NCBI GenBank assembly: GCA_963829525.1
Contig: CAWHIJ010000003.1
Span: 864,001 to 928,000, forward strand
Direction of reading: 5' to 3'
Source: an uncultured Actinomycetota bacterium
GTDB lineage: Bacteria; Actinomycetota; Actinomycetes; JAHEKZ01
Length of the DNA stretch: 64,000 nt
Position 1 is the first letter of the stretch. Each line of letters starts with the position of its first letter. The notes under the pieces are model-generated. The model was not told where the DNA came from. It saw nothing but the letters and a program-made list of their open reading frames with translations, and searched no databases. Made by a program: the position numbers and the translations under genes. This document shows, piece after piece, positions 1-64,000 of this stretch.

Positions 1-316
1 GGATCTCTTTGGCCGAGAGTGAGAACGTCCCCCTGGCCGCATAGAACGAGGGCTTGGCAAAGATGACGATGCGATCACCGTCGGTGATCGCTGGCTCAGC
101 GGCGTCGAGGACGCGCTTGGAGCAGGTGACCGTGACCGAGAGGTCAGCGGCGGTGTCGCGCAGCGTGAGGAAGACCATTCCGGCGCCAGGACGGCGGCTG
201 AGCTGGGCCACCTGCCCCTCGACCCAGATGGGGCCGAGACGGTCGATCCAGCCCGCGACCGCCTGCGCCACCGTGCGAACGGCAGCGGGTTGGTCGACGG
301 AAGTCTGCAAGGCCAC
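1..316 (-). CDS. xseA: Exodeoxyribonuclease VII large subunit, 5' part (runs off the window)
   Basis: Manual minus-strand translation from GTG 316: [54 protein letters not shown], the XseA OB-fold start. Divergent from ispH as in other actinobacteria. Confidence 0.9.
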
Positions 317-402
317 GGCGCCGAGCGTACGGGGCCGGACCGACTGTGGGTGGCGGCTGGCTCCGAAAGGTGGGCGCTGCTGCCGCCGCCTACGATGGGG
401 AC

Positions 403-1368
403 ATGGCTTCTCCCAAGCGCCGCGTCTTGCTTGCCGCCCCCCGTGGATACTGCGCCGGCGTCGACCGGGCGGTGATCACCGTCGAGAAGGCCCTCGAGCT
501 GTACGGCGCTCCGGTCTACGTCCGCAAGCAGATCGTCCACAACCGGCACGTCGTCGAAGACCTTGAAAAGCGTGGAGCGATCTTTGTCGACGAGACCGAA
601 GAGGTTCCCGAGGGCGCCTTGGTCGTCTTCTCAGCGCACGGCGTTGCGCCGACCGTCCACAAGGAAGCCGCTGAACGAAACCTGCGCACGATCGATGCGA
701 CGTGCCCGCTGGTGACCAAGGTGCACAACGAGGCCCGTAGGTTCTCCGGCGAAGGCGTTCAGATCTTGCTCATCGGCCATGAGGGGCACGAGGAAGTGGT
801 CGGCACCTCGGGGCAGGCGCCGGAGCACATCACGATCGTGGATGGCCCCGAGCACGCGGACGACATCTCTGTCGACGATCCCGACAAGGTGGTCTGGCTG
901 TCGCAGACGACGCTGTCGGTGGACGAGACGATGGAAACGGTCGACCGGCTACGGGTGCGGTTCCCCAACCTGATGAGCCCGCCGAGCGACGACATCTGCT
1001 ACGCCACTCAGAACCGCCAGGCAGCCGTCAAGCTCATGGGTGGGTCGTCCGACCTGGTCATCGTTGTCGGCTCAGCCAACTCGTCGAACTCCGTCCGGCT
1101 GGTCGAGGTGGCGGTAGACGCGGGGGCCAAATCGTCGTATCGGGTCGACAACGCTGGTGAGCTCGATGAGGCTTGGCTCGACGGCGTCACAGTGGTGGGT
1201 GTGACCAGCGGCGCATCGGTTCCGGAGAGCCTGGTGAATGGGGTCCTGCAATGGTTGGCTGAGCGCGGCTTTGGAGACGTCGAGACGGTGACGGCAGCTG
1301 AGGAGTCACTGATCTTCTCGTTGCCGCAAGAGCTGCGACGTGACCTCAAGGCGGCTGGCCAGTCCTGA
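403..1368 (+). CDS. ispH: 4-hydroxy-3-methylbut-2-enyl diphosphate reductase
   Basis: [40 protein letters not shown] and SSNS motifs. TACGAT -10 lies 6 nt before ATG 403. Confidence 0.97.
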
Positions 1369-1488
1369 CCGGTCTGATCGTCCGAGCGGGGGACCGGCAC
1401 CGTGGGAGTTGCAGCCGTCGTTTGGCGTATTCCCTGCGGTTTGACCTCGATTTCGAGTCCGATAGCGCAGGTAATCCTCCAGCGCAGC

Positions 1489-1962
1489 TCAGGCGCGCTT
1501 GGTGCGCCAGTAGCGCACCCCGACGATGGCTGCAGCAACGCCCGTAGCCACCAAAAGCGTGGGAGCCAGGGTGGTGAGGGTGGTGAGGGTCTTCATGAAC
1601 CATCCGCGGATCGTGGGCAGTTCACCGGACCAGAACGGGTTGACGGCGGCAACGAGCAGGGCGACCAGCGGTGGCATGACGACTGCGCTGCGCATCGACT
1701 TCGAGGACACTTCGGCGGCGCAGTAAGCGCTCACCAGGATGAAGGGAACTGCGAACACCCAGCCAAGCCCGCCGGTGAGCAGCTCGGCCAGGATTGACGC
1801 CACCAGCCCGATCGCACCGCCGAGCACCGCTACGCCAGTGCCGCTGAGGCCAGGGCGGGCGCTCGAGCGGACCAGCCGCCCCTGCGGCTCAGCTGGGTTG
1901 ACCCCGGGAGTGGAGCCTGGCGTCACGACATCGGGCCGATCGGTGCGTAGCGGAGTAGACAC
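1489..1962 (-). CDS. Membrane protein, DUF6542-like
   Basis: About four hydrophobic segments with an AVVMPPL motif; usual position next to ispH. Confidence 0.7.
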   Translation of the reverse strand: MSTPLRTDRPDVVTPGSTPGVNPAEPQGRLVRSSARPGLSGTGVAVLGGAIGLVASILAELLTGGLGWVFAVPFILVSAYCAAEVSSKSMRSAVVMPPLVALLVAAVNPFWSGELPTIRGWFMKTLTTLTTLAPTLLVATGVAAAIVGVRYWRTKRA

Positions 1963-1998
1963 ACCACCTACCGTACGGCGTCCGGTGCGCTGCCCGGG

Positions 1999-3126
1999 TC
2001 ACCCCGCCGCGAGTGGCTGCCCGGTGTCGCCGTCGGTGCGCTGGTCCGCTGCGGCCGCAGGTTCGGTCAGCTCAGCCGCCTGAGGCAGGCGAGGGGCCAG
2101 GTCGATCGTCTCCGGCGCCTGGATCGAGTCGTCGACGACCTTCAGGTCGTGGAAGCGGCGGGCCGTCACCAGCACGCGGGACTCCAGGGACCCGATCGCC
2201 TGGTTGTACGCCTTCACGCTCGCCTCCAGCGACGACCCCATCTTGGTCAGGTGCCCCCCGAGGACTCCCAGGCGTTGGTGCAGCTCGCGTCCAGCAGCGA
2301 GTACCGCCTGTGCGTTGTCAGCGAGGGCGTCCTGACGCCAGGTGTAAGCCACAGTGCGCAGGAGTGCGACCAGGGTGTTCGGGGTGGCGATCACCACCTG
2401 CCGGGTGAAGGCGTGCTCGAGCAGTGCGGGGTCCTCGTCGAGCGCCGCGGAGAGGAAGGGTTCGGCCGGGACGAAGAGGACGACGAACTCCGGGCTGGGC
2501 GCCAGCGCTTCCCAGTACTCTCGCGAGGCGAGCTCGTCGATGTGCGCGCGCAGGTGGCGGGCGTGTGCGGCGCTTCGGATTTGGGCAGTGGCCTCGTCGG
2601 TTGCCGACGACGCCTCGAGGTACGCAGCAAAGGGAACTTTGGCGTCCACGACTACGTTCTTGCCGCCGGCCAGGTGCACGACGAGGTCAGGCCGCTGGCG
2701 GTCGTCGGATCGACCGACGGAGAGCTGTTCGCTGAAGTCGCAGTGCTCGACGAGTCCGGCCAGCTCGACGACGCGGCGCAGCTGCATCTCTCCCCAGCGG
2801 CCTCTGGTCTGGGGTGCCCGAAGTGCCTGTACGAGGGAGGACGTCTCCGTGCGGAGGAGCTGCGACGTGTCGCTCATGGCTCGCACCTGCTCCTGGATCT
2901 GGCCGTGCGACTGGAGCCGGTGGCGCTCGGTCTCCACCAGCTGCCGTTCGACCCGGTCGAGCGCCTCGTTGACAGGGCGCAGGAGCTGGTCGGCCGGGAC
3001 GGCGTCGAGCCCAGAATGAACCCCCCTGGGGGATGGGGCAGCGAAGCGCCACATCAGAAACGCACCAAGGGCAGCCCCGGCAAGCAGGCAGAGGAGAGCG
3101 AGCAGAAGTGCGGTCATCGTGTCCAT
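1999..3126 (-). CDS. rmuC: DNA recombination protein RmuC
   Basis: N-terminal TM helix, coiled coil, RGRWGEMQLRRVVE, RPD...VDAKVP and EFVVLFVP motifs. Confidence 0.93.
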   Translation of the reverse strand: MDTMTALLLALLCLLAGAALGAFLMWRFAAPSPRGVHSGLDAVPADQLLRPVNEALDRVERQLVETERHRLQSHGQIQEQVRAMSDTSQLLRTETSSLVQALRAPQTRGRWGEMQLRRVVELAGLVEHCDFSEQLSVGRSDDRQRPDLVVHLAGGKNVVVDAKVPFAAYLEASSATDEATAQIRSAAHARHLRAHIDELASREYWEALAPSPEFVVLFVPAEPFLSAALDEDPALLEHAFTRQVVIATPNTLVALLRTVAYTWRQDALADNAQAVLAAGRELHQRLGVLGGHLTKMGSSLEASVKAYNQAIGSLESRVLVTARRFHDLKVVDDSIQAPETIDLAPRLPQAAELTEPAAAADQRTDGDTGQPLAAG

Positions 3127-3160
3127 GGCCACACCATGCACGGGAGGTCTGACAGGACCA

Positions 3161-3688
3161 CTACCTGACACGCGGCCAGTCGAGCCAGGTCAGCATCTCC
3201 TCGGCGAGCGTGGGCAGTGGAGTGTCACCGGCAAGTGTCAGGTCGGCCGAGACTCGACCCAAATCCCTCGAGACCCAGTCTCGGGCGACCTGCAGGTCGT
3301 GGGCGCGTCCGCTGGTGGGTATCTGGGAGAGTCGCTGCTCGACAACCGCGATCGGGGTGTCGAGCCGGATCACTCGTAGGGGATAGCGAAGAGCCGAACG
3401 AACCTTGTGCACGTCGGCATCGTCCCTGGCGGCACCGGCCAGGAGCAGGTACTGAACGCCGGACCGCCAGTAGCGGCCTGCGACGTCCTCGAGGTTCTCC
3501 TGCTGAAGGTCGGTCTGTGGGGCCGACCCGCCGTCTTCGGGGAGCTGGTACCAGCTGAGCCAATCGAGGTCGATGGCGCCGAACGCCACGCCGAGCCGCT
3601 CATAGCCGTCGGCGATCTCCTCGACCAGGGAGGTCTTGCCGGAACCGTAGATGCCGGTGACCAGCACTGCCTCGCGCTCAGATGGCAT
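3161..3688 (-). CDS. Small P-loop kinase-like protein
   Basis: VLVTGIYGSGKTS Walker A and IDLDWL; about 175 aa from ATG 3688. Confidence 0.7.
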   Translation of the reverse strand: MPSEREAVLVTGIYGSGKTSLVEEIADGYERLGVAFGAIDLDWLSWYQLPEDGGSAPQTDLQQENLEDVAGRYWRSGVQYLLLAGAARDDADVHKVRSALRYPLRVIRLDTPIAVVEQRLSQIPTSGRAHDLQVARDWVSRDLGRVSADLTLAGDTPLPTLAEEMLTWLDWPRVR

Positions 3689-3755
3689 CTGACCACTCTG
3701 ACGGTCAATCCCCGCTGGTGCCAGCGTCTTGGGCACCTCCGTACGATGGTCGCCC

Positions 3756-4829
3756 GTGGCACTCACCATCGGAATCGTCGGACTCCCCAACGTCGGAAAG
3801 TCGACGCTCTTCAACGCACTGACCAAGAACAGCGTGCTCGCGGCGAACTACCCCTTTGCGACGATCGAGCCGAATGTGGGCGTGGTTGGCGTCCCCGACC
3901 CCCGCCTTGCGATTCTGGCCGAGATCTTCGGCTCGCAGAAGATCCTCCCGGCCACCGTCTCGTTCGTCGACATCGCGGGGATCGTGCGGGGGGCGTCGGA
4001 GGGGCAGGGACTCGGCAACAAGTTCCTAGCCAACATCCGGGAAGCCGAGGCGATCTGCCAGGTGATCCGCGTGTTCACCGACCCGGACGTCGTCCACGTC
4101 GACGGCAAGGTCTCGCCCAAGGACGACATCGAGACCATCAACACCGAGCTGATCCTGGCCGACCTGCAGACCATCGAGAAGACGCTGCCGAGACTGCAGA
4201 AGGAAGCCCGCCTGACCAAGGGGGGCAACGAGGTCGTCGCTGCGGTGGAGAAGGCCAAGGAGGTCTTGGACGCCGGGCAGACAGTGTTTGCTGCCGGACT
4301 GGACCTCGAGCTGCTGCGCGAGCTCTGGCTGTTGACGGCCAAGCCCTTCATCTACGTCTTCAACCTCGATGAGGAGGAGTTCGCCAACACCGCCTTGAAG
4401 GAAGAGATGCAGGCACTGGTCGAACCGGCAGAGGCCGTCTTCCTCGACGCCAAGATCGAGGCTGAGCTGGTCGAGCTTCCCGACGACGAGGCCCTCGAAC
4501 TGTTGCAGTCCATCGGGCAGGAGGAGAGCGGACTCGACCTGCTGGCTCGGGTCGGATTCGACACCCTCGGACTGCAGACCTACCTGACTGCCGGGCCGAA
4601 GGAGGCACGCGCCTGGACGATCCGTAAGGGTGCGCCGGCGCCGGAGGCTGCGGGTGTCATCCACACCGACTTCCAGCGTGGGTTCATCAAGGCTGAGGTG
4701 GTCTCCTTCGACGACCTCGTCTCTGCGGGCTCGATGAACAGTGCGAAGGCCGCCGGGAAGGTGCGGATCGAGGGCAAGGACTACGTGATGCACGACGGGG
4801 ACGTGGTCGAGTTTCGCTTCAACGTCTGA
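3756..4829 (+). CDS. ychF: Redox-regulated ATPase YchF
   Basis: [33 protein letters not shown] and C-terminal [11 protein letters not shown]. Confidence 0.98.
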
Positions 4830-4927
4830 CACGGGGTGGGGTGTGGCGGACTCGCAAGGTTCCACCCCAGTCCAGAGAGAGCGCGCTCCGTCAGGAAAGC
4901 CGAACCACAAGTCACGGGTAGCACTAC

Positions 4928-5045
4928 CTACGACTGCAGCCCGAGGTCGGCCTTGACCTTGGTCCACGGGATCGTCGGGGCGCCCGCCATGATCTCTGCC
5001 ATTGCCTCGTCGGCAGCTGTGAGGTCCTGAGAGTCAGCATCAGAA
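4928..5045 (-). pseudogene. Probable 5'-truncated Phd/YefM-type antitoxin remnant
   Basis: Manual translation DADSQDLTAADEAMAEIMAGAPTIPWTKVKADLGLQS-stop resembles the IPWxxVKAxLGL C-terminus of such antitoxins. No intact N-terminal half found upstream. Confidence 0.5.
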
Positions 5046-5078
5046 GACGAATCAAATGATGCTAGTATTGATTCTGAT
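5036..5078 (+). promoter_or_regulatory. vapBC promoter/operator
   Basis: Inverted repeat AGCATCA-N14-TGATGCT (5036-5063), TAGTAT -10 at 5063-5068, and a second pair ATCAGAA/TTCTGAT (5039-5045, 5072-5078). Confidence 0.55.
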
Positions 5079-5094
5079 CGAAGGAGGTCTCCGG

Positions 5095-5292
5095 ATGCGT
5101 ACCACTGTCACGATCGACGACGAGCTCCTTGCCCGTGCAGCGGAGCTGACTGGCCTTACTGAACGGACGTCGTTGCTGCGGGAGGGGCTGGAGACCCTCA
5201 TTCGGGTGGAGAGCGCCAAGCGTCTTGCCGCCCTGGGGGGTAGCGACCCCGCTGCGCGAGCTCCGCGACGCGATCGAGGTACGACGCGTTGA
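5095..5292 (+). CDS. vapB: VapB antitoxin
   Basis: MRTTVTIDDELLARAAELTG RHH-type start after an AGGAGG RBS; overlaps the start of vapC. Confidence 0.92.
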   Translation: MRTTVTIDDELLARAAELTGLTERTSLLREGLETLIRVESAKRLAALGGSDPAARAPRRDRGTTR

Positions 5293-5660
5293 TCCTGGTC
5301 GACACCTCGGTGTGGATCGATCACCTGCACAAGGCCGAATCCACACTGGACGATGTGCTCGCCCGTGATGAGGTCGTGTGCCACACCCTGGTGATCCAGG
5401 AGCTTGCCCTTGGCAGCATCAAGGATCGACGGCTGCTGCTCAACTCACTCGTCCTGCTCCGCGCATGCCCGCTGTTGACACAGGCTGAAATCCTTGGCCT
5501 CGTAGATGCCCGCCAACTGTGGGGTCGAGGTCTCAACGCCATCGACTGCCACCTTGTCGGGTCGCTCCTGTTGCTGCCGGGGACATTTCTCTGGACGCGG
5601 GACAAGCGATTGCGAACGATCTCGGGGGAGTTGGGAGTCCCACTGGTGGCGTGGCGGTGA
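5289..5660 (+). CDS. vapC: VapC PIN-domain toxin
   Basis: MILVDTSVWIDHL, ELALG, D..L..S and LWTRDKRL PIN motifs. Confidence 0.93.
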   Translation: MILVDTSVWIDHLHKAESTLDDVLARDEVVCHTLVIQELALGSIKDRRLLLNSLVLLRACPLLTQAEILGLVDARQLWGRGLNAIDCHLVGSLLLLPGTFLWTRDKRLRTISGELGVPLVAWR

Positions 5661-5745
5661 TCTGGGGAAGAGCGACTCACTGCCAAGTCACCTCGCACGT
5701 CCGGCGGTGGATAGATGACAGGCTGGGAGTGGCGGTGCCTTCGAC

Positions 5746-6390
5746 CTATAAGCCGCCGATGCCCTTGAGGAGCAAAGCGAACCCGATCACCGTGATCACG
5801 ACCGCCATCACCCCCGCGCTGTTAGCCACCAGCCAGTCTTTGGCCTGGCCAAGCGGCACCAGCACTCGGTCACCCGCCACTGCGTAGAGCAGCGGTGGAA
5901 ACGCGACCGTGGAGGCGGCGATCAAGGTGAACAGGACGAGGTTGATCACCACCTCGCTCTGCGTAAGCTCCGTCGAACCAATGGTCAGCCCGCCAGCGGC
6001 GGCCAGCAGCAGCACCTTCGGGTTGGCTGCCGATAACAGCACCCCGAGGCGTAGCGCGCTCCGCGGTGTAGACGAGTCGATCGAGGTGATCCACGCCGGT
6101 GGCTCGGTTACGCTCCCGCGGGTCAGCCAGTGGTGTACCCCGAGGATTATCAGCACGGCCCCGAGCGCGATGCGCGTCCAGGACGCCCAGGCCGGTACCG
6201 CATCCTTGGTATCGATCACCTCAGCCAGCAGGGTGAAGGCGGTCACCGATACGGCAATTGCCGATGCCCAGCCCCCTAGAAAGGCGAGCCCATTTGTCCG
6301 GGCACGAGGAGTGAAGAGCAGCAGTACGGCGGGAATGATCGGAAACGGTGAGGCGGCAATCGCGACGGCCGAAGCGAGCCCCTCGGCCAC
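5746..6390 (-). CDS. GAP/Sap-family membrane protein
   Basis: AIAASPFPII and ANPKVLLL motifs; six TM segments; start GTG 6390 estimated. Confidence 0.8.
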   Translation of the reverse strand: MAEGLASAVAIAASPFPIIPAVLLLFTPRARTNGLAFLGGWASAIAVSVTAFTLLAEVIDTKDAVPAWASWTRIALGAVLIILGVHHWLTRGSVTEPPAWITSIDSSTPRSALRLGVLLSAANPKVLLLAAAGGLTIGSTELTQSEVVINLVLFTLIAASTVAFPPLLYAVAGDRVLVPLGQAKDWLVANSAGVMAVVITVIGFALLLKGIGGL

Positions 6391-6447
6391 GTTCTGCTCC
6401 CTCGTCTGGCGGAATGTATTCGGGCGTGAGGTCTCTACATTAGATCT

Positions 6448-6873
6448 ATGAACGTAGCGAGCGCGGCAGTCACCGTGGTAGCAGCTAGTGCCCTGGCGCT
6501 CGGATCGGTCGGCATGGCGTCGGCTGGCGCCAATGACCCTCACTCACACGCGATGCTCGGACGGACTGGTGAGAACGTCGACCTCGCCCCGCAGCGAACA
6601 GCCGGGCGCCTACCGAAGTTGGTGGGGATCGTCAACGACAACCGAGACATCGAGATCAGCGATCGGACGCCTGGCCCTGGTCGCTACAAAATTGTGGTGC
6701 GCGACTCGGCGGGCAGCCACAACTGGCATCTGTACGGAAACGGAAGGTCCATCTCGACGACAGTGCGTGGCACCGGACGGTGGGTGTTCAAGATCCGGCT
6801 ACCAGCGGGCAGCTACCGGGTTGTCTGCGACCCGCACAACGACGCCATGGAGTTCGACCTCATCGTCGGCTGA
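6448..6873 (+). CDS. Secreted cupredoxin-like protein
   Basis: Signal peptide, HNWHL and C-terminal CDPHNDAM, matching the type-1 copper ligand pattern H...C-x2-H-x3-M. Confidence 0.65.
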   Translation: MNVASAAVTVVAASALALGSVGMASAGANDPHSHAMLGRTGENVDLAPQRTAGRLPKLVGIVNDNRDIEISDRTPGPGRYKIVVRDSAGSHNWHLYGNGRSISTTVRGTGRWVFKIRLPAGSYRVVCDPHNDAMEFDLIVG

Positions 6874-6891
6874 CGCGGAGGTGGGACGCCA

Positions 6892-7176
6892 TCATGGCGT
6901 ATGGGTCTCGATGCGGTGGGCCAGCTCGATGTCGAGCTGAGTGATCCCGCCGGCCGAATGCGTCGACAGGGTCAGGTTCACCGTGCGCCACCTGATGTCG
7001 ATGTCTGGATGGTGGTTCATCTCTTCGGCGTCGATGGCGAGTGTCGCGACGGCGGCAATCGCCTCGGGGAAACTGGGGAAGTCGATACTGCGGTGCAGGC
7101 TCGTGCCGTCGCTGGACCACCCGGGCAAGTCGCTGAGCTGACGGTCGACCTCAGCAGGATCCAGGAGCCGTGTCAT
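6892..7176 (-). CDS. Pterin-4a-carbinolamine dehydratase
   Basis: AEEMNHHPDIDIRW and LSTHSAGGITQLD motifs. Confidence 0.93.
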   Translation of the reverse strand: MTRLLDPAEVDRQLSDLPGWSSDGTSLHRSIDFPSFPEAIAAVATLAIDAEEMNHHPDIDIRWRTVNLTLSTHSAGGITQLDIELAHRIETHTP

Positions 7177-7556
7177 GGGTGGTGGCCTTCGCCAGCGAAG
7201 TGACGCAGCCGCGGATTATCGGGCCAAAAGCGTCGGGCGTTCTCGACCGCTTCAACGGTGGCGGTGGCACGCTCTTGCGCGTCGTAGACCCGGGCCAGCG
7301 TGACCCACGCGTCTGACCTCTCCTGGGCGCTGCGATGCCAGTTCAACGATGCGCGCGCTTCTTCGGAGGCCTGGTCGAGCCGGCCGGCCTCGAAGTGGTC
7401 GAGCGCCTCGAGTCGGGCCAGAACAGTTCCGGTGCTGGCCACCGCCTTGGCCTGCTGCATGGCATCGGCCACTTCGTCGGCTACAGCCGCGTACTCGACA
7501 TCGCCGTCTTCAACTGACCGGAGCAGAGCCCAGGCGCGGTCGGCTTGCTCGTTCAT
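7173..7556 (-). CDS. Small helical TPR-like protein (in frame with SdhB in this assembly)
   Basis: MNEQADRAW...AWVTLARVY...ARRFWPDNP helical repeat pattern. A TGATG overlap sits at 7554-7558. Confidence 0.55.
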   Translation of the reverse strand: MNEQADRAWALLRSVEDGDVEYAAVADEVADAMQQAKAVASTGTVLARLEALDHFEAGRLDQASEEARASLNWHRSAQERSDAWVTLARVYDAQERATATVEAVENARRFWPDNPRLRHFAGEGHHP

Positions 7557-8324
7557 CACCGACTTGGACTTGGAGCGGGAGCGCAGAACGCGGAAGAGTC
7601 CGAACGCCGGGTCGTACTTGCGGTCGACGACGCGCTCCTTCATCGGGATGAGCGCGTTGTCGGTGATGTGGATGTGCTCGGGGCACACCTCGGTGCAGCA
7701 CTTGGTGATGTTGCAGTAGCCGAGGCCGTGCTCCTCCTGCGCGCGAGTCGCTTGCGGTCGACGCGTGTCGAGCGGGTGCATGTCGAGCTCGGCGATGCGC
7801 ATGAGGAAGCGCGGGCCGGAGAACGTCGTCTTGTTCTCCTCGTGGTCGCGCACCACGTGGCAGACGTTCTGGCACAGGAAGCACTCGATGCACTTGCGGA
7901 ACTCCTGGCGAGCGCTCGACGTCGACCTGCGCCATCCGGTAGTCGCCGGGCTCGAGGTCCGGCGGGCGGCGCGAACGACGGGACCTCGCGGGCCTTCTCG
8001 TAGTTGAACGAGACGTCGGTGACCAGGTCGCGGATGACCGGGAAGGTGCGCAGCGGCGTGACGGTGATGGTCTCGTCCTCGGTCGAACGTGTTCATCCGC
8101 GTCATGCACATGAGCCGCGGCCGGCCGTTGATCTCGGCGCTGCACGATCCGCACTTGCCGGCCTTGCAGTTCCAGCGCACGGCGAGGTCGGGCGCCTGCG
8201 TGGCCTGCAGCCGGTGGATGATGTCGAGGACGACCTCGCCCTCGTTGACGTCGACCTCGAAGTCCTGCAGCTCGCCGCCCTCGTCGTCGCCGCGCCAGAC
8301 CCGGAACTTCGCGTTGTACCCCAT
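7556..8324 (-). CDS. sdhB: Succinate dehydrogenase Fe-S subunit, Sdh1 type; frameshifted
   Basis: WNCKAGKCGSCSAE, CIECFLCQNVC and CNITKCCTEVCP clusters spread over more than one frame. Confidence 0.9.
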
Positions 8325-10238
8325 CAGTGCTCCACCCTCCGGCAGAGCGGCGAGCTCGTCCTCGGTCAGGTACTTGTTCAGCTCGTCGAGGTCGAAGAGC
8401 TCGAGCAGGTCGGTCGGCATGGTCGGGAGCGGCTGCTTGATCGACCGACACCTCGTCGCCGTCGGCGCGGCAGACCAAGTTGACCTGGCGCCATTCGCGG
8501 TCCATCGCCGGGTAGTCGTCGCGGGTGTGGCCGCCGCGGGTCTCCTCGCGCTCGAGCGCGGCACGCGCGACGCACTCGGAGACCAGCAGCATGTTGCGAG
8601 GTCGAGCGCCAGGTGCCAGCCCGGGTTGAACTGCCGGTGCCCCTCGACGGTGACGCCTGCGGCGCGGCGCCTTGAGGTCGTCGAGCTGCTCGAGCGCCTC
8701 CTCGCATCTCCTCCTCGCGTGCGGATGATGCCGACGAGGTCGTTCATCGTCTGCTGCAGCTCGGCGTGGAGGGTGTACGGGTTCTCCGCCGCCCTCGCCG
8801 GCGAACGGCGCGAGCGCCTCGTCCTGCGGCCTCGGTCGATCGTCTGCGTCGGTCGACCGCCGGGCGGCGCGTCGCCGAGCGCGTCGACGTACTCCGCGGC
8901 GCCGAGCCCGGCGCGCCGGCCGAAGACCAGCAGGTCGGAGAGCGAGTTGCCGCCGAGCCGGTTGGAGCCGTGCATGCCGCCGGAGACCTCGCCCGCGGCG
9001 AACAGGCCGGGGAGCCGCGGCTGCTCGGTGTCGGGGTCGACCTCGACGCCGCCCATGACGTAGTGGCAGGTCGGGCCGACCTCCATCGGCTCCTTGGTGA
9101 TGTCGACGTCGGCCAGCTCCTTGAACTGGTGGTACATCGACGGCAGCTTCTTGCGTGATCGTCCTCGGCCGGCAGCCGGGTCGACGACGTCGAGGAAGAC
9201 GCCGCCGTGCGGGCGATGCCGCGGCCGGCCTTGACCTCGGAGTTGATCGCGCGGGCGACCTCGTCGCGGGGGAGCAGCTCCGGTGGGCGCCGGTTGTTGT
9301 CGGGGTCGGTGTACCAGCGGTCGCCCTCCTCCTCGTCGTCGGCGTACTTGCGCCTTGAACACGTCGGGGATGTAGTCGAACATGAACCGCTTGCCCTCGG
9401 AGTTCTGAGGACGCCGCCGTCGCCACGCACCGACTCGGTGACGAGGATGCCCTTGACCGACGGCGGCCAGACCATGCCGGTCGGGTGGAACTGGATGAAC
9501 TCCATGTTGATCAGTGGTCGCGCCGGCGCGCAGCGCCAGCGCGTGGCCGTCGCCGGTGTACTCCCACGAGTTCGCTGGTGACCTTGAAGATCTTGCCGAT
9601 GCCGCCGGTGGCGAGCACGACGGCGGGCGCCTCGAAGAGCGACGAAGTCGCCGGTCTCGCGCCAGTAGCCGAAGGCGCCGGCGATCCGGTCGCCGTCCTT
9701 GAGCAGCTCGGTGATGTGACACTCGGCGAAGACCTTGATGCCGCGCCTCGTAGTCGCCGAGCTCGCGCGTAGTCCTCCTGCTGCAGCGAGACGATCTTCT
9801 GCTGCAGGGTGCGGATCAGCTCCAGGCCGGTGCGGTCGCCGACGTGGGCGAGGCGCGGGTACTCGTGGCCGCCGAAGTTGCGCTGGCTGATCTTGCCGTC
9901 CGGGGTGCGGTCGAACAGCGCGCCGTAGGTCTCCAGCTCCCAGACCCGCTGCGGGCGCCTCCTTGGCGTGCAGCTCGGCCATCCGCCAGTGGTTGAGGAA
10001 CTTGCCGCCGCGCATGGTGTCGCGGAAGTGCACCTGCCAGTTGTCCTTGGAGTTGACGTTGCCCATGGCCGCCGCGATGCCGCCCTCGGCCATGACGGTG
10101 TGCGCCTTGCCGAACAGCGACTTGCAGATGATGGCGATGCGCTTGCCCTGCTGCGCGCGCCTCGATGGCGGCGCGCAGCCCGGCGCCGCCGGCGCCGATC
10201 ACGACGACGTCGTAGGAGTGCCGTTCGAGGTCGGTCAT
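8324..10238 (-). CDS. sdhA: Succinate dehydrogenase/fumarate reductase flavoprotein; many frameshifts
   Basis: VVIGAGGAGLRAA, MAEGG, QFHPTG, LLPRDEVAR, HYVMGGV, HGSNRLGGNSL and REETRGGH distributed over three frames. Confidence 0.9.
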
Positions 10239-10268
10239 TCGACGAGGTCCTTTGCGGCGGGTGCGAAT

Positions 10269-11096
10269 CTAGAAGGAATGTGCAGGTCGGTGATGCGTGC
10301 CGGAGGCGAGCAGGCGTAGATGTAGAAGTCGGCGAGCACGACGGTGCACAGCGAGATCCAGGCGAACTTCATGTGGTGCGGCGTTGAGCCGGCAGACGAG
10401 GGTCCACATCCTGTAGCGGACCGGGTGCTTGGAGAAGTGCTTGAGCCGGCCGCCGACGGTGTTGCGGCAGGAGTGGCAGGACAGCGTGTAGAGCCACAGC
10501 AGCGTCGCGTTGGCCATCAGGATCACGGTGCCGAGGCCGATGTAGCCCCACTCGCCGTCGGGCTTGCGGAAGGCCAGCGACCGCGTCGAGGTGAGGATCA
10601 CGTTGAGGAGCAGCGCCGAGGTAGAAGAAGTAGCGGTGCAGGTTCTGCAGGATCAGCGGGAGCGGGTCTCGCCGGTGTACTTGCGCGTGCGGCTCGGCCA
10701 CGGCGCAGGCCGGCGGCGACAGCCAGAACGACCGGTAGTAGGCCTTGCGGTAGTAGTAGCAGGTCAACCGGAACGCCAGCGGGAATACCAGCGATCAGCA
10801 GCGCCGGTGAGAGCGGATACCAGTCACCGACCAGACGGCCGAAGTCATCGGAGCCTTCGACGCAGTTGCTCGACACGCACGGCGAGTAGAACGGGCGAGA
10901 GGTAGGGCGAGGCGTAGTAGTACGCGTTCTCAAACGCCCGCCAGGTGGCGTAGACGACGAAGCTGAAGAGCACCGCCAGCGTGATGGCCGGCTGGACCCA
11001 CCAGCGGTCGGTGCGGAGGGTGCGCAGGGAGATGCGCGCACGGCCGGGCGCTCCGGTACCTGCTGAGAGCGGTCCGGAGGGAGCGGTTTGGGTCAT
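10269..11096 (-). CDS. Sdh1-type membrane anchor subunit; frameshifted
   Basis: TLRTDRWW, TCYYYRKAYYRSFWLSPPACAV, ILQNLHRYFFY and LSCHSCR fragments, resembling the mycobacterial Rv0249c family. Confidence 0.82.
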
Positions 11097-11139
11097 GGAT
11101 TCTCCGAGGTCGGGCGGCCGGGATCTGGCGGTCGGTGGG

Positions 11140-11394
11140 TCACTCTCGGTCGGCGTCGCTCCAGAACTCGGGTGGATAGTCGTGGTCGGGGATCATGATC
11201 GGCTCGCCGGCGCCAGGCTCTGCAGCATCTGGGCCGGCCAGGATGTCGAGGTCCTCGCTGATCCGTTGGGCATCCGCCAGCAGCCGCCGCATGTCGATAC
11301 TGTCGCCGTGCTCTGACTTCAGATGCTCGACCGCGCGGACGAGGTCGCGGGCCGCTCGTCTGGCAGCGCTGACGTCCTGGGACGGGATGCTCAT
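11140..11394 (-). CDS. Small Sdh1-associated protein (Rv0250c-like)
   Basis: RRLLADAQRI...IPDHDYPPEFWSDAD; first gene of the operon. Confidence 0.7.
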   Translation of the reverse strand: MSIPSQDVSAARRAARDLVRAVEHLKSEHGDSIDMRRLLADAQRISEDLDILAGPDAAEPGAGEPIMIPDHDYPPEFWSDADRE

Positions 11395-11526
11395 GCTCGC
11401 TGCCTCCACCTCTGCTGGGTCACTAGCCCTTGGACGGGCGTGACGTCAGTCATATTGACGCTCGCAGTCTGTCCGACCCTGGCCCACGGCGCCAGCATCT
11501 CGGGCGATCTGGTGTTGGGTGTGGTC

Positions 11527-12384
11527 ATGACTGACACGTTGGTGATCTTCGCCTCAGGTGGTACGACCGGTCGTGGGCAGGTCGTACGCACCGTGCCCCT
11601 GTCCGCGGGAGGGCCCCTCGTTGTCGTCGACACCACGCCCTTCCATCCGGTCGACCACGCCTGGCCGGACCAGCCAGGCGATAAGGGCTGGATCGATGAT
11701 CAGGTCGTGATCGACTCCGTGATGGTCGCCAGCGGTCCCGGTGGTGACCTGCTGGTCGCGGCCGACATCCCGGTCAAGCGGGGGGAGCCAGGGTGGAGCT
11801 GGCATGTGGCCCACCGGCTTGCCGAGAACGCCACCCTTCCCGAGGTAGGGACCCAGGTGCAGCTCGCCGTCGACGCCGAACGCCGCAGAGCCCTTTCTGC
11901 TGCACACACCGCCTGCCATCTGGCTGCACTCGCCATGAATGGGGCGGCAGCCCACCTGTGGCGCAAGGAGGTGCGCTTGGACAGCCTTGGCAACCCCGAT
12001 CTCGACCAGCTGGCCATGGATTCCTCGGTCATGGACGAGGATGGATCGACCGACATCTACCGATTCGGCAAGAGCCTGAGGAAGCGCGGGTTCGACTCCG
12101 CCGGGTTCGCCGACCAGATTGAAGCGATCGTGGCTGGGGTCCGCGCCCGGCTCGAGACGTGGATTGCCACGCGTGCACAGGTGGTGATCATCGATGGCGG
12201 CGACCAGCGGGTGACGGCCCTGAGGCACTGGACGTGTGCCCTTCCCGAGGGTCTGGCCGACATCGCCTGCGGCGGAACACATGTGTCTGACCTGGGGGCC
12301 TTCAGCGCTGTACGGGTGGCCTACGAGCTGGCGGCAGACGGGACCGGCCTCACCGTCCGAACCACGCCAAGTCTGGCCGCGTAG
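11527..12384 (+). CDS. AlaX-like tRNA editing / metal-dependent hydrolase
   Basis: TPFHP..DQPGD.G, HTACH and CGGTH zinc motifs of the AlaRS editing domain. Confidence 0.8.
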   Translation: MTDTLVIFASGGTTGRGQVVRTVPLSAGGPLVVVDTTPFHPVDHAWPDQPGDKGWIDDQVVIDSVMVASGPGGDLLVAADIPVKRGEPGWSWHVAHRLAENATLPEVGTQVQLAVDAERRRALSAAHTACHLAALAMNGAAAHLWRKEVRLDSLGNPDLDQLAMDSSVMDEDGSTDIYRFGKSLRKRGFDSAGFADQIEAIVAGVRARLETWIATRAQVVIIDGGDQRVTALRHWTCALPEGLADIACGGTHVSDLGAFSAVRVAYELAADGTGLTVRTTPSLAA

Positions 12385-12444
12385 ACTGACCATTGTCGCC
12401 GGTCGGCGATCGATTCCCTGTCTTGAGAGTGAGCCAGCACGCCC

Positions 12445-14337
12445 ATGGCGTCTTCAGCCTCATCCATCGCCCACAAACTCGTCCAGCGCGGCGACCTGCG
12501 CAACGTTGCCATCGTGGCCCATGTCGACCACGGAAAGACCACGTTGGTCGACGCCATGCTGTGGCAGTCCGGGGCCTTCCGGGAGCACGCCGACATCGCC
12601 GATCGCGTCATGGACTCGATGGACCTGGAGCGTGAAAAGGGGATCACGATTCTGGCCAAGAACACCGCGGTGCGCCATCACATGGATGACGGCCAGGACG
12701 TGACGCTCAACATCATCGACACCCCGGGTCACGCCGACTTCGGCGGAGAGGTGGAGCGGGGCCTTGAGATGGTCGATGGCGTCCTGCTGTTGGTCGACGC
12801 GAGTGAGGGCCCGCTGCCGCAGACGAGGTTCGTCCTGCGCAAGGCGCTCCAGAAGCGACTACCTGTCGTCCTCGTCGTGAACAAGGTGGACCGACCGGAT
12901 GCTCGGATCAGTGAGGTTGTTGACGAGACGTACGAGCTCTTCCTCGACCTCGACGCCGACGAGGAGCAGATCGAGTTCCCGATCGTCTATGCGTCCGCCA
13001 AGAATGGTCGTGCCTCGATGAACAAGCCTGCTGACGGCGGTCTCCCAGACAGTGAAAACCTTGAGCCCCTCTTCACGACGATCGTCGAGACGATCCCGGC
13101 GCCGACCTACGACCCAGAGATGCCGTTGCAGGCTCACGTCACCAACCTCGACGCCTCCCCGTACCTCGGGCGTCTTGCACTCTGTCGCGTCCACAACGGG
13201 ACCATCACGAAGGGCCAGTCGGTGGCGTGGTGCCGGGCCGACGGCACAATCGAACGCGTCAAGGTCACCGAGCTGCTGATCACCCAGGCACTCGACCGTG
13301 TTCCGGCAGATTCGGCTTCACCGGGCGACATCATTGCGGTGGCTGGCATCCCCGAAATCACCATCGGCGAGACGCTTGCCGATGCCGAAGACCCCCGTCC
13401 ACTGCCGGTCATCACCGTCGATGAACCGTCGATCTCGATGACGATCGGGATCAACACTGCGCCGTTGTCAGGGCAGAGCGGCAAGAAGCTCACTGCCCGC
13501 ATGGTGAAGACCCGCCTTGAGGCCGAGCTCATCGGAAACGTGTCGATCCGCGTGGCCGAGACCGAGCGTCCCGATACGTGGGAGGTGCAGGGACGGGGTG
13601 AGCTGCAGCTTGCGGTGTTGGTTGAAATGATGCGACGCGAGGGGTTTGAGCTCACTGTCGGCAAGCCGCAGGTTGTCACGCGCGAGGTAGACGGCAAAGT
13701 GCACGAGCCCGTCGAGCGACTGACCGTTGACATCCCCGAGGACTACCTCGGCGTCGTCACCCAGCTCATGGCGCTCCGGAAGGGGCGGATGGAGCAGATG
13801 GTCAACCATGGAACCGGCTGGGTGCGCATGGAGTACCTGGTCCCGGCGCGCGGAATGATCGGATTCCGTACCGAGTTCCTGACCGAGACCCGCGGCACCG
13901 GCCTTCTGCACCACGTCTTTGAGCGCTACGAACCCTGGCATGGTGAGCTGCGGACCCGTCCGACCGGCTCGCTGGTTGCTGACCGCAGAGGTGACACTAC
14001 TGGCTTTGCGTTGGCGAACCTGCAGGAGCGCGGAACGATGTTTGTCGGCCCAGGCACCGAGGTCTATGAGGGCATGATCGTTGGCGAGAACTCGAGGTCG
14101 GACGACATGGACGTCAATCCGACCAAGGAGAAGAAACTCACGAACATGCGTCAGTCGTCCGGTGACATCCTGATTCCGCTCATTCCGCACAAGCAGCTCT
14201 CGATGGAGCAGGCGCTGGAGTTCTGTCGCGAGGATGAGTGCGTGGAGGTGACGCCGGCGACGGTCCGGCTGCGCAAGGTCGTTCTCGACCAGAACGAACG
14301 TGGTCGCACGAGGGCGCGATCCAAGCGTCAGACCTGA
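12445..14337 (+). CDS. typA: Translational GTPase TypA/BipA
   Basis: [38 protein letters not shown] and KKLTNMR motifs. Confidence 0.98.
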
Positions 14338-16421
14338 ACGATCCCGAGTGACCGCCTCAGGAAATGGACCTGCATCGTTAACAGGTTCTCGGCCACGTCC
14401 TCCTGGGTTGCCATGTGGGTGATCCCGGTCAGAGGCAGCACCTCATGTGGACGTCCATGCTCGGTCAGCACTTGAGAGAGCTGAAGTGAGTGGGCCACGA
14501 ACACGTTGTCGTCGGCCAGCCCGTGGATCAGTTGAAGGGGGCGGGTGAGCCCTGGTGCCCGCCCGAGGAGCGAGCTGCGTAGATAGGCGGCGTCATCGTC
14601 GTCGCGTGGCACTCCGAGATAGCGCTCGGTGTAGCCGGTGTCGTAGAGCTTCCAGTCGGTGACCGGGGCGCCGGCAATCGCCGCGTGGAAGACATCGGGT
14701 CGATCGATGACGGCGAGCGCTGCTAGATACCCCCCGAATGACCATCCCCGAATGGCGACCTTGTCGAGGTCCAGCTCTGGGAAGGCGTGTGCAACAGCGT
14801 GCAGGCCGACGATCTGGTCCTCGAGGACGGGTCCGGCAAAGTCACCTCGGACTGCGCGTTCCCACGACGGGGCACCTGGTGTCCCACGACCGTCGACGAC
14901 CACGACGGCGAACCCCTGGTCAGCGAACCACTGCGACTCGCGGAAAGCACCTTGATGATGAGCAACGCTGGCGTGGTGCGGGCCGCCATAGGGGTCCATC
15001 AGGACCGGGAGTGATCCCTTGTCTGGCTCCCAGTCCGTCGGGAGCAGCAGCGCGATACGTGGCCGTTCGTTGTCGCCGCGAATGAGGGTGACCTGGGGTT
15101 CGATGATCGGGCGGTCGGCATAGGAGACAACTTCATGATTCACAGTCGCCGTCGAGATCGTCGAGACCGGCAGCGCGCGATCAAGGGTTGCCGAGACGAG
15201 GACGTGGGTCGACCCGCCTTGGGCTGCGGTGTGCCAACCATCGGCCGGGCTGAGAGGTTTCGCCTCGTCGTCGGCTAGAGCCCAGACTTGCTGGTCACCC
15301 GCGTCGGTGGAGGCCAGGACGGTGATCTGGTGATTCCCGATTCCGATGACCGCTCGAACCTGCAGGCCGGGAGGTGACAGCCGCTGACCGTCTGCGCACA
15401 ATGCGTAGTCGTCGTCGCGAACCTCGACCGTCAGCAACCGGCCGCTTTCGTCCCAGCAGCCGGTGCCGGGCACGACATCCACCCAAGCGTCATCGGTGAC
15501 GGACCGGATGTGCTCAGTTGCACCGGTTTCGGGGTCGATGGTCCACCAGCTGATGGTCTGCTGGGCGCGGTCGAGGATGCCGGCAACTGGGGCACCGCGC
15601 TCTGACCAGGACGCGGTGGCCAGATACTCCGTGCTCTCTGGCAGGTCGACCCGTGCGGCGCTGCCGCCGAGGTCGAGGACCCACAGACCCACGTCGGCAT
15701 TCGCGGTTCCGGCAGCGGGGTATCGGTGGGGCAGCGGTTCTGAGGCGGGGGTTGCGGGGTTGCTGACGAACCAGGTGCTTACCGGGCCTTCGTCGGTGCG
15801 CTGCGCCAAGAGTCGATCGCCGTCAGGAGACCACCAGAATCCCCGTGCCCGGTCGAACTCCTCTGCGGCAACGAAGTCGGCCAGCCCCCAGGTAACAGTT
15901 TCGGAGTGCTCCGCAGGTGAAACCGTCTGCGGTTTGCCCCCATCGATCGAGACGACGTGTAAGCGACCAGCAGCGGCGTAGGCGACCCGTTGGCCGGTGG
16001 GGTCGATTCTCGGATCGATGACGGCCCCGTCCACCGGGATCTCACTGATCAATGAGCCATCAACCTCGGTGACGAAAAGGCGGCCTGACAGCGTGAATGC
16101 AACACGCACGAAGGCAGCGTCAACGGTGTAGCCGACGATCCCACCGGCTGGCTCTCTCGCGCGCTCGCGTCTGGCGCGCTCCTCAGCACTCAGATCCTCG
16201 TGGGCTCCGGAGAGAAGGTCGGCTGGGTCAACGAGCTGCACCTCGCCGGCTGCTTCGGTCCACCGCCAGAGGCCCCCTACTCGGTCCGTGGCCGAAGCCG
16301 AGCGCACGAAGAGCACGGTGCCGCCATCGTCGGAGACGCTGAACGAGCGAGGGCGCCCAAGGCTGAAGCGAAGCGTTCGGGCGTTCTGTCTGGGGAAGGT
16401 ATCGGGGAGATCGGTGGTCAT
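14328..16421 (-). CDS. S9-family dipeptidyl-peptidase IV-like peptidase
   Basis: GWSFGG nucleophile motif, HGLADDNV, catalytic His region, N-terminal propeller; start ATG 16421. Confidence 0.92.
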
Positions 16422-16467
16422 TCCCCCATCATTTCGCAGAGGACGCATCGGCCTTAGGCTCAGGGGC

Positions 16468-17356
16468 ATGTCGCTCAGTGATCGACGGCTTCTGCTCGTA
16501 CACGCCCACCCCGACGACGAGACGATCGGCTCGGGGGTGACTATGGCCAAGTACGTCGCCGAGGGTGTCCACGTCACCCTGGTCACCTGCACGCTGGGTG
16601 AAGAGGGCGAGGTTCTCGTTCCTGAGCTCGGACATCTGGCCGCTCACGACCAAGATGACTTAGGAGCCCACCGACGCGTAGAGCTCGCGGCAGCTCTGGC
16701 GCTGCTTGGTGTGAGCGACCACGAGTACCTCGGCGGTGCAGGGCGCTACCGCGACTCCGGGATGATGGGCACCCCACCGAACGATCGGGATGAGTGTTTC
16801 TGGCGCGCGGACCTCCTGGAGGCGGCCAGTCACCTCGTCGCCACTGTCCGACGGGTCAGGCCGCAGGTGGTGGTGACCTATGACGACTTCGGGCAGTACG
16901 GGCACCCGGACCACATTCAGGCCCATCGAGTCACCAGCTATGCACTGATACTGGCGGCGGCTCCGTCGTTTCGTCCGGATCTGGGTGAGCCGTGGGAGGT
17001 GACGAAGCTCTACTGGACCGCGTTGCCCAAGGCGGCCGTGAAACGAGGTATCGACGCCTTTGTGGCGGCCGGTGGTCAGGGCTTCTTCGGCCTCGCCGAG
17101 GGCGAGGACCTTCCGTGGGCGCTCGACGATGCTCTGGTCACTACCCAGATCAAGGCACTCGACCAAGAGCCGCACAAGATGGCAGCCCTGCGGGCGCACC
17201 TGTCGCAGGTCGGGGTCGAGAACGACTTCTTCCGCCTCTCGGAAGTCGCCGGGCCCGAGGCCATGGGAATCGAGTACTTCCGGTTGGTTCGCGGTCAGCG
17301 CGGACCTGATGGGGCCGACGGGCCTTGAGGACGACCTCTTCGCGGGCATCGTCTGA
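16468..17356 (+). CDS. mshB: Mycothiol biosynthesis deacetylase MshB; indel near the 3' end
   Basis: LLLVHAHPDDE, YRDSGMMG and YGHPDHIQAHR. The conserved EDDLFAG tail lies in another frame, ending at 17356. Confidence 0.9.
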
Positions 17357-17499
17357 TCCAGAGCGAATGTCGGGTGGTAGTACGCCGACTGGGTGACGGT
17401 TCGCGCCTCCCACTGTCGGCCATTGCCCCTGTGGGGGAGAGTGGCCACATCGTGACGCTCGGTAGTCCGGGCACCCATGGTTGGCCAGAAGGAGGCGGC

Positions 17500-19446
17500 G
17501 TGCCCGATACAGAGCGTGATGGCACCGAGGTCGTCACTGCGACCAGCACGGCACTGTCGAGCACTTCGGTGCTTCGTGCCGGCGATGCCGATGTCGGCCA
17601 GTCCCGCGAGACCAAGCGTCGCCGTCGTCTAAGGGTGATGGCGTTGTGGCTCGGTGTCCCCGCGCTCTTCCTCTGGTATCGGATCGCCATCGGGCAACCC
17701 GTGGAGTGGGGGCTCCCTGCAATCGACCCATACATGCTGGCGCCGGTCATCTTCTTCGTTGCTCTTCTACTGATCATCGTCGGGACTACCGTGGGCGCTG
17801 GGCGCTCCCCGCACGTCATGTACCGACCAGAGCAGATCACGACCACGCTTGACGACGTCAAGGGCATCGACCCGGTCAAGGATGAGGTCATCCGGTCGCT
17901 CAACCTCTTCCTGGCGCACAAGGCGTTTGCCAATGACATGGGAGGAACTCCGCGCCGAGGCATTCTCTTTGAGGGTTCTCCTGGCACAGGTAAGACCTAC
18001 CTGGCCAAGGCAATGGCCCGCGAAGCCGGTGTGCCGTTCCTCTTCGTGTCAGCCACCTCCTTCCAGTCGATGTACTACGGCGCGACCGCGCGCAAGATCC
18101 GCTCGTACTTCAAGCAGCTCCGCAAAGTGGCGCGGGCCGAAGGTGGCGCCATCGGGTTCATCGAGGAGATCGATGCCATCGCGATGTCGCGAGGCGGGCT
18201 GTCCGCGACAGCCATGCCACAGTCGCTTGCCTCGCTCGGCGTCCACGCTTGCGGCGGGATGACGTCGCTGCCCTCCGGCTACGGATCCCCGGCCGGGCTG
18301 GTCACCAGTCCCTCGATCACCAGTGAGGGTGTCGGGGGTGTCGTCAACGAGCTCCTTGTACAAATGCAGTCGTTCGATGAGCCGACCGGGCTCCAGAAGC
18401 TGCGCACAAAGTTCGTCGATCTTGCCAACCTCTATCTTCCGGCGCACCGCCAGCTTCGGCGTCCGGAGCCCCCTTCGACGAACCTGCTGCTTATCGCGGC
18501 GACAAACCGCGCAGACAACCTCGACCCGGCGCTGCTCAGGCCAGGCCGATTCGACCGTCGTCTCACCTTCGAGCTGCCCGCCAAGTCCGGGCGACGCGAG
18601 ATCATCGACCATTACCTCGGCTTGAAGTCGCACGGCCCAGAGCTCGACGTCGAGGACCGGCGTGACTCGCTCGCCGCTGCCACCCAGGGCTATACCCCGG
18701 TCATGATCGAGCACCTGCTCGACGAGGCGCTCGTCAACGCCGTCCGCCGCGGCGACTCGCAGATGTCTTGGCAGGACGTCGAGCGTGCGCGCCTGGTCGA
18801 GGAGGTGGGCATGGGACAACCTGTGTCGTACACCGTGCACGAGCGCAAGCTCATCTCGACGCACGAGGCGGGTCACGCAACGGCCGCTTTCCTGGTGGCT
18901 CCGGAGCGACGCCTTGAGGTACTCACGATCATCAAGCGCAGGTCCGCGCTGGGCATGCTGGCGCACGGGGATGCCGAGGAGGTCTACACGCGCTCACGCA
19001 CCGAGATGCTGGCGTTGATCCAGATTGCGCTCGGAGGTCAGTGTGCTGAGGAAATCTTCTTCGGCGACGTCTCGACAGGTCCAGGCGGGGACCTCCTTTA
19101 CGCGACCAATGTGGCGGCCGAGATGGTCGGGTCCTGCGGCATGCTCGACTCGCTGATCTCGTTTGCGGCAGTTCAGAACAGCGCGCTCAACGACAGCAAC
19201 ATCGTCGGACGGGTCCTGGCCGACCCCTCGGGCCGAGCTGCTGTCGAGGACCTGCTGCAGAGCCAGAAGGTCATCGTGAAGGCGCTTCTCGAAGAGAATG
19301 CCCACCTGATTGAGGCGCTGCGCGATGCTCTCCTCGAGCGAGAAGAGCTGATCGGGCGCGAGATCAACGATGTGCTTGCCGAGGCCCAGAAGGAGCAGGT
19401 CATCGACCTGCGCGCCACCGAAGAGCGGGAGCCGAGTCGCCCCTGA
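17500..19446 (+). CDS. FtsH-like AAA+ ATPase / M41 metalloprotease paralog
   Basis: Two TM helices, GSPGTGKT Walker A, FIEEID Walker B variant, ATNR..LDPALLRPGRFDR and HEAGH. GGAGG RBS precedes GTG 17500. Confidence 0.88.
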   Translation: MPDTERDGTEVVTATSTALSSTSVLRAGDADVGQSRETKRRRRLRVMALWLGVPALFLWYRIAIGQPVEWGLPAIDPYMLAPVIFFVALLLIIVGTTVGAGRSPHVMYRPEQITTTLDDVKGIDPVKDEVIRSLNLFLAHKAFANDMGGTPRRGILFEGSPGTGKTYLAKAMAREAGVPFLFVSATSFQSMYYGATARKIRSYFKQLRKVARAEGGAIGFIEEIDAIAMSRGGLSATAMPQSLASLGVHACGGMTSLPSGYGSPAGLVTSPSITSEGVGGVVNELLVQMQSFDEPTGLQKLRTKFVDLANLYLPAHRQLRRPEPPSTNLLLIAATNRADNLDPALLRPGRFDRRLTFELPAKSGRREIIDHYLGLKSHGPELDVEDRRDSLAAATQGYTPVMIEHLLDEALVNAVRRGDSQMSWQDVERARLVEEVGMGQPVSYTVHERKLISTHEAGHATAAFLVAPERRLEVLTIIKRRSALGMLAHGDAEEVYTRSRTEMLALIQIALGGQCAEEIFFGDVSTGPGGDLLYATNVAAEMVGSCGMLDSLISFAAVQNSALNDSNIVGRVLADPSGRAAVEDLLQSQKVIVKALLEENAHLIEALRDALLEREELIGREINDVLAEAQKEQVIDLRATEEREPSRP

Positions 19447-19516
19447 CCAGCCCGTTTCGACCGGGTTTCGACGGGGGGGTCTACAGGTCATCACCCGGTT
19501 GGCCGATGGTCTGTCC

Positions 19517-20026
19517 GTGGAGTCACTGACCAGCCCTGCCGATGTGCCCGGAACCGCTGCTGACGATGACGTGGCGCCGATCGGTGGAGTCATCTTGCGC
19601 TTTGCCGGTGCCCGCTACGCGGTCGACATGGCGAGTGTGGCTGAGGTAGTGCCTGTTCCGGTGATGACCCGTATCCCTGGTGGACCGGCTTGGCTCTCGG
19701 GGGTGGTCAATTGGCGTGGACGAGTCCTGCCGGTGATTGACCTCCGACCCTTGGTGGGCGCTGCTCTCTCACCGCTCCCCACCAGCGCGCGTCTGGTCGT
19801 TCTTTCCGAAGGTGACGTCGAGGTCGGTGTTGTCGCGGACATGGTTCCTGGTCTTCTTGACTGCGACCCACGCGACCTCGAACCGATCCCTGGCACGATC
19901 GCAACCGGCATTGCCCCGCTCGTCCGGGGAGTCGTCGATGTTGACGGACCCGTTGCTCTGCTGTCCACCGAGGCTGTTCTGCGTCTCCGTGAACAGCTTC
20001 CCGCTGCGCGTCGTGCCGCCGGCTGA
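19517..20026 (+). CDS. cheW: Chemotaxis adaptor CheW
   Basis: YAVDMASVAEVV, TRIPGGPAWLSGVVNWRGRVLPVIDL and GVVAD.V; start estimated. Confidence 0.92.
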   Translation: MESLTSPADVPGTAADDDVAPIGGVILRFAGARYAVDMASVAEVVPVPVMTRIPGGPAWLSGVVNWRGRVLPVIDLRPLVGAALSPLPTSARLVVLSEGDVEVGVVADMVPGLLDCDPRDLEPIPGTIATGIAPLVRGVVDVDGPVALLSTEAVLRLREQLPAARRAAG

Positions 20027-20059
20027 CTGATCCGCCCCAACCACTTGGAAGGAGGCGGG

Positions 20060-21691
20060 ATGTACACGCGCCGCAACAGCATCGAGTCGAGTGCGCAGCA
20101 CTGGTGTGTGCTGATTGCGGCCTTGGTGACTACCTGGATGGCCTGGGGGCCATCAGGGCAAGACATCATGACGACCGGCTCGATCGCCTTGATCGGGGCT
20201 CTCGCCTTCAACGCTCTCGCCGTGACACTTCTGGCGTCGCGTGCCGTCCGCAGGGAGCAGACACTCGCGGACACCATGCTCTGGGAGTCGGTCACCACTT
20301 ACGTCAGTCTGCTTCTCGTTTCCGGGCTGATCGCAGTGACAGGAGGTCTTGCGGCTCCGACGCTCTTTGTCGCATTCCTGTGGGCGCCGTATCTCGGTAT
20401 GTCCGTTGAGTTCGGCTACACCATTCGAGGCCTCGTCTTGCTTCTAGGTGGTGCGATTGGGGTGGCTGGCTGGTACTCCGAGACGTGGGCATCGGACTGG
20501 GAGATGGGAGCGTTGGTCGGTGCGGCGCTCCTATTCGTCGTTCTTGTCACGTACTTCTATGCATCTGATCTCTATGCGGAGCGCTTCACCGCTGAGCAGC
20601 TCGAAGCGGCAGTGAGCGAGCGAGTCGACCAGATTTCCCAGATCCTCGTACAGGCTGCCGACGGCGACCTCTCCGTAAACGTCTCTGACAACGGGTCAGG
20701 CATTGAGGCCACTACCAAAACCGAGGAGCTCGACAGGCTCGCCTTGGCCCTCGACCGGACGATTGGCTCGTTGCGGGGTTTGGTGTCTCGGGTGCGGGTG
20801 GGTGGGGAGCAGATTGGGGTGTCTGCTTCGCAGGTGTTGGTGGCTGCTCGGGAGCAGGCTGCTGCTGCGTCTGAGCAGTCGTCTGCTGTGGCGGAGACGT
20901 CGGCGACGATTGAGGAGTTGGCGGCGACGGCGGCTCAGATTGCTGAGACGGCTGAGCAGGTGGCGTTGTTTGCGTCGGAGACGTTGGGGTTTGCTGAGCA
21001 GGGTCGGGTGGCGGTGTCGGCGTCGGTGGCGTCGATGGATCAGATTTCTGTTCGGGTGGATCAGATTGCGTCGAGGGCGTTGGGGTTGGGGGAGAAGGGG
21101 CAGGAGATTGGTCGGATTTTGCAGGTGATTGATGAGTTGGCTGATCAGACGAATTTGTTGGCGTTGAATGCGGCGATTGAGGCTGCTCGTGCGGGTGAGC
21201 ATGGGCGTGGGTTTGCGGTGGTGGCTGCGGAGATTCGGAAGTTGGCGGAGCGGTCGCAGGAGTCTGCTGGTCAGATTCAGTCGATTGTGACGCAGATTCA
21301 GGCGGAGACGAACGCGACGATTTTGGCTTCTGAGGAGGGGTCGCGGGAGGTGCATCAGGGGTCTGCGTTGGCGCGGGATGTGGTGGGGGCGTTGGAGCGG
21401 ATTTCGGGGATGGTTGATGAGACGACGACTGCTGCGAAGGAGATCAGTATTGCGACGCAGCAGCAGCGTTCGGCGTCGGAGCAGGTGGTGTCGGCGATGG
21501 GTCAGGTTGCTGATGTGTCGCGGCAGTATGCGGTGGGGTCTAAGCAGGCGGCGGCTGCTGCTACCGAGCTGAACGTTCTCGCTGGTGACCTCCGCGCCTC
21601 CATCGCCCAATTCAAAACCACCGACGGGGCAACCCGGCGAACCCACGAAAGCACCCCAGAGACCGAACCGGCAACGGGAGACCTCCGGTGA
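20060..21691 (+). CDS. Chemoreceptor 1 (six-TM intramembrane sensor, HAMP-like segment, signalling domain)
   Basis: [35 protein letters not shown] hairpin; GGAGG RBS before ATG 20060. Confidence 0.95.
20768..21671 (+). repeat. Chemoreceptor signalling cassette, copy 1
   Basis: By eye identical to 25835-26738 (904 bp) and, over 20768-21619, to 24018-24869, except one synonymous SNP at 21565 (ACC versus ACG). Confidence 0.92.
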
Positions 21692-23295
21692 GCGGCATGG
21701 ACGCGGTCAAGGGCAGAGGAGCCATCGAGCTCGAGAACGGCGATATCTACAGCCATCACAACGCTGTTGAGACGATCCTCATTCAGTGGGGACTACCACT
21801 GGTTGCTGTCGGTCTTGCCTGGATGACAACAGGACTGAGCGGCGCCGATTTCACCAGGGTCATCGGCTGGTCTTCGATCGGCCTGATGGTTGCTACTTCC
21901 GCGGTGACCACCGTGTTGGCCGTCTACTCATGGCGACGGCGGATCTACATGGAGATCACCGACTGGTGGGACGGGATTGCTGCACTCGTACTTACGGCCG
22001 GCCTGATCGGGCTGGCTACCGCGACCGGCGGATACCAGAGCCCGGTCTGGTTCGTTCCTTTTGCGGCAGCTGCGTACATAGCGGCCGTCTTCGTCTACCA
22101 ACGCGGCTATCTCGCGCTGGCCTCTCTCTTGGCCATGGTGGTTGCGGCCGGTGTTGTCGCCGATGGCATGACTCAGTCTGACCTTGCCTACGGGCTCGCG
22201 ATTGCCTTGTCGATGTCGGTCACGTTCATGCTCGTCAAAGAGCTTGGTCGGGTGATGTACGACTTGATCTGGGAGACCGGGGAGCATCGGATCTCGCTCA
22301 TCCAAACCGTCTCTGGACTCCGCGAGGTGCTCTCGCGAACCGCCAAAGGTGACTTCACTCAGCTTGCCGAGGACTCCGCCGAGGACGAGACGGCGCTTGA
22401 GCTGCAGGAGAGCGTCAACGAGACCGTGCTGAGTCTTCGCTCGCTGGTGGAACAGGTTCGGCTGAGCGGCCGCCAACTCACGGAGGCCGCTGCGTCGATG
22501 GTGGGGGTCGCACAGCAGCAAGTGGCCGGTGCTGCTCAGCAGAACGGAACCGTCTCGGAGACGACGGCGACGATTGAGGAGTTGGCGGCGACGGCGGCTC
22601 AGATTGCTGAGACGGCTGGGTCGGTGGCTCGGGTTGCGGCTGAGACGTTGGCGTTGACTGATGAGGGTCGGGGTGCGGTGGCTGAGTCGGTTGAGGCGAT
22701 GGATCAGATTCGGTCGGTGGTGGATCAGATTGGGGTGTCGTCTGCGGGGTTGGGGGACAAGATCACGCAGGTGGGTCAGATTTTGTCGTTGATTGATGAG
22801 TTGTCTGAGCAGACGAATTTGTTGGCGTTGAATGCGGCGATTGAGGCGGCTCGTGCGGGTGAGCATGGGCGTGGGTTTGCGGTGGTGGCTGCTGAGGTGC
22901 GGAAGTTGGCGGAGCGGGCTCAGGAGTCGACGAGCCAGATTCAGGGGATTGTGACTGAGATTCAGGCGCATACGCGGTCGACGGTGTTGGCGTCTGAGGA
23001 GGGTGCTCGGGCTGCTGAGCGTGGGTCGGGTAAGGCTGCTGGTGCGGTGGTGGCGTTGGATCGGATTGCGGCGATGGTTGATGAGGCGACCGGTGCTGCT
23101 GAGGAGATCAGTATTGCGACGCAGCAGCAGCGGTCGGCGTCTGATCAGGTGGTGGTCGCGATGACCCAGGTCTCCGAAGTCTCCCGGCAAACGTCATCGG
23201 GTGCTGAGGCCGGCGTGACAGCGGCAGCTCAGCTCGACGTGCTGGCCACCGAACTCGGAGAGTCGATTGCAGCGTTCAGGACGGAGGAGCCATGA
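21688..23295 (+). CDS. Chemoreceptor 2 (six-TM sensor, divergent signalling domain)
   Basis: [35 protein letters not shown]; 4-nt overlaps with both neighbours. Confidence 0.95.
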
Positions 23296-24884
23296 ACGAG
23301 AAGTTCAGTGGTCGCGACATGTTTGCGACGAGCTCGGTCCATCTTCTCCTGCTTGTGCTTGCGGTAAGTGCTTGGTTACTTGAAGGGCACTTCACTCCGG
23401 TTGTGCTGTTGGCGCCCGCTCTCAACCTGGTTGCCATCGTCTCAATCTGCGTAACGGCTCTGACAGCGACGGCCCTGTCCGTCCGGGCATGGCGCGGTCA
23501 GTTGGGGATCGACACCACCTCAGTTTGGGATCCAGTGACATGCCTTTTCCAACTGTCTGCCGCGCTGGTGATGTGTTACACGCTGGGGGGATTCAATGGA
23601 AGCGGCTGGGGGCTGGTACTGGTCCTGCTGCCGTATCTGGGCGTTGTCTTCTCAGACGTCCAATTGCGTGGGTTGGCCGTAGCTGTAGGGGTGGGCATTG
23701 CGAGCGCGGGTTGGCTGTCTCAGAGCTGGACTGCCGAGAACATTCCCACCGCCTTCATGGTGGTGGCGGTGGCTGTGCTGGGAACGTGGTTCACCGAGCA
23801 ATCAGCTACTTACCTCTTCAACATGCGGCGCCGAGCGCAGGCCCAACAGAACGAGCTTGAACTGCGAATCGCAACAATCTCTACTGCCCTTGGGGCCGCC
23901 GCTGCAGGTGACCTGACTGTGCATACTCCGAAAGAGTTGAGTATGGATGGCGGTGGTTCAGACCTGCAGGTCGACCAACTTGGCTCCTTGGCACGGTCGT
24001 TTGATCATACGTTGGAGTCGTTGCGGGGTTTGGTGTCTCGGGTGCGGGTGGGTGGGGAGCAGATTGGGGTGTCTGCTTCGCAGGTGTTGGTGGCTGCTCG
24101 GGAGCAGGCTGCTGCTGCGTCTGAGCAGTCGTCTGCTGTGGCGGAGACGTCGGCGACGATTGAGGAGTTGGCGGCGACGGCGGCTCAGATTGCTGAGACG
24201 GCTGAGCAGGTGGCGTTGTTTGCGTCGGAGACGTTGGGGTTTGCTGAGCAGGGTCGGGTGGCGGTGTCGGCGTCGGTGGCGTCGATGGATCAGATTTCTG
24301 TTCGGGTGGATCAGATTGCGTCGAGGGCGTTGGGGTTGGGGGAGAAGGGGCAGGAGATTGGTCGGATTTTGCAGGTGATTGATGAGTTGGCTGATCAGAC
24401 GAATTTGTTGGCGTTGAATGCGGCGATTGAGGCTGCTCGTGCGGGTGAGCATGGGCGTGGGTTTGCGGTGGTGGCTGCGGAGATTCGGAAGTTGGCGGAG
24501 CGGTCGCAGGAGTCTGCTGGTCAGATTCAGTCGATTGTGACGCAGATTCAGGCGGAGACGAACGCGACGATTTTGGCTTCTGAGGAGGGGTCGCGGGAGG
24601 TGCATCAGGGGTCTGCGTTGGCGCGGGATGTGGTGGGGGCGTTGGAGCGGATTTCGGGGATGGTTGATGAGACGACGACTGCTGCGAAGGAGATCAGTAT
24701 TGCGACGCAGCAGCAGCGTTCGGCGTCGGAGCAGGTGGTGTCGGCGATGGGTCAGGTTGCTGATGTGTCGCGGCAGTATGCGGTGGGGTCTAAGCAGGCG
24801 GCGGCTGCTGCTACGGAGCTGAACGTTCTCGCTGGTGACCTCCGCGCCTCCATCGCCCAATTCAAAACCGGCAACAACGCCTAG
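23292..24884 (+). CDS. Chemoreceptor 3
   Basis: Hydrophobic N-terminal domain followed by the same signalling domain as receptor 1. Confidence 0.95.
23994..24869 (+). repeat. Chemoreceptor signalling cassette, copy 2
   Basis: Matches 25811-26686, including a 24 bp 5' extension that copy 1 lacks. Confidence 0.92.
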
Positions 24885-25015
24885 AGGTCCAGACCGACGT
24901 AGTCGGGTCCAGACTCCTCAGGACCGGGGCCATCCCCCATTTGGGCTACAGGACGCCTCCGGATCGACCGATGACCCATCCAGGACGGAACCGCCTGACT
25001 GCCGATGGAGGAGAC

Positions 25016-26755
25016 GTGAGCGCGAGCACTGCTGTGGGTGAAAACCCAGCGCTCGAGTCCGTTCTGGACTCCATCGACCGGACCAAGTCCGGCGGCGCCT
25101 CGCTGTTCTTCAACCGGCGCAACTGTTCGAGACCACCTGCCTCCATTTCGGGCTCATCGCCTTCAGCGTGGCGCTGGGGTTGGTGTTCTTCCGAGGTCAG
25201 GACGAGCCGGTCGCGTCACCGCTCTGGGCGGTATGGGGCGCTGGCCTAGTTGTTGCGTGTGTGGCCGCACTGCTCGCTGTTCGCGCCTTCCGTCAGTCAC
25301 CACACATACCTCCGCACAGACCGCTGGGACACAGTGACGGGGGTTGCCCAAGCCGTTGTGCTCTCCCTTGCCACAATCTGGACCGGTGGTGTGTCGAGTG
25401 CCCAATGGTTATCGATCGTGGTGCTATCGGCCTATCTCGGGACGGTGATGGTCTACCGGGCCGGATGGGCGATGGCTGGGCTCTTGGCGGTGCTACCCGC
25501 CGTGACTCAGTATGCGGCTGAAGAAGCGCTTCCTGACGCGAGCTCAGAGTCTGTGACGATGCTGCTGGCCCTCACGCTCGGGCTGCCGGCTGCCTTCCTC
25601 ATCGTGCGCGGCGTTAGCCGTTCGCTCTACGACACTGCGGAAGGAACCGGCTGGGACCAGGCGCAACTGGTCGACCAGGTGCGCCAACTCTCGGAGGCAC
25701 TGGCTTCGGCCTCGCAGGGGGACCTAACCACGCGCGTGGAACTGGTCCACCTCGATGACTCCGCTAACGAGTTCGGGCTTGAGCGGACTCAGTACATCGT
25801 GGCGCTTTCGCGGTCGTTTGATCATACGTTGGAGTCGTTGCGGGGTTTGGTGTCTCGGGTGCGGGTGGGTGGGGAGCAGATTGGGGTGTCTGCTTCGCAG
25901 GTGTTGGTGGCTGCTCGGGAGCAGGCTGCTGCTGCGTCTGAGCAGTCGTCTGCTGTGGCGGAGACGTCGGCGACGATTGAGGAGTTGGCGGCGACGGCGG
26001 CTCAGATTGCTGAGACGGCTGAGCAGGTGGCGTTGTTTGCGTCGGAGACGTTGGGGTTTGCTGAGCAGGGTCGGGTGGCGGTGTCGGCGTCGGTGGCGTC
26101 GATGGATCAGATTTCTGTTCGGGTGGATCAGATTGCGTCGAGGGCGTTGGGGTTGGGGGAGAAGGGGCAGGAGATTGGTCGGATTTTGCAGGTGATTGAT
26201 GAGTTGGCTGATCAGACGAATTTGTTGGCGTTGAATGCGGCGATTGAGGCTGCTCGTGCGGGTGAGCATGGGCGTGGGTTTGCGGTGGTGGCTGCGGAGA
26301 TTCGGAAGTTGGCGGAGCGGTCGCAGGAGTCTGCTGGTCAGATTCAGTCGATTGTGACGCAGATTCAGGCGGAGACGAACGCGACGATTTTGGCTTCTGA
26401 GGAGGGGTCGCGGGAGGTGCATCAGGGGTCTGCGTTGGCGCGGGATGTGGTGGGGGCGTTGGAGCGGATTTCGGGGATGGTTGATGAGACGACGACTGCT
26501 GCGAAGGAGATCAGTATTGCGACGCAGCAGCAGCGTTCGGCGTCGGAGCAGGTGGTGTCGGCGATGGGTCAGGTTGCTGATGTGTCGCGGCAGTATGCGG
26601 TGGGGTCTAAGCAGGCGGCGGCTGCTGCTACGGAGCTGAACGTTCTCGCTGGTGACCTCCGCGCCTCCATCGCCCAATTCAAAACCACCGACGGGGCAAC
26701 CCGGCGAACCCACGAAAGCACCCCAGAGACCGAACCGGAGCGGGTGGACGTATGA
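25016..26755 (+). CDS. Chemoreceptor 4 (two apparent indels in the sensor region)
   Basis: GGAGGAG RBS before GTG 25016. The sensor can be rebuilt across three frames (SLFFNRRN / [11 protein letters not shown]...VRAFRQ / TDRWDTV). Signalling domain as in receptors 1 and 3. Confidence 0.88.
25811..26738 (+). repeat. Chemoreceptor signalling cassette, copy 3 (mosaic of copies 1 and 2)
   Basis: 5' edge and SNP allele match copy 2; the 3' tail encoding [17 protein letters not shown] matches copy 1. Confidence 0.92.
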
Positions 26756-28959
26756 GTACCTGGGCCAATGACCCTGAGTTGGTCGCGACCTTTCGTCAGG
26801 AGGTAGAGGACCGCCTCGCCTCGCTCTGCGACGGGCTGCTAAAGCTCGAGGGCCACCCACAGCCACGCCAGCTCGTTGCTGCGATGTTCCGTGACGCGCA
26901 CACCGTCAAGGGTTCGGCACGGATGCTGGGTCTTGACGGTGTCGTGGATGCAGCCCATCGCGCAGAGGATCTCCTCGGCGCGATGCGGGACGGACGATTC
27001 GATCCCCGCCGTGATCTGGTTGACCTCCTCCTTGCAGCGGCCGAAGGCATCCGCCGGGGTCTGCCGGGTGCGGCACGGCCAATCTCCGATGACGACCTCA
27101 TCCGACTCAATGCCGCGTTGGACAGCGCTCTCGAAGGGCAGAACCCGGTCGATGTCCCGCGGTTCACTGTCTCTGACGATGAGGGAGACCTCGACGAGTC
27201 GAACCGTCCCAAGGCGGGTGAGTCAGTGCGCGTTCCTGTTCGACGTGTGCACGGCCTGCTCGATGTCGTTGGGGAGGCGGAGCTCGAGGCTCGGCGGGTT
27301 GAGCGTGGAGTTCTCGAACTCACCGGGCTCACATCTGAGCACGTTCGAATCGTACGAGTCATCCGGCAGCTAACAGCTACCGATGTGACGGTTCCTCCTG
27401 AGATCGCCGAGAGCCTGCACGGGCTCATCGCACTTGGTGACCAGTTTCAGGCTGTTGCACGAGAGATGCGCGGGTCCATGGAGGACGCCCAGAACCGACT
27501 CGCTCAAGTGCGCGACGGTGCGATGGGCTTGGCGATGGTGCCGGTACGTCGAGTCGTGGCAGCCTTCCCTCAGCTGGTACGCGAGGTGGCTGGATCCACG
27601 GGCAAGGATGTGCGGCTTCGCCTCATCGGTGAAGACATCGAGCTCGACACCCGTGTTCTCGACGGTGTCGCTGATGCGCTACGTCACCTGGTCACCAACG
27701 CTGTCGACCACGGCTGTGACTCTCCATCAGAGCGTCTTGCGGCAGGCAAGCCGGCCCAGGCAACGGTCACTGTCTCGGCAAGGGCTTCGGGCTCGACGAT
27801 CGTGATCGAGGTCTCCGATGACGGCTATGGCATCGACGAGGAGGCTCTGCGTCTGTCAGCCATCGAGCGTGGACTGCTGACCGCGGATACTCAGGTATCG
27901 GGCCAAGCGCTCTTCTCCGTTCTGTTCCAGCCAGGATTCAGCACACGTGACGAGGTGACATCGACGTCAGGACGCGGAGTCGGTTTGGACGTGGTGCGCA
28001 CCGCCGTCGAAGACCTCGGGGGAACAATCGAGATCGAGAGTGTGCTCGGTATCGGCACCAACTTCGTCATGACCCTGCCCGTCACACTTGGTGTGATGCG
28101 TTGTCTCGTTGCTCGGCTCGGCAACGAGCGGTATGCCGTCCCGGTCACCAACGTGGTCGAGACAATCAGCCTGGGCGATGTCGAGACTTCCACCGTGGCG
28201 GGTGCTCCGGTCCTCGTGCGACATGGATCGACGGTGCCTCTGGCAGACCTCGGACGTGCCCTTGGAGTGCCAGGAGAACGTGAGACCAAGGTTGGTGTCG
28301 TCGTTCGCTATGGCAGCGCGACTGAGCAGCTGGCGTGGGCAGTCGACGCGCTCGAAGGCGAGCTGGAGGTGGTCGTCAAGGATCTCGGCGGCTTCCTCGG
28401 GCGTCCGCCCTTCATCGGTGGAGGCACCATCGACAGCGATGGCAGCGTGATGCTGCTGCTCGACGTGCGTGAGATGGCTGTTGAGCAGTACACCCGCGGT
28501 ATCGCATTCGAGGCGCCCCCGTTCCCCAAGCAAGCGAGGGCACGCCCGCTGGGGCTGCGGCTGGTCGCACTCGGCTCGGAACCACGGGCAAGGCGCGTGT
28601 GCTGGTGGTGGAGGACTCAATCGGCGTCCGTGAGCTTCAGCGGGTCATCCTCGAGGGCGCTGGCTACGACGTCGTAACGGCTGTCGATGGCAGTGATGGT
28701 GCCGCCCGGCTGAATGGCGACCCGGTCGATCTGGTTCTGTCGGACGTCGAGATGCCAGGAATGGACGGCTTCACGCTCACCCGCACCATTCGGCGCACCC
28801 GCGGATGGGAGAGCCGTCCCAGTCGTGATCATGACCTCGAGGGGTGACGAGGCAGACAAGCGAGCCGGCCTCGACGCGGGCGCAAACGCCTACCTGCTCA
28901 AGAGCGAGTTCGACCAGACCCAGCTCGTCGATACCGTCCGGCGCCTTGTGGGGCGTTAG
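26752..28959 (+). CDS. cheA: CheA-receiver hybrid histidine kinase; indels near 28530-28600 and 28810
   Basis: Hpt [35 protein letters not shown] and [10 protein letters not shown], then a CheW domain. The receiver ([21 protein letters not shown]) is in shifted frames. Confidence 0.92.
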
Positions 28960-29041
28960 ACCAGGTCGAGACCTTGAGGGACGTTAAGTCGGTGGGACTT
29001 TCCGCCGAAGTCCTCGGGGAGTGAAATAGAGAGGACGCCAC

Positions 29042-30002
29042 ATGCCGACGGTGGTCATTGCCGACGACAGCCCGACCCTGCGCCGTATCGTCTCGACGGT
29101 TCTGGAGCGCGAGGGCTACACCGTCGTGCAGGGCGAGGACGGCGTCCAGGCGGTCCAGTTGGTCTTCCGGCATATGCCAGACGCGGTTGTGCTGGACGTC
29201 CAGATGCCCCGGGTTTCCGGGTACGTCGCTGCGCGGCTTCTGAAGGACGACTGGCGGACCGCTGATATCCCGATACTGCTGCTGACCTCTCTCGATGCCG
29301 CGAGCGACCGGTACTGGGGCGCCCAAGCCGGGGCTGACCGGTTCCTCACCAAGGACTTCGAGGCTCCCCAGCTCGTCGAGGCGGTGCACGAGGTGCTTAG
29401 CGCCGCCGACGCAGCCCGAGGCGGGCGGCCACCACTTCGACCCGACCCGGTGGACATGCAAGACGACGATGTGTTCGGCAGTGTCAGCGACCTTCTCGAC
29501 CGCAAGCTCTTCGAGTCGTCAATCGCTGCCGAGGTGACGCAGATCGCCTCCGGTGTCCACGGGTTCGAGGAGACGATCGCTGAGGTGCTCGACGTCTTGA
29601 GTCGCGTGGTCGACTACGACCTCGCCGTCAGTTCTCATGCTCGATGACCACTCGACCTACATCAGGGTTGCTCGCGAGACGTCGCAGCAGCAGTACGGCG
29701 AGTTCTTCGAGGGTTTGGCGGACGCCGCCTCGGACAGCACCGGGACCGACGTGGCCGTTGGAGACCTACAGGCCAGGGTCGCCGACCCCGAGAGTTTCCT
29801 CGGAGCCGAGGACGAGGGTGAGATGGCGACCTTCCTTTCCATGCCTTTGAAGGCTGGCGGCCGGATGGTCGGAGTGCTGGCCCTCTCCAGTGCCAGGGCC
29901 AACGCGTTCGGCGAGACCTCGCTGAACACGCTGCGACTGGTGAGCTCACCAGCCGGAATCGTGGTGGCGAACGCCCGTTACGCGGGAGCCCAGGCACACT
30001 GA
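29042..30002 (+). CDS. Response regulator: receiver plus GAF-like C-terminus; indel near 29630
   Basis: VVIADDS, LDVQMPRVSG and GADRFLTK receiver motifs; C-terminal FLSMPLKAGGRMVGVLALSS...AF...ANAR GAF pattern. Confidence 0.82.
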
Positions 30003-30028
30003 GTTCGCCGCCGGGTTAGAGTCGGCGG

Positions 30029-30534
30029 GTGTCCCCGACCCCTGACGAGTTTCGTGAGGCGGTCAGCCGTTTTGCCACAGGCATAACCGTCGTGACCTGC
30101 GTGGTGGACGGCTTTGACCACGCCATGACGGCGAATGCCTTTGCCTCGGTGTCGATCAACCCACTGCTCGTCATGGTGTGCGTTGAGCGTGACTCCCGCT
30201 TTCACGACGCGATCACGGCGAGCCAGACCTGGGGGGTATCGATTCTCGCCGCCGATGCTGAGCCGACGTCTCGGTGGTTTGCGACAAGGGGCCGGCCGCT
30301 GGCCGGCCAGCTCGAGCGCTCCGGTCACCACCGATCGCCTCGTTCGGGGGTGGCGTGGATCGACGGGGCGCTGGCATCGTTGGAGTGCAGTACCGCCGAG
30401 GTCCGCCGTGCAGGTGACCACGACATCGTGATCGGTGAGGTCGTCGAGCTGGAGATCGCCTCCAACGAGGCCGTTGCCCCGCTCCTCTACTTCCGGCGGA
30501 ACTACTGCTCGCTTTCCTCCGGAGATCCTCGTGA
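30029..30534 (+). CDS. Flavin reductase-like protein (3' end estimated, probable indel)
   Basis: FREAVSRFATGITVVT, AMTANAFASVS, AGDHDIVIGEV and PLLYFRRNY. Confidence 0.85.
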
Positions 30535-32367
30535 GCCCGGTCGATCCCCAGCAGACACTTCCTGCGCGCAGCCGTCGTCGTCGACTGCCGGCCGTTGCGG
30601 CCAGCTTCCTCGTTGCGGTTCTCGCCCTTGCCTACCTCGGCGCATTCACGTTTGTGGGTGGAGGCATCCCCCGAGGCACGATCTGTCGCCGGTGTGGAAA
30701 TCGGTGGAATGTCAGATGCCGATGCGGTCCGGACGCTGGAAACAGAGCTGGCCGACCGCGCCGCCACGGTGCGCATCGACCTCGATGGAATGGAGCGCGA
30801 ATACGCCGCCGAGAGGTTCGGGCTGGCCTTTGACGCAGCGGCCACGGTGGCAGCGGTCCCGCGCCGAGACGCGGCCCCACAGTCCCTCGTCAGCCAGCTC
30901 CGGGGTCAAGAGGTGGAACCCGTGGTGGAGGTCGACCAGCCTCGCCTCGGCCAGATGGTGCGCGCGATCGCACGCCGGGTGGACGATCCCGCGCGGCAGC
31001 CCCGTATCGAGTACGACGGGCTGTCGGTCGTAGTCATCGACCCCCGCTCCGGCAGCGAGCTCGATCGTCAGCAGGCGGAGGTGGACATCGCCGCTCGCTA
31101 CCTCGCTCAGCGATGACCCGATCGAGCTCTCCGTCGAACCGGTGATGCCCTATCGTCTCTGAAGAAGAGGTCGCAGTTGTTGCTGACACCGAAGCGCAGG
31201 AGGCGATCTCTGATGCGTTGACCCTGACCATCGGGGGTGAGGACATCTCGGTGACCCCTGAGCAGATCGCCTCCGTGCTCTCGTTCCGCGCCCGTGAGGA
31301 CGGTATGCAGGCCACCGTCGACGCCGAACTGCTCCGCGAGCTCATCGCCGGACCTTTGGCGGAGGTCGGTACCCCCGCTCAGGATGCGACGTTCGATGTC
31401 TCGTCCGGGACGCCGCGGGTCATTCCCGCCAAGTCCGGGCGTGGTGTCGACGACGAGACGTTGGCGGCGGGCGTGGTCGATGCTTTGGCGATCCGAGGAC
31501 CGATCGGCGACGTTCCAGCTCGAACGTGTCGAGCCTGATCTCACCACCGCCCAGGCAAAAGAGCTGGGGGTCACCGAGGTGGTGTCGACGTTCACCCAGG
31601 AGTTCCCGTATGCCGCTTACCGCGTCACGAACATCGGTGTTGCCTCCGAGAAGATCAACGGCACGGTGCTGCGGCCAGGCGAGACCTTCAGCCTCAACGG
31701 TGTCGTGGGCGAGCGGACGCCAGAGAATGGCTTCGTTAAGGGCTACGTCATTCTGGGCGGCAGGTTGGTCGAGGACTACGGAGGTGCAGTCTCGACCATC
31801 ACGACTGCCATGTGGCACACGGCGTTCTTCGCGGGCATGACCCGGATCGAGCAGCGGGCTCACAGCTACTGGATCGATCGGTACGTGGCGGGCTTGGAAG
31901 CCACGGTCTCGTGGGGGTCACTCGATCTGAAGTTCCGCAACGACACCCCCTACGGGGTCTACATCACATCGTCGGTCACAGACACCTCCGTGACGACGAC
32001 GATCTGGAGCACGGAGTACTGGAACATCGACGCAGAGTTCGGCCCTCGGGTGAACTTCCGCTCGCCGAGCACGGTCTACGACAGCGCCGAGGGCTGCGTC
32101 GCCCAGTACGGCGTCGACGGGTTCGACATAACGGTGACTCGGGTGTGGTCGCGCGAGGGCAGTGTCGAGCGCCGCGAGCGGCTGCTCACCTCATACGACG
32201 CGGCCCCGACCGTGATCTGCAGTCCGGAGCCGGAGCCGAAGTCGAAACCGTCCGACAAGCCAACTGACGGCCCGTCCGACAAGCCGGGCGGCGGCCCGTC
32301 CGACAAGCCGGGCGGCGGCGGGTCCGACAAGCCGGGCGGCGGCGGGTCGAACGGCGGCGGGGGATAG
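30531..32367 (+). CDS. VanW-family cell-surface protein; several indels
   Basis: TM anchor, then RVTNI...INGTVLRPGETFSLN, GGAVS and HSYWIDRY..GLEATV...DLKFRND VanW motifs. Confidence 0.82.
32248..32364 (+). repeat. Tandem SDKP(G)n coding repeat in the VanW tail
   Basis: Four GTCCGACAAGCC cores at 24-27 bp spacing. Confidence 0.8.
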
Positions 32368-32462
32368 GGAGCGCCTTCGAAAGTGGGCCAAAGGTGGCGT
32401 TCGACCGCCACCTCAGCCCACGATGACCACGTCACCTGGTCATCGTGCCGGCGGTTAGTCTC

Positions 32463-34070
32463 TCAGGTGCCGCTGCGCAGGTGGGCGAGCGAGGCGAGGG
32501 TAGCCGCGTCTATGCCAGTGGGAACCGGGCCACCGGTGATGGCAGGAAGCAGTGCGTTGGCGAGCTCCTTCCCGCGCTCGACCCCCCACTGGTCGAAGGG
32601 ATCCAGCCCCCATGCGAAGCCAGCGACCACCGTGGCGTGTTCATACAACGCGACTAGGGCGCCAACGCTGTGCGGGCTCAGGTCAGGCAGCCAGATCAAC
32701 GTGCTGGGCCGGTTTCCCGGCATCACCTTGTGCGGCACCAGGGCAGGGTCAACCGCTGCTGACTCCAATGCCGATGCCGTCTGGCCGACCGCAAGCGCCG
32801 CCGCCTGCGCGAGCAGGTTGGCTTGAAGCAGTTCTGCTCGTTCGTCACCGCTGATGGAACGGACCCCGATCAGATCGATCGGTATGAGGTGCGTGCCTTG
32901 GTGGAGCAGCTGGAAGAAGGCGTGCTGTCCGTTGGTTCCCGGCGCTCCCCAGACCACCGGCGAAGTCGGCCACGAAACAGGGTCGCCCGTGGCGGTGACA
33001 GACTTGCCGTTGCTCTCCATCTGCAGCTGCTGGAGGTGACTCGGGAGGAGTCCGAGGTCTTGGGCGTAGGGGACGATCGCCTTGGACGTTGCGCCGAGGT
33101 ACTGGGCGTACCAGACGTCGAGCATCCCGAGCAGCAGCGCAGCGTTCTGCCCCGGGGGGTCGTTCAGGACTGCAGTGTCGACTGCTCGCATGCCTTCGCG
33201 TAGCGACTGCATACCGTGGCGTCCCAACGCGAACTCGATGCCGATCCCGACCGCGGACGAGAGTGAGAAGCGGCCTCCCACCCAGTCGCGAAACCCAAAG
33301 ACCGCATCGGTCGGGACGCCGAACTCGGCCGCGCGCTGGGTAGCCGTTGTCACCGCGGCCAGATGTTGGCCCAGACCAGCTTCTCCGACGTCGACAACGA
33401 GCCAGTCGCGGGCAGCGTTGGCGTTGGCCAGCGTCTCGACGGTGGTGAAGGTCTTGGAGATGACCACGACGAGCGTGGACGCTGGTTTCAGCTGCGGGAG
33501 GACGGCATCGAGCTCGGCCGGGTCAACGTTGGCGACGAAGTGCACCCTGACCTGTCCGGTGTGGTGCTCGCGCGTCGCGGCAGCGACCATCCGGGGGCCG
33601 AGGTCCGATCCGCCGATCCCGATCATCACGACGTCGGTGATCTGGTCACCACCCGAGCCACGACGGGTCCCGGTCGTAACGTCCTCGACGAAGTCGCTCA
33701 CCCTTGTCGCTGTATCGGCAACGTCCGGCAACACGTCCTCGCCGTCCACCATGATCGGCGGCCGGGGGCTCGCCCGCAGTGCCGTGTGCAGGGCGGCTCG
33801 CTTTTCGGTGGTGTTGACCGCGGCTCCGGACGCCATGGCGACCAACCGGCGCGGGACGCCGAGCTCGACAGCGAGCTCGGCGAGCAGGTCCATCGTTAGG
33901 GGCTGACCGATCATCCGCGAGAAGTCGAGGGTAAGTGGCCCGGCAGTGAGGGTCATGGACCCTGGCCGGTCGAGGTCCATGAGCAGGTCGCGGAGGTGAA
34001 GGTCAGCCAGGGTCGCCTGGTGTACGCGCAGGGCTTCTCCGGCCTGACTCTGAAAGCGCTCTTCGCCCAC
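32463..34070 (-). CDS. pgi: Glucose-6-phosphate isomerase
   Basis: IGIGGSDLGP, ISKTFTTVET, DWVGGRFS, MESNGK, GTNGQHAFFQL and FDQWGVE.GK. Confidence 0.97.
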   Translation of the reverse strand: MGEERFQSQAGEALRVHQATLADLHLRDLLMDLDRPGSMTLTAGPLTLDFSRMIGQPLTMDLLAELAVELGVPRRLVAMASGAAVNTTEKRAALHTALRASPRPPIMVDGEDVLPDVADTATRVSDFVEDVTTGTRRGSGGDQITDVVMIGIGGSDLGPRMVAAATREHHTGQVRVHFVANVDPAELDAVLPQLKPASTLVVVISKTFTTVETLANANAARDWLVVDVGEAGLGQHLAAVTTATQRAAEFGVPTDAVFGFRDWVGGRFSLSSAVGIGIEFALGRHGMQSLREGMRAVDTAVLNDPPGQNAALLLGMLDVWYAQYLGATSKAIVPYAQDLGLLPSHLQQLQMESNGKSVTATGDPVSWPTSPVVWGAPGTNGQHAFFQLLHQGTHLIPIDLIGVRSISGDERAELLQANLLAQAAALAVGQTASALESAAVDPALVPHKVMPGNRPSTLIWLPDLSPHSVGALVALYEHATVVAGFAWGLDPFDQWGVERGKELANALLPAITGGPVPTGIDAATLASLAHLRSGT

Positions 34071-34079
34071 GGCCCGACC

Positions 34080-35132
34080 CTACCGGCGTCCCCCCGGCCC
34101 GCGGCGGTAGACGTAGTCGTGATGGGCGACGAACCCGAGCCGTTCGTACAGTCGTCGGGCTCCAACGTTGCCGTGGGCCACCTGCAGGAAGACATACCGA
34201 CAGCCCTGGTCGGCCGCGTACTGGGCCAGAGCTTTGATCACCGAGCGGCCAAGCCCTCTTCGGCGGTAAGGCTCGGCCACCTCGACGGCGGTGATGCCGA
34301 GCCAGCGCCCGCAGATGGCGCCCCGGGCGATGGCCAGCGTGTCACTGGCTGGCCCATGGGCTGAAACGAACACTGGGTGCTCGGCCTTGGTCATGATCGG
34401 AATGGCTACGGCCGGAACGGGCTCATCGCCGTACCGGAACGAGGCAAGCCACGCGGAGTCTGGCGTCGAGGCGATGTCGAGGGTCAGGAGCTGTACTTGT
34501 GATGACACGTCCTGGGTGGCCATCAGCAGCGGGTCAAGGTCACAGACCATGACCGCGACGGCGTTGTACGCCTCCCAACCCCGTTCAGCGAGGGCGGCGT
34601 CGAGGTCGGTGCGCAGCGGCAGCGGTACCTGGATCATCGGTGGAAGCGATCTGTCCTCGTACCACTGGGTGATCCGGGCGAGAACGTCGTCGAGGCGTGC
34701 TCCGGGGTCGCCGAGCGGAAGGACACTGTTGGCCCTGCCGGTGAAGCCACCGGCAGCCCGAAGTACCCACTCGCCAAGCTGCAACTGTTCCAGTGGCTGC
34801 CAAGCCTGCGCTGCGATGGACTCGAGGGTTGCGACGTCGACGTCGGACGCCGAACGCCGCCGAGCCGGGGTGTCCGGAACGATCTTGGCGGCAACCACTG
34901 CTGTCGGGTCGACCATGACGGCTTTGCCGGTTCTGGTTCGGATCGACCACTGGCGCCCAGGCCCGACGTCGGTTGACTCCAAGAATCCGACGACGTCACG
35001 GAAGCCGGGACCACCCGTTGGGCCCGGCACCCCGGCAGCAGATCGCACACTGACGCGGCGTCCCAGCGCGGTCATGATCCAGGCCGAGTCCGGCCATCGC
35101 GCATCGGCTCTGGATGGTTCGGATGCGGACAT
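34080..35132 (-). CDS. GNAT-family acetyltransferase
   Basis: WVLRAAGGFTGRANSV, RRRGLG and ARRLYERLGF. Confidence 0.85.
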   Translation of the reverse strand: MSASEPSRADARWPDSAWIMTALGRRVSVRSAAGVPGPTGGPGFRDVVGFLESTDVGPGRQWSIRTRTGKAVMVDPTAVVAAKIVPDTPARRRSASDVDVATLESIAAQAWQPLEQLQLGEWVLRAAGGFTGRANSVLPLGDPGARLDDVLARITQWYEDRSLPPMIQVPLPLRTDLDAALAERGWEAYNAVAVMVCDLDPLLMATQDVSSQVQLLTLDIASTPDSAWLASFRYGDEPVPAVAIPIMTKAEHPVFVSAHGPASDTLAIARGAICGRWLGITAVEVAEPYRRRGLGRSVIKALAQYAADQGCRYVFLQVAHGNVGARRLYERLGFVAHHDYVYRRGPGGRR

Positions 35133-35205
35133 GGCTGACCCCCTTGACGTGCGTGGAGACGGTGGTCGTGAATACTAGACGCGGCGTCATCCTGAGGAGG
35201 AGATC

Positions 35206-35532
35206 GTGACCTACGTCATCGCCCAGCCGTGTGTCGACCTGCTCGACAAGGCTTGTGTCGACGAATGCCCGGTCGACTGCATCTACGAGGGCGAGCGGAT
35301 GCTCTACATCCACCCGGATGAGTGCGTCGACTGCGGCGCGTGCGAACCGGTTTGCCCCGTCGAGGCGATCTTCTACGAGGACGACACGCCCGATCAGTGG
35401 AAAGACTTCTACAAGGCCAACGTCGAGTTCTTCGACGATCTCGGCTCGCCTGGAGGCGCAGCCAAGACCGGCAAGATCCCGAAGGACCACCCGATCGTGG
35501 CCGCTCTTCCGCCGCAGGTAGTCGCGAGCTGA
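35206..35532 (+). CDS. fdxA: 7Fe ferredoxin
   Basis: MTYVIAQPCVDLLDKACVDECPVDCIY...CVDCGACEPVCP. Confidence 0.97.
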   Translation: MTYVIAQPCVDLLDKACVDECPVDCIYEGERMLYIHPDECVDCGACEPVCPVEAIFYEDDTPDQWKDFYKANVEFFDDLGSPGGAAKTGKIPKDHPIVAALPPQVVAS

Positions 35533-36632
35533 GCCCCGCTCCGCTCGCCAACCGGCTCCCCGACTTTCCGTGGGACCGGCTCAGCGACGCCCGCGCGCGC
35601 GCCTCGGCACACCCTGACGGGCTGGTCGACCTGTCGGTCGGCACTCCGGTCGACCCGGTCCCCGGCGTCATACAGCGAGCCTTGGCCGAGGCGGCGAACG
35701 CGCCCGGGTATCCAACGACCCATGGTTCCGACCGGCTCAGGGCCGCAGGTACCGCCTGGATGGAGCGCCGGCTAGGGGTTACCGGCGTCGGCACGGACGC
35801 CGTGCTGCCGGCGCTGGGCACCAAAGAGCTGGTGGCAGCACTGCCGATGTTGCTGGGACTGGGAACGGGCAGCCGAGTGATCGTCCCGGAGCTGGCTTAC
35901 CCGACGTACGACATCGGGGCACGCGTCGTGGGGGCGCAGGTGACGGCGTCGGACTCGACGATGGCGATCGGTCCAGGGCGGGTTGACCTGGTGTGGGTCA
36001 ATTCCCCGGCCAACCCCACGGGACGCGTCCTGCCGGCAGAGCACCTGCGCAAGGTCGTCGACTGGGCGCGGGAGCGTGGCGCCATCGTCGTTTCCGACGA
36101 GTGTTACATCGAGTTGGGATGGGAGGCTCAGCCGGTCTCGGTGCTGCACCCCGACGTGTGCGGCCGGTCACTCCAGGGCGTTCTGGCGTTGCATTCGTTG
36201 TCGAAGCGGTCGAACCTTGCCGGGTACCGGGCCGGGTTCGCGGCGGGTGATGCTGCGCTGGTGTCGATGTTGCTCGAGGCGCGTAAGCACCTGGGCATGA
36301 TGATGCCCGCCCCGGTGCAGGCTGCGATGGTGGCCGCCTTGGATGACGACGCTCACGTGGTCGCTCAGCGACGGCTGTACGCCGCGCGGAGACAGCTGCT
36401 GTTGGCTGCGCTGCGCGAGGCGGGGTTCTCCGTCGAACACTCCGAGGCGGGGCTTTACCTGTGGGTGACCCGCGACGAGGCGTGTATGGACACCGTCGAT
36501 TGGTTCGCCGAACGCGGCATCCTCGTGGCCCCGGGTGACTTCTATGGCGTGCGCGGCGCACGGCACGTTCGGGTGGCGCTCACCGCGTCCGACGAGCGCG
36601 TCGACGCAGCCGCGTCACGGATCGCCGATTGA
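35529..36632 (+). CDS. dapC: Succinyldiaminopimelate transaminase
   Basis: LPDFPWD, DLSVGTPVDP, NSPANPTG, SDECY and SLSKRSNLAGYRAG. Start codon uncertain (CTG 35529). Confidence 0.93.
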   Translation: MSPAPLANRLPDFPWDRLSDARARASAHPDGLVDLSVGTPVDPVPGVIQRALAEAANAPGYPTTHGSDRLRAAGTAWMERRLGVTGVGTDAVLPALGTKELVAALPMLLGLGTGSRVIVPELAYPTYDIGARVVGAQVTASDSTMAIGPGRVDLVWVNSPANPTGRVLPAEHLRKVVDWARERGAIVVSDECYIELGWEAQPVSVLHPDVCGRSLQGVLALHSLSKRSNLAGYRAGFAAGDAALVSMLLEARKHLGMMMPAPVQAAMVAALDDDAHVVAQRRLYAARRQLLLAALREAGFSVEHSEAGLYLWVTRDEACMDTVDWFAERGILVAPGDFYGVRGARHVRVALTASDERVDAAASRIAD

Positions 36633-36654
36633 GAGCTCGCATCCCTGGCAGCTC

Positions 36655-36816
36655 CTAGGTCTTGGAGCCGCTCTTCCCGGCCCGCTTCGCGGCCTTGGCT
36701 TCCAGCTTGGCTGTGCGCTTGGCATCACGCTTGGCGGTGTGCTTGTCCCACCACTGCATGAAGGGGCCGATGAGGAGCCCGTCGCCGCCGCCGCCGCCGC
36801 CGCCGCCGAATGCCAT
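36655..36816 (-). CDS. Small hypothetical protein with poly-Gly run and basic tail
   Basis: 53 aa MAFGGGGGGGGDGLLIGPFMQWWDKHTAKRDAKR...; a GAGGCGG sequence precedes the ATG. Confidence 0.45.
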   Translation of the reverse strand: MAFGGGGGGGGDGLLIGPFMQWWDKHTAKRDAKRTAKLEAKAAKRAGKSGSKT

Positions 36817-37041
36817 GACTGCCCGCCTCGCTCGAAGGGTGCCTTGTGAACAGGGTGACACACGCTCGCGCGTACGTCTGCCCCGTCTGGGTGCAGAAAG
36901 TGCCGTTGTAGCAGCACTTCCTGCACCCAGATCCAGGCTCGGCGGCAGGGTGGCGTGCGGTTCCGGTGTTCAGCAGCCGCCGCCGCCCCACAGCGCCCCT
37001 CGGTAGCCGTGAGCCTCAGCCGTGCTCAGCCGTCGCTGCGC

Positions 37042-38013
37042 TCAGAGCACCTCGACGTGGACGTGGTCCAGGTGGCGCAGCGTTGGGTCCTTCGGGTTGC
37101 CGTAGGGCGAGGTGTAGTCGCGCCAGCCCTCCGGCGAACGGCGCGCTGACCAGATCTTGTCGCGGTAGATGATCACGCCGACGTCGAGCTGGTCGGCGTT
37201 GGCGACGAGCCAATGGGCGAGCGCCCAACCGTTGTGCCGCATCTGAACGTCTCGGTACGGCTCGAAGAAGACGTCGATGGCGCGTCCCTCATTGTGCGCC
37301 GAAGGATTGGCTCGGGCGACTCCACCTGGTGCAAATCCCCCGAGGCTCTGCGCCCCCCAGGCATCCTCCATGGCGGTGCGCAGTGTCGTCGCTCGGGGAG
37401 TCAAGCCGGTGGGGTCCAGCTTCTGGGTGCGCTCGTCTTCGGCCCGCACCGTGCACGTGAGAGCGGCGCCGCGACGTCCGGTGAGGGCGGCGGCGATCGT
37501 CTTGGCCTCTTCGGCGTGCTGTTGGTAAGCGTCGGGGTAGGCACTGCGCTGGACGGTCTGGGCGGCCACGGTGACGGGTAGCTGTTGCCAGCGCTCGACG
37601 GCAATCAGTGCTGAGAAGAACGCCTCGGACGCGTAGACGGGGTCGGTGACCTGGTTGAACGATCCCCACCCCTGCGAGGGCCGCTGTTGGAACAGTCCGG
37701 CGCTGTCGTGGTCGCCCCCGTCAAGGTTGTGCAGCTCTGACTCTTGCATGGCGGTGGCAAGTCCAACGGTGACTGCGCGCGAAGGAAGGTCGCGGCGATG
37801 CGCGACCGCCGCGATAGTGGACGCGTTGACAACCTGCTCGTGGTCGAGCTGCACGGTGCCATCGGGGCCGTCGACTGTGCAGAGCTCGCGGCCGACGATG
37901 GAGCCGATCCCGCCGTTCCACCACACGACGATCGCCGCCACCAGCGCAAGGGGCAGCGCGAGCGCCGCGAGCCCCAAGAGGAGGCCGCGGGAACGGGAGG
38001 GGCGGTTGGTCAT
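37042..38013 (-). CDS. Membrane-anchored putative cell-wall hydrolase
   Basis: TM anchor, AMQES...DS.GLFQQRPSQGWG lysozyme-like region, and C-terminal H..GRAIDV / H.DHVH zinc-peptidase-like motifs. Confidence 0.7.
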   Translation of the reverse strand: MTNRPSRSRGLLLGLAALALPLALVAAIVVWWNGGIGSIVGRELCTVDGPDGTVQLDHEQVVNASTIAAVAHRRDLPSRAVTVGLATAMQESELHNLDGGDHDSAGLFQQRPSQGWGSFNQVTDPVYASEAFFSALIAVERWQQLPVTVAAQTVQRSAYPDAYQQHAEEAKTIAAALTGRRGAALTCTVRAEDERTQKLDPTGLTPRATTLRTAMEDAWGAQSLGGFAPGGVARANPSAHNEGRAIDVFFEPYRDVQMRHNGWALAHWLVANADQLDVGVIIYRDKIWSARRSPEGWRDYTSPYGNPKDPTLRHLDHVHVEVL

Positions 38014-38077
38014 GGTCGTTCCAGTGTGCGGCATCGAACGCCATGCCCCGTAATCGGCGGCGTGGCGTCGGGTTGGG

Positions 38078-39097
38078 TCAGTCGTTGGCGTGCAGCGCCT
38101 CGTTGAGTCCACCCCAGGAACCGCTACGAGCGACGGCCTCGACGGCACCGGTGACGGAGTTGCGGCGGAAGAGCAGACCGGACTGCCCAGACAGGTCCCG
38201 CGCCTTGGCGACCCCGCCATCGGGCGTGATCACCTTGGTGCCGGCCGTGACGTAGAGCCCGGCCTCGACCACCGAGTCGTCGCCCAGCGAGATACCGACG
38301 CCCGCGTTGGCGCCTATCAAGCAGCGTTCGCCGATGCGGATCACCTCCTGGCCACCTCCGGAGAGAGTGCCCATGATGGATGCGCCGCCGCCGATGTCAG
38401 AGCCGTTGCCGACGACAACTCCGGCGCTGATCCGGCCTTCGACCATAGAGGCACCGAGGGTACCGGCGTTGAAGTTGACGAAGCCCTCATGCATCACGGT
38501 GGTGCCCTCGGCAAGGTGGGCCCCAAGGCGGACGCGGTCGGCATCGGCGATCCGGACTCCGGTGGGCGTGACGTAGTCGACCATGCGCGGGAACTTGTCG
38601 ATGCCGTGGATGGTGACCGGACCGTCCTGCATGAGGTGCAGCCGGGTCGCCTCGAAGCCCTCGACAGCGCATGGTCCGTAGTTCGTCCAGACGACGTTGG
38701 TGAGAAGGCCGAAGAGGCCGTCGAGGTTGATCGTCCGCGGCTGCACGAGGCGGGCCGACAGGAGGTGCAGTCGAAGGTAGGCGTCGAAGGTGTCGGCGGG
38801 CGGGGCATCGAGGTCGGCAACATGCAGGGCGATGAAGCGAACCTGTACTCCACGGCGCAGATCGGCGCCAACCAGATGGGTGATCACCGCGCCGACCAGC
38901 TCATAGGACGTGTCCGAAGGGACGTCGACGAGTCCAGCGCCGAAGGTGCCGAGGCACCGTTGAACGGCCGGGTCCCACCCGAGCCCGAGTCGGGGGTAGC
39001 GCACGTCGAGGACGCGGCCATCGGCGTCGGAGATGGTCGCCAGGCCGATACCAAAGGCGGCGCGTTCTGGGGCAGGAGCGTGGTCTTGGGTGGTCAC
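38078..39097 (-). CDS. dapD: Tetrahydrodipicolinate N-succinyltransferase
   Basis: [20 protein letters not shown] and [26 protein letters not shown]. Confidence 0.96.
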
Positions 39098-39114
39098 CTC
39101 GTTACGGTACCCAG
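39098..39114. promoter_or_regulatory. Bidirectional leaderless promoter between dapD and dapE
   Basis: TACGGT (+, 39103-39108) and TACCGT (-, 39109-39104) overlap; each lies 6 nt from a GTG start. Confidence 0.65.
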
Positions 39115-40176
39115 GTGGCAACTCTCGACATCGGCCAGGACACAGCCTTGCTCACAGCTTCGTTGGTGGACGTCTACTCCGAGAGCGGGCACGAGACCGA
39201 GCTCACCGACGCCGTCGAGGCTGCCCTGCGCACGATTTCGCACTTGAGCGTCGACCGGGACGGTGATGCGGTCGTGGCCCGGACCTCGTGGGGGCGCGCC
39301 GAGCGCGTAGTGCTGGCCGGGCACCTGGACACGGTCCCTCCAGCTGACAACCTTCCGTCGAGCAGAGAGGGCGACGCCCTTCGTGGTCTGGGGACAGCCG
39401 ACATGAAGGGCGGCATAGCCGTCATGCTGCGGCTCGCCGCATCCATCACGGCGTCCACTCGGGACATCACCTATGTGTTCTATGACGGTGAAGAGGTCGA
39501 GGCTGAGCGCAACGGGTTGCTGCGGTTGAGCCGCACGCACCCCGATTGGCTCGCGGCCGACTTCGCGGTGTTGCTCGAGCCCACGGACGCCATCGTCGAA
39601 GGCGGCTGCCAGGGAACGATGCGCGCCGAGGTCGGAGTTCCCGGGGTCCGCGCCCACAGTGCCAGATCGTGGATGGGGGTCAACGCGATTCATTCAGCGG
39701 GGGAAGTGATCGACCGGCTGCGCGCTTACGAACCTCGGCGCCCGATCATCGACGGGCTGGAGTTCCGGGAGGGGCTCAACGCTGTGGGGATCCGGGGCGG
39801 GGTGGCTGGCAACGTGGTACCGGGGGAGTGCGTCGTCACGGTGAACTACCGATTCGCACCCGACCGCACCGAGCAGGACGCCGAGGAGCATTTGCGCGAG
39901 CTCTTCGTCGATTTCGCGGTTACGGTGACCGACCGCTCACCTGGCGCCCGACCTGGGCTGCAGCACCCGGCTGCACAGGCCTTCGCCGCCGCTATTGGCG
40001 GGACGCCGCGCGCGAAGTTCGGCTGGACCGACGTGGCGCTGTTCTCCGCACTCGGGGTGCCTGCTGTGAACTATGGTCCGGGCGATCCGCACGTCGCACA
40101 TACGGCGGGTGAATGGGTCTCAGCGACTCAACTGGCCGAGTGCGAGGAGCGGCTCTCCGCCTGGCTCAACCTGTGA
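39115..40176 (+). CDS. dapE: Succinyl-diaminopimelate desuccinylase
   Basis: [26 protein letters not shown] and GWTDV. Confidence 0.95.
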
Positions 40177-40250
40177 TGGGTGCGGTGCCACCCCCGTCCC
40201 GGTCACAGTCTTGACGTGATCGGGACGAAGGTGACACCGCACCATGGGGG

Positions 40251-40814
40251 TCAGGCTTGCTTGATGGCGCTGACGTCGAGGGTGATCTTGACCTTGTCGC
40301 TGACGAGGACGCCGCCGGCTTCCAGGGCCACGTTCCAGGTGAGGCCGAAGTCTTTACGGCTGATGGTGGTCTCGCCGGAGAATCCGATCCGCTCGTTGCC
40401 GAAGGGATCGGTGGCCAGGCCCTCGAGCTCGACCTTGAGCTCGACCGGCCGCGACGTGCCACGGATCGCCAAGTCGCCGAGCATCACGAAGTCGTCACCA
40501 CCGGCGTAGCGAACGCCATTCGAACGGAAGGTGATCTCCGGGTGGGTCTCGACGTTGAGGAAGTCATCACCGCGAAGGTGGTTGTCCCTGTCCTCGCTGC
40601 TGGTGGAGATGCTGCTGGAGCCGATGGTCACCTCGGCGCTCGACTTCTCGGGCGCACTGCCGTCCAGGGTGAGGGCCCCGGAGAACTCAGCGAACTGGCC
40701 CCGGACGGTGGCGACCATGGCGTGCTTGGCCGAGAACCCGATCCGCGTGTGGCTCGGGTCGATCGTCCAGGTGCCTGTGGTCTGTTCCAGGGTGGTGGGT
40801 GCCGTGGTGGTCAT
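40251..40814 (-). CDS. YceI-family lipid/polyisoprenoid-binding protein
   Basis: WTIDPSHT, RDNHLRGDDF and RKDFGLTWN. Confidence 0.93.
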   Translation of the reverse strand: MTTTAPTTLEQTTGTWTIDPSHTRIGFSAKHAMVATVRGQFAEFSGALTLDGSAPEKSSAEVTIGSSSISTSSEDRDNHLRGDDFLNVETHPEITFRSNGVRYAGGDDFVMLGDLAIRGTSRPVELKVELEGLATDPFGNERIGFSGETTISRKDFGLTWNVALEAGGVLVSDKVKITLDVSAIKQA

Positions 40815-40850
40815 TGAGCGAGTCCTTTCCGGGACGCAGGAGGGTTAAGG

Positions 40851-40892
40851 TTGAATGTTCAGTGTTTGAAGGCTCAGTAGTTGAACACTCAA
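40851..40892. promoter_or_regulatory. Three tandem imperfect palindromic operator boxes upstream of yceI
   Basis: TTGAATGTTCA (40851), TTGAAGGCTCA (40866) and TTGAACACTCAA (40881), exactly 15 bp apart. Confidence 0.65.
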
Positions 40893-40944
40893 GCAATACC
40901 GTAACACATGTCTGTGCCCCACGCATTCCCGCTAGCGTGGCGAC

Positions 40945-41802
40945 ATGAGCGAACGCGACCGCGAGCATGGTCAGGACAGCGCGGGCCGGCCACGGGAGAA
41001 GCGCCGTGGCCCCGTGGTGCTGCGCCGGGGCCAGGTGCAGCGCAGCACCACCGACCAACGGCTGCTCGACTCCCGCGGACCTACCGACTGGGTGCACGCC
41101 GACCCATGGCGGGTTCTCCGCATCCAGGCCGAGTTCGTCGAGGGTTTCGGCACGCTGGCCGAGCTCGGGCCGGCGATCAGCGTCTTCGGCTCTGCCCGCG
41201 TCCGTCGTGACACCGAGGAGTACGAGAGGGCCCGCCAGGTGGGAGCGAGCCTGGCTCGTGCCGGCTACGCGGTCATCACCGGCGGTGGCCCGGGGATCAT
41301 GGAGGCAGCGAACCGAGGCGCGGTCGACGCTGGGGGCGTCTCGGTCGGCCTGGGGATCGAGCTCCCCTTCGAGCAGGGCCTCAACCCGTTCGTCGACATC
41401 GGCGTCCACTTCCGCTACTTCTTCGCCCGCAAAACCATGTTCGTCAAGTACGCCAGCGGCTTCATCGTGCTTCCCGGCGGGTTCGGCACCATGGATGAGC
41501 TTTTCGAGGCAATGACGCTGGTACAGACCCAGAAGGTCACTGCATTCCCCATCGTGCTCGTTGACCGCTCCTATTGGTCTGGCCTGCTGAACTGGATGCG
41601 CGACACGATGGTCGGCAGCGGCAAGGCCTCCGAGCAAGATCTTCAGCTGCTGCAGATCGTCGATGATGTCGAGGAGGCCGTTACCGTGATTCGAAGAGCT
41701 GAGGCCGATGTCACGACCCTGCGCCGCGAGGAGCTGGACGCCTCGATGGTCAAGGAAGAGGCTGAGCGCCAGGCAGCCACCCCGCCGATGATGGGCATCT
41801 GA
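40945..41802 (+). CDS. LOG-family (TIGR00730) nucleotide phosphoribohydrolase
   Basis: FGSAR, TGGGPGIMEAANRG and PGGFGTMDE. Confidence 0.92.
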   Translation: MSERDREHGQDSAGRPREKRRGPVVLRRGQVQRSTTDQRLLDSRGPTDWVHADPWRVLRIQAEFVEGFGTLAELGPAISVFGSARVRRDTEEYERARQVGASLARAGYAVITGGGPGIMEAANRGAVDAGGVSVGLGIELPFEQGLNPFVDIGVHFRYFFARKTMFVKYASGFIVLPGGFGTMDELFEAMTLVQTQKVTAFPIVLVDRSYWSGLLNWMRDTMVGSGKASEQDLQLLQIVDDVEEAVTVIRRAEADVTTLRREELDASMVKEEAERQAATPPMMGI

Positions 41803-41842
41803 GCGACTCCAGCCCTCTGGGGAAGTTGCCGATACCTCCGAG

Positions 41843-43273
41843 GTGGACCGTGCCGAGAGCCCAAAGCGGTCGCGTGGCGACCAGCGCAAGCAGCCGGAGG
41901 AACGAGTCCGTTCGGCCATCTCTGGACGCATTCACCGGGTCGCCGTTGTCTCGCACGACCGCGTCCTGCGCCGCTTCTGGGTCTCGCAGATGGTCAGTGA
42001 GATGGGCGACTGGATCGGGTTGCTGGGAATCGCGGCCCTGCTGTACGCCAACACAGGTTTGGCGATCGCCGCCTCCGGCAGCCTGGCTGCCCTCTATCTG
42101 CCCTATCTCTTCGCGCCCCTTCTGGTCGGCTGGGCCTCGAAGATCCCGCCACGGCGACTCTTGATCGGTGCCGACTTCCTGCGCGCGGCGCTCATCTTGC
42201 TCCTGCTCGTCCCCGATCTGCCTGCCTGGTCCTTGCTGGCTCTGGTCTTCCTGGCCTCGGTGCCCACGTCGGTGTACGAGGCGACGCGTGCGGCCGCGGT
42301 GCCGGAGTACGCCCAGGACGAAGAGACTCGCGAGGACGCCCTGGTCCTCTTCCAGTCGACCCAGCAGATCGCCAGCATGCTCGGCTTCCTGGTCGGCGGA
42401 GCCGCACTGGCGCTGGTCGGTTTTGCTGCAGCCATCGGGCTCAACGCATTTTCCTTCCTTGTCTCAGGTCTGCTCCTGCTCGGCGTTCCAAAGCTCGCAC
42501 CGTTGGCCGACGTCACCGACACCGCCCGCGGGCTCCTGCGCAACGGTGTCCGGGCGCTGGTCGGGCGCCCCATCCTGCGGCTCGCCGTCCTCTTGTCGGT
42601 GGTCAGTGCGAGCACGATCATGGCAGGCGAGGCGTTGGTCGTGGTCTACGCCACCGGGTTCGACCACCCTGGTCTCGCGGGTCCCTTCGCCGCACTGATG
42701 GCCTTCGTCGCAGCGTTGCTCGGTCTCATGCTCCCGCGGCACCGGGGTAGCGGGGATCTGATGCGCCTGTCAGCGGTCACCATGATCGTCGGCGGGATTC
42801 TGGCCGTCGCCGCATTCGCTCTTCCAGCAAGCTTCGTGCCGGGAGTTGTCGGGTACATCGGGCTTGGCATCATCAGCGCGCCCGGCGCCCTGACCTACGT
42901 CGTCGCCGTGCGAGAGATGGCTCCGGCCATTCGGGCTCCCGTGTTCGCGCTGGTACAGGTAGCACTCATGGGCGGCCAGGCAACGGTCGCCGTGCTTGCA
43001 GGAAGTCTGGCCGACCGGACGTCGGTGGGTACCTCCATCGCTCTGTGGCAGGTGCCGACGATTGCCATTTCGGTGTGGGTACTCGCCGCCGCCGTTGGCG
43101 CCTACGTGGTGCGATTCATGGTTCGCGCCAAGAAGGCAGCAGCTTCTAGGCCAACCCCCGGCGCGCCACGGCCGGTGGCCGAGTTCCCGCGATCGCCTGC
43201 ACCATCGCCAGTACCTCGCGCGTCTCGCGCACCTCGTGCACGCGAAAGACCCGTGCTCCCAACCAAGAACTGA
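41843..43273 (+). CDS. MFS transporter
   Basis: About 12 TM segments, RRLLIGADFLRA and INAFSF-like motifs; start uncertain. Confidence 0.85.
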   Translation: MDRAESPKRSRGDQRKQPEERVRSAISGRIHRVAVVSHDRVLRRFWVSQMVSEMGDWIGLLGIAALLYANTGLAIAASGSLAALYLPYLFAPLLVGWASKIPPRRLLIGADFLRAALILLLLVPDLPAWSLLALVFLASVPTSVYEATRAAAVPEYAQDEETREDALVLFQSTQQIASMLGFLVGGAALALVGFAAAIGLNAFSFLVSGLLLLGVPKLAPLADVTDTARGLLRNGVRALVGRPILRLAVLLSVVSASTIMAGEALVVVYATGFDHPGLAGPFAALMAFVAALLGLMLPRHRGSGDLMRLSAVTMIVGGILAVAAFALPASFVPGVVGYIGLGIISAPGALTYVVAVREMAPAIRAPVFALVQVALMGGQATVAVLAGSLADRTSVGTSIALWQVPTIAISVWVLAAAVGAYVVRFMVRAKKAAASRPTPGAPRPVAEFPRSPAPSPVPRASRAPRARERPVLPTKN

Positions 43274-44018
43274 CAGCTGTCGCTGCGAGTGTTCCCGTGA
43301 GTCGCTCCCCGACCGGTACATCCAGCGTCTCGCCAACGAAGTCTTTGTTTGACAGTGACACAAGCACGGGGCGCCCGGTCGCGACGAGCCGATCAAGCCC
43401 ACGCGTGACGGCGAGTGAGTGCCGGGTGTTCTTCCCGAAGTCGTGGCCCGGGTCGATGAGGATCCGCTCAGGCGGAATGCCGGCTGCCTCGGCCCGGGAA
43501 GCCTCGAGCGCCAAGAAACCGAGCACAGAGCCGACGACGTCCTCATACTCCACGCGATGGGGGCGAGTGCGCGGTGCCGCCCCTCCCGTGTGCGTGCAAA
43601 CGATGCCAACACCGCGGGCTGCCGCGACATCGACGAGTTGAGTGTCGTAGCCGCCCCACGCGTCGTTGATCAGGTCGGCCCCCGCCCGGCACACCGCGTC
43701 CCCGACCTCATGGCGCCAGGTGTCGACGCTGATCACCACGTCGGGGTGCCGCTCCCGAATCGCAGCGACGAAGTCGACCGTCCGGTCGAGCTCTTCGTCA
43801 ACATCGACTTCAGCGCCGGGACCAGCCTTGACGCCACCGATGTCGACGATGTCGGCTCCGGCGGCGACGGCTGCGTCGACGGCGGCGAGGGCTCTGTCAT
43901 CGGCGAACGTGCGCCCCGCGTCATAGAAGGAATCGGGCGTTCGGTTGACGATGGCCATGACGGCCCTGTCCTCGGGGCTGAAGGAACGGCGCCCCAATTG
44001 CAGATTGGGTGGTGACAC
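43146..44018 (-). CDS. folP: Dihydropteroate synthase (FolP2-like)
   Basis: MAIVNRTPDSFYD, DIGGVKAGPG, DPGHDFGKN and FRVHEV. Confidence 0.9.
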   Translation of the reverse strand: MSPPNLQLGRRSFSPEDRAVMAIVNRTPDSFYDAGRTFADDRALAAVDAAVAAGADIVDIGGVKAGPGAEVDVDEELDRTVDFVAAIRERHPDVVISVDTWRHEVGDAVCRAGADLINDAWGGYDTQLVDVAAARGVGIVCTHTGGAAPRTRPHRVEYEDVVGSVLGFLALEASRAEAAGIPPERILIDPGHDFGKNTRHSLAVTRGLDRLVATGRPVLVSLSNKDFVGETLDVPVGERLTGTLAATAVSSWLGARVFRVHEVRETREVLAMVQAIAGTRPPAVARRGLA

Positions 44019-44093
44019 GTTGCTCCCACGTGGCTTGATGCCGGACCGGCTCCGGCATGGGACCATCGTGTCGCATCGAAGGAGGCGCGTCGC

Positions 44094-44393
44094 ATGATGT
44101 GGATTCTGTGGTTGATCGTGATCACCGCGATCTTGCTTACTGTGGTCTTGCTGGCTCTCGGGCGGGGCGATGGCCTCGCGGAGGAGGAGCCGGACGACGT
44201 CGTGGTGCGGCTCCCGGAAGATCGCAGCATGGTCGCCTCCGACGTCGAAACACTCCGGCTGCCGCTGGCGGTGCGCGGCTACCAGATGGCTGCGGTCGAC
44301 GAAGTCCTCGACCGACTCGCGGTGGAGATCGCCCTGCGGGATGCTCAGATCCGGCAGTTGCAGGGACTCGATCCCACGCCTACGGAGGCCTGA
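44094..44393 (+). CDS. DivIVA-domain membrane protein
   Basis: TM helix followed by LPLAVRGYQMAAVDEVLDRL. Confidence 0.85.
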   Translation: MMWILWLIVITAILLTVVLLALGRGDGLAEEEPDDVVVRLPEDRSMVASDVETLRLPLAVRGYQMAAVDEVLDRLAVEIALRDAQIRQLQGLDPTPTEA

Positions 44394-44849
44394 GTGAGCG
44401 CGTACATCGCAGTCGACGTCGTGGTCGATGCGCCACCGCAGGCGGTGTGGGATGCCGTCACTGACTGGCCCCGGCAGTCCGAGTGGATGCTCGGGACGAC
44501 GGTCCGGACCACCGAGGGTGGTGGAGTCGGAGTCGGCGGCGGTCTTGAGGCCTTCACCGGTGTTGGGCGCGCCGGCTTCCTGGACACCATGGTCATCACT
44601 GAGTGGGACCCGCCGTGGAAGTGCGTCGTGCGCCACACCGGGCGGGTGGTCAAGGGGCTCGGGATCTTTGAGGTGTTGGCGCTTCCCGGGGGCCGTTCCC
44701 GTTTCGTGTGGGCCGAAGAGCTCGACCTCCCGTTGGGGGTGCTCGGCCGCATCGGCTGGCCGGTCGTGCGCCCGGGATTCGCCTGGGGGGTGCGCCGAAG
44801 TCTGCAGAAACTGGCCAGGGACGTCGAGCGCGACAACGCGTCGCGCTAG
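44394..44849 (+). CDS. SRPBCC-family protein
   Basis: VDAPPQAVWDAVTDW and EWDPP. Confidence 0.85.
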   Translation: MSAYIAVDVVVDAPPQAVWDAVTDWPRQSEWMLGTTVRTTEGGGVGVGGGLEAFTGVGRAGFLDTMVITEWDPPWKCVVRHTGRVVKGLGIFEVLALPGGRSRFVWAEELDLPLGVLGRIGWPVVRPGFAWGVRRSLQKLARDVERDNASR

Positions 44850-44995
44850 CGCTGCGCACTGGGGCGGGCGCACACCGTCACCGGTCGTGCGGAATAATGA
44901 TCAGGCACAGTTCGGAGGGCTCTCCGAGGAGTACATCGAACTAGGGCTCCGCGTGCCGAACTCTCGGTGGCGCGGCCTTCTGAAAGGGGATGCCC

Positions 44996-45163
44996 ATGGC
45001 GGCCATGAAGCCGCGCACCGGTGACGGTCCACTCGAGGTGACCAAGGAAGGCCGCGGCATCGTCATGCGCGTCCCCCTCGAGGGTGGCGGCCGGCTCGTC
45101 GTCGAGCTCAACGCCGAGGAAGCCACAGACCTGGGTGCCCAGCTCGTCGCTGTGGTGGGCTGA
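44996..45163 (+). CDS. DUF3117 small protein (absent from the ORF track)
   Basis: Manual translation MAAMKPRTGDGPLEVTKEGRGIVMRVPLEGGGRLVVELNAEEATDLGAQLVAVVG. Confidence 0.92.
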   Translation: MAAMKPRTGDGPLEVTKEGRGIVMRVPLEGGGRLVVELNAEEATDLGAQLVAVVG

Positions 45164-45168
45164 GGCCG

Positions 45169-45516
45169 GTGTTCGGCCTCTCGGTGCGGTGGTCCCTGAA
45201 GGACGCACCGCCCGACGCAGCGCAACAGTTGCGCAACTACGTCGTGCAGACGTCACTGAATCGGTTTTCCGGCATGGATGGATTGCACATGAAGACGTGG
45301 CGCATGATGGACGGCGACTGGTTCGAAGGAACCTACATCTTCGCCACGCGCGAGGACCGCGACCACTTCCTAGCCGGATTCATGCCGGGTGAAGCGACGG
45401 CACCGGGAAGCGTAATAGTTGGTTCGGCCCCCGTCGCCTACGAACCCTTCGAGGTTGTCGCAATCGCTGAGGGCGGCTCCGGGTTCGTATCCGGCGCCGG
45501 ACCTGGCATCGCCTGA
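45169..45516 (+). CDS. Hypothetical dimeric alpha-beta barrel protein
   Basis: GL..KTW....WFEGTYIF pattern resembling YdhR-like proteins. Confidence 0.55.
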   Translation: MFGLSVRWSLKDAPPDAAQQLRNYVVQTSLNRFSGMDGLHMKTWRMMDGDWFEGTYIFATREDRDHFLAGFMPGEATAPGSVIVGSAPVAYEPFEVVAIAEGGSGFVSGAGPGIA

Positions 45517-45527
45517 AGCTCGAGTCC

Positions 45528-46163
45528 CTAGAGTCTCTGCGCCACCAGCAAACCATCGCCCACAGGAATCAGGAGCGGCCTGATCCGCTCGTCTTCGCGG
45601 GTGTCGTTGATCAGGGTGCGAACCGCGATCGTCGCGGGGTCACGTTGGGCGGGGTCGGCGACACGGCCACCTGCCAGGACATCGTTGAAGACCACTAGCC
45701 CCCCCGGCCGGAGCAGCCGAAGGGCTTCCTCGAAGTAGCGACTCGACTCTTGCGGGTTCCCGTCGAAGAAGACAAGGTCGTAGCCCGCGTCGGCGAGCCG
45801 GGAAAGTACGTCGAGGACTCGGCCGGTGATGAGCCGCACGCGCTGCGTGGGGACTCCAGCCTCGTTGAATGTCTGTCGCGCGGCTCGTGAGTTCTCGGTC
45901 TCCTCGTCGACTGACGTAAGGACGCCGTCGTCGGTCATGCCGCGCAGGAGCCACAGCCCTGAAACGCCTGAGCCGGTACCGACCTCGGCAACCGCACGGG
46001 CCCCGACCAGGTCGGCGAGCCATTGCAGGGTGGCTCCGGTGGCCGGAGATACAGAAGAGACGCCGATCTCTTCGCCGCGCTGTCGGGCAGCCTCGAGCAG
46101 AATGTCTTCTGGTCGATAGTCGTCAACGAACTGACGGCTAGCGGCTGCTTCGTCGATGGTGAT
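45528..46163 (-). CDS. SAM-dependent O-methyltransferase, probable ATC start
   Basis: The frame stays open 225 bp upstream of the track ATG and contains VAEVGTGSGVSG; YDLVFFD, LRPGG and GDGLL follow. GAGGAGG precedes the ATC. Confidence 0.88.
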   Translation of the reverse strand: MTIDEAAASRQFVDDYRPEDILLEAARQRGEEIGVSSVSPATGATLQWLADLVGARAVAEVGTGSGVSGLWLLRGMTDDGVLTSVDEETENSRAARQTFNEAGVPTQRVRLITGRVLDVLSRLADAGYDLVFFDGNPQESSRYFEEALRLLRPGGLVVFNDVLAGGRVADPAQRDPATIAVRTLINDTREDERIRPLLIPVGDGLLVAQRL

Positions 46164-46289
46164 GATGGGCCTCCTCAGCTGTCCGGTCTGAGTCGTTGCG
46201 TGTGCGGCGCCCCGACCCTATCCCTGGCTGGAGGTTGGTACCCATGGTCCCCGGCCACAGGCGGGAAAATGACCCCGTAGCGTGGTGGT

Positions 46290-47411
46290 GTGAGCACTCC
46301 GACCTCATCGCGGTACGTCTACCGCAGCCCAGCAAACCGGCGCCCGAGTCTGCTGGTGCTGGTGCTCGCTGCACTGCTGGTCGGACTGGTCGGGGGAGCC
46401 GCCGCCGCAGCTGCTGTCCTCTGGATCAATGAGCGTAGCGACACCATTCCTGGGATCTCTCTGCCGGTGGCCCCGGTCGCAGCCGACCCGCCGAGCAGGG
46501 TGACTGCGATCGCCGACGCCGTTCTGCCGACGGTTGTCTCCCTCGAGGTGCGTGGCAGTGGAGGAGGTTCGACCGGATCTGGTTTCGTCGTCCGGCCTGA
46601 CGGCTACATCGTCACGAACAGCCACGTCGTCTCCGGTGCCGTGGACGGCGGCTCAGTGACCATTACCTTCGCAGATGGTGGTCGGGTGCCCGCCCGCATC
46701 GTCGGCCGGTCGCCCACCTACGACCTTGCGGTCGTCAAAGTGGACCGCGACAAGCTGCCGGCCGCCTTGCTCGGTGACTCCGACCAGCTTCGGGTCGGCG
46801 ACCCTGTTGTGGCGGTCGGTTCCCCACTCGGGCTCAGTGGCACGGTCACGACTGGGATCGTGAGTGCCCTAGACCGTCCGGTGACGACGTCTGACGCGGG
46901 GGAGGCGTCATATATCAGCGCGATCCAGACCGATGCTGCGATAAACCCGGGTAACTCCGGTGGTCCCCTCGTCGACGGCCGTGGTCGCGTTGTCGGCATC
47001 ACCAGCGCGATCGCGACGTTGGGCACCGGAGGGTCCAGCGGCAGCATCGGGCTTGGCTTCGCCATCCCGGTGAACCAGGCCAAGGTGATCGTCGAGCAGC
47101 TCATCGCCGAGGGCGAGGCTGAGTACCCGATCGTGGGGGTGCTGCTCGACCTGACCCGGTCCGGTCCTGGTGCTCAGGTGCAGCTGGCATCGGCACCGGG
47201 TGAAGCCGTGACGCCAGGTGGTCCGGCTGACATCGCCGGTGTTCAGCCCGGTGATCTCATCGTGGCCGTTGACGGCGAACCGATCGAGACATTCGAGGAG
47301 TTCGTGGTCCTCGTACGCAGCCAGCGGCCCGGTGACGAGATCTCGCTGCTGGTGGAGCGGGGCGACGAGCAGGTCACTCTCGACGTCACTTTGGGAGCAA
47401 CCGTCGGCTGA
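46290..47411 (+). CDS. htrA: HtrA/DegP-family serine protease
   Basis: TM helix, GSGF, TNSHV, DLAV, QTDAAINPGNSGG and a PDZ domain. Confidence 0.93.
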   Translation: MSTPTSSRYVYRSPANRRPSLLVLVLAALLVGLVGGAAAAAAVLWINERSDTIPGISLPVAPVAADPPSRVTAIADAVLPTVVSLEVRGSGGGSTGSGFVVRPDGYIVTNSHVVSGAVDGGSVTITFADGGRVPARIVGRSPTYDLAVVKVDRDKLPAALLGDSDQLRVGDPVVAVGSPLGLSGTVTTGIVSALDRPVTTSDAGEASYISAIQTDAAINPGNSGGPLVDGRGRVVGITSAIATLGTGGSSGSIGLGFAIPVNQAKVIVEQLIAEGEAEYPIVGVLLDLTRSGPGAQVQLASAPGEAVTPGGPADIAGVQPGDLIVAVDGEPIETFEEFVVLVRSQRPGDEISLLVERGDEQVTLDVTLGATVG

Positions 47412-47437
47412 CGAGCATCCTGGCCTACTCTGGAGCT

Positions 47438-47782
47438 GTGTTCGACATCAATATGTGGGAGATCGCGGCGATCGCGATTCTCGCCTTGCTGATCTTCGGG
47501 CCGGACAAACTGCCTGGCCTCGCCGCAGATGCCGCCCGGCTGCTGCGCGAGGTGCGCAAGATGGCGACAGGTGCCAAGCAGGACCTCAAGGACTCTCTCG
47601 GTCCCGAGCTGGGCGACCTCAACGTGAACGACCTTGACCCGCGATCATTCGTCAAGCGCAACCTCTTCGACCCCATCGATGATGAAGTCAAGGATGCGCG
47701 AAGGGCCGCCGAAGGCGGTGCCGCTGGTGAATCGGGCGGCAAGGGATCATCGGGTCCCACCTTCGACTCCGACACCACCTGA
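47438..47782 (+). CDS. tatB: Tat translocase subunit TatB
   Basis: MFDINMWE...FGPDKLP and FDSDTT end; located after htrA. Confidence 0.9.
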   Translation: MFDINMWEIAAIAILALLIFGPDKLPGLAADAARLLREVRKMATGAKQDLKDSLGPELGDLNVNDLDPRSFVKRNLFDPIDDEVKDARRAAEGGAAGESGGKGSSGPTFDSDTT

Positions 47783-47785
47783 GGG

Positions 47786-48919
47786 TCAGCCGCGGTTAGG
47801 AGTCAGGCTCAGCGACTTGCCGAGCAGCCCACGTTCGCGGCGTCCTAGCCGTGTAGCGATTTCGGTCAGAGTCACGGCCGCAGGTGCATCCGGGTCAGTG
47901 AGCACCAAGGGCTGACCGTTGTCACCGCCTTCGCGCAGCCGCACATCGATCGGAACCGCACCGAGCAGCGGTACCGGAGCGCCGAGCGAGCGGCTGAGCC
48001 CTGACGCCACCTGCTCGCCCCCACCAGAGCCGAAAACCTCAACGCGTTCGTTGCAGTGCGGGCAGGGCAGCCACGCCATGTTCTCAATGACCCCGGCCAC
48101 GCGTTGATGCGTCTGCAGGGCGATGGTGCCGGCCCGCTCAGCCACCTCGGCTGCCGCCTGCTGCGGCGTTGTCACAACGAGCAGCTCGGCGGTCGGCACC
48201 AGCTGCGCCACGGAGATGGCGATGTCTCCGGTGCCGGGGGGTAGGTCCATGAGCAGGACATCGAGGTCGCCCCACCAGACATCGGCGAGGAACTGTTGCA
48301 GGGCTCGGTGGAGCATGGGGCCGCGCCACACCACAGGGGTGTTGCCAGCGGTGAACATACCGATGGAGATGACCTTCACACCGTGTGACTGCGGCGGCAT
48401 GATCAAACCTTCGACCTGGGTAGGGCGCCCTTCAACGCCGAGCATGCGTGGGATCGAGTGACCGTAGATGTCTGCATCGACGACGCCCACCGACAGCCCA
48501 TCGGCGGCCATCGCTGCAGCAAGGTTGACCGTCACCGATGACTTCCCGACGCCACCTTTGCCGGACGCCACCGCGAAGACACGCGTGAGCGAGTCAGCTT
48601 TGGCGAAGGGGATCTCACGCTCGGCCTGGCCGCCCCGAAGCTTCTGTGCCATTGCCTGGCGTTGCTCATCGCTCATCACATCGAGGACGACAGACACGTC
48701 TGTGACGCCGGCAACTGCAGATACCGCGTTGGTCACGTCGGTCGTGATTCGGTCACGCATGGGGCAGCCGGCGACAGTGAGGTAAACCTCGACGGCGACT
48801 CGCCCCGACTGATCGGAGTCGACCGACTTGACCATTCCGAGATCGGTGATGGGTTGGTGGATCTCGGGGTCCTTGACGGTGGCAAGGGCGGCGTGGACGG
48901 CATCGAGGTCGACGGGCAT
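47786..48919 (-). CDS. mrp: Mrp/NBP35 Fe-S carrier ATPase
   Basis: DPEI, ASGKGGVGKS, DADIYG, WRGPM, DLPPGTGD and CPHC. Confidence 0.95.
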   Translation of the reverse strand: MPVDLDAVHAALATVKDPEIHQPITDLGMVKSVDSDQSGRVAVEVYLTVAGCPMRDRITTDVTNAVSAVAGVTDVSVVLDVMSDEQRQAMAQKLRGGQAEREIPFAKADSLTRVFAVASGKGGVGKSSVTVNLAAAMAADGLSVGVVDADIYGHSIPRMLGVEGRPTQVEGLIMPPQSHGVKVISIGMFTAGNTPVVWRGPMLHRALQQFLADVWWGDLDVLLMDLPPGTGDIAISVAQLVPTAELLVVTTPQQAAAEVAERAGTIALQTHQRVAGVIENMAWLPCPHCNERVEVFGSGGGEQVASGLSRSLGAPVPLLGAVPIDVRLREGGDNGQPLVLTDPDAPAAVTLTEIATRLGRRERGLLGKSLSLTPNRG

Positions 48920-48942
48920 GCTCTGATGCTACGTGCGAAGAC

Positions 48943-50640
48943 TCAGCCAGGCTCGGGGGCGTCCACCTGCGTCACGCGGAGCACTTCTTCAAACGTGGTG
49001 CGCCCGGCAGCGGCATGTTGCAGGGCCGCCTCCTGCAAGGTGATGAAATCGTGTCCGGCGTTCAGGAGGGTCTCCTCGGTGGGGTCGTGCGCGAAGGCGC
49101 GCCGAAGACTGGCGGTGACGGGGAGCACCTCAAAGGCGCCGATCCGGCCCCGGTAGCCGGTCATTCCGCACTTGAGGCAGCCAGCGCCTCGGCGAGGGTT
49201 GGCCTGGGTGAGGGTGTCGAGGTCAACGGCGAGCGCAGCCAGAATCTCGTCGGTCGGCACATGCGGCTCGCTGCACTCGCTGCAGACTCGACGCACCAAG
49301 CGCTGGGCGACGACAAGGTTGAGGGATGACGCAACCAGGAAGGGCGGGATCTCCATGTCGACCAATCGGGTCAGCGCCTGCGCGGCACCGTTGGTGTGGA
49401 CGGTGCTGAGGACGAGGTGTCCGGTCAGCGAGGCACGTAGCGCCAGCTCCGCGGTCTCCTTGTCACGGATCTCACCGACCAGGACGACATCGGGGTCTTG
49501 TCGCAGGATTGCGCGGAGCCCTTTGGCGAACGTCATCCCGCTTCGAACGTTGACGTTTACCTGAGTAATCCCGGGCAACTGGATCTCGACGGGGTCCTCG
49601 AGGGTGACCACATTTCGTTCGGGTGTGATCACCTCGTTGATTGCTGCGTAGAGAGTGTTGGTCTTGCCTGACCCCGTCGGGCCGGTGATCAAGATCAGAC
49701 CTTGCGACACCTTCAGCGAGCGTTGCAGGATCTCCAACTGCTCGGGCAGCAGACCGAGGGAATCGGGACCAGGGACATGCTCGGTAGTGGTCAGCAGGCG
49801 GATCACGACCTTCTCGCCGTGAATCGCCGGCAGCGTGCTGACCCGTGCATCGATGGCTGTTCCGTCGACGCTGATCCGGGTGCGTCCGTCCTGGGGCACA
49901 CGTCGTTCAGAGATGTCGAGACCGGAGATGATCTTCAGCCGACTGATCATGCTGGGGCCGGCATTTCGAGGGACGGTCATCATGTCGCGCAGCAGCCCGT
50001 CGATTCGGTAGCGAATGCGAACGGCATCACGCTGCGGCTCGACGTGGATGTCGCTGGCTCCGGCGCGTACCGCGTCGCCGAGGAGTGCGTCGAGCAGGCG
50101 CACAGTCGGCGTCTGGTCAGCGGAGTCGTCGTCATCATCGGTTTCGTCATGCTCGATCGACAACAGCTGAACGGCGTCGGCCGCATCATCTCCGATCGAC
50201 CAGACACGTTTGATCTGAACAGCGATCTGCGTCGGGGTTGCCACGACGACATGCAGGGAGCGCTCACGGGTGTGGATACGCACGTCGTCGAGGGCGAGTA
50301 CGTTGGTGGGGTCGGACGCAGCCAGGCGCAGACCGGTGTCCTCCCGTGCCAAGACGATCAGCCCAAAACGCTCGGCCATCGAGCGGGGAATGAGCTGGGC
50401 AACGGTCGGGTCGACGGGTTCGGTCGAAAGGTCGACCACGTCGAGGGCGAGAAGGTCGCCGAGCGCCTCGGCGACCTGCTCCTCGCTCCCGAGCCTCCGT
50501 GAGACAACGAGTTGTCCGAGGCGCATGCGGCCGGCTCCGTCTACCGGACGAAGAGCGGCCTGCTCAGCAAGAAGCTCGTCGAGCTGAATCTCGTCGATGA
50601 CCGCGTGGCTGACCAGGACCTCGCCGAGACGCCTTCGCAT
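48943..50640 (-). CDS. GspE/PilB-family extension ATPase with MshEN-like N-terminus
   Basis: ASDIHVEP, GPTGSGKT, LEDPVE, LRQDPDVVLVGEIRD, TGHLVLSTVH, CSEC/CLKC, and two RLG repeats. Start may instead be GTG 50736. Confidence 0.92.
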   Translation of the reverse strand: MRRRLGEVLVSHAVIDEIQLDELLAEQAALRPVDGAGRMRLGQLVVSRRLGSEEQVAEALGDLLALDVVDLSTEPVDPTVAQLIPRSMAERFGLIVLAREDTGLRLAASDPTNVLALDDVRIHTRERSLHVVVATPTQIAVQIKRVWSIGDDAADAVQLLSIEHDETDDDDDSADQTPTVRLLDALLGDAVRAGASDIHVEPQRDAVRIRYRIDGLLRDMMTVPRNAGPSMISRLKIISGLDISERRVPQDGRTRISVDGTAIDARVSTLPAIHGEKVVIRLLTTTEHVPGPDSLGLLPEQLEILQRSLKVSQGLILITGPTGSGKTNTLYAAINEVITPERNVVTLEDPVEIQLPGITQVNVNVRSGMTFAKGLRAILRQDPDVVLVGEIRDKETAELALRASLTGHLVLSTVHTNGAAQALTRLVDMEIPPFLVASSLNLVVAQRLVRRVCSECSEPHVPTDEILAALAVDLDTLTQANPRRGAGCLKCGMTGYRGRIGAFEVLPVTASLRRAFAHDPTEETLLNAGHDFITLQEAALQHAAAGRTTFEEVLRVTQVDAPEPG

Positions 50641-50804
50641 CGTTCGTTCGTGGCGCGGGGAAGGCTGAGACGACCCAGCGGTGGGCGCGGCGCTCTCGAT
50701 GGCGGCCTTGCGGTTCGTCGACAGTGGGGACTTCACCGTCAAGTTGTCGGCCCGATGGCGCCCCGGCTGGAGCCGTGGGGGCGGGCGGCGTAGCGTGGCC
50801 CGCA

Positions 50805-50898
50805 CACCGCGGGAGCCCACAAGGGGGCTGAGAGGGCGATCAGCAAGATCTGGTCGCCGACCGCCTGAACCTGTCCGGTTAATGCCGGCGTGGGAGAG
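50805..50898 (+). ncRNA. TPP riboswitch
   Basis: GGGAG...GGCTGAGAGG...GACCGCCTGAACCTGTCCGGTTAATGCCGGCGTGGGAG consensus directly before ATG 50903. Confidence 0.92.
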
Positions 50899-50902
50899 TG
50901 CC

Positions 50903-52327
50903 ATGACGTTGCCCAGTGATGTTCAGCCCGCTGCGAGCGAACGCGTTGAGGCGCCGCTCACCCTCACTTTCTCGCCTCCGAGGTCGCTCGGCTGGTGGGA
51001 CCAGGCCGTGCTCTGGTTCAACCTGGGCGTCAGCCTCACCGGTCCGGTCACGGCGCTCTTTGTACTGTCGCCCTTCGGTGACGGCACCACGATGTCGTTG
51101 CTGGCTGCTTTCGTCGCGACCGTGCTCGGCGCGCTGCTGGGCGCAGGGCTGCTGGGGGCAGCGTCGGTGCCTGCCCAACGGACGGGTGCACCAAGCATGG
51201 TGCTGCTCCGCGGCCTCTTCGGTCGTCGTGGCTCGGTGGTCCCGACGGTATTGAACGTCGCGCAGAACGTCGGGTGGGGCACGATCGAGATCATCGTCAT
51301 CGCAGCAGCAGCCTCGGCGCTCTCCGGCGACCAGTGGCGACCGGTCTGGGTGATCCTGGCAGGCGTGGGTGCAACCGCCATGGCAGTTCGGCCGCTGGGT
51401 TCGGTCCGCCTGCTCCGGAAGATCGTCATCTGGCTGGTGCTTGCGGCAACCGTCTACCTCTTCTCGCAGCTGCTCAGTGAGCCGCTCCCTGACCTGACCG
51501 ACGGGGGTTGGACGGGTTTCGGTTACGCGACCGACACGGTGATTGCTGTGTGCGTCTCGTACGCGTTGTTGATCGGCGACTACAGCCGTCACTCGCGCAC
51601 CGCCAGGGCGTCTTTCTATGGTGCATGGGTTGGTTATGGGCTGGCGGCCATCATCTACATCGCGCTCGGCATCGTGGCGTTCTCGACGGTGGTCGACCTT
51701 GAAGGCGATGTGATCGCGGGGCTGCTTGCGGTGCCAGCTGGAGCCCTCGCGCTGCTCATCCTGACCGTGGACGAAGTCGACGAGGCCTTTGCGAACGTCT
51801 ACTCGACGACCATGTCGGTGCACAACCTGGCGCCCAACCTCGACCGCCGGTGGGTCTCGGTGGCAGTGGGCGTGATCGCCACTTCCTTGGCCTTGGTGAT
51901 CGACCTGAGCGGATACCAGTCCTTTCTGTTCCTGATCGGCTCGGTCTTCGTTCCTCTCACGGCTGTGATGATCACGGACTGGTTCGTGGTGTCTCGCGGC
52001 CGTTGGGACTTGTCGGAGTCGTCACCGCTGCGTCCGGCCATGCTCGGGTCCTGGCTCGTTGGTTTCATTGCCTATCAGCTGGTCAACCCGGGGGGAGTCG
52101 CCGGTTGGAACGACCTGTGGATCTGGATGCAGGGCCTGATCGGGTTCACGCCGCCGACGTGGCTGGCCGCGTCATGGTTCTCCCTTGTCGTTGCAGCTCT
52201 GGCGACTGTCCTGTTCGGCACGTTGGAGCGGGTCAGGGGCCGCGAGCGGGTTCAGCCGGATGACTTATTGGGGTCAACACGTGGGCTCGTACGCTCGTCC
52301 AGCTCGTCGAGAAGGTCGCGCAGCTGA
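50903..52327 (+). CDS. NCS1 purine-cytosine permease family transporter, probably for a thiamine precursor (CytX-like)
   Basis: About 12 TM segments, TGAPSMVLLR.LFG and DYSRHSR; preceded by a TPP riboswitch. Confidence 0.85.
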   Translation: MTLPSDVQPAASERVEAPLTLTFSPPRSLGWWDQAVLWFNLGVSLTGPVTALFVLSPFGDGTTMSLLAAFVATVLGALLGAGLLGAASVPAQRTGAPSMVLLRGLFGRRGSVVPTVLNVAQNVGWGTIEIIVIAAAASALSGDQWRPVWVILAGVGATAMAVRPLGSVRLLRKIVIWLVLAATVYLFSQLLSEPLPDLTDGGWTGFGYATDTVIAVCVSYALLIGDYSRHSRTARASFYGAWVGYGLAAIIYIALGIVAFSTVVDLEGDVIAGLLAVPAGALALLILTVDEVDEAFANVYSTTMSVHNLAPNLDRRWVSVAVGVIATSLALVIDLSGYQSFLFLIGSVFVPLTAVMITDWFVVSRGRWDLSESSPLRPAMLGSWLVGFIAYQLVNPGGVAGWNDLWIWMQGLIGFTPPTWLAASWFSLVVAALATVLFGTLERVRGRERVQPDDLLGSTRGLVRSSSSSRRSRS

Positions 52328-52764
52328 TCACGCACGAAGTCGCGGGTGGCGACCTCGTTGACGGCTAGTCGAAGTGAGGAGACCTCGCGGGTGATGAAGT
52401 CGTCGTCGGCGATGATGCGGTCGATGCGGGCTCGGTCCTCCCAGTACTGCACCCGGTCGCGGTCGGCCTGCCGGTTCTGGGACAGCAGGATCAATGGAGC
52501 GGCGTAGGACGCCTGCATCGAGAGCATCAGGGTCAGACCGATGAAGGGCCACTCGTCGAAACGCAGATCCTCAGGCGCGAACAGGTTCCAGAGCATCCAG
52601 GTCGCGATGAATGCCGTCATCCAGAAGATGAACCGCCAGGAGCCGATGAACCGGCTGATTCGCTCGGAGAGCTTCCCGAAGGCCTCCGGGTCGTAGGGGG
52701 AACGCACTCCTCGACGTGGCCCACGCGGCTGATCGAGGCGGCTGCGCTTCATCTCACGTGACAT
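52252..52764 (-). CDS. DUF1003 membrane protein
   Basis: FIGSWRF and PFIGLTLMLSMQASYAAPLILLSQNRQ. Confidence 0.9.
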   Translation of the reverse strand: MSREMKRSRLDQPRGPRRGVRSPYDPEAFGKLSERISRFIGSWRFIFWMTAFIATWMLWNLFAPEDLRFDEWPFIGLTLMLSMQASYAAPLILLSQNRQADRDRVQYWEDRARIDRIIADDDFITREVSSLRLAVNEVATRDFVRDQLRDLLDELDERTSPRVDPNKSSG

Positions 52765-54016
52765 CGGGTGCCCCCGCCGCCGCAGGCTCTTGGTTGCGCC
52801 AGTTGTCGGGCAGCATGTGGTCAATCACGTCGTCGACGGTGACAGCTCCGAGAAGCCGGTCGTTCTCGTCGACCACGGGGATAGCGACCAGGTTGTAGGA
52901 GGCCAGAACGTTGGTGACCTCGTGAAGTGATGCCTCGGGTGCGACGGGCTCGAGCTCAGAGTCGACCGCTTCGGTCACCAGCGCGCTCGGCGTCTCCCGC
53001 AGCAGCCGCTGGAAGTGCACAGAACCCAGGTAACGACCTGTGGGCACCTCGAGCGGCGGCCGGCAGACGTAAACCTGGGCGGCCAGTGCCGGTGGCAGGT
53101 CTGAGTTGCGAATGCGGGCCAGCGCCTCGGCAACCGTCGAGTCGGGGGCCAAGATCACCGGCTCCGGAGTCATCATTCCGCCTGCGGTGTACTCGTCGTA
53201 CTTCAGGAGCATGCGGACGTCCTCGGCTTCCTCCGGCTCCATCAGCTCGAGCAAGCGGGCTCGGGTGCCCTCGGGGATCTCGTTCAGAATATCTGCCGCA
53301 TCATCGGGGTCCATCTCCTCGAGCACGTCGGCGGCCCGCTCGTCGTCCAACCCGGTCAGGATGGCAACAGACTCCTCCTCGACCATCTCTCCCAGGACGT
53401 CAGCGAGGCGTTCGTCACCCAGGGCGTCGACCACATCTCCGCGACGCTTGGCGGTCAGCGCCTGTAGCGCGTGCGCGAGGTCGGCGGGACGCAGCTTCTC
53501 GTAAGACTCCAGGAGCCGCGTCGTCCCCTGGTCCTCGGCCCCGAGGGAGAGCCCGGTGATCTCGTTCCAGTCGACGACGAACTGCTCGCCGCGGCGCCTG
53601 AGCGTCTTGCCCTTCCGCTGGACGTAGACCTTGCTGACCTCCCAGTCGCGGGTGCGGAGCTGCTCCATGCCTACGTCCAGCAGCGTCACCGGCGACTCGT
53701 CCTCGACGACAGTCACGTGGGAGTCGAGCAGCTCGCCGACCACGAGCATCTCGCCAGGGCGCTGCTCGAAGCGTCGCAGGTTGAGCAGACCGCTGACCAC
53801 GACTCCGTCTGCGTCGATCGAGGTGACCCGGGTCATCGGCACGAAGATGCGTCGACGCGGTTGGACCTCGAGGACCAGACCGATGATCCGTGGCGGCCGG
53901 GGGACTGCGCGCAGCGTAGCGACGACGTCCCGGATCTTGCCGAGCTGGTCGCCGCTGGGGTCGAAGACCGATGCCCCCGTAAGTCGGGCGATGAAGACTC
54001 GGGTGGGGGCGCTCAC
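52754..54016 (-). CDS. PRC-barrel / MgtE-N / CBS domain protein
   Basis: PADLA, LEEMDPDDAAD, TAGGMMT and GAVTVDDV; no membrane domain. Confidence 0.88.
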   Translation of the reverse strand: MSAPTRVFIARLTGASVFDPSGDQLGKIRDVVATLRAVPRPPRIIGLVLEVQPRRRIFVPMTRVTSIDADGVVVSGLLNLRRFEQRPGEMLVVGELLDSHVTVVEDESPVTLLDVGMEQLRTRDWEVSKVYVQRKGKTLRRRGEQFVVDWNEITGLSLGAEDQGTTRLLESYEKLRPADLAHALQALTAKRRGDVVDALGDERLADVLGEMVEEESVAILTGLDDERAADVLEEMDPDDAADILNEIPEGTRARLLELMEPEEAEDVRMLLKYDEYTAGGMMTPEPVILAPDSTVAEALARIRNSDLPPALAAQVYVCRPPLEVPTGRYLGSVHFQRLLRETPSALVTEAVDSELEPVAPEASLHEVTNVLASYNLVAIPVVDENDRLLGAVTVDDVIDHMLPDNWRNQEPAAAGAPDVT

Positions 54017-54077
54017 ATGCAGAGGCTACCGGCGGGGCCGCTGCTAACGTCCGATGCACCTAACCCAAGGAGCAGCC

Positions 54078-54974
54078 GTGTCTGATCTGGCGTCCCTGCC
54101 CTACGTGGTTCTCGATGTGTTTACCGAGCGGCCGTTCGCGGGCAATCCGCTGGCCGTGGTGATGGACGCCGAGGGCCTGACCGGCGAGCAGATGCTGCAG
54201 ATCACCCGTGAGTTCAACCTCTCCGAGACTGCCTTTCCCCTTCGCCCGACAGAGGCGGAGCGGACTGCTGGGGCTGACTACGCGCTGCGGATCTTCACTC
54301 CGGGGTCGGAGGTTCCGTTTGCTGGCCATCCGTCGGTCGGAACCGCCTGGTGGCTCGCCCATACGGGTCAGATTCCCCTGGGGCAGGTGGGGCAGCAGTG
54401 CGGAGTCGGTCTGCTGCCCGTCGAGGTGTCCGGGACCGGGGCTACCTTGACCGCTGGTCCGGCGTCGGTCTCAGACCCGTTGGACCCTGGCCAGGCTCTG
54501 GCCGCTATCGGCCTCGGGCCGGCCGACCTCACCGATCCCGAGATGCACATCGCCAGCACCGGTCTGGCCTTCGGTGTGGTCTTCGTGGCGCCAGACGCCT
54601 TATCCCGTTGTCGTCCCAACATGACCGTTCTCCGCGAGGAGTTCTCCTACCCGCGGCCGGCCACGGGTGTCTACGCCGTGGCGTGGGACGCCCCGCGGCG
54701 TCATGCCCGGGTGCGGATGTTTGCCGGTGACATCGGGTCGCCCGAGGACCCAGCGACTGGATCGGCGGCGCTCGCCCTCGGTGCCCTGCTCGTGGCGCGA
54801 GGTGAGCTCGCCGACGGTCGCCATGAGGTCACGATCGACCAGGGTGTCGAGATGGGTCGTCCGTCGAAGTTGACGGTGACGTGCGAAGTGGCATCTGGTG
54901 AGCTGAAGCGATTGCAGGTCGCCGGCAGCGTCGTCAAGATTGCCGAGGGCAGTGTTGCCGTCCCACCCGCCTGA
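54078..54974 (+). CDS. PhzF-family isomerase
   Basis: DVFT...GNPLAVV, NLSETAF, RIFTP.EVPFAGHP, EDPATGSA and QGVEMGRPS. Confidence 0.92.
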   Translation: MSDLASLPYVVLDVFTERPFAGNPLAVVMDAEGLTGEQMLQITREFNLSETAFPLRPTEAERTAGADYALRIFTPGSEVPFAGHPSVGTAWWLAHTGQIPLGQVGQQCGVGLLPVEVSGTGATLTAGPASVSDPLDPGQALAAIGLGPADLTDPEMHIASTGLAFGVVFVAPDALSRCRPNMTVLREEFSYPRPATGVYAVAWDAPRRHARVRMFAGDIGSPEDPATGSAALALGALLVARGELADGRHEVTIDQGVEMGRPSKLTVTCEVASGELKRLQVAGSVVKIAEGSVAVPPA

Positions 54975-55033
54975 CGCCTTGTGCACGCCACGCCCTCGCC
55001 GCTAGCGCCACGCACGTGCGGTCCGGCGATGGC

Positions 55034-55579
55034 TCAGCGGCGACGGCGCCTCTTGGTGGCCTTGCCTGCGTGAAAGGGCTTGCGCGCCGAGGTGGTGGCG
55101 TCAGTGGCGACAGGTTCGGCGCGGTGCGCGCTGTCCGACATGGCCCCCGGCCGCTCAGTGACCTCGGCGGTCGGACGCAGCAGCCACAGAGTGCTCTCCT
55201 TCGCCCACCGCTGGGGTTGCGCCTCACCGTCAGGCGGATTCAGTCGCTTGGGATGCAGAGCGGACGCCGCGCTCTGCCACGCGTCAGAACCGGGCCGCAG
55301 ATGCTCGACGATGGCCTGCACCGCCGCCTCGCGGGCCCGGTTCTCTTTGCTGCGGAGGATCACCTCGACTGTTGCGCCATCGACGAGGCCCGGATCACCC
55401 TGCTCGATCCCCCCGGTGATGACCGCGATCGCGTCGTCGTGCCAGACGTTCCAGAGCGCGCGCGGAGGCCGCCCGGAGACGACGACCCATACGAGGTCGG
55501 ACTTGCCGGCGAGGTCGGCAATCAGCGCAGGAAGGAGCTCGGCGTCCAGCGCCTGTTCTGGCTTGGGCGCAGTGCTCAT
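55034..55579 (-). CDS. Conserved actinobacterial hypothetical protein (split-barrel-like)
   Basis: KSDLVWV, ALWNVWHD, KRLN and APV.T.ATT-like motifs. Confidence 0.65.
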   Translation of the reverse strand: MSTAPKPEQALDAELLPALIADLAGKSDLVWVVVSGRPPRALWNVWHDDAIAVITGGIEQGDPGLVDGATVEVILRSKENRAREAAVQAIVEHLRPGSDAWQSAASALHPKRLNPPDGEAQPQRWAKESTLWLLRPTAEVTERPGAMSDSAHRAEPVATDATTSARKPFHAGKATKRRRRR

Positions 55580-55710
55580 GCCGGTAGCCTGCCACAACCG
55601 CTTGAGGAGTCGGGTGGATGAGGGAACGTGCCAGACCCGGCGCTAGGCTCCGCAGGACCGCGCCGACCGTCCACCTGGCGGCGACCTCACAGCCCGATCG
55701 GAGAAGGTCG

Positions 55711-56706
55711 ATGGCAGAACGCACACTTCGTCCCCGTCGCTCCAACCTGGCCGTCCCGGGCAGCAGCCCGAAGATGTTGGAGAAGGCCAAGGGGCTGCCT
55801 GCCGACCAGGTGTTCCTCGACATCGAGGACGCGGTGGCGCCGCTGGCCAAACCGGAAGCACGCAAGAACATCGTTGCTGCCCTGAACGAAGGCGGCTACG
55901 GCGACAAGGTGCGCACCGTTCGGGTCAACGACCTCACCACCCAGTGGACCTACCGCGACGTCATCGAGGTGGTCGAAGGAGCGGGTGCCAACCTCGACTG
56001 CATCATGCTGCCGAAGGTGCAGACAGCGGAGCAGATCGTCACTCTCGACATCCTGCTGACGCAGATCGAAAAGGCCAACGGCCTGGAAGTCGGTCGCCTT
56101 GGTATCGAGGCGCAGATCGAGAACGCGCTTGGCCTGATCAACGTCGACGCGATCGCGGCTGCCAGCCCGCGCGTCGAGACCATCATCTTTGGACCCGCCG
56201 ACTTCATGGCCAGCATCAACATGCGCACTCTTGTTGTCGGTGAGCAGCCGGCGGGCTACACCGAGGGGGACGCCTACCACTACATCCTGATGCGGATCCT
56301 GATGGCCGCGCGGGCATACGACAAGCAGGCGATCGACGGCCCGTACCTGCAGATCCGCGACGTGGACGGGTACCGCAGGGTTGCCGACCGAGCTGCGGCC
56401 CTCGGCTTCGACGGCAAGTGGGTGCTGCACCCCGGGCAGGTGGACGTCGCCAACGAGGTCTTCTCGCCGAAGCAGGAGGACTTTGACCATGCCGAACTCA
56501 TCCTCGACGCGTACGCCTTCTACACCTCAGAAGCGGGTGGCAAGCGCGGCGCAGTGATGATCGGCAGCGAGATGATCGATGAGGCGTCAAACAAGATGGC
56601 TCTGGTGATCAGCGGCAAAGGGCGCGCCGCCGGCATGCAGCGAACGGTCTGGTTCGACCCCGAAAGCGACGATGCGCGCACGACCATTTCGCCCGAGGGC
56701 ACCTGA
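55711..56706 (+). CDS. CitE/HpcH-family CoA-ester lyase (malyl/methylmalyl-CoA lyase-like)
   Basis: [34 protein letters not shown] and GKWVLHP.Q. Confidence 0.9.
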
Positions 56707-57476
56707 TGTCCTTCTTTTCCCTGGACGGCAAGGTCGCCCTCGTCACGGGGGCCGGCAGCGCAGATGGCATCGGGTTTGCCTGCGCGCAGGTGATTCACTC
56801 GCTGGGTGCGACGGTTGCGGTTGCGGCGACTTCCGAGCGCATCCACGAGCGAGCGGCCGAACTTGGGGGCGGCTCGCAGGGCTTCGTCGCCGACCTCACT
56901 AACCCGGCTGAGGTCGAGCGCCTCGTTGGTCAGGTTGAGGCTGCCATTGGCCCGATCGATCTGCTCGTCAACAACGCAGGCATGACGAGCGTGACCGACG
57001 AGGAGAGCTGGCTCTCGATCACCGAGATGACGCCGGATCAGTGGCGCAGCGGCATCATGCGCAACCTCGACACCGCGTTCCTGGTGAGCCGTGCCGTCAT
57101 GCCAGGGATGGCGTCGCGTGGCTTTGGTCGCATCGTCAACGTGACGTCCACCTCCGGCACCACCTGTGCAATGCCGAACGAGGCTTCATATGTAGCGGGC
57201 AAGGGTGGGATGCGCGGATTGACCCTCGCCACTGCCGTTGAGACCGCGACGTCGGGTGTCACCTGCAATGCGGTAGCCCCTGGGTGGATTCGGACTCCGT
57301 CGTCGCTTTCGCAAGAGCTGGAATACGGGGAGCGGACGCCGATGCGCCGCATGGGCGAGCCCGTGGAGATCGCCGCGGCGGTGGCGTTCTTCTGCTCGCC
57401 GGCGGCTTCCTATGTGACGGGCCAGACCTTGGTCGTCGACGGGGGTAACTCGATCCGTGAGGCGAACCCGGCCTGA
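56706..57476 (+). CDS. SDR-family oxidoreductase
   Basis: VTGAGS..GIG, LVNNAG, YVAGK and NAVAPG. Confidence 0.92.
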
Positions 57477-57574
57477 TCGGTCGATAGGACACGAATGCGT
57501 CGCGGCCATTCCATGTGTGCGGGCTCCTCGCTAGGGTGACGCGCACTGTCACTGCGGATCCAACGGGGGATCAA

Positions 57575-59040
57575 ATGTCGCTATCAGGGCTGTCCGGTCT
57601 GTCACCACGGCGTCGCACGGCGATCGGCGCTCGCCTTCGCCACAGCTGCTGCCGTACTGACGCCGCTTCCGGCCACCGCGGGGGTGGCAGCCACCCCCAG
57701 CATCACCGCTCCCTCCGCCGGCGCCACCGTCGTGTCGTCGCCAATGCTCGTCAGCGCCGACAGCAGCGCCGCGTTCGTGCGGTTCGTCGTGGCGGGGCAG
57801 GTCGAGCAGACGGTGGCGGTCTCGGGTGGTTCGGCGGTGACGGAGGTCCCGGTGCACGGGCTGCTCGGCAGCACGGGGATCGACGCCTACGACTGCGACA
57901 GTCTGGTTTCCTGCGCCACCATCCGGCGAGTCTCACTGTGGATGTCGATCTGGAGGCCCCCGAGATCGCCGCTCCTCGCGTAACGACGTCGTGGGCAACT
58001 CGGTAACGGTCAAGGTGAAGCACCCTCTGGGACGGCGCCCTGCGCTTCTTCGTCGACGGCTCGCCTGCCGGCAAGGTCTTCGGGTCTTCGACCACAGCTC
58101 GCGAAGACGGTCTCCCTCAAGGACCGCAAGGACGGTGACCACGTCCTGTCCGTGCAGCAGTGCAACTCAGACGGTTCCATCTGTGACGGTGGCACCGACT
58201 CCGTGAGGGTCATCAAGGACACCAAGGCGCCCACCTGGTCAGATGTCAGCACATCGAATGGCACGGTGTATCCGGTCAAGGACAACTACAAAGACAGCAC
58301 GCAACTGTCGGCACGGGTTAGCGAGAACGTGTCCGACGCCAAGGTCGAGATCCGCAAGGCAGGAGGGCCGATAGTTCGGACCCTTCAGCTCGGCCGAATC
58401 GATGCAGGGCGGGTCAGGGCTACGTGGAACGGTCGAAAGAGCAACGGCGACATCGCGCCCAAAGGGAAGTACACCTTCCGCTTCATCGGCACTGACAAAG
58501 GGGGACTGGTCGGCAAGAGTAATGACAAGGTCGTCAATGTCTCGGACAAAGAGCTCGTCAAGAAGGACGTGACCAAGACGGTGAGTGCCCTAGGTAGCGG
58601 GCTCGGTGACTACTCAGGTGGTTGCTCGCGTGTCGTGGTGATGCGAAGTCTGGACGGCTACGCGCGCGACTGGAAGAACGGGCTGCAGTGGCAGTCGAAC
58701 TTCAGAAGAAGTTGCACCGGTGTTGCGGGGGTAGCGATGTCCGCGCACGTCGCCAAGACTGAGCAAGCCATCAGGTACGGCAGTTTTCAGATCTCCACCT
58801 ACGGAGGGGGCGTCACTGAAGAACGGTGGTCCGGCAAAGATCTTGTACGCGAAGAAGAACGAGACGATCGGCGCTCAGCAGGCGCTCGGGACAGGGCTGG
58901 GGTGGCACAAAGGTGACCGTGAGTCACTGGCCAAGTATCTCTTCGGTTCAAAGCTCCTCTGGTATGTGGGCACGACGAACGGCAACTGGTACGACGTCAA
59001 GGAGTTCAAGATCTCTTACTCGGTCTCCGTGCTGAGGTAG
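57575..59040 (+). CDS. Secreted Ig-like / FlgD-Ig-like domain protein; several indels
   Basis: Signal peptide and ITAPSAGATV Ig-like start, DTKAP, and TWNGRKSNGDIAPKGKYTF; pieces lie in several frames. Confidence 0.6.
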
Positions 59041-59043
59041 CCC

Positions 59044-60305
59044 TCACCCCACGTCGCGAGCGGTGAGCTCGTCGTAGGTCTCTCGGCGAACGACGAGCCT
59101 CGCCGAGCCGTCACGCACGAAGACCACGGGCGGTCGCAGTGCCCCGTTGTAGTTGCTCAACAGTGTGTACGTGTACGCGCCAGTGACGGGCACTGCGACG
59201 ATGTCACCCACCTGCGGGTCGGCAAGCGGCAGGTCGGAGGCGAACAGGTCACCCGACTCGCATTGCCGCCCTACGAGCTCGACGGGTGCCCCTCCGCCGT
59301 TGGCCGGTCGGCGAGCACAGCGTCAAACCGGGTGCCGACGTACGTGGACGCCTCCAGGTTGTCGGCGATCCCCCCGTCGACCGCGACGAAGGCCGGGGCG
59401 CCGCGCTTGACGGTGACCACGCGATAGAGGGTCACCGCCGACTGGGCCACCAGCGAGCGCCCCGGCTCAATCCAGAGCTCAGCGGCATCAGGAAGGTGCT
59501 CGGAGGCCGCCTCCGTGATGGTGTCGAGGTACTCGTCAACGGTCGGGGCCTTGTCGGTTCGGTGATAGCGGACGCCGAGTCCGCCGCCAACGTCGTAGAC
59601 GTCGAACGTTCCGAGGTCTGCCACCGCTGCTACGGCCTCGGCAAAGGCGTCGACGGTCAGGATCTGTGAGCCGATGTGCAGGTGAATCCCTCGAACCTCG
59701 AACCTCGCACTGCTCCGCATGTGGGAGATCGCTCGCCGTGCCTCGTCGAGCGGCAACCCAAACTTCGAGCCGTGGTGACCGGTCGAGATCGCAGCCATGG
59801 TGGGGGCGTCGACTCCGGGGATCACGCGAAGCAGCACCGACTGACGAGGGCCGTCGACCTGCTCGAGGCGGTTGATGTCATCCCACCCATCGATGACTAC
59901 TGTCCCGACTCCGTTCGCAACGGCCAGCCCCAGTTCGTGGTCAGTCTTTGCGTTTCCGTGCAGCACCATCTGGCCAGCGGGTACCTGTGCTTTCAGCGCT
60001 GTGATCAGCTCACCGGCCCCAGCCACGTCGATGTGCAGACCCTCCTCAGCCATGACGCGGTAGATCGCGGTGCATGGGAACGACTTGGACGCGAACGCCA
60101 CGCTCGATCCGGGACGCCGCCGCGTCAGGCCATCGGCGAACTCGCGGGCGCGTTGCCGCAATGCGCCTTCGTCGACGATTTGTACCGGCGTTCCGTACTC
60201 ATCAGCAAGCGCCGAGAGCTTGACGCCGCCGACTACGAGCGCACCGTCGGTGTCAACCACGGTCGAAGTCGGAAAGAGCGAGAGCAGTTCGGGCTCAATG
60301 GGCAT
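59044..60305 (-). CDS. lysA: Diaminopimelate decarboxylase-like PLP enzyme; indel near 59290
   Basis: YGTP, FASKSF, HGNAKT, SKFG, HLHIGSQ, DVGGGLG and EPGRSLV, then CESGD, GAY and SNYN in a shifted frame. Confidence 0.85.
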
Positions 60306-61282
60306 CACACGGCTCCCTCTGTTGCGTCGCTTAGGTGCATCTCCTCCGATGAGCCACACCACGAGTTCTTCGGCTCGGTTCACGAGCTCGAGGTGTCCGC
60401 CGGACATCGTGACGACGAGTGCACCCGGCACATGGCTGGCGAGCCATCGTCCGTGAGCCGGCGGTACCAGGGTGTCCTCGGTGCCGTACCAGACCATTGC
60501 GGGAACGGAGAGCGTCTGACAGGTCGAAGCCCCAGTCCTTGACGAAGACGAGGTCGTCGTCAAGCCAGCCGTCGACCCCCTGACGGTACGCCTCCTCGAT
60601 CAGGCGCTGCATCCTTACCGCGTAGGCGGGGCGAGCCATGATCTCGCGGTCGCTCTCAGACATCTCGTAAGTCTCACCGAGTGGGTTGGTCGGATCGGCC
60701 ATCACTCGCTCCAGGTCAGCAGCGGCCAATCGCTGCAGCTCGGGGCGAAGGCGCGCCTCGCCCGCACATCGACCAGGTGAACTCGTCGACGTTGCCTTGG
60801 GTCATGCCGGCCAACCACTCGTCTTGCGGCAGGCCGGTGGCACCCAGGGGAGCAACCCCAACGACGCAACCCACCCGGGTCACCCGTTCAGGGAGGAGGG
60901 TCGCGACCGCCAGGCAGTGTGGCCCACCGCCGGAACCACCGGTGACCGCGAAGTGATCGAGGCCGAGCTCATCGGCAATGGCCGCCACGTCGGCCGCGGC
61001 GTCTGCGACAGAGCGGTCGGGACGCCGCGTCGACAGACCATAGCCAGGACGGTCAAAGCCGATTGCGCGGACACCGAGTCGCTCGTAGAGATCAGCCTTG
61101 TCCGGTGGCGGCCCGCCATACCGAGAGCCAGGAGTGCCGTGGATGCTGATGATCGGGAAACCGTCAGGGGGTCCGTACTCGGCGACCCCGAGAACGTGGT
61201 CATCGGGCGTTGACACCGTCGTCTGACGGGCGTTGGGGTCGGGTACGGACGCGCCTCCGCTCACCCATGGTTCTTTGGTCAT
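60305..61282 (-). CDS. Alpha/beta hydrolase; indels, 3' end approximate
   Basis: HGTPGSR, DRPGYGLS, GGSGGGPH, WGFDL, WYGTEDTLVP and GH spread over three frames. Confidence 0.82.
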
Positions 61283-61380
61283 GCCGGGGAGCGTACCGGC
61301 GCGTGGGACATGGTGTGGATACGATCGAATCTCGACGGCAGGCGTCCCAGCCGCCGTACGTGATGCAAAGGAGTCGCGGC

Positions 61381-62580
61381 ATGGGCCGTCTCGCCCAGAC
61401 CGAAGGTCTCACCGACGTCCAGCAGGAGATCCTCGCCGCCGTCCGAGAGTTCGTCGACAACGAGATCATTCCCGTCGCCAACGAGCTCGAGCACGCCGAC
61501 GAGTACCCCACCAAGATCGTCGAGCAGATGCAGGAGATGGGGATCTTCGGGCTGATGATCCCCGAGGAGTACGGCGGTATCGGTGAGTCGCTGCTGACGT
61601 ACGCGCTGGTCGTCGAGGAGATCGCGCGAGGCTGGATGAGCGTCAGCGGCATCATCAACACCCACTTCATCGTCGCCTACATGCTGCTGCAGCACGGAAC
61701 CGACGAGCAGAAGCAGAAGTACCTACCACGGATGGCCACCGGTGAGGTGCGCGGTGCGTTCTCGATGTCAGAGCCGGGCTGCGGGTCGGACGTCGCGGCC
61801 ATCACCTCGCGCGCAACTCGTCGCGACGACGGCTCATTTGTTCTCAACGGCCAGAAGATGTGGCTGACAAACGGCGGCTCGTCCACCCTTGTTGCGGTCC
61901 TGATGAAGACCGACGAGGGCGACGACAGCGTCTACCGCAACATGACGACGTTCCTCATCGAGAAGGAGTCAGGCTTTGGCGAGGTCCGGCCAGGGCTGAC
62001 GATTCCTGGCAAGATCGACAAGATGGGCTACAAGGGCGTCGACACCACCGAGCTGGTCATGGACGGCCTTGAGCTGACGGCTGACGACGTCCTGGGTGGT
62101 GAGACCGGTCGCGGCTTCTATCAGATGATGGACGGCGTCGAGGTCGGGCGCGTCAACGTCGCTGCCCGGGCCTGCGGCCTGGCACAGCGGGCCTTCGAGC
62201 TCGGCATCGACTACGCCCAGCAGCGTGAGACTTTCGGCAAGCAGATCGCACAGCACCAGGCAGTGATGTTCCGGCTCGCCGATATGGCCACGAAGGTCGA
62301 GTCGGCTCATCAGATGATGATCATGGCTGCGCGCAAGAAGGACTCGGGCGAGCGAAACGATCTCGAGGCCGGCATGGCCAAGTACCTCGCCAGCGAGCTC
62401 TGCCGCGACGTTGTCGAGGACTCGTTTCGGATCCATGGTGGCTACGGGTACTCCAAGGAGTACGAGATCGAGCGCCTTTACCGAGAGGCGCCGATGCTGC
62501 TGATCGGTGAGGGCACGGCTGACATCCAGCGGATGATCATCGGTCGGCGACTCCTCGAGGACTACAAGCGGCGTGTCTAG
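61381..62580 (+). CDS. Acyl-CoA dehydrogenase (methylsuccinyl-CoA dehydrogenase-like)
   Basis: IPEEYGG, SMSEPGCGSD, NGQKMWLTNG, RETFGK, HGGYGY and IGEGT. Confidence 0.92.
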   Translation: MGRLAQTEGLTDVQQEILAAVREFVDNEIIPVANELEHADEYPTKIVEQMQEMGIFGLMIPEEYGGIGESLLTYALVVEEIARGWMSVSGIINTHFIVAYMLLQHGTDEQKQKYLPRMATGEVRGAFSMSEPGCGSDVAAITSRATRRDDGSFVLNGQKMWLTNGGSSTLVAVLMKTDEGDDSVYRNMTTFLIEKESGFGEVRPGLTIPGKIDKMGYKGVDTTELVMDGLELTADDVLGGETGRGFYQMMDGVEVGRVNVAARACGLAQRAFELGIDYAQQRETFGKQIAQHQAVMFRLADMATKVESAHQMMIMAARKKDSGERNDLEAGMAKYLASELCRDVVEDSFRIHGGYGYSKEYEIERLYREAPMLLIGEGTADIQRMIIGRRLLEDYKRRV

Positions 62581-62592
62581 GGCAGGAGAGCT

Positions 62593-63057
62593 ATGACTGA
62601 GATTGAGCGGATCGTCGTCCGAGAGTGCGCTTCTTACGAGGAAGCGCAGCGTGCTGTCGACTTCCTGTCCGACACAGAGGTTGAGGTGTCGGGTATCCAG
62701 ATCGTCGGCACCGGCCTTCGCCTGGTCGAGACGGTCACCGGTCGGATGTCGTATGGCCGTGCAGCTGGGGCGGGGATGATCAGCGGAGCCTGGTTCGGCC
62801 TTCTCGTCGGCATGTTGTTGGGACTCTTCGCCAACCCCGATCAAGACCCGAGCTGGACGACCCTGTTGCTGCTCGGTGTCCTTTGGGGTGCGATGTTCGG
62901 CATCGTCTACGGCTTGATCGTGCACGCCGCTACCCGCGGGCGCCGTGACTTCAGCTCCCGCAGCAAGATGGAAGCAACCCAGTACGAGGTGACGTGCCCG
63001 GCGCCTGTCGCTGGCAAGGTGCGTCAGACCCTGGCCGAGATGCCGACCGTCCCCTGA
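62593..63057 (+). CDS. General stress protein-like (YflT-type) membrane protein
   Basis: YEEAQRAVDFLSD, GAWFGLLVG and RRDFSS. Confidence 0.8.
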   Translation: MTEIERIVVRECASYEEAQRAVDFLSDTEVEVSGIQIVGTGLRLVETVTGRMSYGRAAGAGMISGAWFGLLVGMLLGLFANPDQDPSWTTLLLLGVLWGAMFGIVYGLIVHAATRGRRDFSSRSKMEATQYEVTCPAPVAGKVRQTLAEMPTVP

Positions 63058-63090
63058 TCAGCATCGCTGTCGGACCACACAAGGAGTGAC

Positions 63091-63597
63091 ATGCAGTTCG
63101 GTCGTTACTACGAGGAGTTCGAGGTCGGCGCGGTCTACAAGCACTGGCCAGGCAAGACGGTCACCGAGTACGACGACCATCTCTTCTGCCTGCTCACCAT
63201 GAACCACCACCCACTGCACATGGACGCGAACTACGCCGAGAACACCACCGACTTCGGCAAGAACGTGGTGGTCGGCAACTACATCTACTCCTTGCTGCTG
63301 GGCATGTCGGTATCCGACGTCAGTGGCAAGGCCATCGCCAACCTTGAAGTCGAGTCACTGCGGCACGTCGCGCCGACCTTCCACGGCGACACGATCTACG
63401 GCGAGACCCGGGTACTGGACAAGGTGGAGTCGAAGTCCAAGGACGACCGTGGAATCGTCCACGTCGAGACGATCGGCTACAACCAGGACGGCACCATCGT
63501 GTGCATCTTCCGTCGCAAGGTAATGGTGCCGAAGCGGTCCTACGGCGACGCCCGCGGTGGAGAGCAGCCAGGACGCCCCGAGCCGACACCCCGCTGA
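63091..63597 (+). CDS. MaoC-family dehydratase (mesaconyl-CoA hydratase-like)
   Basis: GRYYEEFEVG, TMNHHPLH and PTFHGDTI. Confidence 0.9.
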   Translation: MQFGRYYEEFEVGAVYKHWPGKTVTEYDDHLFCLLTMNHHPLHMDANYAENTTDFGKNVVVGNYIYSLLLGMSVSDVSGKAIANLEVESLRHVAPTFHGDTIYGETRVLDKVESKSKDDRGIVHVETIGYNQDGTIVCIFRRKVMVPKRSYGDARGGEQPGRPEPTPR

Positions 63598-63804
63598 AGG
63601 CGTGCGGCACGGTCACCGGCCGGGTTCGGAACACCATGACCCACTGATCGTTCCGAGCAGTGGAACACTAGCCTTGACCTCGTAAGGTCGCTGGACAACG
63701 GGTGCACCGTCTTGGACTCTTGCACAGGCGCCAGTATCGCTTCGTGCTGTCGCACCGCCGCACTCGACAGACAACACGCCTGGCACGCATGGAGGACAAA
63801 CAGC

Positions 63805-64000
63805 ATGACGCCTGAGGAGATTTTGAAGGGCTTGTTTGATGAGACGTTGGTGGGCAATGCTCCTGCGGTGTTGGAGCTGACGAATGCCGGTCTTGGGATG
63901 GGGATGGGTCCGGAGACGTTGTTGTTCGAGGCGTTGATTCCGTCGTTGGAGGAGGTGGGGGCCCGGTTTGAGCGGGGTGACTTCTTCGTTCCGGAGATGT
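63805..64000 (+). CDS. Corrinoid (B12-binding) methyltransferase protein, 5' part (runs off the window)
   Basis: Manual translation MTPEEILKGLFDETLVGNAPAVLELT...ALIPSLEEVGARFERGDFFVPEM, a B12 cap domain. GGAGG RBS at 63791. Confidence 0.85.
   Translation, partial: MTPEEILKGLFDETLVGNAPAVLELTNAGLGMGMGPETLLFEALIPSLEEVGARFERGDFFVPEM

Follow-up and report, generated by a model that had tools for sequence, protein, structure and literature searches.

The window, a 64-kb stretch of DNA from an uncultured actinomycete with a small genome, contains an array of four genes for methyl-accepting chemotaxis proteins (mcp1 to mcp4) that is flanked by a CheW gene and a gene for a CheA-type kinase (Table 1). 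All four genes have the MCPsignal domain (Pfam PF00015), which scored 131.6-148.1 bits (cut-off, 34.6). In mcp1 the membrane/sensor half is unique and the signalling half is common to other copies, and the four sensor halves bear no sequence relationship to one another. The signalling halves contain repeated cassettes of two types. Type A is present in mcp1, mcp3 and mcp4, and type B is shared by mcp2 and a fifth skewed MCP gene located 53 kb upstream of the array (bases 22556-23189 of mcp2 are 100% identical to C3:831102-831735 over 634 nt).

Table 1. Features of the chemoreceptor array and its surroundings (positions in the window).
Feature	Position	Strand	Evidence or remark
FtsH-like protease ORF	17374-19446		Upstream of CheW gene
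CheW gene	19370-20026	+	Pfam CheW, E 1.3e-28; directly upstream of receptor array (context)
mcp1, methyl-accepting chemotaxis protein	20045-21691	+	ORF; Pfam MCPsignal E 3.9e-43
mcp1 keto (G/T) arm, type-A repeat	20768-21562	+	263/265 codons G/T-ending; 99.9% identity to mcp3/mcp4 copies
mcp1 amino (A/C-rich) tail, within repeat	21563-21671	+	9/36 third positions G/T (hand count, codon alignment)
mcp2, diverged receptor with type-B repeat	21688-23295	+	ORF; Pfam MCPsignal E 3.6e-38
mcp2 keto arm, type-B repeat	22549-23154	+	195/202 codons G/T-ending
mcp2 short A/C-rich tail, within type-B repeat	23155-23189	+	Codon alignment
mcp3	23292-24884	+	ORF; Pfam MCPsignal E 3.2e-43
mcp3 keto arm, type-A repeat	23994-24812	+	269/271 codons G/T-ending in 24000-24812
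mcp3 A/C-rich tail, within repeat	24813-24869	+	
mcp4	25250-26755	+	ORF; Pfam MCPsignal E 2.9e-43
mcp4 keto arm, type-A repeat	25811-26629	+	269/271 codons G/T-ending in 25817-26629
mcp4 A/C-rich tail, within repeat	26630-26744	+	
CheA-type kinase (Hpt, HATPase_c, CheW domains)	26752-28677	+	Directly downstream of array (context)
B12-binding-domain gene, start of second skewed repeat	63803-64000	+	Whole gene is C3:927803-928452

When the mcp1 cassette was read in the frame of the gene, 262 of the 264 codons between 20768 and 21559 ended in G (186) or T (76), none ended in A, and the only exceptions were AAC at 21311 and ATC at 21443. This confirmed the original prediction, in which codon endings inside the repeats were described as G or T with rare AAC and ATC. 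The preference for C-ending codons that had been proposed for the rest of the DNA was also found: among 14,125 codons from 31 long ORFs in the window, third positions were C 0.435, G 0.347, T 0.126 and A 0.092, and the third-position G+T fraction in the sensor halves of the four mcp genes was 0.51-0.57. Within the cassette the G+T fraction was 0.68, 0.39 and 0.99 at the first, second and third codon position, respectively. All leucines in the mcp1 cassette were encoded by TTG (17/17, compared with 1/16 in a one-copy orthologue), which indicated that synonymous first positions are affected as well. The reading frames of the cassettes are open and the MCPsignal domain is intact.

The skew was expected to switch abruptly at the edge of the repeat, and this was true at the 5' edge, where repeat identity begins at 20759 and the G/T run at 20768, but not at the 3' end, where the run ends within the repeat, at 21562. 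Beyond the run, the identity of mcp1 continues to 21619 for mcp3 and to about 21671-21678 for mcp4, and an arm of the opposite, A/C-rich composition follows the run inside the 3' end of the repeat. In mcp1 this tail is A/C-shifted relative to one-copy orthologues, and in mcp2 it consists of the codons GTC GCG ATG ACC CAG GTC TCC GAA GTC TCC CGG CAA. Multicopy loci (n = 10) had a K3 of 0.27 in the 20-codon tail, as compared to 0.49 for one-copy loci (n = 59). The G/T run started 0-10 codons from the repeat start in nearly all of the approximately 30 array genes from eight genomes (one gene in genome G019 was 30 codons off), and a longer repeat had a longer run (about 367 versus 275 codons in G005 and G010). 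That the G/T run opens at the 5' edge of the repeat and flips to an A/C-rich tail inside its 3' end is a fresh observation.

The tracts are GRINS, an already published kind of element (PMC8256042) that was said in 2021 to "recode" proteins. The repeats in mcp1, mcp2, mcp3 and mcp4 measure 920, 634, 876 and 934 bp, respectively (GRINS, >500 bp), and their identity is 99.3-100% for the type-A copies in mcp1, mcp3 and mcp4 and 100% for type B (GRINS, >80%). Using 150-nt windows with a 30-nt step, the mean absolute GC skew was 0.41-0.45 and the mean absolute TA skew 0.23-0.24 (GRINS, both >0.15), compared with 0.08 and 0.13 in the rest of the window. The two skews were positively correlated in the four genes (r = 0.52, 0.54, 0.17 and 0.61 for mcp1 to mcp4, the value for mcp3 being weak), compared with r = 0.03 in the rest of the window. 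The skew is strongest at codon position 3 of functional genes, and paralogues are more alike than orthologues. Gene conversion holds the signalling halves of the tandem MCP genes near-identical, and every position that is free to change is pushed to one base class on the coding strand, G or T along a long 5' arm and A or C in a short 3' tail inside the repeat.

In the available text of PMC8256042, GRINS are likewise duplicated stretches of 0.6-0.9 kb in functional genes, and actinobacteria are among their hosts. Their GC and TA skews are intense, correlate positively and peak at third codon positions, one strand changes abruptly from G+T to C+A, and gene conversion keeps the copies alike; the tylactone example (section 5) has the same order, G+T and then C+A. 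In contrast to the polyketide synthase genes described there, the elements found here are located in a chemoreceptor array and a dispersed pair of B12-binding genes, and their skew is near saturation (99% of third positions), unlike that of the published elements. The same text gives no mechanism, does not contain the word "mismatch" and describes neither a fixed keto-amino order, nor an excess of C-to-G changes, nor a contrast between one-copy and multicopy orthologues. Later papers that mention GRINS concern, as far as their accessible text goes, PKS engineering.

The skew was tied to copy number, which is among the new features of this locus. Some lineages have a single ordinary copy of the receptor cassette, and others have two to five copies of it that are near-identical and almost fully recoded. 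K3 was 0.84-0.97 in 10/10 public loci whose tandem copies are near-identical (97% or more) and 0.33-0.63 in 60 loci with one copy in view, and the six skewed one-copy loci were all on short contigs or at contig ends. Identity within a genome was 97-100% in the 10 loci, and cassettes of different species were 75-98% identical in protein. According to the protein tree, the skewed state was gained or lost at least 4-6 times. Phylogenetically independent contrasts were few, two on well-supported branches and four on all branches, and although all had one direction they were not significant (sign test, p = 0.5). Exceptions were locus L125, with two copies that are 92% alike and unskewed, and the type-B orthologues in G001, G003, G005 and G010, which have G/T runs and for which a single copy was found at an identity of at least 87%.

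The B12-binding gene has an inverted counterpart at C3:653384-654033 with 98-99% identity. For this family K3 was 0.71-0.84 where a genome has two copies (five genomes, copies 98-99.8% alike) and 0.36-0.52 where it has one (seven genomes), so that the dispersed pair repeats the copy-number contrast of the MCP genes, which is also new here. The original prediction had named shared codon usage in single-copy orthologues as evidence against it; one-copy orthologues of both the MCP and the B12-binding genes have ordinary codon usage, and the prediction therefore stands on this point.

Chance is excluded as the cause of the skew: a frame-aware scan of the whole 2.96-Mb genome gave 24 tracts, of which only those in the five MCP cassettes exceeded 200 codons; the other 19 were 41-64 codons long. 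The proposed genome-wide association of skewed tracts with repeats was borne out, with 98 of the 130 extreme 50-codon windows located in repeats, which make up 1,736 of the 98,050 windows. The long skewed tracts at C3:2152441-2153160 and C3:2597071-2597490 are exceptions, in that they are not repeats. The same skew was also seen in tandem membrane proteins and in DUF222-HNH genes, the latter recalling the endonuclease genes among actinobacterial GRINS in the available text of PMC8256042. In the DUF222-HNH genes the keto-to-amino order was found in 15/16 cases in this genome and 18/21 in other genomes. Non-repeated copies of these genes have a milder version of it, so that some of the pattern may be a property of the family, and the independent support from the DUF222-HNH genes is weak.

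The substitution spectrum was examined at fourfold sites. At sites with C in three one-copy orthologues, the cassette had G in 27, 37 and 46 cases and T in 15, 17 and 22 cases, respectively, and in comparison with the close relative G001 there were 10 C-to-G and 7 C-to-T changes. Between species, most differences among skewed cassettes are G/T transversions. The test for transversions is one of C-to-G only, as A-ending codons were too few for A-to-T. The original prediction of a strand-asymmetric process that acts on recombining repeats and fixes C-to-T and A-to-G changes thus holds with respect to the link to repeats; its restriction to transitions does not, C-to-G being at least as common. 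The excess of C-to-G over C-to-T changes, which is new here, argues against transition-only models such as deamination or tautomers.

Several other explanations were rejected. A foreign origin does not agree with the cassette tree, which follows local relatives, and the cassette third positions (99% G/T) are far above 0.86, the 99.9th percentile of 50-codon windows across the genome. The pattern is present in many independent public assemblies, on short as well as megabase contigs, and is not an assembly or polishing artefact. The long minus-strand ORF at 20696-21646 is a by-product and not an antisense gene, because the scarcity of A and C leaves little room for stop codons on the opposite strand. 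A link to the leading strand was not supported, since the B12-binding copy at 653 kb lies on the lagging strand and is as skewed as the MCP array, a leading-strand locus (origin near 0.26 Mb, terminus near 1.72 Mb). A diversity-generating retroelement was rejected, as no RVT_1 match was found in the genome and the copies show 99-100% identity with a shortage of A as well as C, and RIP-like repeat mutation was rejected given the intact frames, the single base class on each strand and the involvement of transversions.

The genome encodes NucS (NucS_C profile match of 134.9 bits at C3:2346732-2347043), and no match to MutS_V or to the MutL domain PF01119 was found in the genome, which is 97% complete. 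NucS_C was found in 39 of the 41 relatives. Relatives with and without the skew both have the enzyme, which makes it at most a necessary condition. In the available text of PMC4838380 and PMC11551767, NucS/EndoMS acts on G/T, G/G and T/T mismatches and shows little or no activity on A/C, A/A and C/C. The substrates and non-substrates thereby split exactly into the keto and amino classes, and this fits the skew of G+T versus A+C more closely than the original prediction had supposed. The accessible parts of other reports state that the corrected strand is the incoming oligonucleotide strand (PMC11551744), that loss of nucS increases homeologous recombination 3-10 fold (PMC5290159) and that SDSA is the main mycobacterial recombination route (PMC13061034). 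The enzyme, which is encoded here, also suppresses recombination of diverged repeats, according to the available text on NucS/EndoMS mismatch repair and anti-recombination (PMC4838380, PMC5290159, PMC11551744, PMC11551767).

The most likely cause of the skew, which we infer with slightly less than even confidence, is a conversion bias set by the mismatches that are visible to the cell's mismatch endonuclease, NucS. After a break in one repeat copy, the old 3'-ended strand would pair with DNA copied from a paralogue. An old G or T facing a donor A or C would result in a G/T, G/G or T/T mismatch that NucS would recognize, and the incoming information would be removed or the event aborted. An old A or C facing a donor G or T would instead give an A/C, A/A or C/C mismatch, which would be invisible to NucS, and the donor base would be kept. 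G and T would in this way pass from copy to copy on the 3'-tail strand, which is the top strand to the left of the break and the bottom strand to the right, and a keto arm followed by an amino arm would be formed. Protein-level selection would limit the drive to synonymous sites. The model requires breaks within the repeat, near its 3' end for the MCP and B12-binding genes. No published link of NucS or mismatch repair to skewed repeats or to strand-specific repeat composition was found in a literature search. The nearest report is a preprint on M. tuberculosis, the available text of which describes an enrichment of T>C/A>G in paralogous regions and suggests that asymmetries of recombination repair could reshape composition (PMC13061034).

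The comparative evidence (edges, spectrum, copy number, tail and B12-binding pair) supports biased conversion but does not point to NucS by name, and the same repeat dependence and polarity would be expected if another protein were responsible, either a different mismatch enzyme or a D-loop polymerase with a keto/amino error bias. Most non-actinobacterial phyla with GRINS are, to our knowledge, expected to lack NucS, which counts against a role for this enzyme. On the other side, we know of no other enzyme that splits mismatches exactly into a G/T-only and an A/C-only class, which counts against a different protein. In the available text of PMC8256042, GRINS are reported in Cyanobacteria, Firmicutes, Bacteroidetes and Proteobacteria and in two eukaryotic groups, amoebae and choanoflagellates (sections 8 and 10), their number is associated with RuvA variants (section 10) and the mechanism is argued to be widespread (section 11), all of which would suit a process other than NucS; GRINS in PKS genes, however, are commonest in actinobacteria and rare in proteobacteria and bacteroidetes (section 8). 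We regard biased conversion or repair synthesis by another protein as unlikely.

Strand-specific damage or mispairing on single-stranded intermediates, later spread by conversion, could also explain the polarity: deamination of resected 3' tails would turn the amino bases C and A into keto-like U and hypoxanthine, and resected ends would give the same order of keto 5' and amino 3'. Mispairing driven by tautomers is the hypothesis published for GRINS (PMC8256042, section 11, in the text available). Such processes predict transitions only, whereas C-to-G was about twice as common as C-to-T in relation to the three one-copy orthologues; the test could be blurred if GC pressure later turned T into G. 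Damage at resected ends would in addition strike single-copy DNA, and the one-copy orthologues are unskewed. We consider this explanation improbable. Much the same low probability is assigned to a reversed direction of cause, in which a G/T-rich strand recombines more readily and the association with repeats is an effect of the skew. RecA prefers GT-rich single strands, and such a preference, low sequence complexity, or G-quadruplex or R-loop formation on the G-rich non-template strand could be the reason. In agreement with this, 6 of the 10 G-quadruplex motifs on the top strand of the window fall in the three type-A cassettes, single-copy skewed tracts exist, and this direction is proposed in the available text of PMC8256042 (section 11 and the legend of Fig. 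6B). It leaves the origin of the skew unexplained and accounts neither for runs that start within a few codons of differing repeat edges across lineages, nor for the A/C tail, nor for the one-copy orthologues of two unrelated families that are never strongly skewed. Finally, the intact and conserved protein and the strength of the effect at silent sites would be compatible with selection for G/T-ending codons, through slow wobble decoding or an mRNA property that aids folding of the coiled-coil receptor. Against this, the same skew is found in repeat families with no relation to the receptors, namely the B12-binding pair, the DUF222-HNH genes and the tandem membrane proteins, and an opposite tail follows the run. 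The one-copy orthologous receptors use ordinary codons, which comes close to refuting codon selection, and we find it very hard to believe.

The pattern can be compared with two known systems. GC-biased gene conversion (gBGC), which was reportedly extended to bacteria by Lassalle et al. in 2015, is likewise a fixation bias that arises from resolution of heteroduplex mismatches and mimics selection on silent sites in recombining DNA, but it favours G and C on both strands, whereas here G and T are favoured on one strand and the polarity flips within the repeat. Kataegis consists of strand-coordinated mutation clusters at resected breaks that are caused by enzymatic deamination of C and contain transitions only. 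It shares the switch of polarity at the break, as opposite strands are single-stranded on the two sides, but it is not confined to repeats or filtered to silent sites over evolutionary time.

That GRINS in general are the footprint of mismatches that escape surveillance during gene conversion is a more tentative proposal, which we think possible rather than probable. If it is true, organisms with NucS (actinobacteria and many archaea) would catch only G/T, G/G and T/T mismatches and so drive repeats to G+T on the old 3'-tail strand, with a keto arm and then an amino arm around the usual site of breakage. The repair system would predict which type of skew arises, a keto/amino skew with NucS and another type (e.g. 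purine/pyrimidine) or none with MutS, which handles C/C and other pyrimidine-pyrimidine mismatches poorly. The junction between the arms would then map the sites where recombination is initiated.

For the study of GRINS, the locus and its relatives provide a compact natural series, with a dispersed B12-binding pair that behaves likewise, and the copy-number dependence, the fixed keto-amino order and the C-to-G excess narrow the possible causes. The locus also offers a clean way to test the actinobacterial mismatch-repair enzyme as the cause of GRINS. If the idea of a mismatch spectrum is true, it would link the substrate range of an enzyme to large-scale genome composition and concerted evolution, mean that tests based on codon usage, dN/dS or horizontal transfer are misled in such tracts, and account for a so far unexplained class of elements.

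The chemosensory cluster on the top strand of the window (17374-28677) runs in the order FtsH-like protease, CheW, four chemoreceptors (MCPs) and a CheA-type kinase. In their N-terminal portions, which hold the membrane and sensor regions, the four receptors show no sequence relatedness to one another. The signalling halves of mcp1, mcp3 and mcp4 (type A) are 99.3-100% identical across 0.85-0.93 kb, and that of mcp2 (type B) is a diverged version with 68-81% nucleotide identity and numerous amino-acid differences. The type-B tract of mcp2 is in turn 100% identical over 634 nt to a tract in a fifth MCP gene (C3:831071-831700, C3 being the main contig of the assembly).

Features of the chemosensory cluster (window coordinates) and of two further skewed gene families (C3 coordinates)
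Feature	Position	Strand or arrangement	Remarks
FtsH-like protease	17374-19446	+	
CheW	19370-20026	+	
mcp1	20045-21691	+	
mcp2	21688-23295	+	
mcp3	23292-24884	+	
mcp4	25250-26755	+	
CheA-type kinase	26752-28677	+	
B12-binding-domain gene pair (Pfam PF02310, PF02607)	C3:653384-654033 and 927803-928452	inverted, dispersed	98-99% identity, G/T-ending codon run
DUF222(-HNH) loci	C3:220193-221581 / 2313472-2314852; 513378, 596422, 1835000, 1991316, 2199937, 2418272, 2557379; 1765899 / 1944036		

With third-position G or T written as K and A or C as M, the near-exclusive use of G/T-ending codons claimed for the repeat was borne out: 262 of 264 codons at 20768-21559 in mcp1 end in K, only AAC (21311) and ATC (21443) deviating, as do 269/271 in each of the mcp3 and mcp4 copies and 195/202 in the mcp2 tract (22549-23154). 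The background in 31 long ORFs of the window (14,125 codons) favours C-ending codons, also as noted (C 0.435, G 0.347, T 0.126, A 0.092). Overall, the third positions of the cassette are 70% G and 29% T, and all 17 leucine codons are TTG, so that synonymous first positions are affected too. The GC skew reaches its maxima of 0.42-0.48 solely at the four cassettes. An abrupt switch at the repeat edge had been proposed, and this was correct for the 5' edge (identity from 20759, run from 20768) but not for the 3' end, where the run stops at 21562, well within the repeat; identity of mcp1 extends to 21619 with mcp3 and to about 21671-21678 with mcp4. The mcp1 tail beyond the run is M-rich (K in 9/36 codons, counted manually from the codon alignment), and the mcp2 run extends to 23154, identity with the twin tract to 23189. 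Of ten G-quadruplex-type motifs on the top strand of the window, six fall within the three type-A cassettes (20790, 21075, 24040, 24325, 25857 and 26142) and none was found on the bottom strand of the 64-kb window; those in type A may be a by-product of G-richness or a help to recombination.

PMC8256042 defines GRINS as duplicated regions of >500 bp that share >80% identity with a second region and have mean absolute skews >0.15 for both GC and TA; usually the two skews correlate positively and are strongest at third positions, with an abrupt change from G+T to C+A on one strand. The repeats described here are 634-934 bp long and 99-100% identical, with absolute GC skews of 0.41-0.45 and TA skews of 0.23-0.24 (0.08 and 0.13 in the rest of the window) and a correlation between the two skews of r 0.17 to 0.61, compared with 0.03 in the rest of the window. 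On all these counts the finding belongs to an already published class, and the skewed MCP repeats are a textbook-grade case that extends it to a new gene family and a new lineage. The order of the two arms is also that of the published tylactone example, in which the AT domain is rich in G+T and the post-AT linker in C+A (PMC8256042). In PKS genes GRINS are common in actinobacteria and rare in proteobacteria and bacteroidetes, and GRINS, which may or may not be of the keto/amino type, were reported in four other bacterial phyla and two eukaryotic groups (PMC8256042).

The overlap of skew with multicopy sequence that the original prediction called for was found in the 2.96-Mb assembly. When 50-codon windows were examined without a gene model, 98 of the 130 with |K3-0.5| >= 0.34 (K3 being the third-position G+T fraction) fell in self-similar DNA (1,736 of the 98,050 windows), as did 77/82 at >= 0.42; of the segments merged at >= 0.30, 22/95 were within repeats. 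The MCP cassettes supply much of this window-level enrichment. A frame-aware scan (40 codons, K3 >= 0.95) returned 24 tracts, and the only five longer than 200 codons were the four cassettes and the fifth MCP gene; two more MCPsignal genes (C3:362250 and 790551) are unskewed. Some repeats lack skew (1080816/1128279, 1129471/2720278 and 2873238/2874584), and long skewed tracts also occur outside repeats (2152441-2153160, 2597071-2597490 and two of low complexity). The gene at C3:2151889-2153157, single-copy and probably encoding a secreted protein with a weak DUF5122 beta-propeller match, carries a 720-nt tract of nearly all A/C-ending codons; a repeat partner was not found at the nucleotide level, and this tract falls outside what the repeat model explains. 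The small contigs C1 and C2 (7.7 and 9.8 kb) match one 9.6-kb stretch of the main contig (C3:133570-143198) at 80-98% identity and show no skew; they may not be true repeats but variants left unplaced.

Several DUF222-HNH gene families are among the skewed repeats of this genome. DUF222(-HNH) matches number about 20 in all, and several belong to repeat families. Third positions in these genes shift from mostly G/T near the 5' end to mostly A/C near the 3' end in 15/16 ORFs here and 18/21 in other actinobacterial genomes, with a more central keto/amino switch, and the genes probably correspond to what PMC8256042 calls the "endonuclease" class among actinobacterial GRINS. In three tandem membrane-protein paralogues on the minus strand (C3:2507047-2509915), which gave no Pfam match, a C-terminal stretch is 78-81% alike and G/T-rich at coding-strand third positions.

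If skew depends on repetition, single-copy orthologues should have ordinary codon usage, and this expectation held in two gene families. Cassettes were compared at 76 public loci (flanks up to 6 kb) from relatives described as uncultured Actinomycetes, whose neighbours carry the labels Motilibacteraceae, Nanopelagicales, Frankiales and Acidothermaceae, and from Longivirga aurantiaca. K3 was 0.84-0.97 in each of the ten loci where two to four copies of the cassette are >=97% alike, and 0.33-0.63 in the 60 loci showing one copy, among which are counted one with an unrelated second receptor (L117) and one with two copies only 92% alike (L125). The other six were skewed (0.71-0.98) with a single copy visible, all at contig ends or on short contigs, where arrays break assemblies. 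The B12-binding gene, unrelated to MCPs, shows the same copy-number contrast. It occurs in one copy in G014-G019 and G026 (K3 0.36-0.52, 85-91% protein identity) and in two copies 98.2-99.8% alike in G000, G001, G004, G005 and G010 (K3 0.71-0.84; 0.78-0.89 over the first 190 codons, the end being lower and often M-rich); the second copy of the present genome starts at window position 63803, occupies 63803-64000 and continues to C3:928452.

Across whole arrays in eight genomes the run starts 0-10 codons from the repeat start in nearly all genes (30 codons off in one G019 gene), and in G005 and G010 two genes that have a longer stretch of repeat in common (about 410 codons) also show the longer run, of about 367 vs 275 codons. 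In G027, of another family, two MCP genes 68 kb apart have a common 217-codon repeat with a run inside it, followed by an M-rich tail. K3 over the 20 codons past the run is 0.27 where the cassette is multicopy (10 loci) and 0.49 where one copy is in view (59 loci). The protein tree requires at least six changes of skewed state (four without contig-end rows) and places G016, with one copy and K3 0.63, within skewed lineages; formally independent contrasts number two (four including unsupported branches), all in the same direction and not significant. Type-B orthologues of G001, G003, G005 and G010 retain the K-run, yet only one copy at >=87% identity was found; those in G004 and G017 have no skew.

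The changes had been described as C-to-T and A-to-G, but they are not those alone. At fourfold sites with C in the one-copy orthologue, the cassette has G more often than T (27 vs 15 against G016, 37 vs 17 against G040, 46 vs 22 against G024), and in the close relative G001 the ratio is 10 vs 7. Since synonymous sites between genera are probably saturated, part of this excess could come from later T-to-G change under GC pressure. The available text of PMC8256042 calls the mechanism of GRINS unknown, offers base tautomerism and proposes that the skew promotes conversion; the word "mismatch" is absent from that text. NucS in place of MutS/MutL, as predicted, fits this genome (97% complete), in which NucS_C was found and neither MutS_V nor MutL was. 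NucS_C was found in 39/41 relatives (a tally including two unpublished genomes), in skewed and unskewed genomes alike. In G010, which still has fully skewed cassettes, the match lies in two pieces with a TGA between (G010:C13:59555-59915), which might reflect a frameshift, sequencing error or pseudogene. EndoMS/NucS is reported to prefer G/T, G/G and T/T and to act weakly or not at all on C/C, A/C and A/A (PMC4838380); the same three mismatches are repaired in M. smegmatis in vivo (PMC11551767), mismatches introduced by oligonucleotides are those rejected (PMC11551744), and nucS loss raises recombination between 85-95% identical sequences 3-10 fold (PMC5290159).

Because complementation turns K into M, a K/M difference in heteroduplex gives either a K-K mismatch, visible to NucS, or an invisible M-M mismatch, and which of the two arises would be set solely by which copy gives which strand. 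If a break within one copy is repaired by synthesis-dependent strand annealing, the old 3' tail would be the top strand to the left and the bottom strand to the right of the break; donor information replacing K by M on the old strand would be caught and that replacing M by K would pass. Such a model would predict a drive limited to repeats, arms in keto-then-amino order, and silent-site saturation including Leu CTN to TTG, all of which were seen. It would also predict G/T-transversion divergence between skewed cassettes, seen for most differences, and C-to-G and A-to-T among the changes, of which C-to-G was seen and A-ending codons were too few for A-to-T. For the MCP and B12 genes, whose keto arm is long and whose amino tail is short, the model would need breaks close to the repeat's 3' end. 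That NucS itself filters the conversion is possible, at slightly less than an even chance, and biased conversion in general is more probable. We infer that, of the explanations at hand, the NucS-based idea tied to repeats is the best, now sharpened into a model with testable polarity.
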